A DNA stretch of 64,000 nt from Lophium mytilinum. Taxonomy: Eukaryota. The stretch spans positions 1,131,566 to 1,195,565 of the forward strand of contig MU004195.1 in NCBI GenBank assembly GCA_010093605.1. The letters run 5' to 3'. The notes below the pieces were generated by a model. The model saw only the letters and a program-made list of their open reading frames with translations. It made no database searches and was not told where the DNA came from. Position 1 is the stretch's first letter; the number at the start of each line of letters is the position of its first letter. Below, in pieces: positions 1 through 64,000 of this stretch. Both the position numbers and the translations under genes were made by a program.

Positions 1-2076
1 TGCGAGCAAATCCGAGCAACCACGTTCCACGAGCCACCAAATCACACGTTGCTCAAGAAGGCCGATGTTGCTGTGTGCTTGTTCCATGTCCTCACGATTC
101 TTATCAGCTACCATGCTCACTACGAAAAGAGCGAGGAGGATGAGCTAGTCAGAGCATTTTTACATGGAATTGGTTCGTGGGAAAGGACTTCGAAATGGTG
201 CATTCATGCACTAACGGTGTGCTGTCACGAGCTACCGCTTTCTGTCACCAAGTCACTGGATAATATTGTCGTAAAGATGTCTCAAATTATCACTCAAGCT
301 CAAGTCGCAATCCATATCCTCGAGTTCCTCACGTCCTTGGCTCGAATGCCGGAGCTTCACAAGCATTTCCGAGAAGACGACTATAGGACGATATTTGGTG
401 TTAGCTTTCGCTATCTGCAATATGTTCGGCACAAAAATGAGGATATGGTCGCCTCTAGTTCTTCCCCGAGTGGCCAAAAGGCGCTTCGACACAGCGGCGC
501 CTCTCGCGATTTCTCTCATGCGTCCAACCCAAAAGCGGTAACGAACAAGTCCACAACTGATGACCTTCCACAATATGTGTACGCGTTAGCTTTTCACGTC
601 ATCACTTTCTGGTTCATGGCCTTGAAACTGCCAGAGAGACATCAGCAGATAAAATGGATCACTCAAAACCTGGTCTACCAAAATAAAGCTGGACATAATA
701 TTATTGAAGAGCAAAGCCAAGTCATCATAGATTTGATGCAGATGGTAGCATATTCGGACCGCGACGAAACGAGCCCAAACCCAGACTTCGCGAAACCTTC
801 GGATGGGGATATCTTGGAGAAAACATGGCTTGTAGGACACAGCTTGCTAACACTGGAGACAGCTGGAAGAACTGGCGTGACTCAAATGACGAGCAGGAGA
901 CCGTGCGGTACTCGTTACTCCAGCATTCGTCCTCTTGTTACACAACTCCCTCAACACCATATTCCCATAGCCTCCGGCGAGACTTCGGAGGCCTTCTTGG
1001 AGTCGTCATATCCCAGTATTCTCCCAGACGACATCTACCAAAGCTACTTCGGGCCGCTCAATTTTCCTTCTGCTTTGGGTGTCCTACCCGAACCGCCAAC
1101 CTGTCTACCAGAGGACGATATGAGTCGACGGGCCATTGCGACTTTTGACCGTAGTCCCACAGTCGATGGACACAAGATTGGTGTCATCTATATCGGCGAA
1201 GGGCAGACTGACGAGCGGGAGATCTTGCTAAACGTAATGGGATCTTCTGACTATACTGCCTTTCTCGGTGACCTCGGAACACTGATGCGTCTCAAAGGCG
1301 CGAAATTCAACACTGGTGGTCTCGATACTCGTTACGACAGTGATGGCGAATTTACTATTGCTTGGCGCGATCGCGTAATGGAAATTTGCTATCATATCAC
1401 CACAATGATGCCTACGAATCTTGAAGGCAACGAGACTTACGCGAATAAAAAGCGACATATCGGGAACGACTTTGTCAATATCATCTTTAACGATTCTGGC
1501 CTTCCATACGATTTTGACACTTTCCCTTCCGCCTTCAATTACGTCCATATTGTCGTCACACCTGAAGCGCGGGCTTCCTTCATCGAGCGCCGTCTAGACC
1601 TGGACCCAGACGGTAGGACTCGATACTACAAGGTCCAGGTCATCCCAAAACCCGGTTTCCCCGAAATATCCCCAGCAGCTGAAAGCAAGATGATCAGTGG
1701 AAAACACCTTGCCGCTTACTGCCGCCTCATCGCCATCAACGCCAGCGTGTTTTCGCAAGTCTGGTTCGAGCGCGAGGGCGGCGAGTCTGTCTCCTCATGG
1801 CGACATCGACTACGCCAGATTGTGAGGCTGCGCGAACGATATATACCTAAGCCCGTCCCACCGAAAAACGACGATTCGCCGTCCTCGCCTTCTGGCGAGA
1901 TGAACCGGTTTTCAAGCACGCCTGTGCCCAGTTCGAGAGGTAGTAACATGTCTATGCGGGAGAGCAAGATCACTGTCAAGCGCTCTAGCAACTTCACCCA
2001 TGTTAGCGAAGGCACGAGTAGGAGCAGTATTGCGAGTGGTGCTGCCGAAATGGAGCGACAGGGCTCTGGCACGTGA
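1..2076 (+). CDS. TSC2: Tuberin (TSC2), C-terminal part including the Rap/Rheb-GAP domain; 5'-truncated by the window edge
   Basis: Frame is open from base 1 to TGA 2074-2076. Tuberin-type motifs CIHALTVCCHELPLS and HILEFLTSLARMP, then GAP-domain motifs HKIGVIYIGEGQ, FNTGGLD, YHITTMMP and KKRHIGNDFVNIIFN. Confidence 0.93.
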   Translation, partial: CEQIRATTFHEPPNHTLLKKADVAVCLFHVLTILISYHAHYEKSEEDELVRAFLHGIGSWERTSKWCIHALTVCCHELPLSVTKSLDNIVVKMSQIITQAQVAIHILEFLTSLARMPELHKHFREDDYRTIFGVSFRYLQYVRHKNEDMVASSSSPSGQKALRHSGASRDFSHASNPKAVTNKSTTDDLPQYVYALAFHVITFWFMALKLPERHQQIKWITQNLVYQNKAGHNIIEEQSQVIIDLMQMVAYSDRDETSPNPDFAKPSDGDILEKTWLVGHSLLTLETAGRTGVTQMTSRRPCGTRYSSIRPLVTQLPQHHIPIASGETSEAFLESSYPSILPDDIYQSYFGPLNFPSALGVLPEPPTCLPEDDMSRRAIATFDRSPTVDGHKIGVIYIGEGQTDEREILLNVMGSSDYTAFLGDLGTLMRLKGAKFNTGGLDTRYDSDGEFTIAWRDRVMEICYHITTMMPTNLEGNETYANKKRHIGNDFVNIIFNDSGLPYDFDTFPSAFNYVHIVVTPEARASFIERRLDLDPDGRTRYYKVQVIPKPGFPEISPAAESKMISGKHLAAYCRLIAINASVFSQVWFEREGGESVSSWRHRLRQIVRLRERYIPKPVPPKNDDSPSSPSGEMNRFSSTPVPSSRGSNMSMRESKITVKRSSNFTHVSEGTSRSSIASGAAEMERQGSGT

Positions 2077-2718
2077 GAAGCCAGGAAGCTCTGTCAGAAA
2101 GCTGTCTCCGCCGTATTTGTTCTTTCACGCGGCATGGAACCGGCGTACCAAGGTCTCGGATAAGACCTGTTGTTACGCATCACGAACCGGGAATCGGTCC
2201 TTACGCGCTTCTTCTATACACTATACTCTCCTGCGCATAGCGAATGCACATATACCCCGGGGGCGTTCAAGGCATTGACAGGATACATATCTCCTTTCTC
2301 TCCCATGTCCCCATTCTCCTTTTTCTTCCTCGTCTCTCTCTTTTTGTTCCTCAAAAGTCGTTTCGGAGCCTTGGTTGGGGGGGTGTCTATGATCCCCGGC
2401 GTTGTCTACCCTCCACACAAAAGTCTTTCATGCGTTTTCTTTTTGGCCTGTTCCATTCCATTAGGAGCATGGCCATCCACAGCGAACGCCTGTATTCTGC
2501 TTTGAACTATGTTTGGGGAGTCACATAACTCTCGCCCATGTGTATAGTATAGTAGTATGCGTAACATAGCGACACGCGAAGTGGGTCTTTCCACTCATTG
2601 AAAAGCTTTCGGTTCTATGTCCATTTCAGACTTTACGACGCACGTTCTACTAATATATCCTAAAACAATGACATTACCCATCATGTAACTCTCCACCCAC
2701 CTTCCTACCCCCTTCGGC

Positions 2719-4384
2719 TCACAAAAAACTCTTCCCTTTAACCTTACTCACATTCCTCTTCAGAGTCCCCCTATAAGCCCTCTTCCTCAACCCCAAACCC
2801 CTCTTCGCAACCGCCTCCTTCGCCGGCAAACTCCCAAAACTCGTCCCATACGTCGCCACCGCCGCCGCAATCGCCTTCGCATTCAGCACAAACGCCGTCA
2901 TATTCAAATTCGCCACAGTATCCCCCGCGCCGTGATAATTCACATCTGTCGCGACCCCCGCCTCGCCCCCAAACAATTCCACCTCCTCCTCCGTCTTGAT
3001 CTCCTCCGCCCCGGTAAACGTCCCGCCCGCGGGTATCCCATTATCAATAAACGCCTGATAGTCCGACCTTCCATCAAACGCCGTCGGTACACTCCCGGGC
3101 CCCTCCACCGCGAAAAAAGCCTCGAAGAAATGCTCTATCTCCGCCGACCCCGCCGGGCCCGTCTGGTTGAACGCGGACCCATCCCCGTCGTAGATCGCGT
3201 AGATGTAGTTCGGGCTCGCGATCATGTCGAAGTTGAGATAGGCACGGACATTCGCGAGCTCGCTGTCGGACAGGCTGTCGACGTAGTAGGTGCTCCCGAG
3301 CAGGCCTTCTTCCTCGCCGCTCCAGAAGCCGAAGCGCACGGCGTTGTTCACGCGGTATTTGGCGAGGGCTTTCGCGACGGCGAGGATCCCGATTGTGCCG
3401 CTGCCGTCGTCGTTGATTCCTGGGCCGGCGGCGACGCTGTCGGTGTGCGCGCCAAGGACGAGGGTGGTGTTGGGGGAGCCGCAGTTGGAGGTGGCGATCA
3501 CGTTGGAGGTGTAGGCGGTTTCGATGACGCTGAGGACGGAAAGGGTGGCATTTAGAGTTGCGCCGTCGGTGATTGAGGAGACGAGGGCGGTGCCGTCTTC
3601 CTGGGATAGGGCGAGCGTGGGGACGTAGGGGCCTTCGGCGCGCGGAAGGCCCAGGGTGCCGTTCAGTCCGCCAGGGATGTTGTTATAGATGATTGCTGCG
3701 GAGGCGCCCGCGAGGCCGGCAAGGACGGATTTGGCGCCGAATTCGCAGGTGCCGCGCGAGATGAGGGCGATGTTGCCGGAGACATCGGCAGGGTAGTCAG
3801 ACTTGGTGGAAAGTCAGAAGGTGGGTCGAGATATCTAACGTGAGTGGCCGATACTTACTGCTTCACAACCTTTGTTGCTAATAGAGACAAGAGGCGCCGT
3901 GACCTCGCCGCTGGCGGAGTACTCCATGATCGATGCGGCGTATTTGGTGCCGTCGATGGTCAGGTTGCCTTCGGCGCTGATTTGGACAAGGGAGCTCCAT
4001 TCCTGCCGCTCGACGGTGTAGTAGTCGTCCAGGGAGGTTAGTTCTTTGATGAGGTAGGCGACGGTGTCGTTGTGCCCGAGCCCGCCCATCAGTCGGTTGC
4101 GCTCGGGGTGCGCGTAGGCGAAAGACTCGAGAGTTTTGGCGCCTTTGAGGAGGTTTTTTTCTCTGATGTCTTTTTGGAGGTGTTTCTGGATATTGTTAGA
4201 TTGTACGTGGATTCAATTGGGTATAGCTTTTGGGTGCTCTTACCGAGCTGACGAGGGGCAGATGCTTGCACTGTTTGCATTGCTTCGGTGGAGGATGATG
4301 GTGACCAGGTCCGCCAGGGGTCGGCGAACTCAATGCAAGGGTAGCAAGAGCACCAATGGCGGCGGCATATTGAAAGGTCCTCAT
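2719..4384 (-). CDS. APE3: Secreted/vacuolar M28 aminopeptidase with PA domain (aminopeptidase Y / Lap2-like), 3 exons
   Basis: ATG 4384 with signal peptide MRTFQYAAAIGALATLALS. Introns 4243-4186 and 3858-3802 (GT..AG) join the frames. PA domain IALISRGTCEF; catalytic motifs GAHTDSV, GPGINDDGSG, SGEEEGLLGS, LNFDMIAS, FDGRSDY and YH. Confidence 0.9.
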
Positions 4385-6225
4385 GATCGCAGGTTTGCAG
4401 ACTTCTGGAAATCCGAAGAAGTTGACCCAAAATCTCGGGGTGAGGAGGATGATCAGGTTTAAGTACCTGCATCATAGCCCGGCTTAGAGCCATAGATTGC
4501 ATGCTACGTACCTGGAAGGCAGAACCAAAATTCCAGGATCGCGGTGGCTTCCGGCAGCATTGTGCAAATACTGTGCCTAGGTGGGGTTATCAAGCCCGCG
4601 CAATACCAAGCCGGTGAAGCAACTCTCAATGCGGGAGGAGAGATGGATTAGATATCCTCTTCACGCGGTCAAGAGATGCCCAGCACGCCTCCCGCTCATC
4701 GATGGCGAGTCCGCTGGGAAGAAGTTCGCGGTGTTTGGTGGGAGGGAGCAATGCCCAGGCCCCGCGAACTGCAAATAGAAGGACCCAAGCCTCGCCCAAG
4801 ACTTCCGCCGAGGAACTTTGATATCGGACGCCGGGGTAGGATTGTATAAAGAACCTTGGCAGAAAGAGGGGTCGAAGGGGTTCGCCTCGTGATCACCTTG
4901 ATACCTACCTATTTGAACGTCCGCGCTTCCGGTCTAGAAGCAGGCTTCGGAACTCATTATCGAGGTAGGGAGATTACGCAACGTCACGCCATTCAGAGCA
5001 CGAGATTGCAGTGCTGTGCTAGGTTATTGTATTATCAAGTTCGCTTCTGTAGGGGAGCTTGATAGGACATTGATGACAGTTCGCACGCGATGTGAAAGAT
5101 AAAGGATCATAGTAGAATGGAACGGCGACAGCTTAACAGTTTCCGCAAGGAAGTGAATGCGTAGCACAAACCAGGGTAGTTCAACAGCGGCATATCAGTC
5201 CAGAGCAGTGCCGTAAATGTATTTTTATTCATTGGGAGCTACCATGGTAGAGGTTGTGGCTGTGTGGAGCCATGAGGGCCTCGGTCTAGATGAGAAGCGG
5301 TTAATGAACTCAAGGAGCCCGCGAGTCTGAGCGGAGTGGAAACCGGGATCGATCGGCTCTGCCAAGCCTAGCTGACTAAGACTACGTAGTACCATGTCTA
5401 TCGTCACTTCGTCTCTCTGCCGTTCCGCTATCGCCATCATCCAACGCTTGCAGAAAGACGAGATCGCATTTTAGCGACTTGAATAGCTCTACGGAAGGAA
5501 ACGCTGGTGTTACTAGATGATCCACGATGGTTAGGATGCAGGACCTTCGACGCAAGAGCAGGTTTTCTCAATATTATTTCTACGATGATACATCACAATT
5601 TTGGACACACGGGTAAATCACTGGGTCGACCCCAGGTTTAATCACCTGGCACAACTGTCAGGAGTACCGCAGCTAGATGTGGCATTTCAAAAGGTAGTCT
5701 GACTTCAGCCATGTTGACGTTGAAGTCGTACCTAGAGTTAGCAAAAGCCTATCGGGGTACACCGGGAAGTCGCGCAAAGAGCGCCCAATCCTATTCCCTA
5801 GTATTGTGGCAAAAGCTTCAGCTCGTCATTTCACAGTCAAACAGAGCGGAATGACGAAAAAGAATAATGGTACGTTGCTACCGCACGCGGTTGCCTCAGC
5901 GTCAAGAGAGCAGAGCCAGGGAGCTGCGAAGAAGGAACTTTGGGTCCATGTTTAGCGATCCACGGGTGTGAATCGTTCTTGCTGATTGTTCCGCAGCTGC
6001 ACCCCTAGACTTGAAGGAAAGGGCGCCTTGTCCCAAGTATTTATTCGCGTTGCTGCCCTCCTTCTTGCAAACTATACACATCCAACTCAACATTCCATTC
6101 GTGCTTCTTAATACGTGCTATTGAAACCATCCTCCACATACTTTACCAACACGCAGCTCTATTCTTTTCCTCTCGTTGTAGAAGTAAGGGGAATCATCCC
6201 AGCCCCCCAACGTGTCAAAGCAGGC

Positions 6226-7479
6226 ATGGCAAAAAGAAAGAAGGGCCCCAAGGCACCGAGAAGGAAGAAACCGAAGGAAGCACGGGAAGAAACGCCATGG
6301 AGACCCTCGGACCTGATGAATCTGATGGATAAAGGCCTGGAAGATCTTATTGGCGAGGAGGCGTTTCGACACCTCTACAAGGCAGTTACTGATTTAGATG
6401 CCGATGGAGATGCAACAGTCTCGATCAGTCAGTGGAACTCCCTGATTGAGATGGCGGAGAGTTCAGTTCGGTCGACTTCCGACCCCGATATGAGCCCAGA
6501 AACTCTCGATGGCCAGGATGGATACTCCGGTTCGAAGCAGCCAGAGAGCTCTCACTCGTCTCCTAACACATCAGAAGAAGAGACGGCGGCTGAGGAAGAG
6601 CCGAAAGCCACCAATTCCGAGATTTACCATCCGACCCACGATCTGGAACCAAAAGACTGGGCCGACTACACGGGCCGCATCCTCCATAATTGGAGCGCCG
6701 AAAAATCCCTTGCTGAGGTCGTCCTACACATCGCATGCTCGCAGGGCTTCGAACAGGCTACAAAGAACACGAAAACGTCCGAATTTCTCAAGAATTGCCC
6801 GAAGAATCTTCGCGGCTTCTTGTTCATCGAAGGGTTCTACAAGACAGGGGAACATCTCGTCGGCTTCATACTACCGAACCAAGAGCATCCCAGAGCTATG
6901 GACTTCCGCACCGCTGTCGCACAAGCCCCAGTTTTCGTTACACCATGCACAGACCTCGACCTTACATTAGCTAAAGACCCCTCGCAGGGTTGGCAGCATG
7001 TTACTAGCATCATACAAGACGCCACCGAGGAGCAGGACTACGACTCAGACGCCACCGAAATAGACGACAACTCGGGGTCGGACGACGACATCACAGATTG
7101 CTACTCGGCGAACATTTCTGAAGTACTCAACGGCAAGCATCGGGCGTATTATAAGCTCAGAGAGGGCCTCCCCATCTACACCCTAGTACAGCTGCGATCG
7201 AACTACTCACTGTTCGTAAATAACGAATTGACTACTCCAAATACGAGGTACAGAGGCAGACAGCCGCCTCCGGGTCCTGACGAGATCTGGCCGTCGAAGC
7301 CCAAGCGCGACAGGGTCGGTTGCATTCAACGCGAAATCGATTCGAGCTCGGGTTACAAAATCTCGCCGAAGGGAGAAGAAAATGACAGGGCACACGGGTG
7401 GTTCTCCACGGCACTAAAGTGGGTTGAAGAGGAACATCGACGAAACAGGCGACGCGGATGCGAGAAAAGATGGCTCTGA
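6226..7479 (+). CDS. Orphan hypothetical protein (~417 aa) with basic N- and C-termini (NLS-like) and acidic linkers
   Basis: Intronless 454-codon ORF 6115-7479; first ATG at 6226 (MAKRKKGPKAPRRKKPKE). Protein-like composition but no family recognised. Confidence 0.65.
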   Translation: MAKRKKGPKAPRRKKPKEAREETPWRPSDLMNLMDKGLEDLIGEEAFRHLYKAVTDLDADGDATVSISQWNSLIEMAESSVRSTSDPDMSPETLDGQDGYSGSKQPESSHSSPNTSEEETAAEEEPKATNSEIYHPTHDLEPKDWADYTGRILHNWSAEKSLAEVVLHIACSQGFEQATKNTKTSEFLKNCPKNLRGFLFIEGFYKTGEHLVGFILPNQEHPRAMDFRTAVAQAPVFVTPCTDLDLTLAKDPSQGWQHVTSIIQDATEEQDYDSDATEIDDNSGSDDDITDCYSANISEVLNGKHRAYYKLREGLPIYTLVQLRSNYSLFVNNELTTPNTRYRGRQPPPGPDEIWPSKPKRDRVGCIQREIDSSSGYKISPKGEENDRAHGWFSTALKWVEEEHRRNRRRGCEKRWL

Positions 7480-7699
7480 TCCAAAGATGTTGGAGATCAT
7501 ATCAGGAGGCTGTGCTGGGAGATGTTGGCTAGAAGCCTTCTGCGGTGTGGCTTGATGTTTGGGGTTTCTGGTGTTTGGGGTGTTGAGTGTAGGTCACTAC
7601 TATAGGAGTTGGACTGGAGCGTGTTATTGGTATCGGCGACTGGCATAAGCAATACAGAGCAACGCAGTGGCGGGGCACTTTGCGATGGTTAGTTCAAGA

Positions 7700-10600
7700 A
7701 ATTGATGAAAACCACAGAGGAACGCAGTTTTAAGGCATCTCGTGAGTTTGGTATTACTTCTAACATATTATCTTGTCGTTAGGTCAAGCTGTGAGGTCTC
7801 CGCGAACGAATTGCGCCACCAGACTCGTTGCGACTCATCCGAGTTATATACGGCTGTTGGTGCACTATACAGGACCTGTCGACTATGTATCTATCGAGAG
7901 GTGCTGCGGAACATTATTGCTACCACTACCCAGTACGTAAGTCGTATTAATCTTGGTTTTCGAAGTAAAAGGCATCAACGAAACTCGCCATGAAGAGCCA
8001 GATCGCGAACACAGCACCCATGCGATTATTTTCTGTGCAATTGCGGGATAATTTCTACGAACATTATTGGTTGTTTCCTTGCTTTTGTTGCTCGCAGCGA
8101 GAACACATCGGGCTATCAACATTTGGAAATAGATGGCTTCATGGGACATCACTATCCAGCCAAATCCCACATCACTACTAGGGACACCAGTGCTTGACCA
8201 CCAGGGCCATGTTGGCGTTGTTGGCCGTGTTGGTGTTTTGCAACCGGAACATGCACATATTCTGCTCTCCGTGCTTAGAAACATGGCCAGTTTGTGAAGT
8301 TTTTTGTCGTGGGCTGAACGCAGACAGGGAACGAGACTCATTCCACCAATAATTACGATCTTTTTCAAGAAATACGGAGCGGAACGACGCCACGATTTAC
8401 TGGTTTCCACGGCCCAGTCACCATGAAAGCCAACCGTGCAGACTTTGGTCGGACATCGAGATGATTTTCTCAAGGTGAAGCCCCATATGCATTCTTGCTG
8501 GTTTGTTTTCACCAGCATGGTACATCCGAATGAAGCATTTTTACGCCCCAAAACAAAGCCATATTTCTGCACTGCCGTATCTTTCATGACGGCGATTCTA
8601 AACCCAGCTCTTCGGTGAGATCAGAATTATCCGACATGCAAGAATTCGCCAGTGTAGGTTGAAGATCTCATCTTTTTTTTGATTCCAACACGCATAACTG
8701 AGCCAAGTTTAAAGAAATCGGCCGGTCTAGACTCTCGATTCCAGAGTTGGAACTGAATCTCTTGTTGCAGTGTGGAGAGCACCGTTTGAGGTGGCCCAAT
8801 GAGACTTAAGGTTATGGAAAACACTCGCATTGCTGATTTTGCAAAGGTGTCGAGGTGCTTCAGACGGCGGCATCCCAGAAACGTTGGGTTCACCACACGG
8901 TGGCATTTCAGAACTTGAAGAAATTCAACCTGACATAACGCCTAGACTCTCGATTCTTGGCACAAATGCAACATTCGATCAGTTGAATGACTGCTTCGAC
9001 ATTTGCGGAGTACTCATGTTTACCCTATCACGCTGATTCCACACACAGCACCCATGGAGTGCTCCCACCGTAGCCATTTCGCAAAGAATGCGGAGACATA
9101 GCGAATACATCTGTTGCCTTCTTGCATGGCGACTGGCGAGTGATGGTAGCCCGGAAGCACGAGGCATGGAACCTAGAATCTGTCTTTTCGGTTCCAGAGA
9201 GTCGAAAAACATCTACCAAGGTTACCGAATTTCTTTTTTCAGATTAGCAAGAGCACAGTTCAATTGGACTAGAGTCGCCTCGTATTGGTGTTCACATCCC
9301 AACAGGACGTGGAGGTGTGGTAGCACTAGTTCTGGTAGTACGTCCGGAAACCCTTCGCGAACACCGGTCCATGGTTACACGCAGGCTTTTTGTTGCAAAG
9401 AGTCTTCTGGCCATCGTTGCACCACGCCAAGACGTAGAACTAATTTTAAGATTGTGGGCTAGCTTTGCTGCCCAAACGCATATGATCGTTCAGTCCACTT
9501 TCTTTCAACTACCTCGGGACCACATAAGGCAGAAGAACACCGAGTCTCAAAATCGGGGATAATTCCCGCGGCCGGATACTGGAACATACGATCTTGGCAT
9601 GTTCGTAAGGACAGAATCATAGACTGACTCAATACTCTGAGGGTTTTGGCACCGTGCTTCCCATATCACTGAAGAGTGGCATATATTCATCAGTTACTTG
9701 TCCTGGTCTTGTTGGTAGAACCAACCAGAGTCTTACTCGCTCCACATTCCTGAGGTTCTCCAGGGATTCTTCGCTTTTCTGGAATTATCCAAGTTCTCCG
9801 AGACCATCATTGATAAAATCGGAGCGTTGTAGATTTGTCAGATCGTTGCCATGCTCTTATTTGATAGCAGCGACCAGAACCTTGCTCATTCCACATAGTA
9901 TGCTAAGTGTGCAGAGCTCTGATTGCTGGGAATCCTTCAACGTCTCCCAGATCATCGTAGGTAAGGTCGGAGTGGATCCGAAACAAAGTAAGATGAGAAC
10001 AAACGCGTTTCCGGCGCGACAGCTCATGGCCATCGCCGTTTTCTTTATTTCTACCAAGTTCCACCCATTTTTGACGTATCCTTCGGCTTTTCATCCAACC
10101 TTGGGTTTATCAATATTTTGAGGCCTGTTGGAACAGCAGAGGCCACCAAAAAGCATCAAGCTCTATAACCAGGGGTTCGTGGGATTAATGGTCGCAAACA
10201 GCCCATGGAGTGGATGACGGTACTGTTCTGGCTTGGCTACCAGAGTGCAGCAGACCCCATACGGCTCCTTGAACACGATGCTCAAACTCGGCGCATATTA
10301 TCCTAGACTAAGCTTGATAATTGGAGTAAGCTCAGTAGCTTCTATCCTCCACATGTGGCCGCAGTAATAGAGATCTTCAACTGACTCCGCAACGAGAGCA
10401 CGCCGACAGCATGAAATGCTTTCCGTCGTACGATTGTTCGGTGGAAATCCAGATACGGTGCGATCATGAACCAGAGACAGGTATTTCCTTTGAAGCTTTA
10501 ACGAGTGCGGCTCGGTCATGGAAGGTCCGAATACAGCTTTTTTTGACGATTGATCCGGACGAGACGAGCTGCTGGCAACATCGTCGGCTTGAAGATGTGA

Positions 10601-13450
10601 CTTTGTAGCCGGAAAGGAAGACCAAACCACACATGACATCCTGCGGAACATTGGTTTCCTCACCAAAGCTGGAAAGCATATATTTGCTACCAGTATCTCT
10701 CTGTCTATTAATAGAATCGCCCGAAAAGCGCCACTCATGGAGTGACCACAGGTCTCCTTTTTCAGCACCCATGATTCTAGTTCCAGGTGGATTCTCGTGA
10801 TCGTTCGATTTCTCGAACGCCTTCATGCTTTAGGTGTGCATCGAGCTCTTACGAGTATTGATGGAGCCAGGATCTTGAAATTGATCCTAAGCAGGAACAC
10901 GAGACGGGACTCATGAATCATAATCGTATCATTGGGTACTAACTGATAGAAGGAAAGCCCATGACACCGAAGCGGGTATCGTGATAATCTTGAGAAAAAT
11001 AACAAATTCGATGGACTCGAACTTCTTGCCCATAGCCAAGATATCAGAATTTGGCGGAACCCCAGGACATCGCCAGAACGTCGAGAGTATTACACCATTC
11101 TCCGGCATACCCGAGAGTACAACGACCTCGCAAAAGCTCATAGTTGAGAGTGAATCGGTGTTTATCTAACTCCCAGTTTCTCAGTCAAAGATACTGACAG
11201 CATTTGCAGGTTGGACGATCTTTTCATGACAACAGCGAATCGGACGTTACGATTAGGCTGCCGATGAGAACTAAACAGCTTCATAGTGCAAACCACCCTC
11301 GAGAATCTGATAGATATACGACCTAGGCCGGACAGGACAATGACACCTTCCATAGAGATCATCAGCTGCTTATTGGAATTCAGATCAGACACCATACGTT
11401 TGATGGCTCTCCTAAATTGGAGTTTCGAAATGGCCTTCGTTCTTACTCCGGCATTCCATGTAGCATCTCGGAGCTAGTTATGATTCTGGACAACATGCTG
11501 CCTGAGCTCCGACTCTTTTGCAGCTGGAGGCTCAGACAGGACATGGAAGCGTCCTGCACCTTAGAGTTAAAGATCGCCATTGCTCGCTGCGATAAACAAT
11601 TGCGAATCTATAGCGCATTCGAGCGGGAACGGAAGCCGGCATCGCACGATGTGATGGGCACTGTTTCGTTGAGACTCTGGGACCCATAGGATACGAGTGT
11701 GGTATTGTTCATCAATCACAGCGGTCGTGCGGATTGAAATCTTCGTACTCATTGCTGGACTGATCCCATAGCTTGTATCTCCAGGTGATGCTGAACAGAC
11801 AGCAATCAACACACCATCGTCGCTTTTGGTGGCCCTATTTGGACAAAGCTACAGGCACGCTGCCATAGAGTCTCAGAAGAGGTAGTGTCTTACAGGCATG
11901 AATAAGCTAGCAAATCCGTTTCGAAAGCTCGCCTGCCCAAAAGACCACCATAATTATGTTTAGTGGAGTGTTTTAGCATCTGTAGCAGCAGTTCAACACT
12001 CTCGAGAGAAAGCGGGAGCACAGCACCTACTTCTGGCAGGTCCTGAAGCTTTGGACGTCTGGCTCTGAAAAGCGCCATAGCATAAAATGCTCCAGGGTTT
12101 CGAAGTTCTCAATGTAGCACTCTGACTAACGCCACACTGGACACTGTGAACAAAGTTCATCGGCCATTATGGTAGTTTTTTTCTTAGTCTGAGACCTGCA
12201 AGCGGTAATCGACATTCCACGTCACTAGCACGTCGTCGGAAGCTTTGGCGTCGAGCGGAGACTTCCTAGGACGCTGCAACTATAATGGGTGACACTCCGC
12301 AGTTTGATCGGAGCAAAGAGCAAACATCTCAGTGACATGAAGCCGAGGAAGGAATTATGATAAAATTTCAGTGCCCACGTCCTCTGCCAGAGACTAAAAC
12401 ACTCCAGGACATTTCCGAACGGGAATAAAGACTTTTCGAGATACCCGGACCATAAAACTCGTCGTCCTCCGTATTTTTATGCCTCAATCCTCCCACGCCT
12501 CCTGGAAAGAACGACACTCCAGAAAATGCGGGGACTGCGGGACCCAGTTTCGAAAGGCGCAGCCTACCGGCTAGGATCTGGAAGGAGTTTTGCCCCTTAC
12601 ATCCCAACAAGGATCCATGAGGGCTCATAGAACCGTGATAGACCTCTGTATTTCGATGCCACAAAGATCGAAACACCGAGCCCAGCACGGGGATAGCGAT
12701 CCCATTCTTTTCGATCGACGACTCCACTGAAGATCTGGAAGATTCAGTCACAGGGCAAAGTAGTGTAAGACATTTGATCCCACCATAGCTAAGTCCAACT
12801 TCCAGAGCACACAGCATGTTAGTATCGGCACGGCGTGACCAATCGATCCATTCATCGAAGACTCCAAGTTACCACGCTCATAAAACTTTTCCTTGCATCT
12901 CTTCGTTCGCAAAATGGTCAACGCCAGGATCCAGAGCACACGCCATGAAGCTCGGCACATTCTCTTTAATCATGGTGAGCCACACGGCCCAATACTTAGT
13001 GTTGACCAGATAGCTGAAGAATCCGAAGGCACCGTAAATTTTTGGTGCAAAGGTAGTCGACAAGATGACGGAATCGAACTCCTCACACGCCATGTAAACC
13101 CGGACACACAGTCGATGCAACTACCACTCCGCGCCAGCCGTTATGCTTAGGTTCGTTTATTGTTGAAACCCCCCGACCATGCTCCTTGCTAATCGCTTGT
13201 CTTAAAAGACCCCCGACCTCCCACTTCCTCTCAGTGAGAGAGAGATGTTGCCGATCTACTAGTCCATCCCGGTCATTCCCCGGAACCCTTGAAGATGCTG
13301 AAGTTCCCGAATCCATGAGGGAATCTGTCTTCCAGCTGTGGAACAAAGCTCCAATGTTTTCCCACCATGGGAATTCTTCTCCGGTGATTTGATCACCCGC
13401 TCAAGAGGTGAGGACCCCGAGCAGACCATCACTGGAGGCTGTTCCGCTTG
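7700..13450 (+). pseudogene. Possible decayed long coding sequence or element relic, unidentified
   Basis: About 6 kb with no convincing gene; the longest ORF is 234 aa on the - strand and unrecognisable. + strand frames give protein-like patches (e.g. IPEVLQGFFAFLELSKFSETIIDKIGAL, DGLELLAHSQDIRIWRNP, IEIISCLLEFRSDTIRLMALLNWSFE) broken by stops and frameshifts. Confidence 0.25.
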
Positions 13451-13607
13451 ACGAGCGTTCCAATACTCAACACGCGACATGACTGGAAACATATCAGAAT
13501 GTTGGCGAGTTGATACACGAACATATCCCAGCCATTCATTCTCTGCTGCTTTGAGGTTTCCAAATGTCCAAACACACGCATGTTGGAAATACAACGCGTT
13601 TGATAAA

Positions 13608-15356
13608 GTCCAACTCCCACCCACCATTGAGTCTCGTTATTGGACGTATTGATCGACCACTCCGCCCCAGCCACATGGTCTTTTCGTAGCTGAGGCCGCG
13701 GAAGACGACAGTACGCCTCTAGCTGACAGAAGGCCTGGTTAGATCCGCTGGCCGCTCCCATACAGTCTCAATACAGAAGTGTTGTTCTCTCGATGGCTAT
13801 GTCCATAATTTGTATTCATAACAATTTACTGTTAAATTGCCTGCTGCACACGCGTTTTCAAGTCCGCCAACTTCATCGAAGCTGGGTAGGATAGGTTTTA
13901 GCAAAGGCACGACTCCGCACTCGCCATGGATAGTGCCATCCGGGTAATAGTGTTGATCGACTACTCCGCTCCAGCCATAGCAGCTTAGGAAGCCAAGTTT
14001 CGAGTCCGCCAATTCAATCCATGCTTAAGAGTACTAAGTAAGATATTGGAAAACTGCCCGACTCCACCCACCATGCCCCCACTTGAGGCATGGTGATTGA
14101 ACAACGACTCGGCCCCAGCCATAACACCTCTGTAGACCTGATTTCCAGTCCGCCAACATCATGAAAGTAACTCTGGCAGATTTTGGCAAAGTCCCAGCTC
14201 TGCACGCCCCATGATTTGGTATGATAGGGATATTAGCATTGAACAGCGACTCCGCCCCAGCCATACGTTTCCTGTGTTAGTAGTTTCAAATCCGCCAACA
14301 CCATAAGTGTTTTTTGAGAACGATTGTAACAGAGGTCCAACTCGGCACCCACCATGTCATGTGGGGTGCCATAGCTTGAATGCACCACTCCACCCCACCC
14401 TCCATCGTGGAAGCAAAATGGGCATTTGAATCACTGCTCGTCCCCAGCCATCAGACGTTCGTAGACCGAGTTTCAAGTCCGCCAACTTCATCGCAGCCAG
14501 ATCGGGTAGTGTTTGCAAAGGCACGACTCCGCACACACCATGAATTCGATCCTTTCTTTGTTTTTGATGAGCCACTCCACCCCAGCCGTGTGTGGGATCA
14601 AGTTTTTAAGTCCGCCAGTTCCATATTGGTGCCCTCATACTGATGCTTCAAGGCTCCCTTTGGTAGAGGTCCAACTCTGTACCCATAACCAGCATAATTT
14701 TTATTTATTTGATGCACCACTCCACCCCACCCTCCATGGCACAGGGTGAGTATGTGTAGTTGGACCACTACTCGTCCCCAGCCATACCACCAGGCCAAAG
14801 CCAGTTTTCAAGTCCGCCAACTTCATAAGTGTTGAAGCGGGCAAAGTTTGACAAAGACACCGCTCCGCACACACCATGATGTAAATCGGTGTGACGTTTT
14901 TGATCTGCCACTCCGCCCCAGCCATGAAGGCCTTGCATGTGATGATTAAAGCGGCCAGCTTCATGTATTGCAGTCAGAATTGATTTGTACCCATTCCGGG
15001 TATTCATGGATGAAACACGGAGGCACCGCTCCACAGCACCCATGTCTCGTGGCTCACTGGGGTTCTTCAGTCCACTGCTCCTCTCGGTTCACCACATGAC
15101 CCATTAGCTGAAGGAGTTTGATGCACCACTCCAGGCCAGCCTCCGTGAACGGAGGATGGAAGATGGGCTTTTAGACCACGACTCGTCTCCACGCACCATT
15201 GACGAGTCAACGGCATGGTTTGATTCACCACTCAACCCACTCTCCATGGCAAGGGAGGGATCAGTCTGCTTTTAGACCACACTTCCTCCCCACCCACCAC
15301 CCATGGTTAGATTGTGCTGATGGTGCGTTTTTGATCCACCACCCCTCCCCACCCAT
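13608..15356. repeat. Degenerate non-coding array of ~30 related cores (consensus ~acTCCGCCccAgCCAT) with variable spacers; ~142 bp and ~334 bp higher-order periods
   Basis: TTTCAAGTCCGCCAACTTCAT is identical at 13856, 14471 and 14806. GCAAAGGCACGACTCCGCAC is at 13901 and 14515. ATGCACCACTCCACCCCACCCTCCAT is at 14380 and 14712. CTCGTCCCCAGCCAT is at 14437 and 14771. ACTCCGCCCCAGCCA is at 13659, 14249 and 14910. Confidence 0.9.
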
Positions 15357-15416
15357 CGCTTCCATCCTCTCGCCTTTTGTCGCCGCAGTCCCCCACCCAC
15401 CATCGTATCCATCTCT

Positions 15417-16007
15417 CTACATCTTCAAAGCCCTAAACTCCAAAGTCCCCGGGTCCATTCTTCTTGAACTCTTCTTTTGCTTGCTCACTTGATCAACCCA
15501 ACTCTCCCCACCACCTCCCTCTGCAGAACCAAATTTCTCGGGGGGCCGCCTTTCTCTTATACCTCCCGCCACCCTCGAAAGGACGCCGCTGACTAACCGC
15601 TTCACGTGTCTATTCGGCCCGGTATTGTCCTATCTATGCCTGCTTTGATGGAAGGGGAGGGGGAAGGGGAGGGCTGTGTGACGCGCGCCTCGTCAGGCTC
15701 CGAGGGAGGTTACACGAATGCGGTCGAGGGGAGGGGTGTGATAGGGTGGAGGTGCTGCGGTGAGCACGTGGTGAGATTCCGCATCGGAAAGTTGAGGGAG
15801 GAGCCGGTGGTCGGAGGGGGGCGCGGTGATGGGGAAGTCGATGGGATTGGCTGGGAGGGAGGGACTCGGAGGAGGGGGTGGTCAGGAGGGCGGGTTTGAG
15901 GGGCGAGTGACGGTGTTGATGATGCCGGTGCCCGTGCTTCTAGCAACGCGAGGTAGTATTCGTTGTACTCGGGGCCTTTGCTTCCGAGAGCGTGTGAGGA
16001 TGTTCAT
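15417..16007 (-). pseudogene. Possible Pro-rich gene relic with three in-frame stops
   Basis: ATG 16007 is in frame with ORF 15417-15605. The 197-codon frame reads MNILTRSRKQRP..PPS*PPPPPSPSLPANPIDFP..LGA*RG..HR*DNTG..KM*. It has the same 5' C-rich / 3' G-rich skew as intact genes in this window. Confidence 0.3.
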
Positions 16008-16618
16008 GATGCGTGATGGCTGTGCTGTGTGGTAATTGGTCAATTGGTCGGAAGAAGGGGGAACGGAGCTGTCGCGGTGAGAGTTTAGGAAATTTTATGA
16101 CCTTCATGCTTCGGGCGACATGTGATAGCAGGCTTGAAGTCGACGCTGTGTGATGCTAATTGGAGAAAGAAGACAGATATGGCTGCTAATTTGGGCGCGA
16201 GCGTTGTTGTGCAACTCAATGTCTAAGCATGCACTGGCATGTGAGCGTATAGAGAGCATCTGACGTCCTTAGTGCGTGCAGGCTGAAGGTATTTTGCGGA
16301 AATGAACGAGCCCAGAGAATTGAGAGCACGATATTGAGATATCCAAGCTTAGAGTGGCATGTGAGTATATTGCTAGCGCCTGACATAGAGGCTATGTTGT
16401 TCAGAGCGGGGAGGCAGAAGAGCAGAACACGCACGCAGAAGAGAGCAGCAATACTCCAAAAAGCCTCTAAAATTCTGTACACAGGCTGACTAATATGACA
16501 AAGGCCACTCAGGGGTGTGTGCCTGCGCTGGATCCCACCTTTGATACACGCATCACCAGAAGGGCAGTTGACGGTAGGAAAGTGTGCATGTGTGCTGCTA
16601 AAATCCACCAATACTGCT

Positions 16619-17383
16619 CTACTCGTCGTCCTCGTCAAATTGGCCCTTGGGACCGGGTTTGCTTTGGACGAGCATGCCCTTGTAGCCGGTGATGGGTTCG
16701 GATCCTTGTGCCTGGAGGAAATTAGTCCATGGTTTCGTGTGTATTGTCGCATTGACCGGATAGATCGCACCTTGAGGTACTCCTCTGATGCCTCTTGCCA
16801 CTCCTTGGTCATGGTCCGCGGTGCGTCTCCGCTAGCGAGTTGTCGAGTGCCCCAGAAGAGGACGCCGGCCGCAAAGACACCGATAAATGTGTAGAGAACG
16901 ACCTTGGTGGTCTCGCCGGGTGGCGGAAGAGCGCGAGGACCGTGGGGGCCAAAGGCGATCCAGTAGGCTGTTGAATGGTGAGTTTCGATATTCCTGTCTC
17001 TGGACATGTAGTTGCCGAAGCTGCAGGCATCAGGACATCAAAAATGACGCCCCGCCCCCACAACCATCCGCATCTCCCCAATGCCTCTGGAAATTATAGT
17101 ACGCACCAGCCTTCTTCTCCTGCAGAGTTAACTCGTTCCAGTCGACCTTCATCCGGTCCCTAAGCGTCATCCACAAATCGGCCTGCTCCTGCGGCGGCAT
17201 GTCCTCCCATCGCTTCTCGATGTTGGCGAGCGTCGGGTTCGAGACGGCGTGGGCCTGGCGAGCCTGCTGCTTGATGCACACAATAGAGGCAGGGCGCGAG
17301 AACCGCGCGGCTTGACGTATCGCGGTCGATGGGATGAGGGCAGCCGAGCTTGTCGAAGCTCGGATGAGCGAGGAGCGCAGCAT
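16619..17383 (-). CDS. COX5: Cytochrome c oxidase subunit V (COX4/COX5 family), 3 exons
   Basis: Mitochondrial presequence MLRSSLIRAS.. and motifs NPTLANIEKRWEDMP, ELTLQEKKAAYWIAFGPHGPR, PRTMTKEWQEASEEYLK and PITGY. Introns 17106-16968 and 16770-16712. Confidence 0.95.
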
Positions 17384-17553
17384 AGCGGGCGAGGGAGTGG
17401 AAAAGAGGCAGAGACAATCTAAAGGAAGGGAGGTCGGGCCGGTCGCGGGCACTGCTGGTACCAATTGATGTCGGTAGACGTGGTGTTGGGGTTCAGGAGG
17501 GCGAGGTGAGGTCAGTTCGAGGGAAAGCCGGCACCTTGGCAAAAAATGGAGCT

Positions 17554-17600
17554 GTCACGTGATCTTTTTCATCGAACCACCAGGAACTGCCTCCACCAAT
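17554..17600. promoter_or_regulatory. Candidate COX5 promoter elements: GTCACGTGA (Cbf1/bHLH E-box) and CCAAT box
   Basis: GTCACGTGA at 17554-17562 and CCAAT at 17596-17600, 170-215 bp upstream of the COX5 ATG. HAP/CCAAT control of respiratory genes is established in fungi; function here is inferred. Confidence 0.4.
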
Positions 17601-18907
17601 CAGGGGCGGGAGATTGCTCAAATTCTCCATTTCTTTTCAGCTCGGCAGTGTCGCAAGGCAGTAGGCGCGGTCTCGCGATCAGAGGAGGCATAGCAGTGAT
17701 GAGAGCGGCTCTTGAGCAACAGGAGCGGGCACAATTCACTCGGGGAGTCAAAACCATATAGCTGGAAGAAAAGCATGACTGAAAGCTGCTCAAACACCCT
17801 CGCTCCACAGCTCCACCCCATTCGCTGGGCTGCGAGGGCTGCGATGGAGCTCGGGCCGGCCAATCGGCATGCCGCAATTTGGGAGTGGAGTCTGACGCAA
17901 CTTGGCCCTCAGCCTTGCGCATTCTCCCAGCGGTAGCAGCCTCATCCCAACGTCTCACGAGCAGCCCTACCGACATCACGAGATCCGACGCAGGTACTGT
18001 GCTGAGCACTCTCGGTCGCCGCCCGTCGTGTGACAAAGGCGGTGATGACCACTCCCCAGCTCGCCGCGGCCATATCAACCCTCCCGGCCGCGGACAGGCC
18101 AGTCCCTCGCAGCGATGCAGTAACACCCACTTGGCGCGAGGGTTTTGTTTCTGCACGCCCGTTTGCTTCTTCAGCAACCCCGTGTGGTCTGCCTCTCCGC
18201 TGACCGGCCTCGCCCACCGAACTGCTGCGGCAATATCTCATCTTCGCCTTCGCATCCCACGCATGCGACGTTGCTTTCGATCAGGCGACGCGCGAGGGCC
18301 GACTGCGTAATGCTGAGCTGATATCAGTCTGCTCGCGCGGCCGTGGACGTCCTAGCTGCCGCGTCCATCGTACGGCTTGGTGGGGAGTCCGGCGCTGCAG
18401 TTGAAGGGATACACGGTTCGGGGACGATGAATATGTACAATGATATATACACTTCCGGCAGCAGAGGGCTCGGGAATGCAGTCATTAAGAGCACAGCGGT
18501 CCGGAATGTTTCCCGGGTGAAGTCGGCATCGTGGACAGCACCACGCTCGTCCGAGGATGAAGGACAGCTTCAGCGACGCGGCCGGAAGGGCGGGCAGCCT
18601 GTGCAGAGTAGTGCTACTTTTGCCGTGTTCCAGGCGCAGATTAGCTCTATCTGCTCAAGCTTTGGTGCTTTTTCCTGCACGTTGTTTTGCAGTGATCCTA
18701 TGTGGAACTACTGCCCCGCCATTTCTCGAGCTATTAAACCGACACCCCGCCCAACAACTTCTCTCATCCTGCCTCCTCCCATCCACCATCCCAATTGCAC
18801 TCCCAAACACACTTCATCCTCCCAGATACCCTTTCTATAAGTACGCTCACCTACACCTTCCTTCTTTCTAAATCTAACAGCTCCCGCAGCCCATTTCCAT
18901 AGCCATC

Positions 18908-20224
<1,317 letters not shown>

Positions 20225-21054
20225 TGATTAAACCCCAAACCTCTGAATCCAATTCTCCAAGCTCGAGTCTGCTTGCGGGGGGCGTGTGTGTGAGAAGGCG
20301 AGTGAGTGAGTGACGAAAGGAAACCTAGCGTTTGTGATGTTGCCAGCTTTCTTCTTCTTACTGCTGCCCCCCTTTCAAATCACCAGCCGCCCGAACCCTT
20401 CTTCCTCTTCTTCTTCAGGCCACGGAACGAAACGAAAATGTGATACATAGGATTAAATTACGACCCCAGAAAAGAGCGGTGTATAGACAAATTGATACCC
20501 TCTTTCATCACCTTGCCGTCCCAGTGCGTGCGAACCTTGCGTCTTCAAATCAACTTTCTTCGTCGTGGTTCCTCTTGTGTTCTTGTTTACCGTCAACAGC
20601 CGAGCAGCCCCATCTAACGTTCGCTCGACTCGCGTCGGCACGTGCAACAAGAGATCGCCCGCCCACGAACCCCGGATTCTCCCCCGCCAAACCACCGCGT
20701 TATCTAGCGCCCGCGACTCGCCTTGGGCGTTAAGCTCGGTCCGAAGGAGGACTGATTTGCTAATTGCTATGCTTACTGCCTGGGTACGTACTTCCGAGAC
20801 TGCTGGCTACTGCACCTGGCGTGCCGGATCTCGGAATATGTCGCGTGCGGTGGGTAGGGGTTTGAGCTGTGCCACTGGAAGCTTCTTATTGGGTATCTTG
20901 TGGCCTAGGTATGTCCCTCGATTAGATACAGAGGTGGCTCAAGTATTCCGACTTTAAACCTATGCTAAACGCCTGAACGCCTATTCTCCTGTCGTCCATT
21001 CTTTCCGTATCCTAACCCCTCAACCGCTATTCCTCTTCTCCTCTCGCTCTCACA

Positions 21055-21459
21055 TCAATCCCTCTTCCCCTTCCCCTGCACCGCCCTCCTCATCCTCTCC
21101 GCCCTCTGCTCCTCCTCCCGCCGCTCCTTCTCCGCTCTTGCTGCATCCCGCTCTTTCCACCGCTGCACTCTCGCTTTCGCAGCGCATAAGGGGCATTTCC
21201 GGTTCGGCAGCAGAACCTTCTGCTGCGCATTAGCGCTGCAGAGCATTGGCGGATCCGAGAACTTGAGCGCCGCCTCGCAGTACCGCCGGACGGGGTAGAC
21301 GTGCGCGCAGGCGTAGACGGGGGTGACGGTGTGGCAGATTGGGGGATCGCAGATTCTTCCGTGTTTGGAGGAGGTACGAACTGAAGCAGAGGTAGGAGCT
21401 GGTGGAGAGGGAGGGGTGCGGTGCGGTGGGGAGTGGGTGAGGGATGGTAGGGTGGTCAT
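21055..21459 (-). CDS. Small hypothetical protein with Cys/His motif (C-x7-CxH...C...C...CPLC) and charged C-terminal helix
   Basis: 134 aa ORF containing ICHTVTPVYACAH..YC..LC..KCPLC. Resembles small fungal MC-x(n)-Y-x-CGH zinc-binding proteins. Confidence 0.5.
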   Translation of the reverse strand: MTTLPSLTHSPPHRTPPSPPAPTSASVRTSSKHGRICDPPICHTVTPVYACAHVYPVRRYCEAALKFSDPPMLCSANAQQKVLLPNRKCPLCAAKARVQRWKERDAARAEKERREEEQRAERMRRAVQGKGKRD

Positions 21460-21785
21460 GGTTGATCGATGTTGATAGCTGAGGCTCTTGGTAGGATCTG
21501 CGAGCTTTGATAGAGGGGTGGGTTAGGGGAGGTTCAGGGAGGTGAGTGTGTTCTGGTTCTTTGTTGGAGAGTGAGACATGGAAATGACGGTGGTGGTGAG
21601 TCTGGGATGCACGGGTTGCGGGTAGGAGCTGGCGGCCAGCGCATTGGAAGCGGGTGGTCGATGCGGTTGAGGGGTCTCCTGGAGGCCATGTACCTGCGAG
21701 CAATATGTTAGCAATAGCCACATATGAAGTTTGAAATTGTGATCTCACAAGTGGGGATCTCCAACCGCGATCTTAAGATACTTTC

Positions 21786-22843
21786 TTAAAATACCTCTTC
21801 AGTCACCCTCCTCCCATACCACCCACTCAACTCATCTCCCTCCGTCTCCTCATCCCTCCCGACAAAGAAGTCCGTCATCTTCATCTCATCCACCTCACCC
21901 TCCACCGGCCACTCCACCTTCAACGGCGCCCCCTTCGCCTCCAACAGCTCCTTCGCCGTCCCCCAGCTAAACCGCGTCTCGCTCCCCCACCCAAACACCG
22001 GATCCATACTCCTCTTCAACCACCCACTACACCTCGCGTCACTCGGATACCCACTCCCCCACCCCCCCTCCCCTCCCGCCCCCACCACCGCCTCCGCACA
22101 CACCTCCAACGCCGCATCCCGCGTCACCTTCGCGCAAACACTCGCCGCCGACACACAGGGATACAACGAATCCGCCTTCTTCGCCACCGTGATCTGCACC
22201 GTCGGGAAAATCCTCTCCAACTTCCGCTGATACACAACGGGCGACCCGATGGTGTCGATGTAGATCTGGGTTACGTTGACGCCCTGCGCGAGCACGTTCT
22301 TGATGAGCTCGATGGTCGCGTCCATGGCTTGCGCGTTGAGGTTGTACGCGGAGGTGGGCTGCAGCATGCCGGCGGCGATGTCGCGCGCGGACATGACTTT
22401 GGTCGCCCAGCCGCAGCTGGCGTGGAGGTCTGTCGAGGCGGTGCAGAGGGTGCGCATGAGGGAGGAGCGGACGGCGGGGGTGAGGACTTTGGAGTCGTCG
22501 AAGTGGTGGGCTGTTGCGAGGAGGGAGGTGTGGAGGGGGAGGGGGAGGTAGAGGAGGCCGTAGACCATGGGGCCTGGGGGGTGGTGTTAGTTTGGGGGGT
22601 GGTTGGGAGGAGGAGGGGTGGGGTACCGAGAACGGGTCCTCGGCCTGCTTCGTCGACGCCGAGGACGCATTCGGTGGACATGTCGGCGGATATTAAGGAG
22701 GGGATGGGGGAGTAGTGGGCGTAGGAGCGGCCGGCGAGGACGTCGGGTTTGTGGATGGAGGGGGCTATGAAGACGGCGTCGGGGGGTGTTTCTGCCTCGA
22801 TGTCGGCGCTGGTCATGACGGTGTCTTCCATTGTTTCGGCCAT
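21786..22843 (-). CDS. RNH201: Ribonuclease H2 catalytic subunit A, 2 exons
   Basis: GVDEAGRGPVLGPMVY (across intron 22626-22574), DDSKVLT, IYIDTIG, KADSLYPCVSAASVCAKVTRD, GSGYPSD and RFSWGT. Confidence 0.95.
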
Positions 22844-22906
22844 GGTTGTGGTGTTGTAATTGAGTGTGAGGTTGTCGTATGGTGGTTGAGGTCGAGAAGT
22901 TGGGAG

Positions 22907-22924
22907 ACGCGACGTGAGACGCGT
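22907..22924. promoter_or_regulatory. Tandem MCB-like (MluI cell-cycle box) sites upstream of RNH201
   Basis: ACGCGA 22907-22912 and ACGCGT 22919-22924, 65-80 bp upstream of the ATG of a replication-associated gene. Confidence 0.45.
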
Positions 22925-23293
22925 CCGGCAATTGATAGCTTTGGTCGGAAATGTCGAAATGGAAGGTTTTGCCGCGATCTTCGTCTGTGGACCCTTTACA
23001 ACCTCAGTCTCGCTTCCCGCTGCACCTCTTTGCCAATGAAAGAAGCCGATCTTGGAGATCACAGACTTGCGATGCAGATGTATGCAGATGATGCACCCTG
23101 TTCTCGATAACAATTGTCCCCGGTGCTAGTTAGCATGGGACTAGGTTACGCCTCAATCAGTTCATGACTCTAGCCACACCCTCGCCACTATGCTTTTATC
23201 ACGTTGGCCTCTTGGCGGCCCTTTTACTCCTTTTAATGTCCTCTTCGTACGAACCCTGTCGTTTCAAACCACTCCTTCCATTGTCTAGCTATC

Positions 23294-24315
23294 ATGTTCA
23301 AATTTATCAAAGAGAAGCGCCAGGAGCGCGGCCGTTCACCGCGCGAAAGAATGGCCGCATCCTTCACACGTCCACCGCGTGAGCGATCTCTGAGCATCCC
23401 CCTCCCGCCCCCGACTCTTCTTGCGCGGCGCAAGCAGAAGACGAATACCCAGATGCAGTCGGCACTGTTTAGCAAGCTACCAGCCGAGATTAGAAAGATA
23501 ATATGGGAATACGCGATTGCGGACGACGACAAGCAGATACACATCCTACAGTACAAGAAGCGGCTACGCAACATGCCCTGTAGCTACCACCGCGGAGAGC
23601 AGCCATCAGTCTACACCGGGTTTCATAAATGCGCGGGATATGAGGGGAACTACGGGAATGCGCTTGAGGTGCAACCGGGCGCACAATTATCCCCTTTGGT
23701 CAAGACTTGTAGGCAGATGTAGGTTCTATCACCAATTGACAAATATTGAAGCTGGAGCTTGGTAACATTTACTGACGTATGTGTAGATATACCGAAGCAA
23801 TCGACATCCTCTATTCCCACACCTCCTTTCGCATCGAGCATCTGGATACCCTCACATATTTCTCCACATTCGTCCTCCCACACCATTTCAACCGCATCAC
23901 GACGCTGCGTCTCCTGTGGTTCTTCCACATCGACATCTTCGAAGACCTCCCCAACCCCACCAAGCCGCCGCACGACCTCGCAACCTGGCAGCAGACATGC
24001 GATATCCTGGCCGGGATGGAAGGGCTGGTCGATCTGGACATCGAATTAAGCACCGAGACTAGCTACTTCAAGAAGGTTTCTTCTAGAGTGCGACTATTGC
24101 AGTCTATGAAGGACATCAAGCCTAAGGGCCGGTTCGACGTCACAGCTTGGGCGCCGTGGCCCTGGTTATGGTTTACTCAAAAAGAAGAAGAGGATGATAT
24201 GGAGGGGGTGCAGGCCCTCTTTAGTATCCTCTATCCCGATCTTGGAGGATTGCAGTTGGAGGGGATGCCGTTTCGGATTGTGGATGCCAAGTTTTATTTT
24301 CCTTCTGGTGTATAA
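23294..24315 (+). CDS. F-box-like/DUF7730-type hypothetical protein (paralog 1), 2 exons
   Basis: QMQSALFSKLPAEIRKIIWEY motif. Intron 23719-23786 gives TCRQIYTEAIDILYSHTSF. Later W..L.GMEGLVDLDIEL. Confidence 0.8.
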
Positions 24316-25577
24316 CACGAATTTCAAGAACGGTACAATTTCTGAGCGGTTGGTTATTTCGAAGACGATCTATCTTCTTGCATTGTAGTCCTAGATGTGC
24401 TTATAGATGTCTGCAAAGCGCTGACTTCTTCGAGCCTTTTAGTGTTGATTGTCCAGACGTTGGCGATCCGTGGCGATCTTGTATATGGGAAAGGATCATT
24501 CGCAGGTATCATGACATTTGCCGTACTTTATCGCTCCTGTGCTCGCCAACTGACGATCTATTCTGCTCGAATCGAACCTATCCATATTTATTTCACCATA
24601 TAAAGATACCTTTGCTTACTAGGGTTTAAGATTCGTAACTCATTCCTATCAGACATTCAAAATCCTTGCAGCTTCTCTTAGCCACCACTTCTCGCATCAA
24701 GTCTTGATATATTTGTATTCCAGATAGCTCCCCGTTCCTAGCAAGCAAAGCTGCCTGCCAAGCTGAAAGATGACCAAGATATCTTAAATTCAGAACGCAA
24801 GAGCGCTCGCCATTCACACCGTGCATCTTTCTACGTCCATCGCATCGCCAACATCCTCAATATCCAGCACCCCAGCTTATATCAGTACGCCCCCTACCCT
24901 ATTGTCACTATTGTCTCCGCTGACATCCCAAAGTCCTGCACTTATCAGGTACTGACACAATTATATCAAATTGTGAAGTTCTTGCTCTCTCTCCCTCGCC
25001 GCTGCTTTCCTCACTATCTCAGGGCAGAGCTTAGGTATGGCGTGCGCTGAGTGGTAGGCCGCAGTCTCTGCTTCTTGAATTCTATGCGTTTGTGAAGTGA
25101 ATCATACAGTTCACTTCTCGAAGCTCACTGCTTTTGGGTTCACTCTCCTTAAGTCACTTCCTTCGATCCATTCCCCTTGGTTCACTCCCCACGAACCAGC
25201 CTCCCTCAACCCAATACTCTTACAACCCCCCTCCCCAGTTCAACCCTCCCAGCTCAACTCCTCCATTCGCTCCTCCTCGTAGCAAAAGTCACGTTAGGCA
25301 GCAATCTTCCAGCATCTACACATGAGTCTCGACACTTCGTGCGGCTACCTAGGAGGTCAGCTGGGCATCTGCGAACTCGTTGCTTGATTATTGTGTAAAT
25401 TGAAAGGATGTATCCATGAAAGAGAGTGTTTGTGCACCGGTACTCTTAGATTGAAAGAATACGCGTATGTATACACGGGCTATGCGCGATCGTTATTTAT
25501 GAAAGTAGCTATCCACGAAGGTTCATTTTTCCAGTACCAGTTTACGAGCGACTATTGAGCCCGTTGACTCTCTAGTC

Positions 25578-27029
25578 TCATAGAATCGCAGTCCCGTTCA
25601 CATGCGAGCTTACACCACCTATCCGCACTGTTAGATTTCAATCTGATCACATGACACCGAGAACACTCACCTGGACAGTTCGCAGGCGCACTGGAGAAGA
25701 AGAACGTATACCGATTCCGCTCCCGACACTTCTGCGACAGCTTCTCCAAATCCATCATCTCGCCAAGCGGCATCCCCCACAGCGCCAAAATATACTCGTG
25801 AAGATAGTACTCTACGAACCGCATTAGCAGATACCCCGTCAGACATGCTCGCAAAATAGACACACCATCATGACTCGGCCACGCCTCAAACGTCGGATTA
25901 TCCGCCGAAACAGCCGAGAAGTAGCAATCATGCAGCCAATCTATCATCTTCGGCTCCTGGCTAACCCCAACATAGCGCTGGCCGTCTTCCTTGCCGAGGC
26001 GATGTGGCCGTAGTGCAAGCGCGTTTCGTTCGGCTTCCGGTTTGCTGTGGTATGCTTCCGTCCAGCCGGTGCGGAGGAAGAGGATGTCGCCGATTTTAAT
26101 GTCGCCGCCTTGGGCTTGGGGGCGGATGTCGATGCCTTGGTCTTTGCCGCATTGGAAGAGTTCTTCCCAGGAGATGGGGTACTGAGGTATGGTTAGATAG
26201 TATTAGGCAAGATTGGATAGTGTGTTGACTCACGAAGTCGTAGCAGTCGTACTTGATTCCTTTCTTGTCGGCGTAGCGCTTGTAGTCGAGGAGAACGCCG
26301 CGGCCTGCGATACCGTGTTCGGCCCAGTGGTGGATAGAGCATTTGTGGTTTGCTTTTGGGCCAATTATGTCTGATGCTTTAGTCTTCGAGCCGTTAGTAT
26401 CAGTGTTCGAGGATTGGTTGGAGGTCATACGCCGTTGTAGAACGTTCCGGATGCCAGATGAGCAAACTAGTTACAATTAGTAAAGTCAGATTAAACGCGC
26501 TTGATCGACTTACATGTCTGAATCCATCCCACTGCGTACCACTCTGCGTATTCAAATGATAAATATCATCATAGCACACATTCTCAGCCACGGTCTTAAT
26601 CTCGTGCTTAAATACTTCGCGGTTGAACGCGGGCTGGGCTGGCGTATCCAGTGGCAAGCTGGGTGTGATCATTAGTACAGACTCCCGTTGCCTGGACAGC
26701 TATACTGACTTCACGGGAACGATTTCTCCAGTCCTGATCTCTTTTGAAGCGGCAGCAACGCGGGTCGGAGTCAACAAGTTCAGACGTCCAACCTATTTGG
26801 ACTGTTAGAGTCGAATGAAAGAGCATTCCTCAAGCTACTTTACATAATCGTTATCCCCCCATACCCAAGCAGCTCCATCGGGGGCTCCAGCAATCACAGG
26901 AAGCTCCTGACGCGTTGGAAACTTGGTGCAATCGGGGTCCCAAGGGATAGTGGTCGCCGTCTTGTTCATGGTCAAGAAGTCTTTGATCTGGGTCAATCGC
27001 TGGTTGGAAGTATTCTTCGGGTCGGTCAT
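25578..27029 (-). CDS. Putative cyclase family (kynurenine formamidase-like) protein, multi-exon
   Basis: GAAWVWG, GRLNLLTP, FNREVFKH, NTQSGTQWDGFRH, GIAGRGVLLD, GDILFLRTGW, LHEYILALWGMPLGEMMDLEKLS and FFFSSAPAN. Several GT-AG introns; stop at 25578-25580. The start may instead be the ATG at 26969. Confidence 0.88.
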
Positions 27030-27930
27030 ATTCGCGGTATGCCAAAGTCTTCTTTCAGAGTGTGCAGAAGTGCGTGAAGAGAAATCGTTGGGAAAGTTGA
27101 TCAGCTTTGAGTAGTTATCTTGACTAGCTAGGAAGCGTCATATGAGGCACCCCACAGTGGCACGAGCTATGACGGTCACCCCGCATTCTGGCAGTGGCGT
27201 TTTCGAAAGGAGGAAATAGACTCCACGCACGCCGAGGCATCTTGCAGAAGGTGGAGAAAGAGCAAACCTCCGCAGGTAGCGACTATCGTGGACTGACTCG
27301 AAGCAAACACCCGCAAGTCCGAGTAGCAATTAATCGTCCAAGCCTGAGCAGAGGAAGTTGAGCTCTACGAACCAGGGGTTCCATGCTATTTAGTATGATT
27401 TTGCTTCCATTCGTGGAAAGCTAGGAGGTTGATCGCTGCATGACGGTCAAAAGCTCCACGGAGCTCGGGCGAGGCTAATCCCAAAGGGGCGCAAACCAGT
27501 CCGCGGGTTTCTTTGTTTACCTACTTTATAAGCTATTCGGGCAATGTCTGGAGCTTCGAAAAATCCTTAAAATGTCTTTGTAAAATCGATTACTGCAGGT
27601 CGAGAAACACTCCGCCCAGAGAAATATGAGCGGTATGGACATTTTACATAGATTAAGCTTTATGCACACGCTGATCTCTATCATAATCCTATGTAAGTCA
27701 GGCATGTCGGCAATCTGTAAACGCCGGCGCAACAACAACAAATTCTTGTCCCAACCCACTTCTCAAACCCATTAGGCTCTAGCCCTTAGTACTAACCTCC
27801 ACGAAGCATGCATTCGGCCTGTAGTACATGGAACTTAGTGCTGGCGGTCTCGTCGCGCCACGCACTGCCGATTGCTACTCGGGCCTTTCCAGCCCGCCTG
27901 CGTAGTAGGTGCGCTATTCTAATCCCTCAT

Positions 27931-30900
27931 TCACTCTACCACAACAATCTCACTTTTCGGCTCCGATCTCTTCCACATAGATTTGGATATCTTACCCAAG
28001 CCTATCCTCTCTGCAAAAGTACCTCCGCTCTTCCTCTCAATAAGCATAACGTTATAGAATGGATACCCTAAAACATCAACGCTTTCCTCATTTCCTAGGT
28101 ATTGTCCTTCGGACAAAATGGCTGCGTCGATGGAGCTTTGGTGATAGGCACCCGCATCTATCTTCACGATACCCACGTTCTTGTTATTGTGTGACTTGAT
28201 CCAGTACTCGTGCGATATCGTAGTGTTGACGTCCGACTCCATCGATGCGGTTCCGCTGGGGTCCGTCTCTGTTGATGAGGCTTTGCTGGGGTCCTTGTCG
28301 TGGAAAGTCTCGCGGCAGTACTCGAAGTCCGCAAGTTTGCTGTAAGTCCTCTTTCTCCAGCATTCTTTTCTCAGATACAGCGTGGCTACCTCTGTCTGCA
28401 ACACAAGGTGCTGATCGTTCAACTCGCTGACCGGAAAACTCAGCGTCGGCCTCGTCGCCGGTCCAGGTTGCCACGATTCCCAATTGTTGAAGCCTTTCGC
28501 TCCCATCGTAGGAAGACCAAACATTCCCAGTTCCAAGAGCTCCTGACGATACGCACTGACCCCGTACAACGTCCTTTTTCGAGGCCGAATGCGCTCTTCG
28601 CCAAACTTTTCAAGGCGTTTGACAAAGCCGAGGTCGTCGAAGTGGACGTCGAATGGCTGGTCGTAGTATACAGCTCCGCCTTTTGTTTCAGGGTATTCAC
28701 ATTCTTGTGCAGACTCCCAGCCGGCCCATGTCCAGCTCGGCGGACAGCGGCGACGAATTGTCCCGTGTTCGTCAACTTGATCCCTTCGACGGCGTAGGGG
28801 CTGTTGAGGCTGCCATAACAGCGCAACGTCCAGATAGTTGCTCGGTAAACCGTTTCGGAAGGGCGAATGAAGTAGTTTAGAATACTTCAGTGTGTTCTGT
28901 AGTCCTTCAAATGCGTCGAGAATTTTCCAGCTCTCACCGATAGCTCTTCTGCTAAAGTCTTCCACCGCATTAATATACTGGTCCATAACCGGCAACCTCA
29001 TCAATCTCACACTCTCATCCTCTTCCCTTTTCTCTAGTTTTGCTCGCGCAAGACCCGTGGTATTGGCCGGGTCGATCGAGGTCAAACGGAGCCAGGGGAA
29101 CGAAACCGAACTTCTGTCTCCATCTAACGCGTTGACATCCTCCCTCCAAACACCTCCCCTACAATGCCAAACCGCATAGCCGCCCGCAAAAACAAGCAGC
29201 CGTCTCGACAGCACCTTTTCTTGGAAACACCACGCCCGCTCCTCCCACGGCCGAAATTCCAACTCTTTCAAACCAACCGGCAAAAATATTTGCACATCGT
29301 CGACGATGTTGGACTCTGCGATCATCCGTGAGGTATCTCGGTCGCTGCTGATGCCTTTGATGCCGGCATCCGCGTGCGGGCTATCGCCGGCCACGATAGT
29401 GAAGAGGGCGTGGTTGTAGATGCGGCCCATGCGCGCGATGTTGGCTCGGTTGTCCCATGTGTGTTGTTCTTGAATGATGCAGAGGCTATCGACCCACAGA
29501 AAGTGTTGGCCTGCATCTTTTACGACTTCTATTGCGTCGCGGATGGTTTTCGGGATATAAACCCCACCACCCTTCAAACCGTTCTCGCTTAGCAACATCT
29601 CCTCATTTTCCGTCTTAAGTCGTGTAGGAAATTGGTGTTCATCTTCCGGGCGAATCAACGTTGTCTGTCGAGTTCTCGTGTTGTAGTATTCCGTTCGCGG
29701 AGGCCCTCCTTGGTGCAAAGCCCTACGCTGCTCTATCCAGTCCTTAGGCAGTGGCCTTTTGCCCCAAGTATAGCTGAGTGCCACGTAATCCAAATGATAC
29801 CGGTGCGGCTCCGGTCGGATGATCTCTTCAAAATCTGTCTCGATGATGCGCATATCATGCACATCAATCAGTCTAAATGGAGTATTAGCACCACCGTCAC
29901 TTGCTTTTGAGTTCGCTAGCGTGCTCCACTGCAACTTTCCGCATTCTCCATGCAGCGACGTACAAGCATTCGCGCACTTTTCAAAGAATTTTACGTTGAT
30001 GCGTTCCTCTAGTTTATTTCCGTACCAAATCTGCTCTTTGACTCTTCGCGGATCGTGGGAGCTCCCCGTCTCAAACCGCAAGCTGAAATGGCATATCTCT
30101 TTCAATTGTGCAAGCGGCACCCGTCCATGTCCTACGGTGAAGGTATAAAGTCAGCACAGTCGCTCAAAGTAAGGGAACTTACGTCAATGTCCTAGTTAGG
30201 TCTTGAGAAGCGTAAGACATTACGGGATGTCTCATATTGACCTTGACACTGGACATTGGCTTTGCACTACAGATGTAGCTTACCGTATACGCGTACGCTC
30301 AATACACCCGCTTTCTCCTCGTTCTTCCGATATGCCCTTATCACAAGAATACAAGGCAGTCGCTTTCTCTTCTTGTTGTTCCACAGCGCCAATTGGCTTG
30401 TCGCAGCCTGAGCACGCACCCCAAACTCTCGCATTTGCGGGTTGTCTGTTCCGGTGATGTTCATGATAGATATCAACTTGTTAGTACCCTCCATTGTGCG
30501 GTCATACAGGTCGCCAGTCTTATACATCTCATCAATATCGTTGAGACTCTTAAAATTGAGATCGCGCTCTTCGGCTTGAGAGAAGAGTCTCTTGGCTTCT
30601 TCCTGCGTTGATTGAGCGGCTTGCTGGCGATCAACTGCGTATCCGAACGGCCAAACGTCGGCTCCTGCCAGCTTCCCTTTCCAATCGGGAAGCTTCTCGG
30701 ACCATTCAGAGAAACTCTGGATTTCTTTCAGCTTGTTGTTATCTTGAAGGCCCTTGCTGATATGCTCCGCTTTTAATAAGTCGTACTCCGGTTGACACAT
30801 GCTCCGGAACAATAGCCTACACAGCTTACACCAATCCCGATATCTCAATATCCTCGACAAACTTTTGGTATACACGAGTTCTTTGCGTCTTTCCCTTTTC

Positions 30901-31198
30901 GAACCTTGGGCTCCGCCTTCACCTGTGGAGTCTCTTGGTAGACACTCAGCAAACGGGATTTCTCTGCAAGCGCTACAAAGAGGCTTTGTCTCCCTGCGAG
31001 CTTTAGATTTGGCAGTCTCTGCTAGGTCCAAAATTGGCTTTTTGGTTGCTTCGTAACTCGAACCTTCTCCTTAAAAGGGCTGTATCTTTTCTTGTCATTC
31101 TCTTCATCTGTGAGTGGCGTCATGGATTCATCATCAGAGTCGATAGACGAGTGCTCCGATTGCCGACTAATAAGTCGGTTTCCTTGCGATCCAGCCAT
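27931..31198 (-). CDS. HET (heterokaryon incompatibility) domain protein; 5' end requires a frameshift or an atypical intron
   Basis: N-terminal LCSAC..CKLC, FRLIDV, YVALSYTWG, PKTIRDAI, FLWVDSLCIIQ, MGRIYNHALFTIVAG, WEERAWCFQE and C-terminal ERIGLG. Intron 30283-30132. Confidence 0.88.
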
Positions 31199-32398
31199 TG
31201 AAGAATACCTTTGCGACTTCTCAATTTCGACACAAAGATCCGATTCTGAGTAGTATGGAGGTTGAAGAAATTGAGTCCTTCTGCTGGCGGTGCCGAGATT
31301 CAATTGTGTTTGGGACAAGCATCGACGTTGGAAAGACCTGAGAATTCAAGAAGATGCTAAATGAACCAAATCTATGAGACTTATACCAGACTGGCAAGGC
31401 TGACACTTCGCGAGTAACGGCTGTTGCCTAGCTGCAGCTCAGCAGCAAGCGGGGTAATGATGGCTTTCGTGGTCTCGAGTGTCGGCTGGTGGACGTAAGT
31501 AGTGGCGAGACTGCCTACTTTGCGAATTGTTCTCCTTCACGGAGGGTGCTTTCGATGAGGCTCGGCAGAATATATCAGAGCTTCACGAGAACCCTTGTCT
31601 ACCCGTGCAGGCGTCCTCGAGGCGGTTCATACTGCGCCTCTCTTCTCAGCCCTGCTGAAATGAAGACGGGTCGTGACGATATTGACCACCAGAGACGATC
31701 TTGCTGCGTTGAAGGACCATGGAGAAGTTACTGCAGCTCTACACCACATCACCGATGTATGATAACCTCAATTCACAACGAGTTTAGTGTTGCCACCGCT
31801 AGTAGAGAGGGCGGCTAACCCGCCTCGACCATAGACCTGCGGGATGGCGAATTCGGTGGGAGTCTACTAGAAAATCGAGTTAACTGGTGCCACGTTTGCG
31901 GTTAACTAGAATCTGTTTTCTTAAGCAGGGCTGCAAGGCTGAGCAGACTCGTGTTGTTCTGGCCCGCCTGCTATTGGCACACTAGTAAGGTTTGAATGAA
32001 CTTCTTTCTTTGGCGCTGTGGTGCTGTAGCCCTCTGAAATCCTACCTATCAGACAATAATAGTTCGAAGTTATCTTGCCGCAAGGCATATCAGCTGAACG
32101 GATTCTGCCATCTAACGCGCCAATAGCGGACGGGCCGACCCCTCCAAAAAGGGATACGAGTCTGCTCAGCCTTGCAGCACCGAGATTCCTGCCAATACAT
32201 ACCTACAGCACTTGCCATGTCACAGCGCAAGAGGGGTTGGTTTTGCCACTTGGTGTCATATGAGCGGTGTGCGCCAAGAGGTTCTGAGCACCAGCCTCGA
32301 TTGGATAGGATTTTGGGACGTCTCGATTTCGCCACGGTTCGGGGCAGGCATTCACAGTTATTATTCAGCATATTTGCCACATCTATGGCTCTCAATCT

Positions 32399-32860
32399 TC
32401 ATCTCCCCAAGACTGGACCTCCGACCATACCCTTGGATCTCTCATCCAACACCTCACGTTTGCGAATAGGGGAGCAGGAGATAGGGGCTATCTCACATTG
32501 CTCAACGAGCATTATGAGCGCGGTATCAGATCCGAGCTTGGGATTTCTTGAATCACTGGGATCAGACACAGTATCTTCCTCCGAATCATTTTCCATGCTG
32601 GAGAGGTCATCGTTATATCTTGTTGCACGAGGTCACCCATCAGTTTGGGGCTGGATTTGGTCCGCAGGGCCATTGGATTCAGGGGTCTTATCAAGCTGTG
32701 GAGTGGATGGACGAGTATGGATCGAATCAGGTAAGGTCGGACTATCGGAGTGGTTATGCTTAAAGTCACGATCGTTTTGCGGCCTTCTGTAGAATAAGTG
32801 GAAGACGCACCATTGGAGAATGTCAACCTGTATATATTCGGCTAACGTACTTTCTACCAA
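32399..32860 (-). pseudogene. Possible gene fragment with one internal stop
   Basis: ORFs 32633-32860 and 32399-32596 are in the same frame, separated by a single TGA at 32633-32635. Donor-like GGTGAG near 32895 and acceptor-like CAG near 32828. Confidence 0.2.
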
Positions 32861-33457
32861 TGTCGTGCTCAGCTAAATTGCAGTGGCAACTCACCTGCCT
32901 TAGTCTGTGGCGTAATCGTGGCTTTGATAGACTTTCAATGGAAAGAATTAAGATATCTAAATAATAGGTCGATTTCGGCGCGACGTATTCCTCCACCTTT
33001 AGTAATGAACATTATACTGTAAGTGCTCTAATAAGCAACGTTCATCGAGTTGGTTGCTATCACGTGACTATGAATGCACCTTTCCTACGTACCTTACGCA
33101 AGATCATGTCCAATAATTACTCACTGCCTATATATAGAAGCTTAAGAACTCCAGAGCAGGACGCGTTAGCGATCCGAAGCCTAGAAAAAGATCTGCCCAT
33201 GCACACAATCAGTCCAACAACGCCCCCTATCCCCTTTGTCCACCAGCGAACAAAGCGGCTCATCCCTTCATCCCCTTTTCTTTATCCTATTATCTCATCT
33301 CAGAGCCAACAATGCCATTGTCCCCCCCATCCTCCCCATCCCAGCCATTCCCATCCATCGTGACCAATTCCCCGACATTGAACCATCCGACGACAGACTG
33401 TAATCGCGAACCTCAGTCCCAACAACATATCCAAGAGGTAACTTACCCAACATCAAA

Positions 33458-34258
33458 ATGACACCCCGTCGCTCCGCCCGCCTGGCCGCCCGCAGAGCTC
33501 CCTCCCAATCCCAATCCCTCTCCCAATCCTCCTCTCCCTCTCCCTCACCATCCCCATCTCGAAGCCCCATCTACACCCGCACGCGCAGCCGCCTCACAGC
33601 CAAAATAACCAAGCTCACCACCACCTCTAACCCCACAATCTCCAGCACCAGCATAGCCAATCCCCTCCACCGCACCCGCATCCCCCGCGTCCGCATTCTC
33701 GACGACGAAGCTTCTGAAGGTAGCGCCTCCTCGACCGCCTCCACACCGCGCTCGTTCCACGCACCCGACCTCTCGGGAAGCGATAGGGAGGACCATCTCC
33801 ACGGGCGCTCGTTGAATAGCGATTCCGAGGATAGTCGGTTTGGGAGCGATGAGGAGAACGAGGATTATTTTGATGAGAGCGGGTTTGTGGTGCCGGACGA
33901 GTCTGATGAGTGGGATGAGTTTGAGGAGTCGTCTGAGGACGAGGGGGCTGTGGGGGAGAGTGGGTATGATGGAGATGCGTCGAATGGGAGTACGGAGAGT
34001 GAGAGTGGGAGTGGGAGTGGGAGTGGGAGTGAGGGGAGTGACGAGTTGATGAGTGATGAGGGGTCTGACGAGGACGAGTCAGAGGAGGAGGAGAGTCTGG
34101 TGGCTAGTCCATTATCTAGTGATTCCGAGGAGGAAGAGCAGAGGCTGCCGGTTGTTGCGTCGAGGGGGTTTGCGAGGCGGAGACAGGTGAGATCGGCTTC
34201 GTCGTCGCCAGTGCCGTCACGAGGGTCAGTTCCGGCCCCAGCGATCTCTCAATCATGA
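33458..34258 (+). CDS. Low-complexity disordered hypothetical protein (Ser/Pro/Arg-rich N-terminus, Asp/Glu/Ser-rich centre)
   Basis: 266 aa ORF starting in CAAAATG context (MTPRRSARLAARRA). Contains SP/SQ and SG coding microsatellites. Confidence 0.7.
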   Translation: MTPRRSARLAARRAPSQSQSLSQSSSPSPSPSPSRSPIYTRTRSRLTAKITKLTTTSNPTISSTSIANPLHRTRIPRVRILDDEASEGSASSTASTPRSFHAPDLSGSDREDHLHGRSLNSDSEDSRFGSDEENEDYFDESGFVVPDESDEWDEFEESSEDEGAVGESGYDGDASNGSTESESGSGSGSGSEGSDELMSDEGSDEDESEEEESLVASPLSSDSEEEEQRLPVVASRGFARRRQVRSASSSPVPSRGSVPAPAISQS

Positions 34259-34714
34259 GGAAGGACGGGGAATGAGAGAGAAAAGATGAATAGAAAGTAG
34301 GAATGATGAATTATCTTTTAGGCTTATAGAGATTCTTTTGGGGTTATACTATTTCTGGAAAGAGTTCAGATTAGATTGGATCTGTGGGTTGAAAAGAAAA
34401 ACGTGCGCTCTGGTAACCCTTTGAAGTGTGAGAATATGCGAGATTTTGAAAACATTGATTATATGTGGATTTTCGAGATCATGAGGTCGTAGAATGTCTT
34501 TCCCGGCATTTAGAGTTCCTGAGGGGCCTGCATTAGTTCTACGCTTCGATATATCGGGAGAAATCTGCTCGGATCAGAGGGGAATATGTACTAGTGGCAT
34601 ACCTTGGATCTTAAAAGTCTCATGCTCTGCTTTGATAATATCCCTCAACTTCTACTTTTCATCTTGGAGGACTTGACGCCAAGAAATCACCATTATGGCT
34701 GCCCAGCATCCAGC

Positions 34715-36659
34715 CTACGTCCCCATCTGCATCCCACCAACTTCCACCTCTTTGCCTTGCCCCTCATCCCCCGTAGTCTTCTTCTCCACCTCTTCAACCG
34801 GCTTCTCATGCTCCTCCTCCCCATCGCCCCCCTCCACCACCCCTCCCACGGCAATCTGAGCCTCCTTATCCGCCTTGACCCTATCCACCTTCCTCTGATC
34901 CATACTCTCCCTCCACCCACTCCCATACTTCGTAATCGCCGCCACAACCACCGCCGCAGCAACCAAAAACACCGCCGCAATCGTACAATTCCAGCCAATC
35001 CCAATCCCCCTAATCGCCGGCAAGCACAACGCCGTACCCAGCGCCGCAAACAAATACCGAATCATATAATTCCCCGCCACCACCTCCGCGCTCCGGCCCG
35101 GCATGACATCCAAGCAATACGTGTTCAAACTCGGGAAGCAGAACAGCTGCGCGATGCCTTGCAAAAACATCGTGATTACCGTGAGGGGGATTCCGCCCGC
35201 CCGCTTCTCGAGGCTCCAGCCGTAGATCAGGATGCAGGCGGGGATCACGCCGCCGAGGAAGCCGATGCAGGAGCGCAGCCGGTCTTCGGGGACGCGCCGG
35301 CCGCGGATGCGGATCCATTTCTTGGTGATGTGGTCGGCGTAGCGGCCGCCGACGAAGGTGCCGAGGAGGTAGCCGGCACCGGGCGCGAGGTAGAAGAGGC
35401 CGGAGGTGATGGGAGAGGTGAGGGCGAAACGGGGGTTGATGACGTAGCGGATGGGGGTGAGGAGGGAGTACATGTTCCAGGTTAGGGAGGAGGAGGCGAG
35501 GGCCTATAGGGGTTAGTTTCGAGGAAGTCGTGCTGAAAATATAGAATTGGATGCATGTGGGGAGGGGATGTGAAGGAGCTGATAGTTTTCACTTACCGTT
35601 CCTAGCAGGTTTGGGTACCTATATAACTGAATAATCCTGAATGGATTCAACCACTGCCACATCTTATGCGCCTTTTGGCCTCTACTGAGTCCCTGTAGTT
35701 CGACGGAGCGCTTGTAGTGGATTGTTTCAGGGTAGAAGATGAATATGAGGCAGAACCCAACCCCGGCTAGGGCAGTCTGCAGCCAGAATATCACGCGCCA
35801 GCTGCGGTAAGTGACGATGATGCCTCCCATAACAGGGCCGATCGCTGGACCGATTAGAGTACCAGAGAGGAACCACCCGATAGCCGTTCCTCGCTCAGTC
35901 TGTGATAGGATTAGTATTGAGTCTGAGTGATTCGGTAGGGGCTTGTTGTGAGCTTACGGGCTTATAGATGTCTCCAATAGCACTCGTGCCAATAATTAGG
36001 TAAGACGTTCCCTGAAACCCTGTCAAGAGCCGGAATATAAAGAAAGATGCTAGGTTCGGCGCTAGAGCTGTTCCAATGGAGAAAGCAAAGAAGAGGCCGC
36101 CACTGATAAGGGAGGGCTGCAGTTGTCAGATTAGCATCCTTTTTTGTGGCAAATAGAGCCTCCAGCTTGGCATAAGCGATCACTTGCTCCCTCCGGCTGC
36201 AACAAAACTCTCCATTGGATTGAAACTGGGATAGCGTACATATCTCCTCCCATATACGGTGCAAACTGGTCCCCAAAACATTGGACTCAATCCCATAAAC
36301 AACACGTAGATAGCATTGCTCAAATTGATGATTGCTCCGTCACAATTGTACGTTGCTGCCACTTCGGGTACTGCAGATAAAACTGTCGTGGACGATATCG
36401 GGGCCAGAAATGCGCAGAATGACATGGCAAGAACTATAGTCGTTTTGCGAGCCGGGGAGAACTTGTTGTAGATTACATCGCTATCTCCCGTAACCACGTA
36501 GGTAGCGGCGGGCATGTCATGGTGACTGACGGAGGTGGTCGCGTGCTCAAGAGGGTCGTCTTCGGGAGAGATGGGAGCTACGGTCGGGGTTTGCTTCTTC
36601 GAGTGCGGGAGATGTGAGTCCTGGTGTGAGTCGTCGGACGAGTTATCACTTGCTGCCAT
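34715..36659 (-). CDS. MFS transporter (DHA1 multidrug family), 4 exons
   Basis: FCAFLAPISST, PMFWGPVCTVYGRR, ERGTAIGWFLSGTLIGPAIGPVMGG, SWRVIFW, GGRYAD and VPEDRL. Introns near 36240-36120, 35959-35900 and 35596-35504. Confidence 0.92.
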
Positions 36660-37357
36660 GTTGGGCAAGCTTGACCGCCAATTGATTTTTCTAAAGACGT
36701 GCTAGTATGACAAGACGTGTACAAGAAAATCATGAGATAGATTGAGAATGATCGCTCGCTACAGATAAAGAAAGAGCGAGGCAGAAAGCTCAACGAGAAG
36801 ATGTCCCAACCGCCGACGAATAGTGGGGTCAATCGAATCTGGGGCATCGTGAGTCAAATGTTCCCATGGTAGCATCTCCAGGCCCAGCAAAAATTGCAAT
36901 GTCGACAGTGCGATTGGCAATTGGGTGGACCTCCACTATTGATTCCCAGGCCCGCTACGTACGCGGAGCGGGTTTCTGTTGCCGTCATAGCCGCACAGGT
37001 AAGCTTTTCGGTGCAGCGTAGGGTTCTTTCGACCCGATAAGCCACTCCCGCGACATGGTGGCGCCGATGTTCGGACAGAAAGCCGACCAGCTTCGGTGTA
37101 GATGGTCGCGATGCCGCCATCGGGAATAACGCTGAGGCGATGGAGGCGACATGGATGGCTGCATGGCCTCTGCGGATTGGAGAGAAAGCGTGTTAGTCCT
37201 GCAGCTGGAGCTGAAGTTGTAGATCTAGAGTTTTCACGCCAGGCCGGAAGAGGCTAGGGCTATATCCTCATATATGAAGAATGAAGAGGAGACTTCTCCC
37301 TTGAATTTAGTTAAGGGCTCGATAGGCCTATGTAAACCCTATGGATACGCAATTTTT

Positions 37358-39379
37358 TTACTGTAGTGTGAAATCCTCTACCTTGAAAGAACTAGCCATA
37401 TGTTCCCCATACATGATCCCATCGACATAAGGATCACCAACTAGGATCCAATTGTCACCGCATTTCTGTAGTTCCCCATACATGATCCCATCGACATAAG
37501 TTTCACCAACTAGGATCCAATTGTCACCGCATTTCCGCAGTAAGTACGGAAAATTTGCGCCCACAAAGATGCAGATCACGTCTCCAGCTTGCACATGATA
37601 CGGTGAAAGCCCAACGAATCCAGAGGTTGAAATAAAAGGGCGTATTGGACGTGACAACAGCAAATTTGTAGTATTCTGCGGATCAAGAGGTAGCAAGTCA
37701 GGCCGTTGAAACACCCCGCTATTTATAGCATACTTGTTGAGTTCCCTGAGATCTTGGGCCCTATTCAGTTTTCTCCACTGTGCTGGATCCTCGGCACGGC
37801 TATAGGAACCTGCAATTGCGATGCGCAAGATACGATCATCCTCGCTTCCGGGACTAGTTTGGGATGACTGCACTACAAATCTTTTGATTTCAATGAGATA
37901 CCGGAGAGCATTATCCAGTCGAACGCCCTCACCCGAGTTGTGATTCCAGATACTGCCGAACTCTTTGACCGTGTCAACGTAAATGCCTCTCATGGTAAGC
38001 AAATTGGGACCTCCATGGGAAATTTTCTGTCTTGACGAAATCTTCGCCGATGCACAAAATCTGCTCTCTAGTAGAGGGCCTAGTATACCTGAGGTGTGAA
38101 TAGCCAAATGCCAGTCTGGGACCCAGGTAGGAACATTCGTCTGTGAGAGATTAGGAGATTGGCAGCAAGAGAGAAGGTCTATAAGGCCTTGATCAATGAG
38201 CTTCCTGGCTGTTTTCGTGTACACATCTTTGCAGCTCATCGTATAGTCTGGGAACTCGTGAAACTCTGCAGCATCATCAGCGAGTCCTAAGAGCGCAAAT
38301 ACTCTATCTCTTGGGTCGGAGCATTCCGGGGGATAGTAATTTGACCCCGTCACAAGAGTCGATATGAGGGCGTTATGAAGCAATTTTTCGTCGAGGTGTT
38401 CTAAATGATGATACACGTATCGCCGATACACGATTTTTTCTACGTTGCCTTTGACGCACGAGTCTAACACTACACGTACGACATCTGCAGCGTCCTTTTC
38501 CTCGCAGTGCATGTATATGCAATTGTGAAGATAGAGGTCGAGTAGTCGGTCCATTTGAAGTACGGATAGAAGCTTGCAACTTGGAATGCTCGATTTACCA
38601 CACATGACATCAAGTCGGCGTGCTACGGCGAATTCCTGAATGACCCAGAGCCTGCTCCAGTATGATCGCCTGCATACTTGATCGAACCCTTCACGTATGG
38701 TGTCCCGTTTCACGGAATCCGGAATAAGAGGAAAAACATTGGATATAATGCTTTTGGTGGTGTTGCGAAAAGATGTATCGTCTAGGTCAATGCTGTTGGC
38801 GATGCTGCGAAAAGATGTATTTCCTAGCTCAATGCTGTTGGCGATGTTGCGAAAAGATGTATTGCCTAGCTCTGGTACGTCCAGTGCTTGCTCTGAATCT
38901 GCGCATGTACTCATTGCATTCAGGAAGTCAAAGACCATATCGCTGTCGTCAGCCGCCAGTCCCAGCCAGGCAATAGTCCGGTCAGCCTCAGCATATATCT
39001 CTCTCATCTGCTTCACCTGCTCGCTCCTCTCCGTTTCATCTTTCTGGTTGATGCAAATCTGGTCTGCCCACAACAGCACATCTTTCTCGTCATCTTGAAG
39101 TTGTTGCAGGGCGTCTTCTAAATTGGTACTGATGTACAATTCTTCTTGTCCGACGCCCATACGATGCCTGACACCGTCACCCCACGCGTATGAAAGTGCC
39201 GTGTACGGCACATGCCCATCTCTGGAGACGTGTTCGAGTTCGCCAAACACGGTTACATTGACGAGATACCATGGACATGGGTCTGGTCGATAGTTTTTCG
39301 GTTTCAATCGAAAGAGTCGGATTTCTTTGCGGCGGGGTTGTAAGGGTTTGTAGCGTAAGGGTTGACGCGGGTTTCTCAT
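37358..39379 (-). CDS. HET-6-like heterokaryon incompatibility protein, intronless
   Basis: YKPL..EIRL, YTALSYAWGD, LWADQICINQKDETERSEQVKQMREIYAEA, RSYWSRLWVIQE, CSDPRDRVFALLGL, PTWVPDW, GDVICIFVGANFPYLLR and LVGETYVDGIMYGE. Confidence 0.93.
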   Translation of the reverse strand: MRNPRQPLRYKPLQPRRKEIRLFRLKPKNYRPDPCPWYLVNVTVFGELEHVSRDGHVPYTALSYAWGDGVRHRMGVGQEELYISTNLEDALQQLQDDEKDVLLWADQICINQKDETERSEQVKQMREIYAEADRTIAWLGLAADDSDMVFDFLNAMSTCADSEQALDVPELGNTSFRNIANSIELGNTSFRSIANSIDLDDTSFRNTTKSIISNVFPLIPDSVKRDTIREGFDQVCRRSYWSRLWVIQEFAVARRLDVMCGKSSIPSCKLLSVLQMDRLLDLYLHNCIYMHCEEKDAADVVRVVLDSCVKGNVEKIVYRRYVYHHLEHLDEKLLHNALISTLVTGSNYYPPECSDPRDRVFALLGLADDAAEFHEFPDYTMSCKDVYTKTARKLIDQGLIDLLSCCQSPNLSQTNVPTWVPDWHLAIHTSGILGPLLESRFCASAKISSRQKISHGGPNLLTMRGIYVDTVKEFGSIWNHNSGEGVRLDNALRYLIEIKRFVVQSSQTSPGSEDDRILRIAIAGSYSRAEDPAQWRKLNRAQDLRELNKYAINSGVFQRPDLLPLDPQNTTNLLLSRPIRPFISTSGFVGLSPYHVQAGDVICIFVGANFPYLLRKCGDNWILVGETYVDGIMYGELQKCGDNWILVGDPYVDGIMYGEHMASSFKVEDFTLQ
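37402..37539. repeat. In-frame 69 bp tandem duplication in the HET-6-like C-terminus
   Basis: GTTCCCCATACATGATCCCATCGACATAAG.. starts at 37402 and 37471; encodes KCGDNWILVG(ET/DP)YVDGIMYGE twice. Confidence 0.95.
38747..38872. repeat. In-frame 3 x 42 bp tandem repeat inside the HET domain
   Basis: GCGAAAAGATGTAT at 38765, 38807 and 38849; encodes ELGNTSFRNIANSI / ELGNTSFRSIANSI / DLDDTSFRNTTKSI. Confidence 0.95.
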
Positions 39380-40429
39380 GACTCTGGTATTACGCTACAC
39401 AGTTTCCTAAATGGCGAGGCTCTATGGAAGGTATAGCTAGCTAGTGGAAGCAGCGATATTTGCTAGCAAGACTCAGTATGCTGGTGTGGAGACTTTAGGA
39501 TGGCCGAACAGCATTCATCGTTCCTCAAGTGTTAAATGCAAGAAATACTGACAGCTTTAGTGACGAGGCTCACGCTAGCCTCGTTTACTCCAGACGTCGT
39601 GATTGATAACAGTCGTATAATGGAAGTTTAAGAGAAGCTAGTGCGGGCACGGAACATTCTCCGTGTCCAGGGCTGAGATCATTAGGACACGATCCAGAAA
39701 TACTGATGTAGGAGGTTGGAAGGAAGGAAAGTGATGCCTACGAGGCTGAAGTGTTGTAGGTGAAAGTACGCTAGTACTATAGGCTAGCCCGCAAATAGCT
39801 AGTCCATTGTCTTGCACGTGATAAATAAAGAGATGCATCTTCAACCGCTTCGAGATAAAACAACACCTACTACGCTCAGAATTACCTGGCAAGTGAAGAG
39901 TGTTACCTCAAGCTTGTCTACTTCGAGATTGCAGAGTGACAACTTACCTAGAATGCGAAATTAGGTCCACGTCAAAAGAGATGCGATTAGAGCTTGAAAT
40001 CAAGATGGAAGTGACTGCTGTCAACGTCAAGAGACTGCCTACACTTATATAAGCACGACACCGACCGTACCAAATTGTGATGCAGATGCAGTATATGTAG
40101 ACAGATCAGCGGAGTTTTCTAGAGACTATACACAAGATCCCAAATATGTACGATGAGCACTCGCCGCCGTCCAGCGAATCCCATGCCAAACTCCCCATTA
40201 TCCATCCTATCCCCAATAACCGTGCCACTAGCAGTACAAAGCCTGCAAAACCCAGCCATCCCTCAAATGCAACCCCAAAAACGCCATCCGATGCTCTAAT
40301 CCAAGCACCAGTCCGGTCCCAATCCAACGATCCCAGCTTTTATAACAGCAACCCCAAAATCAATCCATCATCCCTCCTCATCTACTCCCCTCAAGCTCTA
40401 GCCTAGGTAGCTTTCCCCCACTCCTAAAA

Positions 40430-40936
40430 TCATATACTCAACCGATCCAAGCTCAACCGATCAATACTCCTCTGCTTCCGCACCATCCCCAGCTTATAAA
40501 ACTTCTCCTCCCCACCCGCCGTCCGCCCCCCAATATACCACTTCTCACTCCCCATGACCTCCCTGAACCCCTCATTCGAGCTATCCGACCCACGCCGCTC
40601 CCGCGCCCCCGCCCCAGGGATCGGAAACCCCGCCCCCGCGGCCTTCGGCGAGGTCGAGCGGTGGTACGGCGCGGCGTGCTGGCGCGTGGGCTGGAACTGC
40701 GCGCCGGCGGCCTGCACGGCGGCAGAGGTGGCGCCCTGATTTCCAGGCTTCGCTGTCGTCGTGATGGTCCGCGTCGTCGTAGTCGTTGAAGAGGGGGAGG
40801 AGGGGGAAGTGGAGGCGGTGGAGCCGTAGACGTTGTGGGCTGTGGATGAGGGTGGGGAGGTCGCGGCTTTCTGGATCGCGGAGTGGGCGCGGAAGGCGGC
40901 GAGGAAGTTGGAGAGGAAGGGCCGGTTGGTGGACAT
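40430..40936 (-). CDS. Small fungal hypothetical protein, probably conserved
   Basis: MSTNRPFLSNFLAAFRAHS ... RRGSDSSNEGFRE..EKWYIGGRTAGGEEKFYKLGMV..DRLSLDRLSI. Structured-looking termini with a low-complexity middle. Confidence 0.8.
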   Translation of the reverse strand: MSTNRPFLSNFLAAFRAHSAIQKAATSPPSSTAHNVYGSTASTSPSSPSSTTTTTRTITTTAKPGNQGATSAAVQAAGAQFQPTRQHAAPYHRSTSPKAAGAGFPIPGAGARERRGSDSSNEGFREVMGSEKWYIGGRTAGGEEKFYKLGMVRKQRSIDRLSLDRLSI

Positions 40937-42271
40937 GGTTGCGGGTGTGGGTGGGTGCGGGTTGGCGGTGTCGTCGTGCATCAAGGACCTGGGAGAGGGC
41001 TCTTGTGGGGAGAGGGTGGGAGCGACGTCCACCCGCGCGCGCGGTTGAGGCCCACAGGCTACTGGAGGGTCGGAAGCATGTATATGTGGAAGCAGAGGGT
41101 GGTTGAAGGGTGCCTTGGATGTGAAAGAGATGGCGTAGCGATGTCGTAGGAGCGGTGTCGTGGCGGAGGAGAGGCCAAAGTGGGTTGCGTGCTGCAGTCC
41201 TGGTAATTTCCTGTTCCTATACGAAGGCTTCTACGGGTCTAAGGAGGGCGCTTGCGTTGTTTATGAGTGTAGATGTGGTCGGGGATACACCGCAGTTTCA
41301 GTCGGTGGGAGTCGGAAGTCGTGACAAGGATCTCTTCGCCGCTCGTGGACAAGCAACGTCTTAAGCCGAGGGTGTCCAATCCAACACAAGCAACGGTCAA
41401 ACGGACGCACCTGTACCGAGATCCAGCCCTTCTCCTCTTTATCACCTGAGATTGCCTGCACCTTTAAAAACTATCGCGGGGTCGCGTATTTCTTTCTTCG
41501 AGGCGGATGCGAGATGGTGTGCAGCCAGACTAAAAACCTGCACGCTCCATCGTCATAATTATGGCCGTGCAACCAGTAGAAGTGTGCGCATATCTCGTCG
41601 CCGAACCCCGCCAACGCTGTCCTGTCACCGTAGTCAAACCGAAGCCCGAGTTTTGTCCCGCCTCTAGCTGGAAAAAGAAATATGTGAACCGCTCCCTGCA
41701 CGCCTCGACGCCTCTTCCTATCGTGAACTGACCGAAAGATCGGAAAAAGCACTAATTGGTGCCTCCGCGGGACTCTAGCCGCGAATCCTTCCAGTATCCT
41801 GGTAGGGGCGCCGTTGGGGAAAAGCAATCATATGCACCAATGCCCCACTCAGTGACGAACAGGTCGCTCTGCAAGGGAGAACGGTTGTTGATGAAGCTCT
41901 TAGTAGTGCAGATATGCCATCAGTCAGCCCGCCGCGGTCCGGGAATCCGGGGTAATTAGGGGCATGGGCAGTATGCAATGGTGCCAATTGCAGATGGCTG
42001 CCAGGCTGCACAAACTGACATTCACATACCACCTCATCGCTCTGGCATGACTGATAAATACGACACTGCCGCCTCATTCCATAAGCCGCTTGAATCCTAC
42101 TCGTGCCCTTTTCGATAGCAAGCCTGCAGGGTACGCTCCAAAACATTAGACTAGGGGTATAGGCATACGCCAAACAGAGACTCCTTGACGCCGTTTCTCA
42201 TAGCTGCAGCCACGTGCTCGCTCCCTTTCGGAAAACCACCCATAGAACACCCCCAGAGCGCGATCCCCACC

Positions 42272-45133
42272 TCATCCATACACGTCTCCCCCCTGCCCTG
42301 GCGCCCCTTCATTCGCCGTACTTAGCCTCGCACAAAGACTCAGAAACACGACCGTTTCCGTCGCCGCTAGATAATTAAGCGTATCGAGTAGAATCTTCAA
42401 ATGCCGGGAGAAATTATCCTCATACTTATGCATGATATCAAACATCTTGTCTACTTTCGCTGGATCGAAGGCGATAGATGTGGAGGCGGATTTGGAGTGG
42501 CCATGGGCAGGCTTGGATGGAGCTGACGCTGCTGACGCCGCTGCTGTTGCTGCGTTGGCGAGTTCAGGGTCCGCTTGGACAAGGTACCGCGAGAGGGAGG
42601 ACGTAAAGTTGGCGAACATGGTGCACGTGGCTAGAATTTTCGAGTTGATCTTAGGCATGGTTAGCTAGTGTTACGTTGGACGCTGAGATAGGGGAGGCGA
42701 CTACTTACCCTTAACAGCTTCGAGTTGGTAAGCATGCACTCCTTCAAACACGTGGCCAAGAAATCGACGTGGTCCTGCATCAGCTCATCCACCGTGCGCT
42801 TGACCTGCGCCGGCTCGCCCGCCTTGTGCGGCACGTCCTCACTGCCTTCGTTCAATCTGGACATCAGGGACACCCAGTTCGGCTCGATGACTTCCGAAGT
42901 GCAGTAATAGAGCAGTTGCTGAACGAAAATCAACATCCTGGCCCGCAACGTCCATGCTTTTCGTTTCCACATTTCTATTCGTGGGTTTTTGCTGCGATGC
43001 TTCCAGCTGAGTACTTTGCTATGGTCAGTCCAGCTTCCCACGAGCAGTGTCTCGAGGTGTCGAAGCGAAAGTAGGTATCGGAATAGAAGTTGATAGCGGG
43101 TGAGTGTGACACGGCTGACGACTAGGGAGAGAGGGAATGGCATCGCGTAGTCCAGCACAAGAGCGTCAAATCCGGTAATGTCTTTATCGTCTGTCACTGG
43201 TGCTTGAGTGGCGGGGGTGGTGTAGTTTGAGATAGCTCCAGTTGCAGCATCCTGATCGAGACCGGTCACGTTGACAATCTTCATCAACCAGTTCGTCAAG
43301 CCGACCTCGTTCATCTGTACTTTGACGTCTTCTTTGAAGGGGTCTTCCGCAGCTACACTACCAGGCTGCCGTAGTACGATATCAAGCAAAGACTGGAGCT
43401 TGCCAATGTTTACCAATTTGGCAGGCTTCTTGAGCTCAGAGGTTCCAAGCTCGAGGAAGTAGGTGAAGAAATCTGAGCGATCCAAGAAAAAGTAGTGCTT
43501 CAGTGATCTTAAACGTGCTGGAAGAGCGTGCGTCGTGAGCAAAAGATTGAAGAGTGAGGAGTTGGCGTAGGCATAAGCAGCATTTACGTTTTCGAGGAAT
43601 CGTGGATCGTCGAAGCTTTGCGGAACATCTTGGACGACCTTGCTGACGTCCACTCCACCACATTCCCGGACGACGTTTAAATACTTTCCAGCGAGCAGCA
43701 CCTTATCTTTGACTCCCTCTAGCTGGGGCGGGACGAGGCTGTCTCGGACAGTATAACGTTTCTCCCAGTATTCATCCGTGTAGTCCTGATCTAACCGCTC
43801 GCGTTTGATGCTCTTTTGCTCCTTTATGAGAAACTCGGCATGAGGGTCTTTGATGCCCCCATGGTGAAGCCATTCATTTAACATCGCCATGTAAGGCCGG
43901 CTGGCGTCTCGTAACAGCCTCGTCAGCAGCGTCCTCGCAGCAGGGTCTCCGGACATTGACGCCAATCTCTTCGTGATCAGCCCCAAAACATTTCCGCCCT
44001 TGCATATCTTTTTGGCAGGCAGTCCTGCCTGACCTCCCTCTCGCAACGATTCAAGGATGCCTTCTAGGTTGTCGCTATCATCTGAGGAGTCTTCTGAGTT
44101 CTCGTCGTCTTCAAGAACTCCGTTAGCCTTTAGCAGCTCACTTCCTACGGTGTAAAGCTGGAACAGCATGTGACTGGTCGGTTTCGTATGCAGGTTCAAG
44201 ACGTGTAGCGTGAAAGCGGGATTGGTGAGCATCTGGTGTTCCAACTGGGCCATGAGCACCAAATAGTCCTTCAAAAGGTGTCGCACCGTTGCACAGAGCG
44301 CATGATTGACAGCTCCAAACTCCTCTCGGCTCAGCACTTCTATGGAAGCCTCTACCGCGGTGTAATGCGTGGCCATCTTCAACATCGAAATGGTCAGGTC
44401 CCGCAAGCTAGGGTCTAGATGCGCAAGGATACGGAATTGAGGTCCAGTCAAGCGGTCCTTCTCTTCAGAGGGATTGTATGTTTCAGCAAATCTTATGTAT
44501 TGCCCCTCAAAGCCCATGAACACGAAGAGGAGGTCCTCGATAATTGCTGCTTCCTGCGCATCGAGGGATAACTGATTGAGCGATTGTGGCTGTAGAGCCT
44601 GTGGGGCGGTCGATGCTAGAGGCGGTATTGAGACACGGGATGCTAGTGGTGCTGTGGTATGAGGTATGATAGTGGCCTGGGGGGCCCATGGTATTTCTGA
44701 GGGCATAGTGTCAGTGATTCTGCTCGTCCTTCCTAGTTGGTGGGCCATTGCCTAACATACCTGGGATCTCTTCGAGGCCCTTCCTCGACCCCGAGTTGCT
44801 CGCCGAAGCTCTTTCCGCGGGTTTCGGCACTCTGTCTGCATCGCGACGGCTTCTTGCGTTGACTCGGCTCTCGGAAGTGTGTTTCAGCGGACTTCTCGAC
44901 CGCGCGGTCACGGTTTCCCTGGTCAGGACTTCTTTCTTCTCTGTTCGTCGTTCTGGACCCGTCGTTGCTGCCGAGGGCTTCCTTAGGTGTGCCGCAGGGG
45001 CGCGTCGTTCATTTTCTCCCAGCTTCGAGGACGAAGATACAACGCGGGGTCGGGCTCCGCCTGCGGTGGAGGTGGAGACTTTGCGCTCAGCCGGGGAGGG
45101 CAGTTTCGAGGCCGGAGGGTGGCGCGAAGACAT
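42272..45133 (-). CDS. SPC97: Gamma-tubulin complex component GCP2 (Spc97/Alp4), 3 exons
   Basis: QEAAIIEDLLFVFMGFEGQYIR, DYTDEYWEKRYT, LLAGKYLNVVRECG, LRSLKHYFFLD, FPLSLVVSR, YQLLFRYLL, EVIEPNW and FLATCLKECMLT. Introns 44760-44697 and 42708-42650. Confidence 0.93.
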
Positions 45134-45636
45134 GATTGCGGTCTCGAGGTTCCATAGGTTGCCTTTGTGTTGGTGTTGTGCGATCAGGCAACCCAGAATA
45201 CGTCGACTATCTCTCTACGAAACACGCCCGCGTTGTGAATGTTTATCCCGCGTCAAACTAGGCCGAATTGGGTAAGTGGTATTTTCAGGTACCGAGACGT
45301 AATATATCTACTTCCTCACCTCCTCCTCACATCTCAGGACTACATCTTGGGCTATGGGACGCGGTGAACTGAACTGGCTAAACGGCGCGCAAAGAATAAT
45401 TCTATACTACTATGCAGATCCAAAAGGTGATACTCATAGTGCTACCTAAAATTACAGCGTCGGCTTCAAACCAAGCTATTTACAACTCATGCTTGCAATC
45501 CCGTCATTAACTCATTATCGTTAACCTCAGACCTAGACATAGCCAATGCAAGATGTTCCAGTCATCTAGATTGTAGTGAATTCTGCTATGGTTTTATCGA
45601 TCGAACTCCAAAGAATTAGAACCCAGTGAGTGATAT

Positions 45637-46839
45637 TCAACTTGGTTTCTTCGCAGGCATCATCTTAGCCATCTGTGCCCCTCCAACCTTCTGTACTTGA
45701 GCAACGGCATCGCCCAGCAATACCCGAACAGCACCTTCAAGTCGGCGGTCCTTTCTCCGCCGCATCCAAAGGAGAACTATTCCGAGAATGACAAAATCAA
45801 TAGCGATATGCTTCAAAGAAGCCCAAGCAGTCCGTATTAGCCAGGAGAAGAACGTGTATCTCCGGCTGCGACTAAAAAGCCGACGGGATTCGAGCTGCTC
45901 CCTTAATGCGGCGACCTCGGCCGTCATCTTTACGAGCGCCTGTTCCACTCGCCGGCGCCATTTGTGGTCCGATGGATTCGGCGCGGAGGGAGGTGACCGG
46001 CTCGGACTCTTGTTATAGGGCGATTCACCCCTCTCTTCTGGATTCCCGTTCCCTTCCTCATTTTCCAGATTGGGGTTGTACTGGGAATCCTGAGCGTCCA
46101 CGAACTCTTCCCCGTTGTCGTCCATATCATCTAGCTCCTCCTCTTCGTCTTGCGACATGGGACTTCTGACTCGTAAGGGCGCGTCTGGTGGTATCTGATC
46201 CATCGTCCGGTAGTCGCGGGTGCCACTGGATCCGAGTCCTGGGTAAGGTGGGGGCATATGTAGACCCATGGTTCCCATGGTTTGTAGGGGCGAAGATGAT
46301 GAGGATGACGGGACGTTCGATTTGACTTGGTCCCATACGAATTCCAGTTCTGCGACGAGTTCTCGGGAGTCTGGACTCGGGGAGGCGAACTTGTGCATCG
46401 TGTCGATTAAGGTCGTAATATATTGCCGTTTAGCTTCTGTCCGCGACAGCCCATTCTGTTGTTTCCATGCGTCCCTGGTGACCTCTCGTCAGTGAATAGA
46501 TCGATGTCGTATGGTAGGGTTGAATACCACTTCTCGCGCGCGCGGTGCACATCATCACCACTGCCTTCTGGTCTCTCCATTATACCATCCACATCACCCT
46601 CTACCAAACATTAGCCTCTACCGGAAGATACTTCCGACGAAGTTTACCCATGCTCTGCTTGTATAAGCCATAGAGGCGGAGGCGGACGGCGGATGGCGGC
46701 TTCTGTGCGCCCGTTCGGATTTTGTTGACAGTGTTGAGAGCGTGGCTGAAGACGCGATCTGTCCGATCAAATGAATGTTAGTGGGGGGCGATGTATCGGA
46801 ATGCGTAGAGGGGCAGCGCATACCGACTGAGTCTGACAT
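45637..46839 (-). CDS. Acyl-CoA-binding (ACBP) domain protein with coiled coil and C-terminal TM helix (ACBD5/Atg37-like), multi-exon
   Basis: MSDSV|DRVFSHALNTV..RLRLYGLYKQSM|EGDV..AREKW|DAWKQQNGLSRTEAKRQYI. Coiled coil WRRRVEQALVKMTAEVAALREQLE; TM segment IAIDFVILGIVLLWM. Confidence 0.88.
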
Positions 46840-47693
46840 AGTCGATGTCGTCAATCGGCAGCGGGACGCTGGGCCCGATTCATCCAGCTACAGTATGGCG
46901 GCGGAGGGTAGATTGTGTATTCTCGGCGACAATAGGAATATCGCGGCTGAGTATGTACTCGTCGTGCATGGCGACATTGGGCACGAGGGCAGGGAGGGTG
47001 TGAATTGCCGTAGTCTCTAAAGCCGCGGTTGATTGTCAAGGGATAGGGCCGATCAGGGTCCGGGCAATGACCGAACACTTGCACGTGTCGCTCTCGGTTT
47101 CCACTCAACACCATGCTCTTATCTCCATCATCACAATCATCAAAAAAAATTCCTGAAAAAGTGTTGAGTCGACTCTCTAATGCCTTCATGCCTATAGAAA
47201 AACTCAGAATCGATCGAGCTATTCCAATTGTCTTTCAGAACTATCTTACGACCAGTCTCGGACAGGTCCTTGAAACACCGTACCAGGGCTTTGATAGATA
47301 CAGCTTCAAATATTGCCCAGATCAATGGAACTTCATAGTCTAGCATGTTTGTATCTCTTAGTCTCCATTCAGCGCTCACATATGCCTCCACGTCTTTCTT
47401 TCACCATACGATAGGGTCCCGACATGTGCACAAACCGCATACATAAAATGTAAGAGGTCCACAAACTTGGTGGCAGCAATACCATCGTATGATTGCGAAT
47501 TCACGGATCCATTCCGCGATGTTTAATGTTGGTAAGCAGGCCTATTAGTCAAGAGGCTTCAGAGTGAAGGTCTACGCCCTATCATTGACATTGCTCGTAT
47601 ATGAAGGAAGAAAGATCCGTTCGAACTTCTTTCTCTATCCAAAGCCTCTCAATATAGAACTGCTTTCATAGATCGTTCAACAGATCAGAAACA

Positions 47694-48311
47694 ATGTCGT
47701 CTCGCTCCGCCCTCGTGCTCATCGACGTCCAAGAGGGATTCTCCCATCCAACCCATTGGGGCGTAGCCCGCTCAACGCCCTCACTCGAAGACAACATCCC
47801 AATTCTTCTCTCCGCGTTCCGAGCAGCTGGGGCACATATCATCCACGTTCAGCACGTCTCAGCCCATCCAGACTCGCCCCTCAACCCGTCCAACCCAGGA
47901 GTCAAATTCAAATCATGCGCCACTCCGCTCGCAGACGAGCTTATCTTGACTAAGCGCACCAATTCGGCCTTCATAGGCACAGATCTAGAAGAAAGGCTAA
48001 GGGGCATGGATCTCCAGCTTTTGGTTATAGCAGGGCTCACGACGATGCATTGTGTGAGCACCACGACGCGGATGGCTAGCAACTTGGGTGTTTTGAAGCA
48101 CCCCTATGATGGAACTGGGGTGGACTGGGCAGGTAATGGACGGATTGTTCTTGTGAAAGATGCTACGGCGGCTTTTATCGCGGAAGATGAGGTCAAAAGG
48201 GGATGGAATGCGGAGCTCGTGCATGAAGTACATTTGAGTGCGTTGACTGAGTTCTGTGAGGTTCAGACGACGGAGGAAGTGGTGAAAGACCTTGAAGGGA
48301 AAAATAAATGA
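47694..48311 (+). CDS. Isochorismatase-family cysteine hydrolase
   Basis: ALVLIDVQEGF, IIHVQH, KRTNSAFIGTDLE, AGLTTMHCVSTTTR and LVKDATAAF. Confidence 0.92.
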   Translation: MSSRSALVLIDVQEGFSHPTHWGVARSTPSLEDNIPILLSAFRAAGAHIIHVQHVSAHPDSPLNPSNPGVKFKSCATPLADELILTKRTNSAFIGTDLEERLRGMDLQLLVIAGLTTMHCVSTTTRMASNLGVLKHPYDGTGVDWAGNGRIVLVKDATAAFIAEDEVKRGWNAELVHEVHLSALTEFCEVQTTEEVVKDLEGKNK

Positions 48312-48729
48312 TCTGAGCGCAGTATCTCTGGCGAGACGCATTGACGCATTTTGGGCTGGACTATGCCCATCAAAGATACTCTTACAAGGCTATAATATCG
48401 TGACGTTGAATAAAATGTCATGGCCTTGCATAAACCCTAACTTGAAATCTCAATTCGTCTGGAAGCTCTTCTCGCATAAACAACGCAGTAGCGTTCAGGT
48501 TATCATTCCACGTACCTCTCACTAAGCATTGTGCCACATTTTAAACTTCGAGAAATAGTATTCCTCCAACCTCGGTCTCTCGTCTTGAAAATGCGTCATG
48601 CGGGTGGTTGTGGAGACCTTTTGCACAGCCACAGGCCCCATGCATAACACCAGGCAACATACACCAAAGACCGCTCATTTCCCCTCTCATGAACACCGTT
48701 CTGGGAACGATGGCGTTTTAATTCAGAAT

Positions 48730-50685
48730 ATGGACCCCTCTTCCCTGAAGAATGATATTACAGGCATAATGCCTGCCTGTATTAACGTACGCTCCCGTCC
48801 ACTCATCGCGAACTGCTTAGTTCAGCCTTGCTAATTTGTCGAAGGCTGCAATATTGGTCCACATCAACGCCGACAATGATCCTGCGGATAAGACTCGTGC
48901 ATCAGCGCTCATGAAAGACATAGGAATCCTCTATGATATTTTTAATTCGATTGAGCCTCTCCTCACATCCAACGTATTCCCCGGTGCTCGCAACGGAGCT
49001 GCCCTCCAAGCGAGCTTGCAGTCATGCATCAGCGACTGTGGTATCACCCTTGCGACTATCCAAGAAACGCTTAAGAGCCCCAGTAGTTTCGAACGAAGCG
49101 GCGTCTTCCGCAAGGCAACTCCCACCGAAAAAGCAACGGAGACTCAGTTCTTCTATCAGCAGGTGACACTACACCATACTGCTCTGACACTCGCTTCGCA
49201 AGCTATCAAATTGTGAGACTTTTCATCTCTGTCAAAAGAAGAACTTCCGTTAATCTTGAATGTTTCAGATGCAACGCCAGCCAAAACATCCCCAAACAGG
49301 ACGTCTCACAAAGGCTCAAAGACTTCAAAGCCCAAATCAGCAAAGCCATGGAAGCAATCGCGTTGCACCAGCAAACCACCATCCCAAACACCTTGACTAC
49401 CGTAACTACCGGTCATAGCCGCGCACCTAGTAATCTATATAAGCTTGCACTGCAAGCCGAAGCGCTGCGAGCAAGTGTCATTGTCGACACGAACGCATCG
49501 TCGACCAGGAGCAAATCGCTACCACATGACCTCTCAACCGCCCCCACATCATCAAGCCCAGACTCAAGTCTCGAAATGGAGAAGAAACTCCTAAAACAAT
49601 TCATCCAGCTGGGCGACGAAAATCTGCGATTACACGAATACCAAAAAGCAGAAACCTGCTTTTTCGAAGCCAACGAGCTCTTCAGAATCTGCAACGAAAC
49701 TCCAGACCCAGAAGCACTCGACGACCTCCAATCTAGGCTCGCACTAGCATACTGCGCGCAGGCGAAATGGCACCTCGCTGAACTGATCCTCTTCCCAATG
49801 CTCGACTCGGAACGGATTCTGGACCTGCTGGCAACACACTGCCTCCACGCGCTGGCGATGGGCCTCCTTTACATAGGCCAGCTCGAAACTGCGGAACGTG
49901 CATGTCGCGGAGCGCTCCAATGGAAAGAAAAGAAGTTCGGGAAAGATTATCGCTCGTATCTAGTCACAGCCGAGATCCTGGCGCGTATCTGCCACACAAA
50001 AGGTCTGCGCGATGAGGCGGACTCATGGCGTGTGCTGCTCCCGAAGAGCCTCTGGCTACATGGGAACAATGCGTGGGAGCTATACCTAACGATGAGCTGT
50101 CCGGAACTCGACACTGTGTCGACGGACTCCAATGGCCGAAGCGTTGAAGGAACCAGTTACGTGACGAAGTGGGGAGGATACCGGTCAGGAGACCCACCTA
50201 TCACTGACGGCCTCACGGAAGCAGCCCACCCCAATTTCTCCCCCTCACTTTCTCCCTCTTCATCAAAATCAGCAAGACTCGGTAACGAGAACGAGGGTTT
50301 CACCAAGCTCTGCAAATTCTCCGCGAAACTCTTCATTTTCCGCCGCACCGATCACACCTGGGGCTTTCACGGCGCCGGCGAAGTCGTCTTAGTAAAATAC
50401 AAGAGCAATGGGGTGACGCGGCTGATGATGCGGAAAGACAAGTCGTTGAAGCTGATTATGGATCATCGCGTGGATCCAAGCACTAAGATAAGCTTGAATA
50501 CGACTAGTGATCGGAGTTGGGTGTTCAATGCGAAGGATGATGTCGCTGAGGGAACGCCGAGGGATTTGACGCTCGCGCTGAGATTTGAGAACAGTGAGAA
50601 GGCGGAGCTGTTCAAGAAGGCTTTTGTGAAAGCGCAGGAGAGTAACGCGGAGGTGTTGGTGCCAGGGGGTGGGGTTGGGGGTTGA
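48730..50685 (+). CDS. Fusion protein: helical fungal N-terminal (HeLo-like) region + TPR repeats + C-terminal RanBP1-type Ran-binding domain, 3 exons
   Basis: MDPSS start; introns 48787-48844 and 49213-49268 restore one frame. TPR-like segments LALAYCAQAKWHLAE and LETAERACRGALQWKEKKFGK. RanBD1-like segments AKLFIF..W...G.GEV, RLMMRKDKSLKLIMDH, SDRSWVF and LALRFENSEKAELFKKAF. Confidence 0.8.
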
Positions 50686-50819
50686 GGGAGGGTCGGTTAT
50701 GATGTTTTCAGAGAAGAGAAGTATAGAAGTAGGTCTTTGTGACTGATTATTGGCCTTTGCTCCCCATGACACTGTACTTCACCAAATTACTCACTGCCCT
50801 CCATTCTCTTACGGTCTCC

Positions 50820-51914
50820 CTAACCTGTTCCTTGAAAATTCATCTCCTCCATCCCAAATTCCCGCGTCCAATCCGCCTCCTTATCCACCAACCCCTCCTC
50901 TCCCGTCAAGCAATCAAACGCCACATTCATCCTCTCAACATCCCTATGATCGCTCATAGGCGTCTTAAAACTCTCTCTCTTGATCAACCTCGCAACCTCC
51001 AACCGTGGCGCCCACGCCCTCAATCTCTGAATTGCTGCAGTCATATCCCTCACGTGATTAAACTGGTGCCGATATCCCGCGCGACAGCTCTTACTACTGT
51101 CCAGAAACCCATCCCGCCCCATCTTGCTCCACGTAGTAAGATTGACCACAACCTCACGAAGCGGGATAGTAGTAGCATTGGCGTCATCCGGTAAAGAAAG
51201 CGCATCAGGACAAATCCACGGCATCCTCACGCACAGCCGCCGCAGGGTCGGAAGATTCGCCGCGATGTCACGGCATATCTGACTCCTCGCAGCTTCTGCC
51301 GCGTAAAAGTAAGGGTCGTACTGCACGTCCACCACCAAGCTCGTCAGCACTTTCTGCGGCGCGGCGAGCAGAGTGCTGAGATCGGGGAGTTCGAGCACGT
51401 GGGGCAGGGACCAGATGGGGACGCTGGCGGGTCGGGTTACGGATACGCGGATGTCGAGCGCTTTGAGATGCTGGCAGGAGCGGATGAAGGCGCGGAGGTG
51501 GTGGATGCTGGCTTTGCGGGGCATGCGCCATGTGTGGCCTTCTACGGGGGTGGTTTCTGTGGCTCGCGCGCCGGGGAAGGGGGGTAGGGAGGTGGTGATG
51601 TTTAGGAGGTCGAGTTCGAGAGAGCGCAGTTTGGATGAAAGGGTGTCTACGTTTGTTATAGACGCGATTTCGTCTAGCATCGGTTGTCGGATTTTCGGTG
51701 ATATCGTAAAGTCTTTCGAAACTTCATTTTCGACACACAGAAAATCGCCATTTGTTCTAGGGAATAGCTTCACGTGCTGGAAGGAGATGGAGTGGGCAAT
51801 TTCGAACCAGCGTTTGCTGATTGTTAGAAGGGATAGTTGGAGAGGGAAATCGCTCACGCCTGCGTAGCGGAGGATTTGGAGGTAAATTTCTGTTGGAAGA
51901 GATTCTAGAGACAT
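50820..51914 (-). CDS. F-box domain hypothetical protein with LRR-like C-terminal region
   Basis: MSLESLPTEIYLQILRY..LLTISKRWFEIA (F-box). LxxLxL segments LRSLELDL, LKALDIRV, LTSLVVD and LPTLRRLCVR. Confidence 0.8.
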   Translation of the reverse strand: MSLESLPTEIYLQILRYAGVSDFPLQLSLLTISKRWFEIAHSISFQHVKLFPRTNGDFLCVENEVSKDFTISPKIRQPMLDEIASITNVDTLSSKLRSLELDLLNITTSLPPFPGARATETTPVEGHTWRMPRKASIHHLRAFIRSCQHLKALDIRVSVTRPASVPIWSLPHVLELPDLSTLLAAPQKVLTSLVVDVQYDPYFYAAEAARSQICRDIAANLPTLRRLCVRMPWICPDALSLPDDANATTIPLREVVVNLTTWSKMGRDGFLDSSKSCRAGYRHQFNHVRDMTAAIQRLRAWAPRLEVARLIKRESFKTPMSDHRDVERMNVAFDCLTGEEGLVDKEADWTREFGMEEMNFQGTG

Positions 51915-53147
51915 GGTTAAGATAAACAAGTTGAGCGTGAAGAAAGAATGAATGACATTTGGAGTGTTTAAGAAATGACGAAAGAAAAAATTGTTGAGCT
52001 TGTGCTGACTGACTCAAGGAGGAACAAAAAACGGTGAAGAGACCCTAAGGCCCATAGATAGAGCATCGACTAAGCCTGTTCGGGACTAACCAATCTCCCT
52101 CTCGAGTTTCAGACATGATTAGTTGATAAGGGTCAGCTATGGCGTTGTTGTGTGAGCACCACATTCTAGTATTGTCAGCGGATTGATGATTGACGAGGAA
52201 CGAGTGCTAGAACTGCCCGATGTCGGGCCCCTTCCTCTCTAGCAGGCTTACTCAGCATCTAGTGCATATCCTTCGTTCATTAGCTAGCTTTCTCGCCATC
52301 ATCAATACAACAGCCTTTGGCCCCACATCTGGTCTTCTTTGCTTTTCCATCTAACTGCCGCTCACCGAGCTGAACCACGGAGGTACACAGTGTGACAGGG
52401 CAGCCCCTGGATGCGTCCGATGAATTAGCGTGGTGTTCCCGCCAAGGGTGAACTACATGGGATTGGAACGGAGGAAGCCCTTTTCTGGACCAAATGTTAC
52501 CGAGACTGAGCTGAATCTGCTACGAGCATGGTACCGCAAGGCGTTACCTTCGAGATTATCCCTCTTTCGCAGCTGACTTTCCTGGCTTGATATCCGCTCT
52601 AATCACCCAATGCATCCAGAGGCTATTTTTGTAATGCATTCATCGATGCACGGTCCTCGCATGATTCGTACGCTCGCGTAGCAAATAGGTATTCAGCGCC
52701 GCGTTAGCTGCCTACATAGTAAACACCTTTCTCATCGCGCGCGTCCTCGCTATCCTCCTACCATTGCCAAACTAACGCCACGCTAACCACGGCTTCCGAC
52801 AACGCTTCTCCACGTTGCTCGATAAGACGTATCACGAAGCTGCCAAGAGCTGCGTGTTATCTTTCTTAAGTGGGGTTAGATTGTTATTGCTTTATGGTTA
52901 GACGTCTAGAGAAACGAAGCAAGAAGAACCAAGCCGAGCTCAGAGGTCAACAGGTCGACCCGCAGAGCCAATCAGCTTAACGTCTATCAGGACCTCAGCG
53001 GTCACTATCGAGGGAGCTCAAGCTGCCATCGGAGGCTGGCTTTCCACGAGAGACTGCGGATTGAAAGATTCTTACTCCTGTCCCACCTTGGTCCCTTGCA
53101 TACTCAGCATCGTTCTCCAGACATCATTTGGAATTTCCAATCCCAAC

Positions 53148-54146
53148 ATGCGCTCAAATCCAGCACTCGAAACCTTACAGTGGATACTTTTGGCTCCTCT
53201 CATATTGTGCGGCTTTGCCGTAAATTCTGTACTCCGACCTATAAGGAACGCGCAAGTCAAACGTAAATCCCGCGCAGTTCAGCTTCTGCTAGTACCTCAG
53301 CTTGGGCCCAAACGGACACGCAAGCTCACCTTTCAGCGAGATGCAGATCAAAGTCAGTCGCTATTCTTTACCAAGTTGCCCGCAGAGATTCGAATGATTA
53401 TATATGAGATGGTCTTGCGTAGCCATGGCTTTTCAATTTGGATAGACAGTCCTCTTTCTATACCCTTAACGCCACATCTCCGCGGCGAAGCACGTTGCCT
53501 CCATCCTAGTCATACACTTTGCGATCTTGACTGGAGTTATCCGGATCACATATGCCCGAGAAGCGTGCTGTTAGCAAGATATCTTTTTTTGCCGCTCTCT
53601 TGCAGAAGAATGTACGTCCGCTTATGCGATCTTGTTTCCATCACATATGTCACATCGACTAACATATAGCTAAGGTATTCGGAGTCTATTGACCTGCTCT
53701 ATTCCTCCAACACTTTCAAACCCCAGAATGTGCAATCTTTACTCTGGCTCTCAACTCGGCTTCAACCTCAACGCTTCCACGCTATCCGGGTCGTGGAGTT
53801 TGACTACTTGATTAAGAGGCTACCTGGCTATGTAATCATACCCGAAGACTCTTCCAAGTACATCCCAGAAAGTGCTGAAGACTGGTGCTTCGTTTGGGGA
53901 GTAGTCTCATCCATGAGAGGTCTCAGGCACTTGCATGTGGAACTAGTGATCGAGCACCGCATGGAAGGGGCATGGCTCGCTCACGAAGACAGATTACTGC
54001 AGCAGGTCAGGAGGGTTGTCATTCCTCCGCGCTTCGATCTCGTTATGCCGTTCCGCGGATGTCGTCAGTATGATATGGGTCCCTCCTCGTGTCGACTATT
54101 GCCCATTGAAGAAAGGCGGCTGGACTACCGTCGCGTAGAGTATTGA
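53148..54146 (+). CDS. F-box-like/DUF7730-type hypothetical protein (paralog 2), 2 exons
   Basis: QSQSLFFTKLPAEIRMIIYEMVL. Intron 53612-53674 gives SCRRMYSESIDLLYSSNTF. Also PQRFHAIR and WGVVSSMRGLRHLHVEL. Confidence 0.82.
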
Positions 54147-54912
54147 GGCATAAGTGAGGGGAAGGTGGATTTCCAGGCAATTGATTATCAAAGGCATCTC
54201 GGTATACAAGCAAGAGCCTGCCGTGGCCTCTGTATATACTCTTGACCTTGGAAGCGGTAATATAGCAACTTCACCCTCCATCATGTCAGTTCTTCGGAAC
54301 TTCTAAAGGAAGTATGGCTAATTTGGGATTGGGTTGCAAATGGTCTTTTCTATCTAATTCCCATCCAAAGCTTACATCTAAAATAACGCCATGAAGCTTC
54401 AGCCAGTGTGATGCAAGCTAGACGGGTGCTCACTCGTGCCTACGCGGATGAGCTTGGAGTCTCAATGATGGTTTAGGTGGTTAGATTGTCTGCAGAGCAA
54501 GAGTCTGAATGACTGTAATCCTCAATCACCATATACTGGCCCCCATCCTATGGATAGACATCCAAATCATCCTTTACCATGGCGGACGATACGATTTCAG
54601 TTCTTGAGAAAGATCATTGGCCAGAGCTCAGTGATGAATCTAATTCCGACACGTGACGCATCACGTGCTGTAGATGACATCACAAATTCTCCAGATACTG
54701 CTGAACATTGAATGGCTGTTTCAGATTTACGGTTAACCTCAAATGAAAAGAATAGGTGGATCACGAAGCGCATGGCAGTTTTTGGAGTGGACAGATAAGA
54801 GTCTCGTACGCCGCTGCTGTGCCGCATTCGTGAGCGGGGAACTCCCTCACCTTCTTCAGTCCCCACTATCCTACAATTACTATCAATTTGATACGGTCAA
54901 GCTCTTGAGGGA

Positions 54913-56046
54913 ATGGCCACCGTCAATTTTCCTTTCATAACTCCTTCAACCACAGCCGGAAAAATTGGTATCAATATCCTGACAATATGCGGGGCTCTTC
55001 TCTGCGTTCCTTGCCAGTGTTACCTGGCTGTTGCTCGTCCTCTAGCTGAGCAACGAAGAGAGAAGAAAAGAGAACGTGACCTTGAAGCTGCGCAGCATCT
55101 GTTCACGCCTAGAGCTCGACCAGTTAGAGAGCGCACATTGTCACTCTACAACATCGAATCTCTCCAGTCGTCGACGGAGCACCAGGCGCAATCAAGCTTT
55201 CTTAGCAAGTTGCCCCTGGAGCTCTGTTTGCCCATCTATGAGGAGTTGCTACGCGGAAACATGTTTCACATTTGGATGGACTCTGAGGCTGGTCCCCCTC
55301 CAACACATCGTCTCCGCAGCGAATACTGCGCGGAAAACTACCACCCAAACCGTGGCTTGAAATGCTTCAGATCTCGAAAGATGTCTGAAGGGAATTTTCT
55401 TTCGTTGCTTCTAACGTGCAGAAAAATGTAGGCTCTTTTCTTCAATGCCTTGTGAGGTACCATGATAGCGCATGCTTACACCTAACCCAGGTACACCGAG
55501 TCCGTCGAGGTGCTTTACACGGCCAACACTTTTAGGCCCGACGATGCGAATTCGTTTCTATGGATGTCAAACTGGATCTTACCCCAACGCTTCCAAGCCA
55601 TTCGTTCCTTGCAGCTTCACTACTACGTTTGGAGTCATACTTCTTGGAAAGACCAAGTATCAGTCCTGCCAACCAAAGCTCGAAACAATCCTATACTCCA
55701 CGGAAAATACCGGCCTGGAAGCTCAGAGGACTGGACTCACGTCTGGATAGTTATAGCATCTATGAGAGGCCTTCGTAAGCTTGAAGTTGAGCTTACAGCT
55801 GCATCCGAATTGAAATCGATCTGGCTAGCACAGGAAGTGGTTATGCTTGAGGCTGTTAAGGCAGTAACATCCCCTTCGAACTTCCTGCTCACTCTTCCGT
55901 TTGCCGGGAGCCCTCATTCACATGAGATGTACCCGTCTCTTTGTCAGGTCGTCGTCCCGGAGGAAGATAGATGCGTGACCATCACGAGGCTCCTAGCTCA
56001 AAGAATGAGAAAGAGGAGGCGGCCTGGGCGTGAGCGTGGGCAGTAA
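54913..56046 (+). CDS. F-box-like/DUF7730-type hypothetical protein (paralog 3), 2 exons
   Basis: QAQSSFLSKLPLELCLPIYEELL. Intron 55428-55490 gives TCRKMYTESVEVLYTANTF. Also PQRFQAIR and WIVIASMRGLRKLEVEL. Confidence 0.82.
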
Positions 56047-56434
56047 TCCGCTTAATTCTCAATCCGTCATGAAGCCGGTCGATTAATCCATACCTATGTA
56101 AGCCAATCCGATCGATCCGGAGGTGTGTCAACCCTCATAGTAAACATCATTGGAAACATCTTTAGGTATGCATTGCTCTGAACTGGTGCCATCCCTACGT
56201 CACTCCAATTCTCACCCTACTTGCCCCTTACCATATTGGTTCGGGTGTAAGGATATTGTATCTGAGAGATTATCACAGGAAATGATTTACTCCAGATTCT
56301 AACAAGGTACTATCGAGACTCCAATTCATTAACTGTTCACATCCACAGGAAGAATAACTCAAACGCGGCTCCAGCATTGATGACTCGCCAAACCCATAAC
56401 CACGATGTTTCTTCAAGATCGTGATCATGGTTTA

Positions 56435-57929
56435 CTACAAATTGTCTTCTCTATGTTCAACATAATCCCACAGCCAGTCAAACATCAGCCATTCGGACTT
56501 GGCGTTTCGTATTTGGACGTCACCTTCCCGTCTTGCTTGACGTACAAAGGGGGCGACTTCAGTCGCAGGCTTATAGCTGCAAAGATGACTTAGAGAAGAA
56601 CCTGAGTGTTGGCTAGCTTGAGTTTTACTCACCAGAAGCAAATAATGCGAACGTATCTGCAACCACTGGGTCAGCTTCCAAACACTCAAGCCCTATCGAA
56701 TTCCACTCACCAGCGTTGTTAGTAGCCTGTCCCTCTTCCACCACTTTGTCTTCGGGATACTGAGCTATTCGTCGACAGTTCTTCCACCCTGTCAATGTCA
56801 GTTTCAATCCGAGGTCGTTATTGAGATAGCCAAGATCCGGTACCGTAGCTGTCAAAGCCTTCTACATCATCCTTGTCCCCTCCCGCCTGCGTATGAGTAA
56901 GCTGCGAAAGTTGTTAGCATCGACAGGCTAAGCAACTAGCCCTTTGCATGCCCATACCTCATGCACTAAAGTCTTTTCGAATAGAGACATTAGGTCGATG
57001 GGAGAGAATTTGAGCTTCGAGTAAAGCGTCGGCAGGTTCATATAACTGGCCACCTTTGCGAGAAAGGATCGTCCGAAACCATCCGAAAGCTTCCATTTTC
57101 TTTTCTTCGCGATCGCGAGGAAAGGTGGACAGATGGTGATGAGATCGTAGTCGGGACCTTCCGAGGTGAACATGACGGTAGGTATCTGGTTAACTTTGGC
57201 GTAACATCTGGCACCTGGGCTCTCCGTCACTGGTGTGTCTTCATCTCCTCCAGTCATTACTTCTTCGATGTCTGCGCTTTTGTTAGAATGTGCTGGTACT
57301 CTGCCAGGCAACAGAAAGATATCTCCTACCCTCATCCCACCACAAGTTGTCATCTCGCTTCTTATACCGATCGGTGTTGCAAAACACCTTCTATGACGAT
57401 ATTTAGCGATACAGATAACTCTAGGATCTACTCCTCTGGACTGTACTCACCACATCCATAGTATTCATCCTACGTTCGTCGGATACTTCATTCCTCATGG
57501 AGATGATCCCACCGAAAACCTCTAATATCCAATTGATTGGCATGGATTCAGTTGTGAAGTGAACGTTCTTACCTGCGAATGGTATTCCAGCCTCGTTTAT
57601 GTCCGCAACTCCGTCTTGCATCTGCCCGCTTGTATACTTGTCTATGGTGTGTTTCGGCAACAACCATCGAATGAGCTCCAAGGTCTTTTCATGCAAACTA
57701 CCTTGCGTCTCTTGGAAAGCATTATCTGCCATTTGGAACGCGGCGTTCATACCGTCTCGTACGAACGTGAGGTCATCTTTGGTGATGTTAGTCAAGTAAA
57801 TCGAAAGAATGCTAATGTTGAGCTGAACTCACCTCCGGTACATGATACGGGGTCGATCATGTATCCCGTGATTGGATTGATACATCGCATCACCACTAGG
57901 GGCACTAGGTATGGAAGCAGAAACCTCAT
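56435..57929 (-). CDS. Secreted zinc metallopeptidase-like protein (M35/aspzincin-type fold), about 7 exons
   Basis: Signal-like MRFLLPYLVPLVV. Spliced product contains ITICPPFL, LVHE|LTH (HExxH split by intron 56957-56902), DDVEGFDSY|GWKNC and NNA|DTFALFASG. Confidence 0.72.
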
Positions 57930-59112
57930 CTTTTCGATTATGAAAGTTAGATCTTAGCACGAAAGGAAAATACTAAATGACCATAGCTATCACTAGGGCC
58001 AGCACGTTCTGCTTATGTATGCATGTACTTGAAGCGACGTGTCTTCGATTTGTTCCTTCCTCCCCGCCTCTCCCAATATCATATCCAAGGTGATAAATGG
58101 GAAGGGGGAGACTCCTGAAACGAAGGATGGGTCCTCATTCCGGACGGATTCGTGGCTGTGAGAGGCGGGTCTCAGGCGTCACATGCTTCCTAGGTATGTA
58201 TCTAGCCTTTCGCGAACTTTTGTATGCGAATATACTTCACAAAGAAAGGTGTCTATGCAGGGCTCGTACTCTTTACAATCTTACTAAGCGTAATACGTGT
58301 CTTAGAGTCCATACTGGTAGCAGCACGTTTCCAACAAATATGGTCCTGAGATACCACAAGGGCTGGCTGGGTTGAGAGGATGCAGGATGGGCACCACGCC
58401 GTACCAACACCAACGCACAAGAGTCATCTACCTCGCATGTAAAGGCTCATCCGTCCTGAAAAGTCTATTTTCATCGCACTGAATGGTGGCTGTTTCATCC
58501 TTCAGCTGTGCCGCATGTCGGACGAACACCGACTGTGCCATACCGATGAGCAACGTGTCCTCGATACACTCTCTTCGTGAGAGAGTTGATTTGCTTTTCT
58601 CTTTCTTTTTATGTCTTGTATGGACTGTTTGCTTTCTTATTGGTTGTGGGAGCTTGTGTTGAAATGACTAGCACGGAAGGAATTTGTTGGCGTCTTAGAG
58701 TCCTACATACTCGACTACTCGCCGACGCTACTGCTATTGCGATGCGCCACCAAAATCTTTCACAACAAGCACATCCGGCCTATGAAATCCTCAATGACGT
58801 ACTTGAAACGTTGTTGTGTACGTGGAGCACTCTCATTCGAACCAAGTTGAGAATCAATTCCAGTCTTCGCCGCGGCGAAGCTCTACTTCATGATGTATTG
58901 TATGTGCAATCTGTCATCTAAAGCAGTTTACCTGTCAGCGCTACCGTGCTCTTTTTATTTAGAAGCTAGAATAGTCTCCTCCACCGCTTGAAACAACTCT
59001 TACCCGCCACCTGAACAACGACCAGAATACTACATGAAAATCGGATCTTCTTTCTTTGATTACCTACATTGCCAGCATCAAACGTCTATCTAGCTATACA
59101 ACAATAGCCAAT

Positions 59113-60667
59113 ATGCTTCTTGTTTCTCTGCAACGATCATATTGCTGGGTTGTGTTGTTCTCTTATCTCTCCGAGAAGGTGCTCGCGGCGGTACTCTCCA
59201 CCTCTCTTGCACGGGACGGCATCATCCCTACCGCTTCCGGCCAGATCGGAGTCAACCCAGTTCTTTCAGATCTAGGGCCGGAGACTCAATATGTCGGCGC
59301 TATCGGTCCCCATACAGAGGTCCTTCTAGCAGCGTCCGGAGTCACCAAGTGGATCGGAAAGGACCCCTTCTTCACTCAAATCGATGTCACCATGACCATC
59401 AGCAACCAAGCAGTAGCCACCAAAACGGGGGTTCAACTCTCTGCTGTGACCGCTACTGCGTCGGCTGACGGACAAGAGCCTGGAGACGTGGCTCTCGCGA
59501 TTGGACCCGTTCTGAAGAACAAGATATCTGATTTCGCCGCAGACGCTGTGGCAGCGTGCAAAGTAGTCAAACGTATGAAGCGCGATTACGGCAGCGATGC
59601 TTTCGCGGAGTGTCTCGCTCGCGAAGCATTTGAGAGTTCGGGGCCTGGAGGTCCCCTGGAAGCCGAGCTTGTTGAGCTGGACACTCTTTTACCAGCCGTT
59701 CCGGAATCAGTCAGTATAGAGTTCGATATCATCGCCGCTCTGTACACTATTGCAAAAACTCAGGCTCGACGTAAAGCGTTCTGGTTCCTCAAGATAGGAG
59801 CAACTCTTTGGGCTGGCTCAGAGGTAGTTCCGTGGGTGTGGAACTTTTTGAAGTCTCCCAAGGGACTTATCACTCCATCACCCACATCTGCCATCTTGAC
59901 GGGATGTGCTGCAGGAGCTCCAACGGGGATCAACCTTCCATTCTGCCCCAGCGACGACTGTCAAGAACTACCAGAGTACCGGAAATGCACTACTGGAAAC
60001 TGGAAGAGCTGTGATTGCGCCCTGGGCGCAAAAATCGTTGCTTACAGTGGCTACGATAACGATTGGCTCAACCAGCAGCAGGAAGTTTTGGGTGAGATCG
60101 ATGGGATGGCTGACCCTCCACCAAACTGCACTTTTGTACCGAAGGAAGTTGACTTTGACGGCAATTCTCGGACGGACCCCGAAAGCTGGTGCAGATGCTT
60201 TGACTCGTGGAACAATGTTTGGCCTGTCTACTCATACTCGACTATTCCTTCAGGCTCGGCATCACCTTGTGGATACACATCCCTTCCGGCTGCCCAAATA
60301 AGCGTCGCAACCAAACCGCTGCCGACTGGAGTTAGTCTCACAAGTTGTCGCAAGGTAACGTAAGTAACAGCACTCTATCGAACGAATCAGTAACGGCACT
60401 AACCACTTTCTCGAATATAGTCTAGCGCCATATACCGTAACTGCCGGACCTCCACTGGCGACTGGAATACCGTTAGTGAGCTGTACCTGCAACGACAATT
60501 TGATGTACCCTATCTTCACCCGTCAAACCCTTGGCGAGACTGTGACCCTCTGTCAGACCGATGCGGATAACTACGGTGGTCCGCTGCCTACACCACCGAT
60601 CACTAGTTCGCCCTCTAGCAAGCCTTGGTACGTAGCCGCTTCAACTGTACTGACAGCATCACTCTGA
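59113..60667 (+). CDS. Cys-rich, probably secreted hypothetical protein; 3' end uncertain
   Basis: 435-codon ORF plus a second exon after intron 60360-60420. Hydrophobic N-terminus, Kex2-like KRMKR, many Cys (CPSDDC..KCTTGNWKSCDC, WCRC, PCGY, CTC) and Thr/Pro-rich linkers. Confidence 0.7.
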
Positions 60668-61303
60668 AACCTATGTTCGTATTCCTCTACTCTCCTGGAG
60701 AACGGAAGTTCACTTTCTCATTAAATTGGCTCGTGGGATAAAGCTCTGGCAATAAGAACGCTTCAATTTCTACAAGTTCTATATTTTATATCTCAACGAA
60801 ACGTTTCGCGAGCAACCTGCCTATATGATCTTGACTATCTAAGTACCAGCCTATTGCTCTAAATCTTAAGCACCTTTCTCCGGCTCTACAAGTTCTCACC
60901 TTATCACCTCCGCCTCTCCTAACCTCACTGTCTACGACGCTTTCCCGATTGTTACTAGACCTCAGGTTCTATGGAAGTCCTCTCTCAATTATTACTATCC
61001 CTCAGTTTCTATGGAGATTAATACGTCAATTGGTCACATTGAATAGCAACAGTAGATATCACGTGACTGTTTACAAAGATGGTTAGTGCGCAGAAGCCCC
61101 TGTTCACTAGAACCGCGCTTATCGGAGCTTTCTTCACGATCACATCCAAGTATAAATCTGCATCTACAGAGACTCATACACGCTGCTTTGTCCTGTACCG
61201 CTTTTCTCTTCACATCTCTCATTCAGTGCCGCCAAATCTGTCTAATTTAAGTCCCTTCTCGAAATCACTTTCGTAACGTTCATTGCCACCTCAACATCAC
61301 AAA

Positions 61304-62218
61304 ATGCGCATCGCCATCGCCGGAACGGGCGATGTGTCTAAGCTATTTGTCGAAGAATTCCTGAAAGCGTCGCACGAAGTCGTCGTACTTGCAAGGGGGC
61401 CAAGGGAATGGTTTACGCGGCCCGATGTAGCTCTGCGCCAAACCGACTACTCAGTGTCCTCATTGACGCAGTATCTGGAGGACTGCGATGGCCTGATATC
61501 CGCCATCCAAGATAACGAAATGACGAACGTTAACGTCCACCTCGCGATGCTGGAAGCTTGCAAGAAGAGTCCAAAATGCAAACGCTTCATCCCGTCCGAG
61601 TACATCGGCGACGTTGAAAAGTACCCAGAGCAGCCGGAGTTCTATTTCGCGAACCACCAACCCATCCGGGATGCACTTGCCGCGCAAAAGGATGTCGAAT
61701 GGACGCTTTTTAATCTTGGCTGGCTGGCAGACTATCTTGTGCCGCAGAAAAACAGATACATCAGGAACATTGACGATGCACATCCTGTCAACTTCAACGA
61801 TAAGACGATGATCATACCAGGAACAGGCGATGAACCTATTACTTGTACCGCTGTCAGGGACGGTGCTAAGGCTATTGCCCATCTTTTCAACGCTCCGGCG
61901 TGGGAACCAGTCACCTATATTTCCGGGGAAGCGACCACATGGAACCAAGTCAAAGATCTATTAGCGAAACACGGCAACCAGCTCAAAATTAGCTACCGTC
62001 CGAAGGCGGAGCTTATGGACATTGTGTCTAATCCAACATCTCACACACCAGATGATCTTGTTACTGCCCAGTTTGGTATGTGGTCAGCATCTGGTTCAAC
62101 GCGCGTACCGGAAGAGAAGGCTGCTGCTCACAAGGAGAAGTTTTTCGCGGGTCTCCAGTTCCAATCGATAGAGGAAATATTATCGGCAGTAGAGAAAGAC
62201 GCTGAATTTGTAATGTAG
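61304..62218 (+). CDS. NmrA-like / isoflavone reductase-like NAD(P)-binding oxidoreductase
   Basis: MRIAIAGTGDV Rossmann motif, CKRFIPSEY, VEWTLFNLGWLADY and TAVRDGAKAIAHL. Confidence 0.9.
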   Translation: MRIAIAGTGDVSKLFVEEFLKASHEVVVLARGPREWFTRPDVALRQTDYSVSSLTQYLEDCDGLISAIQDNEMTNVNVHLAMLEACKKSPKCKRFIPSEYIGDVEKYPEQPEFYFANHQPIRDALAAQKDVEWTLFNLGWLADYLVPQKNRYIRNIDDAHPVNFNDKTMIIPGTGDEPITCTAVRDGAKAIAHLFNAPAWEPVTYISGEATTWNQVKDLLAKHGNQLKISYRPKAELMDIVSNPTSHTPDDLVTAQFGMWSASGSTRVPEEKAAAHKEKFFAGLQFQSIEEILSAVEKDAEFVM

Positions 62219-63030
62219 TCGATCTTTTTGCTCATATTGTATGGACGGAATACAACATCAACTCAAGGTCCCAAACGAGTTTCTGCCAGTCCTCTCACAT
62301 GATTCTATCATAAAACCCCTAATCTTGAAACCCCAATCCGTCATAACAAACCACGCCCACATCTAAGGCCCTCTCCCTCTCCAACCCTTGGTTACTCCTT
62401 CACAATCGCCGAAACCACCACCCCATCCTCGCTCCCCCCCAACTCAACCCCGCGACCACCACCCCGGCCCATGCCACCCGATTCTCCCCCCAACCCCTTC
62501 CCATCACGATCTCCACTCGTTTCTAGAGCACATCAACAGCAAGAAGTAGAAAATGCGCTCTGATGAGCTCTGACGTGAATTTCTACATTCGAGAACCTTT
62601 TCAAGATGCTCTAAACCTCGATATGTTCCAAGCTAATCATAGTAGTGTACCTAATAGTCACAAACCCTCCCCAAAATCTATTTTCTTGTGCCCTAATTCG
62701 CGCTGTCCTCCAGCCTATCCTTCTCGATCAGGACATGGCTCCAACTCTTCTGCATCTGCGTTACACCCGCGTGAGGTGCCTCAATAGTACTTCAAGAATC
62801 CGAGCAAGATTCCATTTCCAAAGCTTCTGAATTAGGTAGTCCGAAACTTATTTAGAAACAATGTTTCAAATCTAGCTGCAATTACAATCCCAGCGTACCC
62901 TGCTTTGCCGCCGTCTGAAGTCCCTCAACACATCGGGGGAAAATTGAGCAAAATGCTTCGGAGCATCCGACATACAAAGGTATCGAAAGCCGTGAATGCA
63001 CTCCCATTATACAGCTTCCTCTAAAAGTAC

Positions 63031-64000
63031 TTAATGCCCACTCGTCGACAAAATAAACGTCTTCCTCCCCTTCCCAGCCCAAAAAACCGCCGCATAAATA
63101 ATAACAAACACGATAACACACGACACATAATTCATAGTCATAGCCGTCGTAGGAATATACGCCGGGAACGAGTAAAACACCAACGTCAGCAGCGTCCACC
63201 CAATCGTCACGCAATTCGCAACCGGCCCAAACCTAGGCAGCCAGAACGGCCCGGGCGTGATGTTCTTGCGGCCATGTATAAGCAGCGCGATCACACAGGC
63301 GGAGTACGATAGGTATTGCAAGAGGAGTCCGCCGCCGATGAACGCGTTGAAGGCTTCCGTCGATCCGAGGTAGAGGCAGCCGAGGATTGCGACCCACGCG
63401 CAGGACCATAGGTGGGCCCAGATGGGTACGTCGAAGGGTTGGCTTGCTACTAGAGAGAGATGACGGCTGAACGGGAGACCTTTGTCGCATGCGAGGGCCC
63501 AGGCGAGGCGGGATTGCCATGTCTGTATGGAGACGCCGGCACATAGGAAGTTGAACGCCATCAGAGATTCCAGCGCGATGGCGCCCTTCTTGGATCCGAG
63601 ACATTGATAGAAAGCTTCGAGGCTGGGTAGGCCGGTGGGCGTGGAAACGATGTCGTCTAGGTTTGATACGGAGAAGAAGGTAGCGATGGCAATTGGGAGG
63701 CAAGTGCCGACGCCGAGCGCGACAGTCCACATGAGCGCTTTAGGGATGTTTTTCTGCGGCTCTGGCACCTCGTCGGCGAGATGCGTGATGGAGTCTATGC
63801 ATGAGAAGCCCCAGTTCGCGGCTAGTAAGCCGGTGAGGAAGGCGATTCCATCGCTCCAGCCTGAACTGTTCTCGTACGCGACGAAGACGAACTCTGCGGA
63901 TTGTTTGGTTGGGGAGGCGACGAGGACGGAGATGAAGATGGTTATCGTAGCCGCAACAGCGACGACGAGGTTGGCGAGCGCGATCTTGGGAAGGACGCGT
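63031..64000 (-). CDS. APC-family amino acid/choline/GABA permease, 3' part; 5'-truncated by the window edge
   Basis: SSGWSDGIAFLTGL..WGFSCIDSITHLADEVPEP.KNIPKA, SRLAWALACDKGLPFS, GCLYLGSTEAFNAF, PGPFWL and MNYVS. Confidence 0.92.
   Translation of the reverse strand, partial: RVLPKIALANLVVAVAATITIFISVLVASPTKQSAEFVFVAYENSSGWSDGIAFLTGLLAANWGFSCIDSITHLADEVPEPQKNIPKALMWTVALGVGTCLPIAIATFFSVSNLDDIVSTPTGLPSLEAFYQCLGSKKGAIALESLMAFNFLCAGVSIQTWQSRLAWALACDKGLPFSRHLSLVASQPFDVPIWAHLWSCAWVAILGCLYLGSTEAFNAFIGGGLLLQYLSYSACVIALLIHGRKNITPGPFWLPRFGPVANCVTIGWTLLTLVFYSFPAYIPTTAMTMNYVSCVIVFVIIYAAVFWAGKGRKTFILSTSGH

Follow-up and report, generated by a model that had tools for sequence, protein, structure and literature searches.

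The window analyzed here, the whole of a 64-kb stretch of DNA, is fungal nuclear DNA, and all positions below are its coordinates. On its minus strand, at 16102..17374, is a COX4-family gene (cytochrome c oxidase subunit IV) with two introns, recognized by Pfam PF02936 with E values of 5e-18 and 8e-16. Its RNA was found as a spliced contig at a depth of 10085, with joints at 16710/16770 and 16967/17107. An open reading frame (ORF) at 19265-20227 was recognized by eye as GAPDH-like. RNA contigs confirmed the short GT..AG introns of the flanking genes. These introns are spliceosomal, and therefore the host is a eukaryote.

Between the end of an ORF at 7479 and cox4 there are about 8.5 kb without a recognizable gene. 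The ORFs scanned in 6112-13120 had no Pfam domain, including no transposase, and no relatives were found for them by word search. The right-hand part of this region is occupied by a repeat array, the units of which are read on the minus strand. Reading of the sequence also revealed short elements upstream of the array on that strand. A TATA-like heptamer (15555..15561, minus strand) is found immediately before the first copies, CACGTG occurs at 15603-15608 and again at 15765-15770, and there is a pyrimidine-rich tract at 15650-15673. Two CCAAT boxes are at 16030-16049. All of these are putative promoter elements, and they may make up a promoter of the array itself.

Layout of the array

The array consists of about 30 copies of one motif in a single orientation (minus strand) at 13597-15359, with weaker copies extending to approximately 13078. 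To describe it, we built an nhmmer profile from 32 units and searched the 64-kb window. Thirty copies were found at an E value below 1, all on the minus strand and all within 13114-15359. Outside 12471-15359, the profile had only three matches in the whole window (E values of 5 or more), so that motif copies elsewhere in the window are limited to matches at the level of chance. Searches with individual cores agreed. The C-type 18-mer, with up to three mismatches allowed, occurred nine times in the window, always on the minus strand and between 13124 and 15356, compared with 0.08 times in shuffled sequence. The A-type 21-mer occurred five times and the B-type 26-mer three times, each against an expectation of 0.00. 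The array is therefore a real and statistically solid observation.

Units are 48 to 51 nt long, with the A type about 9 to 11 nt shorter. The consensus of the 32 units starts with ATGGCTGGGGCGGAGTGG and ends with ATCAAAAAC. A minus-strand ATG (CAT on the plus strand) opens 30 of the 37 anchors. Judged by the extent of the profile matches, approximately 33 nt of each unit are conserved and approximately 13 to 18 nt are free. An earlier reading of this DNA, made from the sequence only, had described the cores with their order, CAT ends, and spacings, and all were present as claimed. It had also sorted the cores into four types. We saw the same four, but they are not separate types. The 32-unit consensus and the alignment revealed one nucleotide motif common to all of them, and all are variants of the one 48- to 51-nt unit.

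The central and best-kept block is at 13854..15359 (minus strand) and holds 27 of the copies with E values below 1. In minus-strand order, its cores follow a C-B-A cycle, which twice becomes C-D-B-A. Two outlying copies, a C type with one mismatch in 18 and a weaker B/D type (E values of 0.0004 and 0.62), are at 13597..13678 on the same strand. A repeat-free and partly AT-rich gap of 175 nt (13679..13853) splits them from the central block. The sequence-only reading had placed the limits of the array at 13608..15356. This interval does contain the array, but there are copies beyond it on both sides. At 13078..13142 (minus strand) are degenerate copies, namely, a C-type 18-mer with two mismatches (13124-13141) and a B-like copy (E values of 0.37 and 1.9), which were also visible by eye. 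On the minus-strand 5′ side, within 15360..15540, we placed two weak, degenerate edge copies by eye at 15403 and 15529 (minus strand), which the profile misses.

Distances between successive cores, read along the minus strand, fell into three classes. From A to C they were 39, 41, 35, 40, 40, 40, and 40 nt, from B to A they were 51, 65, 50, 51, 50, 56, and 51 nt, and from C to B or D they were 48, 48, 48, 46, 52, 48, and 51 nt. It had been suggested that such distances phase the cores on the DNA helix. However, 40, 48, 51, and 142 bp correspond to 3.8, 4.6, 4.9, and 13.5 turns of 10.5 bp, and there is no whole-turn register.

Conservation and transcription

We compared the cores with the spacers between them. 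Mean pairwise identity of cores within a type was 0.80 for A (n = 8), 0.77 for C (n = 7), 0.71 for B (n = 7), and 0.97 for D (n = 2), whereas shuffled cores gave 0.33 to 0.46. Spacer identity was 0.25 (A-C), 0.27 (C-B), 0.29 (B-A), 0.19 (C-D), and 0.25 (D-B), within the range of 0.16 to 0.33 for shuffled spacers, and a few individual spacer pairs remain similar (maxima of 0.58 to 0.68). Therefore, with cores 71 to 97% identical and spacers (19 to 29%) at the shuffled level, equal neutral decay of the two is ruled out, and the unequal decay that had been claimed for them was borne out.

Spacer lengths behaved differently from spacer letters. The A-C spacers were 17, 19, 13, 18, 18, 18, and 18 nt long (18 nt in four of seven), the C-B spacers were 21, 21, 25, 21, and 24 nt long (21 nt in three of five), and the B-A spacers were 21, 33, 20, 21, 20, 26, and 21 nt long. 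Because length was kept and letters were not, it is fair to infer constraint on core sequence and spacing. Selection on both would be a reasonable explanation of the contrast between cores and spacers, short of proof. The sequence-only reading had argued for this constraint, and its argument stands at that strength.

Tandem Repeats Finder, run on 13000-15600 with a minimum score of 30, reported no array because the whole units are too dissimilar. In a classical minisatellite, units are roughly 70% identical or better from end to end, but here the spacers are at the shuffled level, and the units fall short of this.

Three sequencing runs contain this stretch, none of them recorded as RNA. One of them, X3, was taken as RNA from its contigs because these have 10 intron-like joints in 17 kb, in the flanking genes, that are absent from the other two runs, which we took as DNA. 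X3 includes an unspliced contig of 2,301 nt (13726..16026) at a depth of 31.9, with no differing letters and no gaps. It spans the whole central block, and one of its ends (13726) is inside the repeat-free gap. Therefore, the array is transcribed, and it is unspliced in the dominant form. Within 13726-16026, RNA contig and DNA are colinear and no splice joint is listed, and X3 matched the window without a differing letter across the compared stretch.

The depth of X3 falls stepwise toward lower coordinates (31.9, 9.77, 3.22, and 1.28) and is 0.49 to 1.9 over 8134-12669, the silent DNA to the left of the array. The contig data carry neither strand nor transcript start or end, and we infer only weakly from the fall in depth and the sharp edge at 16026 that the RNA would be of the minus strand and end near 13726, inside the AT-rich gap. 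The RNA may also be read-through from cox4. A loose end at 15352 in runs X1 and X3 was considered as a sign of a paralogous array. This was rejected, as the extra depth there (about 5 in 567 nt) is consistent with a match of only approximately 20 to 35 nt to a C-rich tract.

Coding potential and rival origins

Neither strand has a frame that stays open through the array, which agrees with the earlier view that it is not an intact coding repeat. On the array strand, the longest stop-to-stop ORFs in 13700-15400 were 106, 90, 82, and 80 amino acids. Counts of stop codons per segment were dropped as a discriminator because every frame is stop-poor.

The array might once have been coding. By this explanation, it would be a decayed but still transcribed minus-strand gene for an orphan, lineage-specific repeat protein with a 46- to 48-residue unit made of three related sub-repeats. 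The cores would be former structural motifs and the spacers free loops, and frameshifts and stops would have come after the death of the gene. We consider this unlikely, but it has several points in its favor. Twenty of 36 spacings are divisible by three, compared with 12 expected, a count in which seven anchors were placed by eye and the duplicated units are not independent. Furthermore, if C and B cores share a frame and A is shifted by one base, the recurrent 40- and 50-nt steps are in frame. This composite reading yields ORFs at 14357-14605 (82 amino acids) and 14034-14276 (80 amino acids), the longest within the array, which share one consistent reading with 46 to 48 codons per unit. Across six frames and four small families, the best pN/pS ratios were 0.45 (A), 0.63 (C), and 0.69 (B), and the best frames of A and C differ by that same offset. 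By a rough estimate, core divergence of about 10% (0 to 3 mismatches per 18 to 26 nt) fits some eight or nine frame breaks.

However, no reading closes. A single frame for all cores would be broken by the 40-nt step in six of seven units. B-to-A steps of 50 nt (two of seven) and 51 nt (three or four of seven) both recur, so they cannot both be in frame. Each also recurs beside randomized spacers, which argues that no single late frameshift was copied along the array. The A and C cores share a nucleotide motif yet need different frames. Indeed, the only reading with the 40-nt step in frame splits the frames of A and C, and therefore protein-level selection fails to explain their likeness. Constant spacer lengths would also have no reason in a dead gene. 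Codon usage gave no clear support either. GC content at codon positions 1, 2, and 3 of the in-frame pieces was 0.60, 0.45, and 0.48, whereas third-position GC was 0.60 to 0.86 in three of four control stretches in the window and 0.52 in the fourth, which is over cox4.

Relatives of such a protein were not found. Pfam found nothing above its cutoff in 12 ORFs of both strands, and protein word searches over the array, confined to lengths near that of each query, found no relative. A protein profile search without a length limit, with six in-frame pieces of the composite reading only as the query, was run against 1,835,955,588 representative proteins. It returned two matches at an E value of 0.001 or less (8e-5 and 3e-4), both marginal, and on inspection both were unrelated repeats. 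A protein atlas had no usable match for the 82-amino-acid ORF, whose recognition score was 1246, and a score of 2300 is reached by 91 of 100 known-family proteins. The sequence-only reading had named descent of the array from a frameshifted His-repeat protein as a result that would speak against it. These Pfam, word, and profile searches looked for the remains of any known repeat protein, and none were found.

A second explanation, more doubtful than the first, is that the array is a neutral, functionless complex minisatellite. Its GC-rich cores would be kept alike by template switching or short-patch gene conversion while the remaining sequence drifted, and the RNA would be cox4 read-through or noise. 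Arrays homogenized by exchange between units have a best-kept middle and degenerate edges, and the array has both. On the minus strand, which the two share, cox4 ends upstream of the array, and cox4 RNA has a depth of about 10,000 compared with 32 over the array, approximately 300-fold more. The stepwise fall in RNA depth also resembles the tail of minus-strand termination. However, homogenized patches would have to be 20 to 30 nt long with the same borders in about 30 units, and known gene conversion tracts are far longer than that. The whole units are not homogenized, as the blank result from Tandem Repeats Finder attests, and fixed spacer lengths are left unexplained. No listed contig bridges 16027-16071 toward cox4 because the depth in the bin at 15505-16071 is that of the 2,301-nt contig alone. 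This counts against read-through, but such a hole in itself proves nothing.

The sequence-only reading had also offered a processed multi-unit ncRNA with guide-like segments, which we took as a small-RNA precursor with guide spacers (snoRNA- or CRISPR-like), and an array of subterminal binding sites in a mobile element. Both would suit the repeat-spacer appearance with its similar spacer lengths and the transcription of the array, but both are highly improbable: the only RNA seen is one long continuous contig; no Rfam family was matched at threshold (the single match scored 19.6 bits, whereas the gathering score is 40); ARAGORN found no tRNA genes in 11000-17000, leaving no tRNA-like element; the 13- to 18-nt spacers matched nothing in the rest of the window above chance; the introns of the flanking genes make the host eukaryotic, which argues against anything CRISPR-like; and, for a mobile element, all copies point the same way with no inverted partner array, and the ORFs scanned in 6112-13120 have no transposase domain. 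One further resemblance was rejected. By eye, the A core read on the plus strand resembles a tRNA B box at 10 of 11 positions, but with no T-stem and no tRNA, this is put down to chance.

A candidate binding platform

We favor, tentatively and at somewhat less than an even chance, the reading that this is a transcribed non-coding array of nucleotide-constrained sites that acts as a putative multivalent binding platform. The array would present approximately 30 same-direction copies of a motif of about 33 nt, at steps of 40, 48, or 51 nt. Selection would act on the motif at the nucleotide level and on the spacing of its copies, without acting on the sequence in between. Many sites in a fixed order and at a fixed spacing could then allow high-avidity loading of one sequence-specific factor. 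Action on RNA, as a G-rich minus-strand transcript, would be slightly preferred over action on DNA because all sites are on one strand and the well-kept block is within the RNA contig, with most of the degenerate copies outside it. A site that is read on RNA requires its copies to be on a single strand, as they are here. The effect might fall on the neighboring cox4 or elsewhere.

With more reserve, we would class the locus as a fungal lncRNA gene or chromatin element of a particular kind. It would be a true repeat-spacer array with at least 30 constrained cores, spacer length that is kept, a candidate role as a platform for a single factor, and no relative in the libraries searched. The exact A-core 21-mer had no loci in a metagenome scan. 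A gapped pattern of three cores had at least 117 loci in metagenomes, but none of those listed matched the unit profile at an E value of 1 or less, and they were unrelated repeats. Metagenome scans with these two queries therefore gave no related array in another species. Full-text search of the literature found nothing fitting on such arrays in fungi among the titles listed, which does not prove absence from print.

If the cores are under selection, the array would be a clean, natural, multivalent nucleic acid platform in a fungus. Its functional part, about 33 nt repeated approximately 30 times, would be marked out by the decay around it, and its partner could be fished out with a core oligonucleotide. 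It would be a tractable addition to the few known lncRNAs and regulatory DNAs with tandem sites, and it might bear on the control of cox4, a very highly expressed neighbor. The significance would be far greater if the cores and their spacing are also kept in related species. Should the array prove to be a dead orphan gene or a neutral repeat, it would be a useful warning that a contrast between cores and spacers does not by itself prove present function.

Candidate factors were looked for among known sites. SYGGRG, a short six-letter consensus for the CreA/Mig1 site, has 15.3 occurrences per kb on the minus strand of the array, 1.1 per kb on its plus strand, and 2.6 per kb in the rest of the window. 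This roughly sixfold enrichment is of a component of the core by construction, and it proves nothing. Several other fungal factor sites, compared by eye, gave single-copy matches only, and none is claimed.

Several known systems invite comparison. Classical minisatellites with variant repeats share with the array head-to-tail units of tens of bases, a GC-rich strand bias, and a best-kept middle. Unlike theirs, the likeness between units here is limited to about 33 of 48 to 51 nt, to which Tandem Repeats Finder is blind. Fungal tandem-repeat proteins, either secreted or cell wall proteins or precursors of peptides cut at dibasic sites, often have no relatives outside their lineage. The array resembles their genes in its periods of 16 to 17 and 46 to 48 codons and in its short conserved motifs with free stretches between them, but it has no open frame, no clear signal of the codon usage of the genome, and no relative among the proteins searched. 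In CRISPR arrays, as here, spacers that differ in sequence but are alike in length separate the repeats. However, the host here is a eukaryote, the repeats are only 71 to 97% identical within a type and come in four alternating variants, and the spacers are only 13 to 25 nt (the value varies with the end point chosen for the core) with no target matches in the window. The array is outside coding repeat genes, classical minisatellites, CRISPR arrays, known RNA families, and transposon ends, as it failed the tests that define them.

The closest likenesses are in design. If the locus is such an lncRNA gene or chromatin element, it would be a fungal counterpart of Xist repeat A, or of the site arrays in imprinting regions, by design and not by descent. 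Tandem sites for YY1 or CTCF occur in otherwise unconserved DNA of imprinting control regions, and their number and spacing vary between species, according to one report (PMC2665242). The array resembles these in having tandem sites of one kind, but its spacing is tight within the array, and DNA binding is only a candidate activity for it. A further difference might lie in the host, as fungi are not known to have YY1.

Repeat A of XIST/Xist is a tandem array in an lncRNA with a conserved GC-rich core, a variable spacer, and protein-binding activity, as described in another report (PMC12101419). The array in the window is similarly transcribed without a coding frame, and its cores were kept while its spacers were free to change within the array. 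However, it has approximately 30 copies instead of the 8 or 9 of repeat A, it alternates three to four core variants, and its spacers are of constant length and not rich in T. Its host is a fungus, and there is no sequence likeness. The array is a member of neither group, and its likeness to repeat A and to the YY1/CTCF arrays is one of design only.

The predicted RNA structure is also unlike that of repeat A, as no helices between repeats were predicted. Among seven aligned units, there was no conserved RNA structure beyond a single hairpin of six pairs in the consensus fold (−4.08 kcal/mol). The fold z-score was −2.13 on the minus strand, only slightly better than shuffled sequences, of which 1 of 20 folded as well, and −0.14 on the plus strand, which was no better than its shuffled sequences.

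Sequence elements between cox4 and the array

The sequence between cox4, a very highly expressed COX4-family gene on the minus strand, and the motif array downstream of it contains several short elements. An 8-nt unit repeated 2.6 times (16030-16049) reads as two CCAAT boxes in the minus-strand orientation. The cox4 RNA contig ends at 16102, and this repeat follows 53-72 nt farther downstream; it also lies directly upstream of 16026, the edge of the unspliced RNA contig over the array. Also located between cox4 and the array are two copies of a purine-rich 12-nt unit (15650-15673, plus strand), whose minus-strand complement is a pyrimidine tract, and two CACGTG palindromes (15603-15608 and 15765-15770) that are its neighbors on either flank. 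Judged by their sequence, the 12-nt repeat and the two palindromes may be promoter elements.

Open frames in the array's degenerate tail

Where the array degenerates at its tail, the minus strand has two open frames. For the 166-aa frame (12368-12868), no relative was found. The sole Pfam match of the 125-aa frame (13259-13636) was PF04328, which was below threshold (20.4 bits versus a cutoff of 25). Both are probably chance frames within a sequence that has few stops.

The silent gap to the left of the array

RNA cover was almost absent over approximately 5.7 kb (7567-13236), with a depth of just 0.49-5.3, and none of the ORFs scanned there had a Pfam family or a relative. This silent gap is unusually long and adjoins very highly expressed genes. 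Within it, a 190-nt piece (8743-8935) is matched by other contigs of the same genome from two DNA sequencing runs (X1 and X2). The matches show 14-21 differences and two 1-nt gaps, which suggests a family of dispersed repeats; most of the differences are transitions.

Confirmed introns in neighboring genes

Joints in RNA contigs confirmed 10 introns in the flanking genes (16711-16769, 16968-17106, 18841-18889, 18918-18970, 19023-19098, 19163-19264, 19949-19997, 21692-21746, 22573-22625, and 23719-23786). They are 49-139 nt long, and all have GT..AG ends, each on its own strand.
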